A stretch of 63,969 bases of DNA, counting the filler, from Octopus bimaculoides (Eukaryota): NCBI RefSeq assembly GCF_001194135.2. It is 9 parts of 9 records of this genome, joined end to end, with 100 filler letters (N's around TTAATTAATTAA, not from the genome) between each part and the next. Parts side by side here need not be neighbours in the genome. Positions count along the whole stretch, not along the records: positions 33,503 to 40,610 come from NW_026425481.1; 8 more parts are not named here. One strand, 5' to 3'. The position numbers were made by a program, and so were the translations under genes. The notes below the pieces were generated by a model. The model saw only the letters and a program-made list of their open reading frames with translations. It did not search any database and was not told where the DNA came from. Positions 1 through 63,969 of the stretch are shown in pieces (the stretch's first letter is position 1; each line of letters starts with the position of its first letter).

Positions 1-26660: not shown

Positions 26661-26930
26661 TTTTTATTTTTTATTATTTTTTTATTTTATTTTTATATTA
26701 TTTATTTATTTTTTTTATTTTTATTTTTACTTTTATTTTATTTTTTTACTTTTATTTTATTTTTATTTTTATTTAATTTAATTTTTTTTTTATTTATTAA
26801 TTATTTTTTTTTAATTTTTCTTTTCTTTTATTTAAATTTTATTTATTTATTTATTTTTTTAAACTTTATTTTATTTTTATTTTTATTTTATTTTATTTAT
26901 TTATTTATTTTTTATTTTTTTATTATGTGA
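26661..26930. repeat. Degenerate (TTTTA)n low-complexity tract
   Basis: About 270 bp almost entirely T/A. Confidence 0.95.
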
Positions 26931-28007
26931 ATACGCGTGAAATAAAACCCTGTAAGCACATTAACATCATTCTCTCTCCCCTTGGTTATCCAATATCTTT
27001 ACGATCACACTCGTCTTGACTATTTAGCCATTCACCAGTATCATTACCCTATTAGTTCCTTTATTTGTTTCATACGCAGTAAATGCTAACTATTGCTGTA
27101 TGTCTTTTACCGCCTCTAGTGCGAACTGTTCCTAGATTTCCAGCTTCAGCCGTCATACCGCCATTATCATCAAAATATTCTGTCAACTTAACGCGTTTTT
27201 GATACACAAGTCACCTTCCTTTTTATTTTATTTTTTTCCTTCTTTCGCTGCATAATGATGTCCAATATCTCGATTCTACTGCTCATGCTATCTGCAATAG
27301 AAAAAGAAATCTAATAAAACATGCATTTAAAAACGAATATTTTATGTAAATCAACAAGTTAATGATAGCAAGAAATCAAGCTGAGTTTTCCAGCGTAACA
27401 GTTACAAAACAGCATGTCGTAAGCTATAAGTTTTAAGACGTACTGTTACGGTGGCTATAAAATATTAGTAATAATTTAATTTGTTCGACCGATTTTATGT
27501 ATGAAAAAATAATTGAGTTAGATTATTGTATGATGGAATTAATAATTTGAAATAGACAAATAGAATAGCAAGACCTATTGATTAACATCAAACAAAAATT
27601 AAGTTTGTTCGTTCAATTTAATTATTGTAATGCGTTTAATTTAAAGTGTATTGGATCTGGAAAGTATTCCGTGTGTTGGATCAACTTTAAATACTTGATC
27701 GCTCGTAAAATTTCAATGCTGTATAGTAGTATAGAAACAGAACAAAACAATCATTGAATCGGAAATAACTTCTACGCATTTAGCACAGAGCCTGTAGCGC
27801 ATTGCTACCCTTACTATATGCAAGGCTAATCCGGCAATGGAAGCTGGTGTTTAGATAAGTTTGCATGTTGTGGGGGAGAAAAGGAATCTGTATGAGAGAG
27901 AAGAGCTGTAATTAAAAGCACTCTTTCAGACGAATAGACAGCCAGATTTCTTTTACCCTGCGTTTTATGAATTTATCCAATCTCATCACTAGCTTCTCTG
28001 TAAAGGA

Positions 28008-28278
28008 GCAGCGTGGAAGGTGTTTATAAGCCATTTAAGAAACACACAAAACCGTTAGATTCACTTCAACATTTAAATTTAATTTGCCAAAATATTTTCG
28101 TCGTGACCTGTTCACTGACAAAATTTTGTTAGTGAACAGGTCGCGGTCTCAGTGAACAGTGAACAGGTCGCGGTCTCAAAGCGACGAAAATATTTTGGCA
28201 AATTAAATTTAAATGTTGAAGTGAATCCAACGGTTTTTGTGAGTTTCTTAAATGGCTTATAAACAGCTTCCACGCTGC
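28008..28278. repeat. Long inverted repeat (fold-back), arms about 96 bp, with nested hairpin
   Basis: 28008-28103 pairs with 28182-28278. The spacer contains the hairpin gacctgttcactgac-aaaattttgtt-agtgaacaggtc and a duplicated agtgaacaggtcgcggtctc. Confidence 0.92.
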
Positions 28279-30224
28279 AATTGTTTTCGTTCCAGCACAC
28301 GATCTCAGATCAGGTCACTTGCTATGCAAGTACATCTCCGTAAGTTATATTAATAGTTATAACAATCAGATAAATTAACAACACAACTATCAATATTTCC
28401 AACAACAACAATTTTATCATTTATCGCAATTAACATTAATTAATTAAATTATGGCTGCAAAAATAGAAGATGAAATGGTCACAGCTTGAGCGCTTTTTAG
28501 CATAGGTCCGCTCGGTCATAGTTGAGCAGGGCTTAAACAACAACTGATAAACTAACTAAGATTATTTATAAAACCGTGAATATATATATCCTGCGTTGAC
28601 GCAGGCGTGGCTGTCTGGTAAGAAATTTGCTTCTCGATCACATGGTTCTTGGGTTCAGTCCCACTGCGTAGCACCATGGGGGCGATGGCCGGTGCTACTT
28701 TGTGAGCTACAAGGGATATTACTTTGGGTTTCTTTTTTAATTATTTTGCACACACTTAGCATTGTAAATGTATCTTTTCAAAATTCTTACCACTGAAATA
28801 AGAAGACAACCATGTAATAATTAAAATAAACGCGTAGATCACCCACCAAAGTAAATTTGCTCACGTAGATCACACTGAAAGTAGCTCTAACACAAAGTAA
28901 ACTAAAAAGTAACCTAAAGTTATCTCCCTTGTAGATCACACGCCAAAGTAACACTCAACGACTTTCTACTATACCCTAGGGCCGACCAAAGCCTTGTGAG
29001 TAGATTTAGTAGGCGAAAAGTCAAAGAAGCCCGTCTTACATCCATCCATACATACATACATACATACATACATACATACAGGTAAGACAAGGTATAAATA
29101 ATGGTCATTACGTATTTTTCCTTTATTGGAGTAAATTTGGCTTACAGCTGTTTCCCGTAATCATTATAGGTTCGTTACTGATAGGTTTCTTCAATGGTAT
29201 ATATACATACATACATACATACATACATACATACATACATACATGTATGTATGTATGTATGTATGTATGTATGTATGCGTATTTATGTATGTAAGTATAT
29301 CTATGTATGTGTGTCTTTCTGTTTGTCTCCAACTACCGCTTGAGAACCGGTGTTGGATTTTTTACGTCCCCGTAACTTAGCAGTTCGGCAAAAGAGACCG
29401 ATAGAGTAAGTACCATGCTTAAAAAAAAAGAAAGGAACTACTAGGGTCGATTTGTTCGACTAAACACTTCAAGGCTGTGCCCCAGCATGGCCACAGTCCA
29501 AAGAACGAAACAAGTAAAAGAACGTTAGAATAAAAGAATAAAAGAACTGTGTATTCTCAAGGATAAAGCTCAGAGATTTTTCCACCATAATTCACTCAAA
29601 GTAAAAGAGTAAACGTCAACTCCGCAACAAATGAGAACCTCCTCCCTTGCCCAACCCACTTTAAAACGAAAATAAACTTTCGTGTTTATATGAGAAATGA
29701 AGGGAAATGCATAATGCTGTTTAAGGGTGTTATAAATCACAAATGACACCAGCGCCTGTGAAATATGCGGCCCTTCCCTTGCAGCGATTTCTCATGTGAC
29801 TTTTGTGCTCTTTGCTTCCCTTCAAAGGTCGCATATTTTCTGTGACCTTCGTTTATAAATATGAAGTCATTCGTTGTTGTGTTCTTAGTTTAAATGACCC
29901 GGGTCAAATTGATCTCTTCTTAGATTATGCATGGCTGCGTGATTCAGAAGTTCGGTTTCAGGTTTACTATAGCCTCGGACAGACAAATGCCTTGTGAGTG
30001 AATTTGATAGACGGAAACTGAAGGAAGCCTATTGCATGCATGCATACATACATACATACATACATAAATATATGCATACATACATACATACATGTGTGTC
30101 TATGTACATATATATGCGTGCGTGTATGCCTCTCTCTTTCTCTCTCTCTCTATCTTTCTCCCCCTCCTTATTTTTAAGCTCGTTAAGGGATAACATCCGA
30201 GTGCTTTGGTTGCCTCGTTCATCC

Positions 30225-30542
30225 ACAGGGATGTCTTTTCTGCTCTAGGCACAAGGCCCGAAATTATTGGGGAGAGGGCCAGCCGATTAGATCTACCCCA
30301 GAACACAACTAGTATATAATTTATCGACCCCGAAAGGATGAAAGGCAAAGTCGACCTCGGCGGAATTTGAACTCAGAACATAAAAACAGACGAAATACCG
30401 CTAGGCATTTCGCTCGGCGTGCTAACATTTCTTATTTCTTTATTGCCCACAAGGGGCTAAACATAGAGGGAACAAACAAGAACAGACAAAGGGATTAAGG
30501 CGATTACATCGACCCCTGTGCGTAACAGGTACTTAATTTATC
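30225..30542 (-). mobile_element. SINE family B, dimer (reverse orientation)
   Basis: Reverse complement of family B sequence as in 17208-17640. Confidence 0.88.
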
Positions 30543-32505
30543 NNNNNNNNNNNNNNNNNNNNNNNNNNNNNNNNNNNNNNNNNNNNNNNNNNNNNNNNNN
30601 NNNNNNNNNNNNNNNNNNNNNNNNNNNNNNNNNNNNNNNNNNNNNNNNNNNNNNNNNNNNNNNNNNNNNNNNNNNNNNNNNNNNNNNNNNNNNNNNNNNN
30701 NNNNNNNNNNNNNNNNNNNNNNNNNNNNNNNNNNNNNNNNNNNNNNNNNNNNNNNNNNNNNNNNNNNNNNNNNNNNNNNNNNNNNNNNNNNNNNNNNNNN
30801 NNNNNNNNNNNNNNNNNNNNNNNNNNNNNNNNNNNNNNNNNNNNNNNNNNNNNNNNNNNNNNNNNNNNNNNNNNNNNNNNNNNNNNNNNNNNNNNNNNNN
30901 NNNNNNNNNNNNNNNNNNNNNNNNNNNNNNNNNNNNNNNNNNNNNNNNNNNNNNNNNNNNNNNNNNNNNNNNNNNNNNNNNNNNNNNNNNNNNNNNNNNN
31001 NNNNNNNNNNNNNNNNNNNNNNNNNNNNNNNNNNNNNNNNNNNNNNNNNNNNNNNNNNNNNNNNNNNNNNNNNNNNNNNNNNNNNNNNNNNNNNNNNNNN
31101 NNNNNNNNNNNNNNNNNNNNNNNNNNNNNNNNNNNNNNNNNNNNNNNNNNNNNNNNNNNNNNNNNNNNNNNNNNNNNNNNNNNNNNNNNNNNNNNNNNNN
31201 NNNNNNNNNNNNNNNNNNNNNNNNNNNNNNNNNNNNNNNNNNNNNNNNNNNNNNNNNNNNNNNNNNNNNNNNNNNNNNNNNNNNNNNNNNNNNNNNNNNN
31301 NNNNNNNNNNNNNNNNNNNNNNNNNNNNNNNNNNNNNNNNNNNNNNNNNNNNNNNNNNNNNNNNNNNNNNNNNNNNNNNNNNNNNNNNNNNNNNNNTATA
31401 CGACGGGCTTCTTTCAGTTTCCGTCTACCAAATCCACTCACAAGGATTTGGTCGGCCCGAGGCTATAGTAGAAGACACTCGCCCAAGGTGCCACGCAGTG
31501 GGACTGAACCCGGAACCATGTGGTTCGTAACGACTTCCGATGTTGTTTAAAAAAGAGCAACAAAACTATATCCCTACTTCTCACTTTTCATTCCACCGTA
31601 AAAATAAAAAGTAATTTCTATATTTCACTTTTGTATTTTGTTTGCAAGATTCTTGATGCGAATTCGTGAGATCTTTTCTGTTTGGTTACCACTCTTCGAT
31701 TTCTTTAATTTTGTTCCAACTGATTTCAAATTTGGTGTGTGGATGTAGTTTTGTATGTTAATTATTAACACGAAATTCATTTTCGCCATAGAGCGATAAA
31801 TAAACTGTTAATAGTCTTTAAAGTCTGCAAATTTTGGGTAATCTTAGCCAGTCGAAAGCCACAGATATATAAGTGCCTGTTTCCATAGAAACAAGCAAGC
31901 GTTGGCATTCTCCTGTTATACACCACGTGTGCTTACGAAAAACAAAATGTACTGGACTTCAGTTTGTATTTTCTGCTCTTAAAACTACAAAAGTGCAGCC
32001 AAACAGAACCAGTGCGTGTTGTTGAAGCGAATTTTGCTGTATCTCTGGAGGGTCATTACAACCAATAATTAACACGCACTGGTCCAGTTTCACCACTTTC
32101 GGTTGTCTGCTTAATCATTCGGTTTGCCAAAATGTTCTTTCGTCGTCATTCGCAACTTCTCCATTGACGTGCCTTTCGTCGGTTGTTTTATTTTCCTTCT
32201 TGTTTTTTTTGCCTGCTTCCTTCTGACATGCTGCTTGCTGCTGGTACCACCACTACTTCTACAACTACAGATAATGATGCTGACGACGACGATATAGTGA
32301 TAGTGGTAGTGGCGGTGGTTGTGGTGGCGGTGAATACGACGCTGAAAGGAAAGGAGGCCTAATTCCTATGTTCTTAACCAAACAGTTAGTTACCTTATAT
32401 AACAAACAGCCTTTCTTTATAAGATGCACTCTTGGAGGAGACACGCACTGTTGCCATGATGAGAACTACTCTTTTTATCTGTCTTACTCCTCCTCTCTTC
32501 CATTT

Positions 32506-32555
<50 letters not shown>

Positions 32556-32959
32556 NNNNNNNNNNNNNNNNNNNNNNNNNNNNNNNNNNNNNNNNNNNNN
32601 NNNNNNNNNNNNNNNNNNNNNNNNNNNNNNNNNNNNNNNNNNNNNNNNNNNNNNNNNNNNNNNNNNNNNNNNNNNNNNNNNNNNNNNNNNNNNNNNNNNN
32701 NNNNNNNNNNNNNNNNNNNNNNNNNNNNNNNNNNNNNNNNNNNNNNNNNNNNNNNNNNNNNNNNNNNNNNNNNNNNNNNNNNNNNNNNNNNNNNNNNNNN
32801 NNNNNNNNNNNNNNNNNNNNNNNNNNNNNNNNNNNNNNNNNNNNNNNNNNNNNNNNNNNNNNNNNNNNNNNNNNNNNNNNNNNNNNNNNNNNNNNNNNNN
32901 NNNNNNNNNNNNNNNNNNNNNNNNNNNNNNNNNNNNNNNNNNNNNNNNNNNNNNNNNNN

Positions 32960-33014
<55 letters not shown>

Positions 33015-33501
33015 ACAATGCTACGCGTTTGTTAAGGTTTAGAAATAAACAAGTTTTAAGACGCCACCGCAAACGAAACAGTAAGATATGAGCACAAACA
33101 ATCCTCACTATCCATTAGAAAAATTGCGATTTGGTGTTTTTATCTTTTACTTGTTTCAATTTTGGGGCTGCGGCCATGCTGGAGCACCGCCTTGGAGAGT
33201 TTTAGTCGAACAATTCGACACCTTGTACTTCTATATATATTTTCAAGTCCGGTAATTATCCCATTGGTCTGTTTTACCGTAAACAAACTAACACCGGATG
33301 TTAAGTGATGATAGAGAACAACACAACACAAACACGCACGCATACACGCACAAACGCATACATACCCTCAACTGTGTATATATATATATTTATATATATA
33401 TANNNNNNNNNNNNNNNNNNNNNNNNNNNNNNNNNNNNNNNNNNNNTTAATTAATTAANNNNNNNNNNNNNNNNNNNNNNNNNNNNNNNNNNNNNNNNNN
33501 N

Positions 33502-33566
33502 NATAATAATAATAATGATAATAATAATAGTAATAATAATAATGATAATAATAATAACAATAATGA

Positions 33567-33665
<99 letters not shown>

Positions 33666-33725
33666 TAATACTACTACTATTAATAATAATAATAATAGTA
33701 ATAATAATAATAATAATATTAATAA
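33502..33725. repeat. (TAA)n microsatellite
   Basis: Direct reading. Other tracts at 2176-2238 and 11966-12086, and a compound TAA/TGA/TTA/TAG tract at about 40075-40245. Confidence 0.98.
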
Positions 33726-34644
33726 TTGGCAAAATTAAAGTAAGTAAAGAAAAACAACCAAAAAAAAAGCCAACAATAACAAACATTTTGGTCCCCAATT
33801 TGGTATAAACTAGAAACGTATTCATTTATTTCTGTTCTTTTTCTTCTTTTCTTTTTTTTCCGTTTTGTAAAATGAAATGGTCCATATTTAATATACAAGG
33901 TCGGCAAAAAAACCCTCCCTTATTTTACACGGTCGTAGATGTGATACTAGAAAAAGTTAGACAAGTAGGAATGGTACCTTTGTGAAGCTTAATGCCTTAA
34001 CGTTTTTATTGCGTTAAAACTGGTGCATTCTACGCTTTGGTTGTTGACATTTATCGACCTGCAACATGTAGGAGGATTTTTTGCCGCTCTTTTCATGAAG
34101 AACAGCCATCGATATTATTATTTTTTTAATCATATTTTAATTAATTTTTAAAATTTTCTTGGTTGGGGAGATAAGTATTGAACTGTCAGTTAGAATTTTT
34201 TTTTTCTGTTCCTTTGTAGTTTTTTTTTTTTTTTTAAATCATTATTTTTCTTCTAAGAATTTTAATTCTTGGAATTATTGTTCATATATTTCTTTCCAGT
34301 TTTGACCAGATTTGATAAAAAAAAAAAAAAAAAATCCAACTGACGTAATTTCAGTGAAGAGGGGGAAAGAAATCAGCGGGGGGAGGGGGACAGAGAGAAA
34401 AATGGGAGCACAGTAAGATTTAAACGGAACTTAAATCTAAAATAATAATAATAATAACAATAATAATGCAGTAGAGGGTATTTATATATATACGCATATA
34501 TATTTAAAATAATGCAGTAGAGGGTGTATATTTTAAAATAAGCAGTTCATTTGTTTCGGTGGCAGTCACGGGGCTCGAACTCGAAGACTACCATGGAAAA
34601 TATTAAACTGAAGCTACGTTGTGTGTTATTGTGTGTGTGCGCGC

Positions 34645-34694
<50 letters not shown>

Positions 34695-35062
34695 AAACAA
34701 CATACACCTAGTAAATATATATGTAAATTGCATAATCTATGTGTGNNNNNNNNNNNNNNNNNNNNNNNNNNNNNNNNNNNNNNNNNNNNNNNNNNNNNNN
34801 NNNNNNNNNNNNNNNNNNNNNNNNNNNNNNNNNNNNNNNNNNNNNNNNNNNNNNNNNNNNNNNNNNNNNNNNNNNNNNNNNNNNNNNNNNNNNNNNNNNN
34901 NNNNNNNNNNNNNNNNNNNNNNNNNNNNNNNNNNNNNNNNNNNNNNNNNNNNNNNNNNNNNNNNNNNNNNNNNNNNNNNNNNNNNNNNNNNNNNNNNNNN
35001 NNNNNNNNNNNNNNNNNTATCTCTTAAAAACAAATTGGAAAAAAAAAAGACAAAAAAGTGGG

Positions 35063-35094
<32 letters not shown>

Positions 35095-35503
35095 CCCCTC
35101 GAAACCGAGGTGAGATTTAAAGAAAAAAAAAACTAGTAGAAATAAAAATTGCAAACACAAGAGAAAAATAATAAAAAATTTGAAATAAAATTATTGGTTA
35201 ATTGGTGGGTGACGTCTTCGACACACGTGTTCTGTAGCAGAGATCAGCTCCAGGGAGTCAGTTGATAAATTCCATATCCCATACACTTGGACCGTGTATC
35301 TCTTGGTTATTGTATATCAGTGTTATATCATTATCACGCACACACGCGTATATATTTATGCATATACACACGCAATATTTACATATGATATATACACATA
35401 CTCTATATGTATACATACGTATATCGTACTGTTAACTGTACGCTTATTGGTACATATATACGTACACTCATACGCGCACACACACATATATATATGTAAT
35501 GTT

Positions 35504-35581
<78 letters not shown>

Positions 35582-38500
35582 TGTATATATGTGCAGTTGT
35601 ATATATGAACATTTGTAAATTCATGTGTTGTATGACTGTAAAATAAGCTGGCCTCCATGTTGCTCTCGTAGTGTGCCATGAAATCACGTGACAAATTTGG
35701 GGCGGGTTTCCTCACAGAGGTTTGTTCATTCAATTTGATTTTTAAAAAATAATAATAATAACAAAACAAGACTCATATCCATGATTTGGTCAGGGAAGAT
35801 TGAATTGAAAAAAGGATAATATATATATATATCTATACATACATACATATATGTGTGTGTGTGTGTGTATATACATGTATATATATATTTTTATATATGT
35901 ATAGAGTCATACATATATATGCAGGTATGTATGTATATATGTATATGGGGATATCACACGGGTATCATTAAATGCCGTTTATTATCATTGTCGCCGGATA
36001 GCAATTGTCTGATACTTTTTTCATTTGCATATTGTTTGTCTGCATTTGTATATGTACGTGTATATGCGCATGTGTGTCTGTGTGTGTGAGTGTGTGTGTA
36101 TTATGTTTGTATGAGTGTGTTATTGTATGAAAAAAGACAAATGGTGACCATCGGGATCCCTAAGGTATTCGATTTCAAAGATTAAAAAGTTGAATTAGCG
36201 ATAAGAAGAAAGTTTATTGTCATTTTTATGTTTCTATTGTTGACGTCTTAATTTCTGCTTTACATATTTATCTTTCTAGTCTAGAACTTCCCAAATTTCG
36301 ACGTTAGACTCCCTGAAGTTCATGCTCTAAGCCCCAAGCTTTGTAACCAAGCTCCCCTTTCTAATTTAGGCCCAATCCCTGTTTTTCTCATTTGAACCTT
36401 TTACTTTTCTAATGCTGACTTCCCTAGCTGTTTCATCTCGTCCTATAATTCTTTCTATGTGTTTATCAACAAAACCCCAAACTCTCTCTTAGTTCCTCCT
36501 TATTTTGTCCCTAGCTCTCTAATTTGCCTTACACTCTTTTCGAATCCTGATCAGCCCCTAACTTTTTAACATGGACCTCCCTAATTCTTTATTTCAAACT
36601 CCTAATGATTCAAATCCAAACTTCACAAATCTTCTAATTTAGACACGTATAATCCCTGAGACCCCTAACCCTTAGAATCTCGGATATCCTATAACCTTGC
36701 TAATCTTCTAGTCTACATCTTTTTCTAATCTGTAGTCCCTATTTCTAATTGAAATCTGAAATCGTTGTGAAGAAAACTAATTTTGTTTCACCTGAATGGT
36801 TTCGTTTGTTCTTTGGTTTATTAAACATTCCTATAGGCTAATATGGTATGGTGCCTCATTTTAGACGTCTCTGAGTATTCTGCTAGATATGACTGCTTGA
36901 AAAAGACAAGCACCAAAGTGCAAATAGGATATTTGAGAGAGAGCTGAAACGTGCAAATAGGATATTAAAGAGAGAGCTAGAACGACGCAAGCTGTCTTTT
37001 TTTTTTTAGAGACCTATCTAAGGTTCTTAAGATCGAGTTTGGAACAGTACAATTACTGCTGGCACTGTACCACAGAAATATAGGCTCTTTGTGTTCAGAG
37101 TCAAGGACATCGAATACAAAAGTGGTTAATATTATCAAATGGTATTAGTAATAAAAACCTAATATTACTAAATACTAAAGATCAATAAAATAAAACTACT
37201 AAAATAAACGGGATGAAAGAAAATAATTAATTTACGAGGGCTAAAGGAAGAGGAGGAGAATAAGGTGAAAGTCAGAAAGATGGGAAATTGGGAGGATGAA
37301 AGAGAGACAGAAAGTTAATTCACAGAATAATGTCGTTGTGGGATGTATGTGTTTATTAATGTTTTGATTGATGGTCTTTATGGAAAAGGCACTAAATTTG
37401 AAAGTATTCACATGAATTAAAAAAAAAAACTGAGATGAATTTATGCATGTATATATGCATGTATGNNNNNNNNNNNNNNNNNNNNNNNNNNNNNNNNNNN
37501 NNNNNNNNNNNNNNNNNNNNNNNNNNNNNNNNNNNNNNNNNNNNNNNNNNNNNNNNNNNNNNNNNNNNNNNNNNNNNNNNNNNNNNNNNNNNNNNNNNNN
37601 NNNNNNNNNNNNNNNNNNNNNNNNNNNNNNNNNNNNNNNNNNNNNNNNNNNNNATATATACACACAGGAGTTAGCATTATCATTATGAGTATTTTCATAT
37701 TCCTAAAATAGTCGTATTACCTTATGGAGTACTTTTGTCAGATATATTGTTGTGAGCAAGTAAAAACAAAATGGCTTCTGACGTTTCGTGTAAACCGCAT
37801 TCATTTTGAAATGATGGCTGAATTTGATACAAATGAGACCCTGCTAAACAACCCCCCTTTAATTTTGGGATTTGGTAATTGCGTGTCAATAGGATAATCC
37901 AGAATTTGTTGTTTTACAATAGATTGTGTTCGTAGTCAGAGTTTATCCTTCAAATAGTTTCGTTATTGAGTATTACGTTTTGTGTGCGTGTTTTTACCAA
38001 AGTTCATTATTCATTTTGTTTCAAAATGCAGTATAAAGTTTCGTATAAAAAATGTTTGAAACACGCATACGCTAACACACACACGGTCACGCGCAGACAC
38101 TCGGGGGAAAAAAGTCTAAATGGTTATTATATATTACTCTATAGAAACTTTCGATATAAAGTAGCATATAATACAGTCACATGACTAGACACGTGATTAA
38201 CCCAATCGACAATTACCTATGTTTAAAAGTTATGGCTGTCGTAGCAGTGAAAATAACGTTTGGATGGTCAAATAAAATTCTTTGAATGAAAATGGAATAA
38301 CACTCGAAACATAAGGATTGTGGTTCAAATTCTATGAATGGGTGTGATGATTGTAAGTGTGCATGTATATATATATATATATATATATCTGTGTATTTAT
38401 ATTCATGTGTGTTTGTGGGTAATGTATGTATTAATGCGCGATTTCACAACAGGGATGAAGTAAAAAAAAAGACCCTTATAAAGTAGGGAATGGTTTGGTA

Positions 38501-38707
38501 TATATGTCTTGTAGAAAAATTCTTATCATACAGAAAACATTCCCTCTTCTTTTTTTATTTATCCATTTTGTTCGTCTATTTTTTTGTATTTTTATCAAAG
38601 TCCCTTTCGTCCTCCTGTTCAAGGATTTGTTCGTTTGGGTTCTCCTCTTGGAGAACAATGCCAATCTCTGGCACATCAAGAATCCTGACCAAATCACGAA
38701 TTATGAG

Positions 38708-39116
38708 TCAAACCTCTTGATAATGAGGATTGTGTGTCGACGGCCCAGCAGTCGTGTAAATGTCGTTTGGAAGAGAATGGCGGCGCTTCTGATCGTTGGC
38801 GGCGCCGTTCGCCATACCGCTGATTCCTGGGTTGTTGTTGTTGTTTACGTAAATGTTCTGAGGCACCAGTTTTACCATTAAATCTTCCTTCTCTGGAAAG
38901 CGCACGATTTTGTTGTCTATCTCTTCGTAGATGACCTCATTGTCGCTGCTGTAGGCATGTTCGGTGTCGTCACTGAAATGATGTCCAATGTGACTGCTGC
39001 CACACATCGGGAACGATGTGCTTCCGTTGCGCATGCTCTCACAACGTAGTTTGTTGAACACAACTGATTTTTCGGTGACTCGAGGTATACCAGGACGATT
39101 GCTCTTTCGAGAACGC
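38708..39116 (-). CDS. Coding exon (probably terminal) resembling the cytoplasmic tail of a single-pass receptor or adaptor, rich in Tyr motifs
   Basis: Strong acceptor (cacattttcttttcccgtttacag|) at 39117-39118. The frame is open from the first full codon to TGA at 38710-38708: RSRKSNRPGIPRVTEKSVVFNKLRCESMRNG...NEVIYEEIDNK...QNIYVNNNNN...RRHSLPNDIYTT...NPHYQEV. Coding-like GC content against AT-rich flanks. Confidence 0.7.
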
Positions 39117-39194
39117 CTGTAAACGGGAAAAGAAAATGTGGTGTTAGTATTTTCTTAAAATATATAATCTATTTCTTAAAATATATAATCTATA

Positions 39195-39357
39195 GGCGTA
39201 GGAGTGGCTGTGTGGTAAGTAGCTTGCTTACCAACCACATGGTTCCGGGTTCAGTCCCACTGCGTGGCACCTTGGGAAGGTGTCTTCTACTATAGCCTCG
39301 AGCCGACCAAAGCCTTGTGAGTGGATTTGGTAGACGGAAACTGAAAGAAGCCCGTCG

Positions 39358-39418
<61 letters not shown>

Positions 39419-39485
39419 TTGTGTGTCTGTGTTTGCCCCCAACATCGCTTGACAACCGATGCTGGTGTGTTTACGTCCCCGTAAA
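39195..39485 (+). mobile_element. SINE family A copy, young, in the intron upstream of the 39116 exon
   Basis: Near-consensus head and middle with CpGs intact. Confidence 0.9.
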
Positions 39486-40107
39486 CTGAGCTGGGGTAGT
39501 GGGCTGGCTGATAACATCGACCCTAGTACTCGACTGGTACTTATTTTATCGACCCCGAAAGGGTTGCCGACAAAGTGGGAAAAACGTTAAGGAGCCGGAA
39601 AAAATGCCACTAAGCGTTATTAGGATTCTGCCACCTCGCCATTATAACAATAAAGAAATTATAAATACATCTGTTTTTTGCTATAATTCCTTGAAAAAAC
39701 TTAAGTCAAAAGCTTATTTCCTACACTCCCCACCAGCTTTTATTTTTTTGATAACATTTACTTCCGGTCATTTGATAAGCATGGCAGAAATGGTTGACTA
39801 AGCTAAACTCGTGACAAAGAACTATATAACCTACCTTCGTCGTATTGCCAGGAATCCTATTATACAGATTGACATTAGAATAAAAACCAGCAATCCTGTG
39901 ACAGAAGCCGCAACTATATATATATAAACATAAAAAAAAAGAATGGAAATCACCAATAAATAATTAATGAATAAATAAAAAACAAAATAAAAATAAAATT
40001 AAGATGGATATTGTCTTTTATTAAAAAATGTCAAAACTTCGAAATTTGCATTTAAAATATTTTCAAATGCCATTGTCATTATTATTGTTGTTGGTATAAT
40101 AATAATA

Positions 40108-40173
<66 letters not shown>

Positions 40174-40710
40174 ATTATTATTATTATTATTATTATTAGT
40201 AGTAGTAGTAGTAGTATTGTTATTATTATTATTATTGTTGTTATTAAGACAACTTGGTTCAGTGGGTAAAACCAAATTTTATGTGTGTTTTCTATGGCAT
40301 TTATAAAATTTTATTTTAAAGGCTGTTTGTCGAAAATACCAAATGTTACTGTAACGGGGAGGAGGGTGTGGATGCAACAATATCAACTACAACAACAACA
40401 AAAACAATAATGGAACAAACAATACAATAAGAATGTAGGCAAGAGGAAGAAGAACAACAACGGACAATAAAAAAGGACAGTACGGAAGTACAACAGACAG
40501 GAAGTACTACAACAACAACAACAGTTAAAACAACAACAAACAATAACTGGAAGCAGTAAGGACAACAAAAACATGCCGCCGCCGCCACCACCACCAACAA
40601 AACCACCACCNNNNNNNNNNNNNNNNNNNNNNNNNNNNNNNNNNNNNNNNNNNNTTAATTAATTAANNNNNNNNNNNNNNNNNNNNNNNNNNNNNNNNNN
40701 NNNNNNNNNN

Positions 40711-40741
<31 letters not shown>

Positions 40742-42148
40742 TAATCACCATCATCATCGCTTTAACAGTTATTTTCCCTGCTCGCATGAGTCAAATAAAG
40801 TTTATTGAAGTAGATTTTCGGCAGCTGGATGTCCATCTTGTAACCAACCCTCACCTGTTTCCATGTAAGGTAATTTTCCCCCATAACCAGACATGTTTAC
40901 ACAGAATATTGGAAATGATTCAATGTCAAGATTAGGAGACACAAACATATACATACACATCTGTCTTTATGTGTGCATGTATATATATATATATATATGT
41001 ATATGTATATCTACACATACACACACACACACTCATGAGTAGCTTCTTTCAGTTTTCATCTACCAAATCCAGTTCGGTTGACACAGGGTCACAGTAGAAG
41101 ACATTTGCCCAAGTTGCTATGCAGCAGGACTGGACCTAAAACCATGTAGTTGGGAAACAAACTTCTCAACCACATTGCCATGCCTGCACCTATTTCAATG
41201 GGTCACATTTGTGAATTTTGTAAGGTACTAGGGCTCAGAATTAGCCTTGACTAGATCATTGCAATGTTCTGGCTTGTCTTAAGAATGATATGCATGAAAC
41301 TATCTTGCACTCAGCCACTATAGCTCCATAAATGGTGAAACTTGTCCTCAGGCTTCAGAGAGGAACCAATTCCTTCAGGGTTGTCAGGTCTTGTGAATGG
41401 TCCTAAAATGGCATCACAAGAAGGACAAAAATTGCAGTGCATCATGCCTGTGTAATGACCTTTCTTTACTCATGTGACACACAGTTCCTTTACAAATGTG
41501 TAAAGGTCTTTGAGAGCTTTCCTTAGAGGTGTTTAAAATAATGTCACCTGGGCTTTGTGGACACCAACGCATCGAGGCAATGATACTCAAGCACCACTTA
41601 TGTTGGACAAGACACCTCGTGCAAATGAACGATCAGAAAGTTCTGAAAACAGAAACTGTTTGGTGAAGTTGAATGCCAAAAATACTCTCAGCATAAATCA
41701 AAGACTAAGTATAGTCTTCATTGAAAAGTATTTGAAACAAATGAAGTCAAGAGGAAAAGAAATACACTTGATCATTGCACCAATAGAGAAATATCTGAAA
41801 AATCAAACATTTCCCAAGCAGAATTTAAGAGAGCTGCATAAAAAACAACACAGTCTGCAAAGTGGCATAAGTCAGCTTCGCTTATGATATTTATGGTTGT
41901 ATAGCTTTTTCCAAGGCCATGCTCATTGGTGAAACACACATTCACATATACAAAATATACAATATAATATGTGCATCATCATCATTTTAAATTCAATTTC
42001 CATAGAATCTCAGGTCAGCTGGGTCATAGGACATCTCACTAGTATATTTCATTTCTGGTTTCTGTTCTATAGTGAAATACCCTTCCTATCACTAACCACT
42101 TTATAGAGTGTACACTTTGTAGTGTATATATGATTATGAATGTGTGAG

Positions 42149-42186
<38 letters not shown>

Positions 42187-42403
42187 ATACACACACACCT
42201 ANNNNNNNNNNTATTATTAGCATTATCCTGCGTTTGAGAATTTAAAAATCATTTCTTTAACTTTCTACGACATCTCAATGCTTCTAAAAGCAAACTTCGT
42301 TTGTTTACATTCATCGTAATTTGAATTTAATATATATATATATATATATATTTATGAATATGTTCACTAGTTTACTTCAACCCTGTCACCGAAGCCTATA
42401 TAC

Positions 42404-42441
<38 letters not shown>

Positions 42442-42497
42442 NNNNNNNNNNNNNNNNNNNNNNNNNNNNNNNAACCCTGTCACCGAAGCCTATATAC

Positions 42498-42533
<36 letters not shown>

Positions 42534-42643
42534 ATAAGGTACATACACAGAAAAAGACTTCACTGGCTTTAGTCACTGGACAGCTGCAATGCAGAGAATC
42601 ATATTGACCCCAGTAATTATTTTTATAAGACTAGTACATGTGA

Positions 42644-42681
<38 letters not shown>

Positions 42682-43054
42682 ATACCTGATTTTATGTCAA
42701 GTTATATATAAAATGATTAAATTTAAGGATTACTTTTCAGTTCAGTTTATATGTGTCAATTTTTGCAAGGGAAAAAATTATAGTGACTTAAGTTTTGGTT
42801 GATCACCAATAATGTTTGATGAGAGTAAGCAAGCTTAAACTTCAAAGTCACTTTCAACCTTTCCTCTGTAAAAATTAAAAATGTGTTGGTCATCAAAACC
42901 AACTGTGAGATTAGAAATCTACATTCCTGATAATATTTATAATCCACAATAGTGAACCTGGAGCTACTCATCAGAGGAATTAAAGCTGGCATTGCTAATA
43001 CTAAGCAACCATTGACACTTATTTCTACTTGATGCAGTTAGCAGTAACCTAGAA

Positions 43055-43349
43055 CAGGGGTTTTCAAACTGTGGTCCGCGGACCACAGGGGGTCCGCAAG
43101 GACAAGACAGGGGGTCCGTGGACAGCAAATACTTTTTATGGGCAATTTGATTTTATATGTTTTTTAATCGAAATCTTTTAATTGACAATAAACCTATTTG
43201 TTAAATACTGTTAAATAAATAAATGTAAGAATATATGTTATTTTAAGCAAATATTTATGTATAAATTTCATAAGCGTTTATAAGGGGGTCCCTAAGGTAA
43301 AGCCTGAAATATAAAGGGATCCACAAGTCAAAAAGTTTGTAAACCCCCG
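43055..43349. mobile_element. hAT (Charlie-like) MITE, 295 bp
   Basis: TIRs caggggttttcaaac / gtttgtaaacccccg with a perfect 8-bp target-site duplication acctagaa at 43047-43054 and 43350-43357. Confidence 0.88.
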
Positions 43350-44205
43350 ACCTAGAATATACCTGAGAGCTACCATGGTAACTGCCTGGATAATTTATCC
43401 CTATACACTCACCATTGTCTGTTGGGTGGTTGGTGATGGGAAGGGTATCAGGCTGTAAAAATCCTGCCAAATTGTCAAACTCCCACCCATACCAGCATGG
43501 AAGGCAGACATTAAACAATGATGATGATAATGATGATATATACACATACATACACACAAGTGCAGGCATGGCTGTGGGGTTGAGAAGCTGACTTCGCAAT
43601 CACATGGTTTTAAGTTCAATCTTACTGCATGGCACCTCAGGCAAGTACTTTCTATTATGGCCCCCAGGCCAACCAATACACCTTGGAAGTGAATCTGGAA
43701 ATGGAAACTTGTGAAAGGGCGTTATGTATGTATGTGTGTGTGTGTGTGTATGTATCTTTGCTTCCTCCCCATTGCTTGACAACCAATTTTGGATTGCTTG
43801 CATCCCCATAACTTAGAAGCTTGGTAATAGAGAATGATACAATAAGTACCAAAGTTAAAAACACTTAGTAGTTGTGGGGTTGATTGGATTGACTAAAACA
43901 CCTCGAAGCAGTGCTCCAATAAGGCAGTAATCCAATGACTGAAACAAGTAAAAGATAAAAGATATATACTGTAGCAGGCATTGTTTGTTGTGGAAAGAAA
44001 CTTTCGCCATAGCCATCTGGTTTTGGATTATGTTATGACTCATGGTATTTCCTCTGCCAGTCACAAATGTATCATAACAGATCATTGGTACTTCCTCATT
44101 TGAGTTTGCTAATTAAAGAAAGAAATAAAAGCCTAAATACATGCACATCAACATTTTACATCAGTCACCTTATCTGGTTTGGATTGGACAGTTCGACGGA
44201 ATATG

Positions 44206-44244
<39 letters not shown>

Positions 44245-44249
44245 TATAT

Positions 44250-44396
44250 ACTACACTCTCTGAGTGGTTGGCGTTAGGAAGGGCATCCAGCTGTAGAAAC
44301 TCTGCCAAATCAGACTGGAGCCTGGTGTTGCCATCCGGTTTCACCAGTCCTCAGTCAAATCGTCCAACCCATGCTAGCATGGAAAGCGGACGTTAA
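44250..44396 (-). mobile_element. Short interspersed repeat, family D (next to CAT/GAT microsatellites)
   Basis: tttaacgtccgctttccatgctagcatgggttggacgatttgactgaggactggtgaaaccggatggcaacaccagg. Near-identical copies at 47785-47870(+) and 60785-60920(+); diverged copies at 50550-50810(+), 51040-51270(-), 54300-54600(-), 57320-57450(+), 43400-43520(-) and 61130-61250(-). Confidence 0.85.
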
Positions 44397-44472
44397 NNNN
44401 NNNNNNNNNNNNNNNNNNNNNNNNNNNNNNNNNNNNNNNNNNNNNNNNNNNNNNNNNNNNNNNNNNNNNNNN

Positions 44473-44523
<51 letters not shown>

Positions 44524-44893
44524 CACATGAACACACACACTTACTGCCTTATTTTGCACCATCACTTGTCCTTCAGTACCTTTCGAGGAATTCACACCAT
44601 TGCAAGCTTTTAGACCACCTCAAACTCACCATTCCTAGGTACAGATTAATAGAAACTGCTTCTTTTGCTAATAAAGAAAAATGCACAAGGACATACATTC
44701 TCAGCGATATATCTTTTAACATCCACCTTCAATGCCAGTATACATGAATTTTTGTAATCTTATAATATATATATATATATACATACACACATAATCATGA
44801 GATGTATATAAATGTATATATTTATTTTATGATTATGTGTCATCCTCATTTAATGTTCATTTTCTATGCTGGCATGGTTGTTTATATTATATG

Positions 44894-44924
<31 letters not shown>

Positions 44925-44964
44925 CATATACACACATGTATATAAATATATATATATGATTTAA

Positions 44965-44995
<31 letters not shown>

Positions 44996-45032
44996 TATAT
45001 GTATATATGCACACATATATATATATATGTAC

Positions 45033-45079
<47 letters not shown>

Positions 45080-45211
45080 TTTGAAATGATTCAAATAAAA
45101 ATTTATACTTACTTAAAATTACTTCATATTTTATCTTCCAAAATACTGTATAAAATAAAAACAAATTAGGATTTTGGGGCCAAAGAATGATTATTTGCAA
45201 TGAGAAGTTTA

Positions 45212-46663
45212 TCAAGTGACACAAATCCAACCATTGTTTGTCAGAAAATTAATTATTTTCCGTCGATGTGTTTTGTCCAAGTAACTTGGATAACGAATTT
45301 TAACTGGATATCCATGCTGTCGTTGCAAAGATTCTCTGATGATAGAAGTTTTTATAGTTATGTAGTTGGATGGAGTTAAGCGAAGACTACTACAAAGTCT
45401 CTTTTCGCTGTTTGAAAGTTGTTCATAGTTAGGGAGGGAGGACATATCCTTGGTGCTTTCATCATCACAATCGTCCGGATTTTCATCATCGTCATCAATT
45501 ATAATGTCTAGTTTGCATTCATTTTTCTTTGATACAAGTGTCGATGATGAAGACATGGAACGTTTGTTCATCAAGGAATTTGCTACTTTCTTGCTTCTGT
45601 CAGCTCGACGCTCTTTTTTAATTTTCACTTCTTCAAAAAGCTCCACTTCATTCGATTTGGTCAAGCCATTTCGTCGGTACCTGAGGAGGTCTTTTATGTG
45701 ACAGCGCACGTCTTTGACGCGTTGCATGTTGTCACAAAACTGCTTGTGTTCATGGAATGTCTGGAAACGAGCAAACACTCGCATTCTATCAATGACATCT
45801 TTGTCATCTTTTGAACCAGCTGAACTTGACGATGAGGATTTGGTCTTCTTGGTCTGCTGTGACTTTGGTTTACCACTGGTATTGTTGTTTGAAAATAAGG
45901 CATTGGTTGAAAGAAGTCCAAACTTACATGCTAACCTTTTCCTTCGTTCTCGTTCAGCCAAACGACTTCGATAGCGGTCTACCTGAGACAGCTTGAACAA
46001 GATGTCCAGTTCCTCATCGTCATAGTTTATTGCAATCGAACTGATCACTGCTTCAGCATCATTATCATACTCCCTTTCAAAGTCACCACGTAACATCATG
46101 TAACCAAGGTCTTTCTGTTCGGCTGCTGTCAAGTCAACAAGGGGCATGGGTGATCCGTTACTTAAACCATTGATATCACAACTTGCATTATCACCAGAAG
46201 CATCTCCACTTCCTTCGTTGTTTTCAGAGGTACTCTTCTCTTTTTTGATCGGAGGGGTGCTATCCGGAATGGGGCGATAGTTTGACCTGGTGTTTTCATC
46301 AGGGAAACTAATTGCGCCAACATTGCCGTGAATATAAAAGGTAACGTAATGTTCTTGACACTCGGACAAAGTTCTACTTTTAACGTGATTGGCAACATCC
46401 TCCCAGTTACCAAAACCGTATTGCTCTACAGCATCCAGAAGCATGGTTTCTTCAGCCAGGCTCCAAGGTTTAGAAGTCTCAAACACATTCACTGTTCTGG
46501 CAGTTAGATGCATGATTTTATAGCTATGGTCCCTGAGATGATTACCGATCTCAGCACCGTTTGCAAAACATATAAGACACACGTCGAAGTTTGGACACTC
46601 AGTACAATGGATATAGCTAGAATCGAACTCTAATTCGCAATTGCCGCACCGAGCGTTAGCCAT
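45212..46663 (-). CDS. TADA2B: Transcriptional adapter 2-beta (Ada2b, SAGA HAT module), single uninterrupted ORF of 483 aa
   Basis: ATG at 46663 in a strong Kozak context (ACCACCATGG); the ORF track starts 5 codons earlier at a GTG. N-terminal ZZ-type zinc finger (CGNC...CTECPNFDVCLICFANGAEIGNH..DH), SANT domain (WSLAEETMLLDAVEQYGFGNWEDVANHV), Ada2 core (LGYMMLRGDFEREYDNDAE) and C-terminal SWIRM (LSNSEKRLCSSLRLTPSNYITIK). The GAEIG, GFGNWED, YIHGN and NYDD motifs match the TADA2B type as I recall it. Confidence 0.95.
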   Translation of the reverse strand: MANARCGNCELEFDSSYIHCTECPNFDVCLICFANGAEIGNHLRDHSYKIMHLTARTVNVFETSKPWSLAEETMLLDAVEQYGFGNWEDVANHVKSRTLSECQEHYVTFYIHGNVGAISFPDENTRSNYRPIPDSTPPIKKEKSTSENNEGSGDASGDNASCDINGLSNGSPMPLVDLTAAEQKDLGYMMLRGDFEREYDNDAEAVISSIAINYDDEELDILFKLSQVDRYRSRLAERERRKRLACKFGLLSTNALFSNNNTSGKPKSQQTKKTKSSSSSSAGSKDDKDVIDRMRVFARFQTFHEHKQFCDNMQRVKDVRCHIKDLLRYRRNGLTKSNEVELFEEVKIKKERRADRSKKVANSLMNKRSMSSSSTLVSKKNECKLDIIIDDDDENPDDCDDESTKDMSSLPNYEQLSNSEKRLCSSLRLTPSNYITIKTSIIRESLQRQHGYPVKIRYPSYLDKTHRRKIINFLTNNGWICVT

Positions 46664-47039
46664 GGTGGTGGTCACCACAGCGAAGGCTGATCGGTGTGTG
46701 GTGTAATAATCACTAACGTTAAGAGCAGTTTGACGAAGACGGAGTTGGAGAGCAAAGTTACAGGAGGAGGAGTTGTAGAAAATGAGAGAGGGGTACAGAG
46801 AGTAAACAGCATATAACTATATAGAGAGAGTAAAGAGAAAGGCAATATAGTTATAGAGGGTGAAAACAAGCATATAATGATGAGTGTATATGTAGATGAC
46901 TGCGTGTGTTTTTTTCACAGAGATAATATTCGAAATAGTTTAAAAAATAAATACATTGTTCTTGTAGTGACAAAAATCGTCGATTCAGGATGCACTTTGA
47001 AGAAGAAGGACGACGACCAGCTATTGATCAGTCCGGCCA

Positions 47040-47110
47040 ACAGCGTCGAACGGATAGACGAGGTCCCTACGCCATCTTTGTTTCCGTACCGTTGAGTGCT
47101 GATGGCTGAA
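47040..47110. promoter_or_regulatory. Putative bidirectional, CpG-rich core promoter with YY1-type motif
   Basis: CpG-rich patch. AAGATGGCG (YY1-like) on the minus strand at about 47070-47078. It lies between the TADA2B 5' region and a plus-strand exon ending ATG|GTAAGC. Confidence 0.5.
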
Positions 47111-47154
47111 GTATTTCAGGCGACATCTAGTGACTGAAAAAAACGTTACAGAGG

Positions 47155-47157
47155 ATG
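47155..47157 (+). CDS. Candidate start-codon-only first coding exon end of a divergent plus-strand gene (product unknown)
   Basis: gaggATG|gtaagc: ATG at 47155-47157 followed immediately by a near-consensus 5' splice site, about 80 bp from the YY1-like motif. Confidence 0.45.
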
Positions 47158-47319
47158 GTAAGCATGGGAGGTAACTCTCAGTGACTAACTAATATACAAC
47201 TTAAAAAGGAAAAATTCAATTTCAAATGGTTTACAGTCATTTTATAAATATTTTTGTTATTTAATTTTTTAAATAATTTCAAGAAAAGAACGCTGCCTTT
47301 CAGTTACAAAAGGTAGTAG

Positions 47320-47372
<53 letters not shown>

Positions 47373-47949
47373 TCTAAGGTACATATGGAATATATACACA
47401 AATTTCGGCGCATGTAAATGTTGCAACATTTCACTTATATCGTATCGAATTTTTAAAAAAATTAATTAAGCAATTTTTAAAATATTAAAATTTAGAGTTG
47501 AAACGCACATACACACGCATTCACACAAGCATATACATGTAAGTGTATGTGTGTGTATGTGTGTATGTATGTATGTATGTATGTAAGTATGGATGGATGG
47601 ATGGATGTTGTATATGTATAATACATATACATACATAGCTAGAGATTTAAACTTTGTCATACACACGTGTGTGTGCGTACGTGTATGTACACATATAAAA
47701 CAAAATTTGCATATATCTGTGTGCAAGTTTACATATGTTATCATGTATAGATGTTTGTATATATGTATATATATCATCATCATCGTTTAACGTCCGCTTT
47801 CCATGCTAGCATGGGTTGGACGACTTGACTGAGGACTGGTGAAACCGGATGGCAACACCAGGCTCCAATCTAGTGTAGATAGATAGATATACATACACAC
47901 TTATATATACATATGTATGTATGTATGTATGTATATATATGTGTGTGTG

Positions 47950-48003
<54 letters not shown>

Positions 48004-51000
48004 AGTGTATGTATGTATATATGTATGTGTTTGTGTAAAATCAAGACATCACAAAGAAGAATGTAGAATTATACGTCTTCAAAATTTGTTTATTACAGTA
48101 TTATTCTTGTGTAATTTTTATATCAAAGGAAAGTGTGATGGATCTGCTTATTATTTAACAATCATTGGAATTGAAAAAAATGTGTTGTTCCCTGTTAAAT
48201 TATACAACATATATAAATTTTCAAAGGGGGTGTAATGTATAATTAAATTCAAAAGAATGGGAATAAATAAGCATTACATTTGCCAAAGTAACCTGAATGC
48301 TAAAAGGTTGACCCTTTAGTATTTAAATTAACACCATCCAGTCAAAAGTTTCTACCTATTTTATGTTCAAACCAGCAAGATCTGGCTTCTCACACCTAGT
48401 CTACAATATCATTCTAAAAATAAACAACAATCACATCATGGAAATCTCAAAGCTATGAGATAATGCCTGATTAAATCAAAGCAATGCAAATAATTATTTC
48501 ATTTGACAGAGTAATCTGAATGTCAAAGGGTTGAGGCCCAAACAGCTCTGCACCAGTATCATTGCAAGTATTGCTGTTCCAAGTGCAAAAAGCTAGAAGA
48601 GATACCACAAAACATGGTGTTTATCGCCTTAGACTGGTACTTTTTTTTAAAGAAAAATAATCCTGAAAAGACAGAAAACAAAGTTGGATCAGCTGTGATT
48701 AGAACTCAAACTGTAGAAACTCAGAATACATACTATGAAGTATTCTAACCAAAATGCTAACAATCCTACCAATTTGCCCTCTTAAGACACAGACTCAATC
48801 ATCATCGGCTCTGGTAGCAGCAGCAGCGTCATTTTCACATCTGTTTTACTATGTTTGTATGGTTTTGATGGATCTTCTCCAGTGCACACTCTGTCTCCAC
48901 ATTTTTCACTTCCTTCATGTGTTTCCACATTCCTTCATGAAGTTCAATCATCATGTGTCTCCACTTCCTTCATGAAGTTCAGTCATTTGAAATATACTTC
49001 CATCACTTCTTCCCACATCTTCTTTAGTCTTCCTCTTCCATGGAAGCACATAGTATTCATGATCGTAAAATTGTAGTTTTGATTCCTTGACCAGGAAATG
49101 CATTGTCTTTTTGAGCAAAGTGTTTCGTTTCATATTGCCACATTCTACTTAACTAGCAAATATGAGTAATCTTGCAATGGACTAGCATCCCATCCAGGCG
49201 GGGAATATATGAGTCACAAAATCTGTGGAACTGGTCTTATAAGCCTATTCTTCAGAAAGGCTCTTGATCCTTTTTCCACAGGTTTCTTCCATATAGTTTG
49301 CTTAGCACCTCCTAACCTAGCTGACATTCTCCATATGCATCATCTGTCTGAATCAGTACAGTTTTCCCTCTTTTCTTTTCATTGTGATTCCCCTCAAACC
49401 CAGTTTTTCTCTCAGCTCAATTAAGCGTCCTTCATTCATGAACACTAACACTACACATCTAAAGGAGCATGTTCACTTTTCTTCCCAGCCTTCACACATT
49501 CTCTTCATTTATAGGTGCAGGCATGGCTTAGAGTTAAGAAGCTCACTTTGGAACCACAAGGTTTCAGGTTCAGTCCACTGCATAGCACCTTGGGCAAGTG
49601 TCTTCTACTATAGTACCAAGCTGACCAATACTTTGTGAGTGAATTTGGTAGACAGAAACTGTGGGGATGTCTCTTGTACATATGTGTGTGTGCGCATGTG
49701 TGTATACACACACGTGTGTGTTTGTGTCTTTGTGTTTGTCCACCCACCTCGACTTGACAACTGGTGTTGGTTTATTTACATTCCCATAACTTAGCAGTTC
49801 AGCAAAAGAGATGAGTAAAATAGGTACAGACTTAAAAATAAGAACTGGAGTCATTTTATATGACTAAACACTCCAAGGCAGTGCTCCAGCATGACCACAG
49901 TCCAATGACTGATACAAGTAAAAGAATTCAGTCCATATTTCACGGCCATGCAACATTATGATTCATATGCAAATATATCCGATATACCTTTCACTAAAAA
50001 AATAATCTATGTTGCTAGTGAATGTGATAACTCAGAAGATTTTCACCTTTGTCCTTATTCTGGTCATTATGATTCGGAACACTCATTCCCACTGCTAATT
50101 AGATTACTCTATAACAGAAGCTACTTCTACGGAGACTTACAAGTACAGGTATATCTCGGCTTATGATATTTTAAGTTACATCTTTTACAACTTTACCGCT
50201 TTTTTTTAAAGAAATTGATAGAAAAACAACAAATTTCAACTTCATCAATTTATCCGATTTTACATTGGTTAGGGTGCCAGTGAACATACTTAAAGGATAA
50301 AATTTATAAAACACCTAAAATGTTTTATTTTAGATGTTTTATGTAAAAAATGGAAAGTCAAACAAAATATGTGAAAATATTTTACATAGGCACAGACGTG
50401 GCTGTGTGGTAGGAAGCGTGCTTTCCAACCACATGGTTTTAGGTTCAGTCCAACTGCATGACACCTTGGGCAAGTGTGTTCTACTATAGCCTTGGGCCAA
50501 CCAAAGCCTTTTGAGTGGATTTGGTAGATTGAAATTGAAAGACACCCATTCATCATCATCATTGTTTAACATCCATTTTCCATGCTGGCATGGGTTGGAC
50601 GGTTTAACTGGGGTCTGGAGAGCCAGTGGCTGCACCAGGCTCCAATTTGATCTGGCAGTGTTTCTACAACTAGATGTCTTTCCTAATGCCAACCACTCTG
50701 AGAGTGTAGTGGGTGCTTTTTACATGCCACCGGCACAGGAGCCAGTCAGGCGAGCCTGGCATCAATCAGATTCAGATAGTGCTTTTTATGTGCTGCCAGC
50801 ATGGGAGCCAGTCAGGCAGTCCTGGCATATATGTGTGTGTGTGGGTATGTGTATGTACTTATGTGTATGTACCTTTGTGACAGTGTTTGTCCCCTGACAC
50901 TGCTTGACAACCAGTGTTGGTGTGCTTATATTCCCACAACTTAGCAGTTCAGCAAAAGAGACCGACAGAATAGGTATCAAGCTTTAAAGAATAAGTACTT

Positions 51001-52269
51001 CGGTCAGTTCATTCAACTAAAAAATTCTCCAGGACAGTGTCCCAGCATGGAGTCATGTAAAAAGCACTGGTGATGGTGCCACACAAAAAGCACTGATGAT
51101 GGTGCCATGTAGAAAACACCCAGTACACTCTGCAAAGGTGTTGGTGTTATGAAGGGCATCCAGCGATAGAAACCATACCAAAACAGACCATGGAACCTGG
51201 TGCAGCCCCTGGCCTTGCTGCCTCCTGTCAAGCTGTCCATTTCTGCCAACATGGAAAATGAATGTTAAATGATAATGACGATGTTATTATCTTTAAGTTA
51301 AGTGGACATGCCTTGGAACCAATTACCAATAAAAGTTGGTGTTTGAAAGAATCTATTTTGTGGGTATTTTTCGTGGGTACTTTTGAGGGTACCTTTGTGG
51401 ATAGTGCTTGTGGATACTTTTTGTGGGTACTTTTACTGATAAACACTGAGATGTCATATATTTGTTTGTTGAGTTTTCTCCTGCTTGGCATGCCATCGTT
51501 ATATGTCTGAAAAGAGGTAAAGTTTATTGCAATTCCAAAAACGATAAACAAAAGTTGTAGAGAAAAAATAGAGCTACAAAAAAGAATACCATGATTAAAA
51601 CATTTTTTGTGTAAATTCAAATAACATTGGAAAGAATTAAAATAAATGGAAAAAAAAAACCTAAGCAAATTCATCTGACAACTCATTACTTCTGTACACT
51701 TTCAGGTGTACTTGTGTAGTTTAGAAGCTTGCTTCTCAACCATGTGGTTTGGGATTCAGTCCCACTGCAAGAAACCTTGGGCAAGTGTCTTCTACTATGG
51801 CCCTGGGCCAACCAAAGCCTTGTCAGTGGATTTGATACACAGAAAGTGAAAGAAGCCAGTCGTGTGTGTGTGTGTGTGCACGTGCATGTGTATGTCTTTG
51901 TCCCCCACCATCGCTTAACAACTGGTGTTGGTGTGTTTATGCCCCCATAACTTAGCAGTTTGACAGAGGAGACCAATAGAATAAGTACCAGGCTTAAAAC
52001 ACAGTAAGTACTAGGGTTGACTCATTCAACTAAAAATTCTTCAAAGTGGTGCCCCAGTATGGCCATGGTCTAACAACTGAAACAAGTAAAAGATAAAAGA
52101 TGTGTGAGTGTATATGTCTTTGTCTATGTTCGTTTGTCCCTCACAACCACTTGAAAACTGGAGTTGGTAGTGGTGGGGTTACGTCCCTAAAACTTAGCAA
52201 CTCAGCAAAAAGAGACCAATAACAAGAAGAACCAGACTTCAGAAATATAAGTTCTGATTTTGTCAACTA

Positions 52270-52636
52270 GGCGCAGGAGTGGCTGTGTGGTAAGTAGCTT
52301 GCATACCAACCACATGGTTCTGGGTTCAGTCCCACTGCGTGGCACCTTGGGCAAGTATCTTCTACTATAGCCTCGGGCCGACCAAAGCCTTGTGAGTGGA
52401 TTTGGTAGACGGAAACTGAAAGAAGCCCGTTGTATATATGCATATCGCTGACCAAACACCATTCAATTTTTTTTCTCCGTGTTTTTATCCTTGTTTTCTC
52501 TGTATTCTTTTTGTTGAAGAGCGTAGCTCGAAACATTAAAGACTTTCTGTATTCCCGAGTGTTAAACTAATACATCCTTTTGTTGTTTACACCACCTGTC
52601 CTCGTCTGTTGCTGTTTTTTTTTTCGTACATTCTCC

Positions 52637-52669
<33 letters not shown>

Positions 52670-52890
52670 ATATGTTTGTGTGTCTGTGTTTGTCCCCGCA
52701 ACATCGCTTGACAACCGATGCTGGTGTGTTTATGTCCCCGTAACTTAGCGGTTCAGCAAAAGAGACTGATAGAATAAGTACTAGGCTTCCAAAGAATAAG
52801 TCCTGGGGTCGATTTTCTCAACTAAAGGCGGTGCTCCAGCATGGCCACAGTCAAATGACTGAAACAAGTAAAAGAGTAAAAGAATAAAGA
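52270..52890 (+). mobile_element. SINE family A copy split by an inserted ~200-bp segment
   Basis: Head at 52270-52435 and tail at 52670-52890, with unrelated sequence between. Confidence 0.8.
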
Positions 52891-53171
52891 GTAACTAAAT
52901 CCTTCAAAGCAGTGCCCCAGCATGACTACAGTCCAATGATCAAAACAAGTAAAAAATAAAAGACAGAAATGAGATATTCATTATCTGTCAGCCAGCTTGT
53001 GATCACACTGCACTTATTGCATATCCATTGTTAACATATGAAACACCACATAGGATTCCTTCTTACTCCTTTTCTGCATATCACAAGAATGGCTATTTTA
53101 CTAAATAGCAGTAGTGTTATGTTTTATATCCTGTTACTTAAAACTTTTATATATATGTTATTCTATTTCAG

Positions 53172-63969: not shown

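What the first reader, a model, noticed from the sequence alone, without database searches (positions are those of the whole stretch)
38576..38713. TGA-C stop followed by a 43-codon in-frame, coding-like extension: readthrough, recoding or a hidden splice donor
Seen in sequence (minus strand): ...CAT TAT CAA GAG GTT TGA CTC ATA ATT CGT GAT TTG GTC AGG ATT CTT GAT GTG CCA GAG... stays open for 43 codons, LIIRDLVRILDVPEIGIVLQEENPNEQILEQEDERDFDKNTKK, until TAG at 38578-38576. It reads like protein (amphipathic start, then an acidic tail) and is purine/GC-richer than the downstream UTR. Established knowledge: UGA followed by C is the leakiest stop context in animals, and coleoid cephalopods recode heavily by A-to-I editing; UGA to UGI would read as Trp, although the 5' G neighbour is disfavoured by ADAR. 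A third option is that AG|GTTTGA just before the stop is a phase-0 splice donor, making the TGA intronic. Any of these would swap the C-terminal YQEV end for a different tail (inference). Caveat: an open run of this length can arise by chance in a minority of cases.
Basis: partly seen in the sequence, partly recalled or inferred. Interest (0 to 1): 0.7.

Follow-up and report, generated by a model that had tools for sequence, protein, structure and literature searches.

The report
Conserved readthrough tail in cephalopods
The codons after the TGA stop of an octopus C-type-lectin receptor gene stay open and evolve like protein in both octopus and cuttlefish, so the stop is very probably read through part of the time to make a longer tail, which I could not find described before for any cephalopod.

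Summary
On the minus strand the last exon of O. bimaculoides LOC106878046 ends ...HYQEV TGA (38710-38708). Forty-three in-frame codons follow, up to TAG (38578-38576). In this genome alone, that open run would arise by chance with P about 0.05-0.10.

Comparison with other species settles it. I recovered the orthologous mRNA or locus from six other taxa: a sister octopus, three cuttlefish including Sepia esculenta and S. pharaonis, and two unnamed decapod-like species.
- All keep TGA-CTCATAAT.
- All keep frame 0 open for 43-80 codons, while the other sense frames are full of stops.
- The first 11 codons (LIIRDLVRILD) are identical in protein. They differ by at least 8 nucleotide changes, all synonymous (P about 1e-5).
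- Internal indels are multiples of three.
- The distal acidic tail has dN/dS of 0.09-0.45.

So the extension is translated.

RNA evidence is colinear with the genome: about 33 raw reads and 17 assemblies show no A-to-G change at the stop and no junction. No SECIS element was found. The proposed AG|GT donor is not conserved.

Best explanation: programmed UGA-C readthrough (about 0.7). Low-level A-to-I editing is not excluded. Translation past the stop has not been shown directly. This would be a new member of a known kind.

The parts
39835..39913 (-). Penultimate coding exon. It encodes the transmembrane helix (..AASVTGLLVFILMSICIIGFLAIRRR), with donor GT at 39834-39833.
   Evidence: Read directly from the sequence. 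The 3' end is confirmed by the loose ends of RNA reads and contigs at 39118, which read ...GGATTCCTGGCAATACGACGA. tblastn of the Sepia ortholog P0006 matches 39917-39834. The 5' boundary (acceptor AG 39915-39914) is inferred only.
38711..39116 (-). Last coding exon: the cytoplasmic tail RSRKSNRPG...YEEI...YVNN...NPHYQEV of a type-I C-type-lectin receptor (LOC106878046).
   Evidence: Translation. 100% match to P0001. 68% identity to Sepia esculenta P0006 residues 293-431. RNA depth falls to 0 upstream of 39123.
38700..38710 (-). Annotated stop TGA (38710-38708) and its 3' context CTCATAAT. The 11 nt TGACTCATAAT are invariant in all 7 taxa, and +4 is C.
   Evidence: Leu CTC and Ile ATA never vary, although synonymous sites elsewhere are saturated (dS > 1).
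38675..38707 (-). Proximal extension, codons 1-11: LIIRDLVRILD, a predicted amphipathic helix. It is identical in protein in octopus and cuttlefish.
   Evidence: At least 8 nucleotide substitutions, all synonymous (CGT/CGG/AGG Arg; CTT/CTG/TTG/TTA Leu; ATT/ATA/ATC Ile; GAT/GAC Asp). The synonymous-site fraction is 0.24. dN = 0 with 2-6 synonymous differences per pair. Hydrophobic moment 0.81. A low-confidence AF2 helix spans the stop.
38579..38674 (-). Distal extension, codons 12-43: VPEIGIVLQEENPNEQILEQEDERDFDKNTKK. It is an acidic, polar, fast-evolving tail.
   Evidence: Frame 0 is open in all taxa (43-80 codons), against 1-21 stops in the other sense frames. Internal indels are 18, 12, 3 and 9 nt. 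dN/dS is 0.09-0.45 in close pairs. Net charge of the whole extension is -6 to -14 in every taxon.
38576..38578 (-). Second, terminating stop TAG. Further in-frame stops follow closely.
   Evidence: Its position shifts by a few codons between close relatives through 1-nt indels at the extreme 3' end.
38554..38559 (-). AATAAA hexamer. It may be a proximal poly(A) signal, with molecules ending near 38533.
   Evidence: Sequence. RNA depth roughly halves below about 38535, and 5 molecules end at 38533 in X22. No poly(A) loose ends were listed, so this is only a lead. Contigs run on past 38415.

Best explanation
The gene encodes a type-I membrane receptor. In the full-length cuttlefish orthologs it has a signal peptide, one C-type lectin domain, a Ser/Thr stalk, a transmembrane helix and a cytoplasmic tail with tyrosine motifs (YEEI, YVNN, NPHY).

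Most ribosomes terminate at UGA after ...NPHYQEV. A fraction decode the UGA, which sits in the leaky UGA-C context, with a near-cognate tRNA and carry on in frame. In O. bimaculoides they continue for 43 codons; in the other taxa 45-80.

This produces a second isoform. Its free C-terminus is replaced by an amphipathic helix (LIIRDLVRILD) that continues directly from the NPxY motif, followed by an acidic disordered tail.

What is shown:
- the stop and its context are conserved
- the downstream frame is kept open
- the downstream sequence is under protein-level purifying selection in both octopus and cuttlefish
- the mRNA is colinear with the genome

What is inferred:
- that the route past the stop is ribosomal readthrough, rather than a rare RNA change
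- how efficient it is
- what the extension does. A plausible role is to alter adaptor binding or sorting of the tail, as in other readthrough isoforms that gain a signal.
For: 1. TGA and the next 8 nt are invariant in 7 taxa. These include O. bimaculoides (P0001), Sepia esculenta (runs named in PMC10466719 and PMC11917092) and S. pharaonis (CAE1262619.1).

2. Frame 0 after the stop is open for 43, 45, 80, 76, 67, 67 and 63 codons. The other two sense frames carry 1-21 stops, and every antisense frame has stops in at least some taxa. Chance values per lineage are 0.05, 0.002, 0.019 and 0.02. Synonymous divergence between these lineages is saturated (dS > 1).

3. Codons 1-11 show at least 8 substitutions, all synonymous, including first-position Arg and Leu changes. 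The expected synonymous fraction is 0.24, giving P about 1e-5. The conserved protein block THNPHYQEV-stop-LIIRDLVRILD straddles the stop.

4. The distal extension has dN/dS of 0.09-0.45 in close pairs. Internal indels are all multiples of 3. An acidic composition is kept in every taxon.

5. RNA evidence:
- Raw reads from 3 runs cover the stop continuously, with no variant and no junction.
- 17 RNA assemblies each give one colinear contig with 0 differences, at k-mer depth up to about 1480.
- Spliced full-length Sepia mRNAs also carry TGA plus the extension.

6. No SECIS-like match at E <= 5.

7. From established knowledge: UGA is the leakiest stop, and C at +4 is the most permissive neighbour. 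UAG would be the better ADAR target, yet UGA is the codon that is kept.
Against: There is no direct evidence of translation past the stop. No ribosome-profiling run could be found, and no proteomics was available.

The raw-read depth at the stop is only about 33 reads in total, and a variant needs 3 reads in a run to be listed. Editing of up to roughly 15% would have gone unseen.

The context is UGA CUC A, not the experimentally validated vertebrate UGA CUAG.

No convincing stimulatory RNA structure lies downstream.

Three of the seven taxa are not identified to species. The gene tail was found only in coleoids, so the phylogenetic sample is small.
Confidence: 0.7

Rival explanations
1. A-to-I editing turns UGA into UGI, which is read as UGG (Trp), in a fraction of transcripts, perhaps only in some tissues. 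The extension would then be translated from edited mRNA rather than by ribosomal readthrough.
For: Coleoids recode extensively by ADAR (established knowledge; cited in PMC5868278). RNAalifold places the stop codon inside an imperfect 15-bp hairpin (alignment A2, columns 20-37 with 50-66) in which 97% of cells pair in 7 taxa, and all three one-sided changes keep pairing. The read depth available cannot exclude editing of about 15% or less.
Against: No A>G was listed at 38708, or anywhere in 38415-39130, in three raw RNA runs. All 17 O. bimaculoides assemblies and all cuttlefish contigs read TGA.

The hairpin has no compensatory change. It is not more stable than shuffles in 3 of 4 lineages (z = +0.9, -0.4, -0.8).

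The edited A would have a 5' G, the neighbour ADAR disfavours most (established knowledge). UAG, the better target, is never used.

The 'W' in public protein predictions P0003-P0005 and P0011-P0015 comes from gene calling with code 4, not from a G in the DNA.
Confidence: 0.12
2. The UGA encodes selenocysteine, directed by a SECIS element in the 3' UTR.
For: A strictly conserved in-frame TGA with conserved coding sequence on both sides is the usual signature of a selenoprotein gene.
Against: No SECIS family match, even at E <= 5, in 3 kb downstream in the window, in 5.4 kb downstream in L002, or in the other transcripts.

No Cys or redox motif lies near the site. The residue sits in the cytoplasmic tail of a receptor. 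No homolog with Cys at that position exists in 1.8 billion representatives.
Confidence: 0.03
3. The GT at 38713-38712 is a 5' splice site (AG|GTTTGA), or another splice removes the TGA, so the stop is bypassed by alternative splicing.
For: In O. bimaculoides the sequence GAG|GTTTGA has the minimal AG|GT.
Against: No junction leaves 38714 in raw reads, and depth is continuous over the stop. 17 assemblies are colinear.

In all decapod-like taxa the site reads GAA|GTT or GAA|GTC, followed by TGA. This is a poor donor, and it is conserved only as Glu-Val codons.

A donor there would make codons 1-11 intronic, which contradicts their synonymous-only evolution. Acceptors just upstream of the TGA would put it, or nearby stops, in frame (read from the sequence).
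Confidence: 0.03
4. The open frame and its conservation are not due to translation. Instead there is a conserved non-coding 3' UTR element, and the distal part is kept open by chance or by trinucleotide (AAT) repeat expansion.
For: In O. bimaculoides alone the open run is not significant (P = 0.05-0.10). Part of the L002 extension is (AAT)n-like, which preserves frame automatically. The 14 nt GATTTGGTCAGGAT are invariant at the nucleotide level.
Against: The variable positions in codons 1-11 fall only at synonymous sites, including paired first- and third-position changes in Arg and Leu codons. The antisense frames contain stops in the cuttlefish. Four saturated lineages all stay open. dN/dS is below 0.5 in the distal part, with indels in multiples of 3.
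Confidence: 0.05

Closest known systems
Evolutionarily conserved stop-codon readthrough genes of insects, found by comparative coding signatures and ribosome profiling (e.g. kelch, headcase; Dunn et al. 2013, PMC3840789)
   Same: A stop kept as a stop across species and enriched for UGA followed by C. A downstream in-frame ORF of tens of codons kept open with protein-like substitutions. The product is a C-terminally extended isoform.
   Different: A different phylum (Mollusca, Coleoidea). There is no ribosome-profiling or reporter evidence here. No conserved 3' stem-loop was detected. This is a single gene, not a genome-wide survey.
Vertebrate UGA_CUAG readthrough genes (AQP4, OPRK1, OPRL1, MAPK10, MDH1, LDHB, VDR; PMC5868278)
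   Same: UGA with C at +4, both deeply conserved. A short functional extension that changes what the protein's C-terminus can do; MDH1 and LDHB, for example, gain a targeting signal.
   Different: The bases after the stop are CUCAUA, not CUAG, so this is not the same motif. The efficiency is unknown.
Coleoid A-to-I mRNA recoding (Alon 2015, PMC4384741; Liscovitch-Brauer 2017)
   Same: The same animals. It also diversifies proteins after transcription. Sequence around the sites is conserved across octopus and cuttlefish.
   Different: No A>G was seen at the site. The 5' neighbour is unfavourable. The constraint pattern is codon-phased rather than structure-phased.
Single-CTLD type-I membrane receptors of the mannose-receptor lineage (CD302, layilin and chondrolectin type)
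   Same: The orthologs P0006 and P0007 have one C-type lectin domain (PF00059). It is closest to the PLA2R, DEC-205 and mannose-receptor CTLDs. A stalk, a transmembrane helix and a short tail with NPxY and tyrosine motifs follow.
   Different: The tail has no detectable relatives outside coleoids. Orthology to any vertebrate receptor was not tested. The comparison with CD302, layilin and chondrolectin rests on my own knowledge.

Membership tests
Conserved programmed stop-codon readthrough | The stop codon is retained as a stop, with the same identity, in orthologs | tested here: met
   TGA in all 7 taxa, octopus to cuttlefish.
Conserved programmed stop-codon readthrough | The in-frame ORF after the stop is kept open across species while the other frames are closed | tested here: met
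   43-80 codons with 0 stops, against 1-21 stops in the other sense frames. Chance values are 0.002-0.05 per lineage.
Conserved programmed stop-codon readthrough | Protein-like substitution pattern after the stop: synonymous bias and frame-preserving indels | tested here: met
   At least 8 of 8 substitutions are synonymous in codons 1-11. dN/dS is 0 proximally and 0.09-0.45 distally. Internal indels are 18, 12, 3 and 9 nt.
Conserved programmed stop-codon readthrough | Leaky context: UGA with C at +4 | tested here: met
   TGA C invariant.
Vertebrate UGA_CUAG readthrough motif | CUAG immediately after UGA | tested here: not met
   The sequence is UGA CUCA in all taxa.
Conserved programmed stop-codon readthrough | The mature mRNA contains the stop: no splice or edit removes it | tested here: met
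   Raw reads and 17 assemblies are colinear with the genome. Sensitivity is limited to variants above roughly 15% in the raw reads.
Conserved programmed stop-codon readthrough | Direct evidence that ribosomes translate past the stop (footprints, peptides or a reporter) | not testable with these tools
   No ribosome-profiling run was listed, and no proteomics tool was available.
A-to-I stop-loss editing | A-to-G mismatch between RNA and genome at the stop | tested here: not met
   None listed in about 33 reads from 3 runs. All contigs read TGA.
A-to-I stop-loss editing | A conserved double-stranded RNA structure around the edited A | tested here: inconclusive
   A hairpin encloses the stop and is 97% paired, but it has no compensatory changes. 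Its stability z-scores are -2.4, +0.9, -0.4 and -0.8.
Selenoprotein (UGA = Sec) | A SECIS element in the 3' UTR | tested here: not met
   No SECIS family hit at E <= 5 in the window 35700-39200 or in L001, L002, L004 and L010.
Alternative 5' splice site at 38714|38713 | Junction reads and a conserved donor consensus | tested here: not met
   No joints. AG|GT becomes AA|GT in the five decapod-like taxa.
C-type lectin domain receptors | A C-type lectin domain in the encoded protein | tested here: met
   PF00059, E = 1.4e-14, in the ortholog P0006. The lectin exons lie outside this piece; only the transmembrane and tail exons are here.

The most novel reading that the evidence does not exclude
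The stop is a conserved, regulated switch. In some tissues, for example neural ones, the UGA inside the small hairpin is edited to UGG by ADAR. That would make this an ancient stop-loss editing site shared by octopus and cuttlefish, one that toggles a receptor tail between an exposed NPxY C-terminus and a helix-plus-acidic extension.
Probability: 0.1. Interest if true: 0.75.

Novelty: new member of a known kind. Interest (0 to 1): 0.62.

Why it matters
Conserved, functional stop-codon readthrough is well documented in insects, and a handful of cases are known in vertebrates. Full-text searches here found no case described for cephalopods. These animals are known instead for recoding by RNA editing.

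This locus is a clean candidate that can be tested directly. The stop and the peptide behind it have been kept since octopus and cuttlefish lineages split. From my own knowledge that is of the order of 250-300 million years; I did not compute it here. The most conserved block of the receptor tail straddles the stop.

If confirmed, three things would follow:
- Cephalopods also use translational recoding.
- A new readthrough context, UGA CUC AUA, would be available for study.
- Current gene models, which end at YQEV, would be shown to miss a protein isoform.

The finding also exposes a practical trap. Public protein sets predicted from these transcripts show a Trp at the stop only because the gene caller chose genetic code 4.

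Tried and rejected
- Trp at the stop in database proteins. P0003-P0005 and P0011-P0015 read ...YQEVWLIIRD. The DNA has TGA in every case, and the second TGA is also read as W. This is a code-4 gene-calling artefact, not editing.

- An antisense ORF as the source of constraint. The plus-strand ORF 38490-38720 shares wobble positions with the extension, but the cuttlefish sequences have stops in that frame. Rejected.

- A SECIS element. None found. All Rfam hits were microsatellite look-alikes of miRNA families.

- An RNA structure that stimulates readthrough. The only consensus helix encloses the stop itself. It has no covariation and is not stable in most lineages. Nothing conserved lies downstream.

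- Other-species runs X19-X21 laid on the window at 80% likeness. Only spurious A-rich matches.

- More taxa. The third word-index search and the exhaustive HMMER search added no lineage beyond the coleoid sequences already in hand.

- Searching runs with a Sepia locus sequence.

- Ribosome-profiling runs. None listed.

- Naming L001, L002 and L004 through accession searches in papers. This failed.

- AlphaFold2 of the tail. Low confidence (mean pLDDT 41). Only a weak helix is predicted across the stop region.

Full report
WHAT IS IN THE SEQUENCE

On the minus strand the piece carries the last two coding exons of a gene. The final exon begins at 39116, behind a polypyrimidine tract and the acceptor AG at 39118-39117. 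It reads RSRKSNRPG...EVIYEEIDNKIV...NIYVNN...THNPHYQEV and then TGA at 38710-38708.

The exon boundary is real. RNA depth drops to zero just upstream of it. Reads and contigs that reach 39118 continue into the end of a small exon at 39913-39835 that encodes a transmembrane helix.

TAG follows at 38578-38576, and in-frame stops are frequent after that. GC content falls from 0.48 in the coding tail to 0.40 in the extension and 0.29 beyond it.

IS IT MORE THAN CHANCE?

Taken alone, hardly. The answer comes from other species.

WHICH GENE

The tail is 100% identical to 'uncharacterized protein LOC106878046 [Octopus bimaculoides]' (P0001). That model is truncated at 149 aa.

Full-length orthologs (P0006 and P0007, 430-431 aa) have a signal peptide and one C-type lectin domain (PF00059, E = 1.4e-14). 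The domain is closest to the CTLDs of PLA2R, DEC-205 and the mannose receptors. A Ser/Thr-rich stalk, a transmembrane helix and this tail follow.

The tail carries YEEI, YVNN and, right at its end, NPHY. From my own knowledge these are the classical Src-SH2, Grb2-SH2 and NPxY/PTB-type motifs. I did not test this.

Only the transmembrane and tail exons lie in the piece.

THE ORTHOLOGS

The protein searches and contig look-ups gave DNA for six further taxa:
- L001: a close sister of O. bimaculoides (dS about 0.19).
- L002 and L003: genomic contigs of an unnamed species.
- L004-L009: transcripts of another unnamed species.
- L010: its tail is identical to the Sepia (Acanthosepion) pharaonis protein CAE1262619.1.
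- L011-L020: runs that two papers list as Sepia esculenta larvae.
- L021: a third cuttlefish-like sequence.

By non-synonymous distance, L002, L004 and the cuttlefish form one group (dN 0.05-0.07 among them) that lies far from the octopus pair (dN about 0.22). Synonymous sites are saturated between these lineages (dS > 1, or not computable). The comparison therefore spans the octopus-decapod split.

A DATABASE ARTEFACT

Several database proteins read ...HYQEVWLIIRD..., as if the stop were Trp. The DNA has TGA in every case, and the next TGA is also rendered W. The gene caller simply used genetic code 4 on AT-rich contigs. This is not evidence for editing.

THE COMPARATIVE SIGNATURE

1. TGA and the following CTCATAAT are invariant in all seven taxa.

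2. Frame 0 after the stop is open for 43, 45, 80, 76, 67, 67 and 63 codons. The other two sense frames contain 1-21 stops over the same span, and every antisense frame has stops in at least some taxa. Per-lineage chance values are about 0.05, 0.002, 0.019 and 0.02. Because synonymous sites are saturated, these four lineages count as nearly independent trials.

3. The first 11 codons encode LIIRDLVRILD in every taxon. They differ by at least eight nucleotide substitutions, every one synonymous: ATT/ATA/ATC, CGT/CGG/AGG, CTT/CTG/TTG/TTA and GAT/GAC. Only 24% of the sites are synonymous, so the probability is about 1e-5. The last nine sense codons before the stop (THNPHYQEV) behave the same way, so the best-conserved block of the whole tail runs straight across the stop.

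4. Beyond codon 14 the sequence evolves fast and is of low complexity, but it still behaves like protein:
- dN/dS is 0.09-0.45 in the close pairs, against 0.03-0.12 in the coding tail.
- A codon-blind alignment places internal gaps of 18, 12, 3 and 9 nt.
- Every extension is acidic overall, with net charge -6 to -14.
- One-nucleotide indels occur only in the last few codons, where they merely move the second stop.

5. The plus-strand ORF that overlaps the region cannot explain the pattern, because it is interrupted in the cuttlefish.

I conclude with high confidence that the stretch after the TGA is translated.

HOW IS THE STOP PASSED?

Splicing. Three raw RNA-seq runs show continuous coverage over the stop and no junction anywhere in 38415-39130. 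All 17 RNA assemblies of this species give a single contig colinear with the genome and without a single difference, at k-mer depths up to about 1480. The spliced full-length cuttlefish mRNAs also contain TGA plus the extension.

It would also make the constrained codons intronic. I reject it.

Selenocysteine. No SECIS-like match appears, even at E <= 5, in 3 kb downstream in the window or 5.4 kb in L002. Nothing about the site resembles a redox motif. No relative with Cys at the position exists.

Editing. No A-to-G difference was listed at the stop or elsewhere in the exon. Depth at the stop is only about 33 reads over three runs, and a variant needs three reads in one run to be listed, so editing of up to roughly 15% would have escaped. 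Assemblies drop minor variants.

RNAalifold does place the stop inside an imperfect 15-bp hairpin that pairs in 97% of cells across the taxa. There is no compensatory change, however, and the hairpin is not more stable than shuffled sequence in three of four lineages.

From established knowledge, the A of UGA has the 5' G that ADAR disfavours, and UAG would be the better substrate. Yet UGA, the leakiest stop, with C at +4, the leakiest neighbour, is what selection has kept. The two codons after it never change either.

Conclusion on mechanism. The balance favours ribosomal readthrough (about 0.7), with low-level or tissue-specific editing as the main rival (about 0.1).

WHAT THE EXTENSION MIGHT DO (INFERENCE)

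LIIRDLVRILD has a high helical hydrophobic moment (0.81). AlphaFold2 models the tail as disordered (mean pLDDT 41), but it draws one helix from PHYQEV through ...VRIL. That is the only part of the tail with pLDDT of 50 or more. This is weak evidence.

Readthrough would bury the free C-terminus just after the NPxY motif and add an amphipathic helix plus an acidic tail. This could plausibly change adaptor binding or sorting, as in vertebrate readthrough isoforms that gain a signal. It is untested.

COMPARISON WITH WHAT IS KNOWN

The locus meets the comparative criteria by which readthrough genes were defined in insects and mammals. The stop is retained, the frame is kept open, substitutions are protein-like, and the context is UGA-C. 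It does not carry the vertebrate UGA_CUAG motif, because the context is UGA CUCA (PMC5868278).

Full-text searches found no report of stop-codon readthrough in cephalopods. Cephalopods appear in that literature only as the example of abundant editing.

I therefore class this as a new member of a known kind. It is well supported by evolution and unproven biochemically.

LIMITS

- Seven taxa, three of them unnamed.
- The tail has no detectable relatives outside coleoids.
- No ribosome profiling and no proteomics.
- Shallow raw-read depth at the stop.

Noticed in passing
window 39175-39400 (intron between the two exons): A dispersed repeat, followed by TA/GT microsatellites, draws about 1000-2000x RNA-seq depth with many variant positions and chimeric joints. 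The neighbouring exon has about 15x. It looks like a highly abundant, transcribed interspersed repeat family. ARAGORN finds no tRNA in it.
   Followed up: partly
window 38533-38559: An AATAAA hexamer lies at 38559-38554. RNA depth roughly halves below about 38535, and 5 molecules end at 38533 in X22. This may be a proximal poly(A) site, which would leave a 3' UTR of only about 175 nt, nearly all of it the extension ORF. No poly(A) loose ends were listed, and contigs continue past 38415.
   Followed up: partly
P0003-P0005, P0011-P0015 (loci L001-L009): Public protein predictions from these cephalopod contigs read both TGA stops as Trp, because the gene caller applied genetic code 4. This mimics recoding and could mislead searches for stop-loss editing.
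   Followed up: yes
window 38664-38721 (alignment A2, columns 20-37 with 50-66): A predicted hairpin pairs GUUUGAC, which contains the stop, with GUCAGG of codons 7-8. It is 97% paired across 7 taxa, has no compensatory change, and is significantly stable only in O. bimaculoides (z = -2.4).
   Followed up: yes
P0001 (O. bimaculoides) and P0008 (S. pharaonis CAE1262619.1): Both public gene models look faulty. P0001 starts at a Met inside the transmembrane helix (149 aa, against about 430 aa in the orthologs). P0008 has a 150-aa F/L/S-rich low-complexity N-terminus and a garbled transmembrane segment (ITGRGMFLKDVTVRSRKS).
   Followed up: no
L021 (SRR1386223): PMC6906322 uses this run as Sepia esculenta. 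Its ortholog differs from that of the S. esculenta larval runs (L011-L020) by dS of about 0.2, and its extension is of a different length. It may be mislabelled or a distinct lineage. The contig also ends in Illumina adapter sequence.
   Followed up: partly
window 38711-39116 (tail): The cytoplasmic tail carries invariant tyrosine motifs EVIYEEID, NIYVNN, N[DE]IY[AT][ST] and NPHY. This suggests a phosphotyrosine and PTB adaptor-binding receptor. The motif assignment rests on general knowledge and was not tested.
   Followed up: no
window 34740-35020 and 37460-37660; 40063-40275: Two runs of N (assembly gaps) lie inside the piece. Long (CAT)n and (AAT)n trinucleotide repeats produce artificial poly-His and poly-Asn ORFs.
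   Followed up: no
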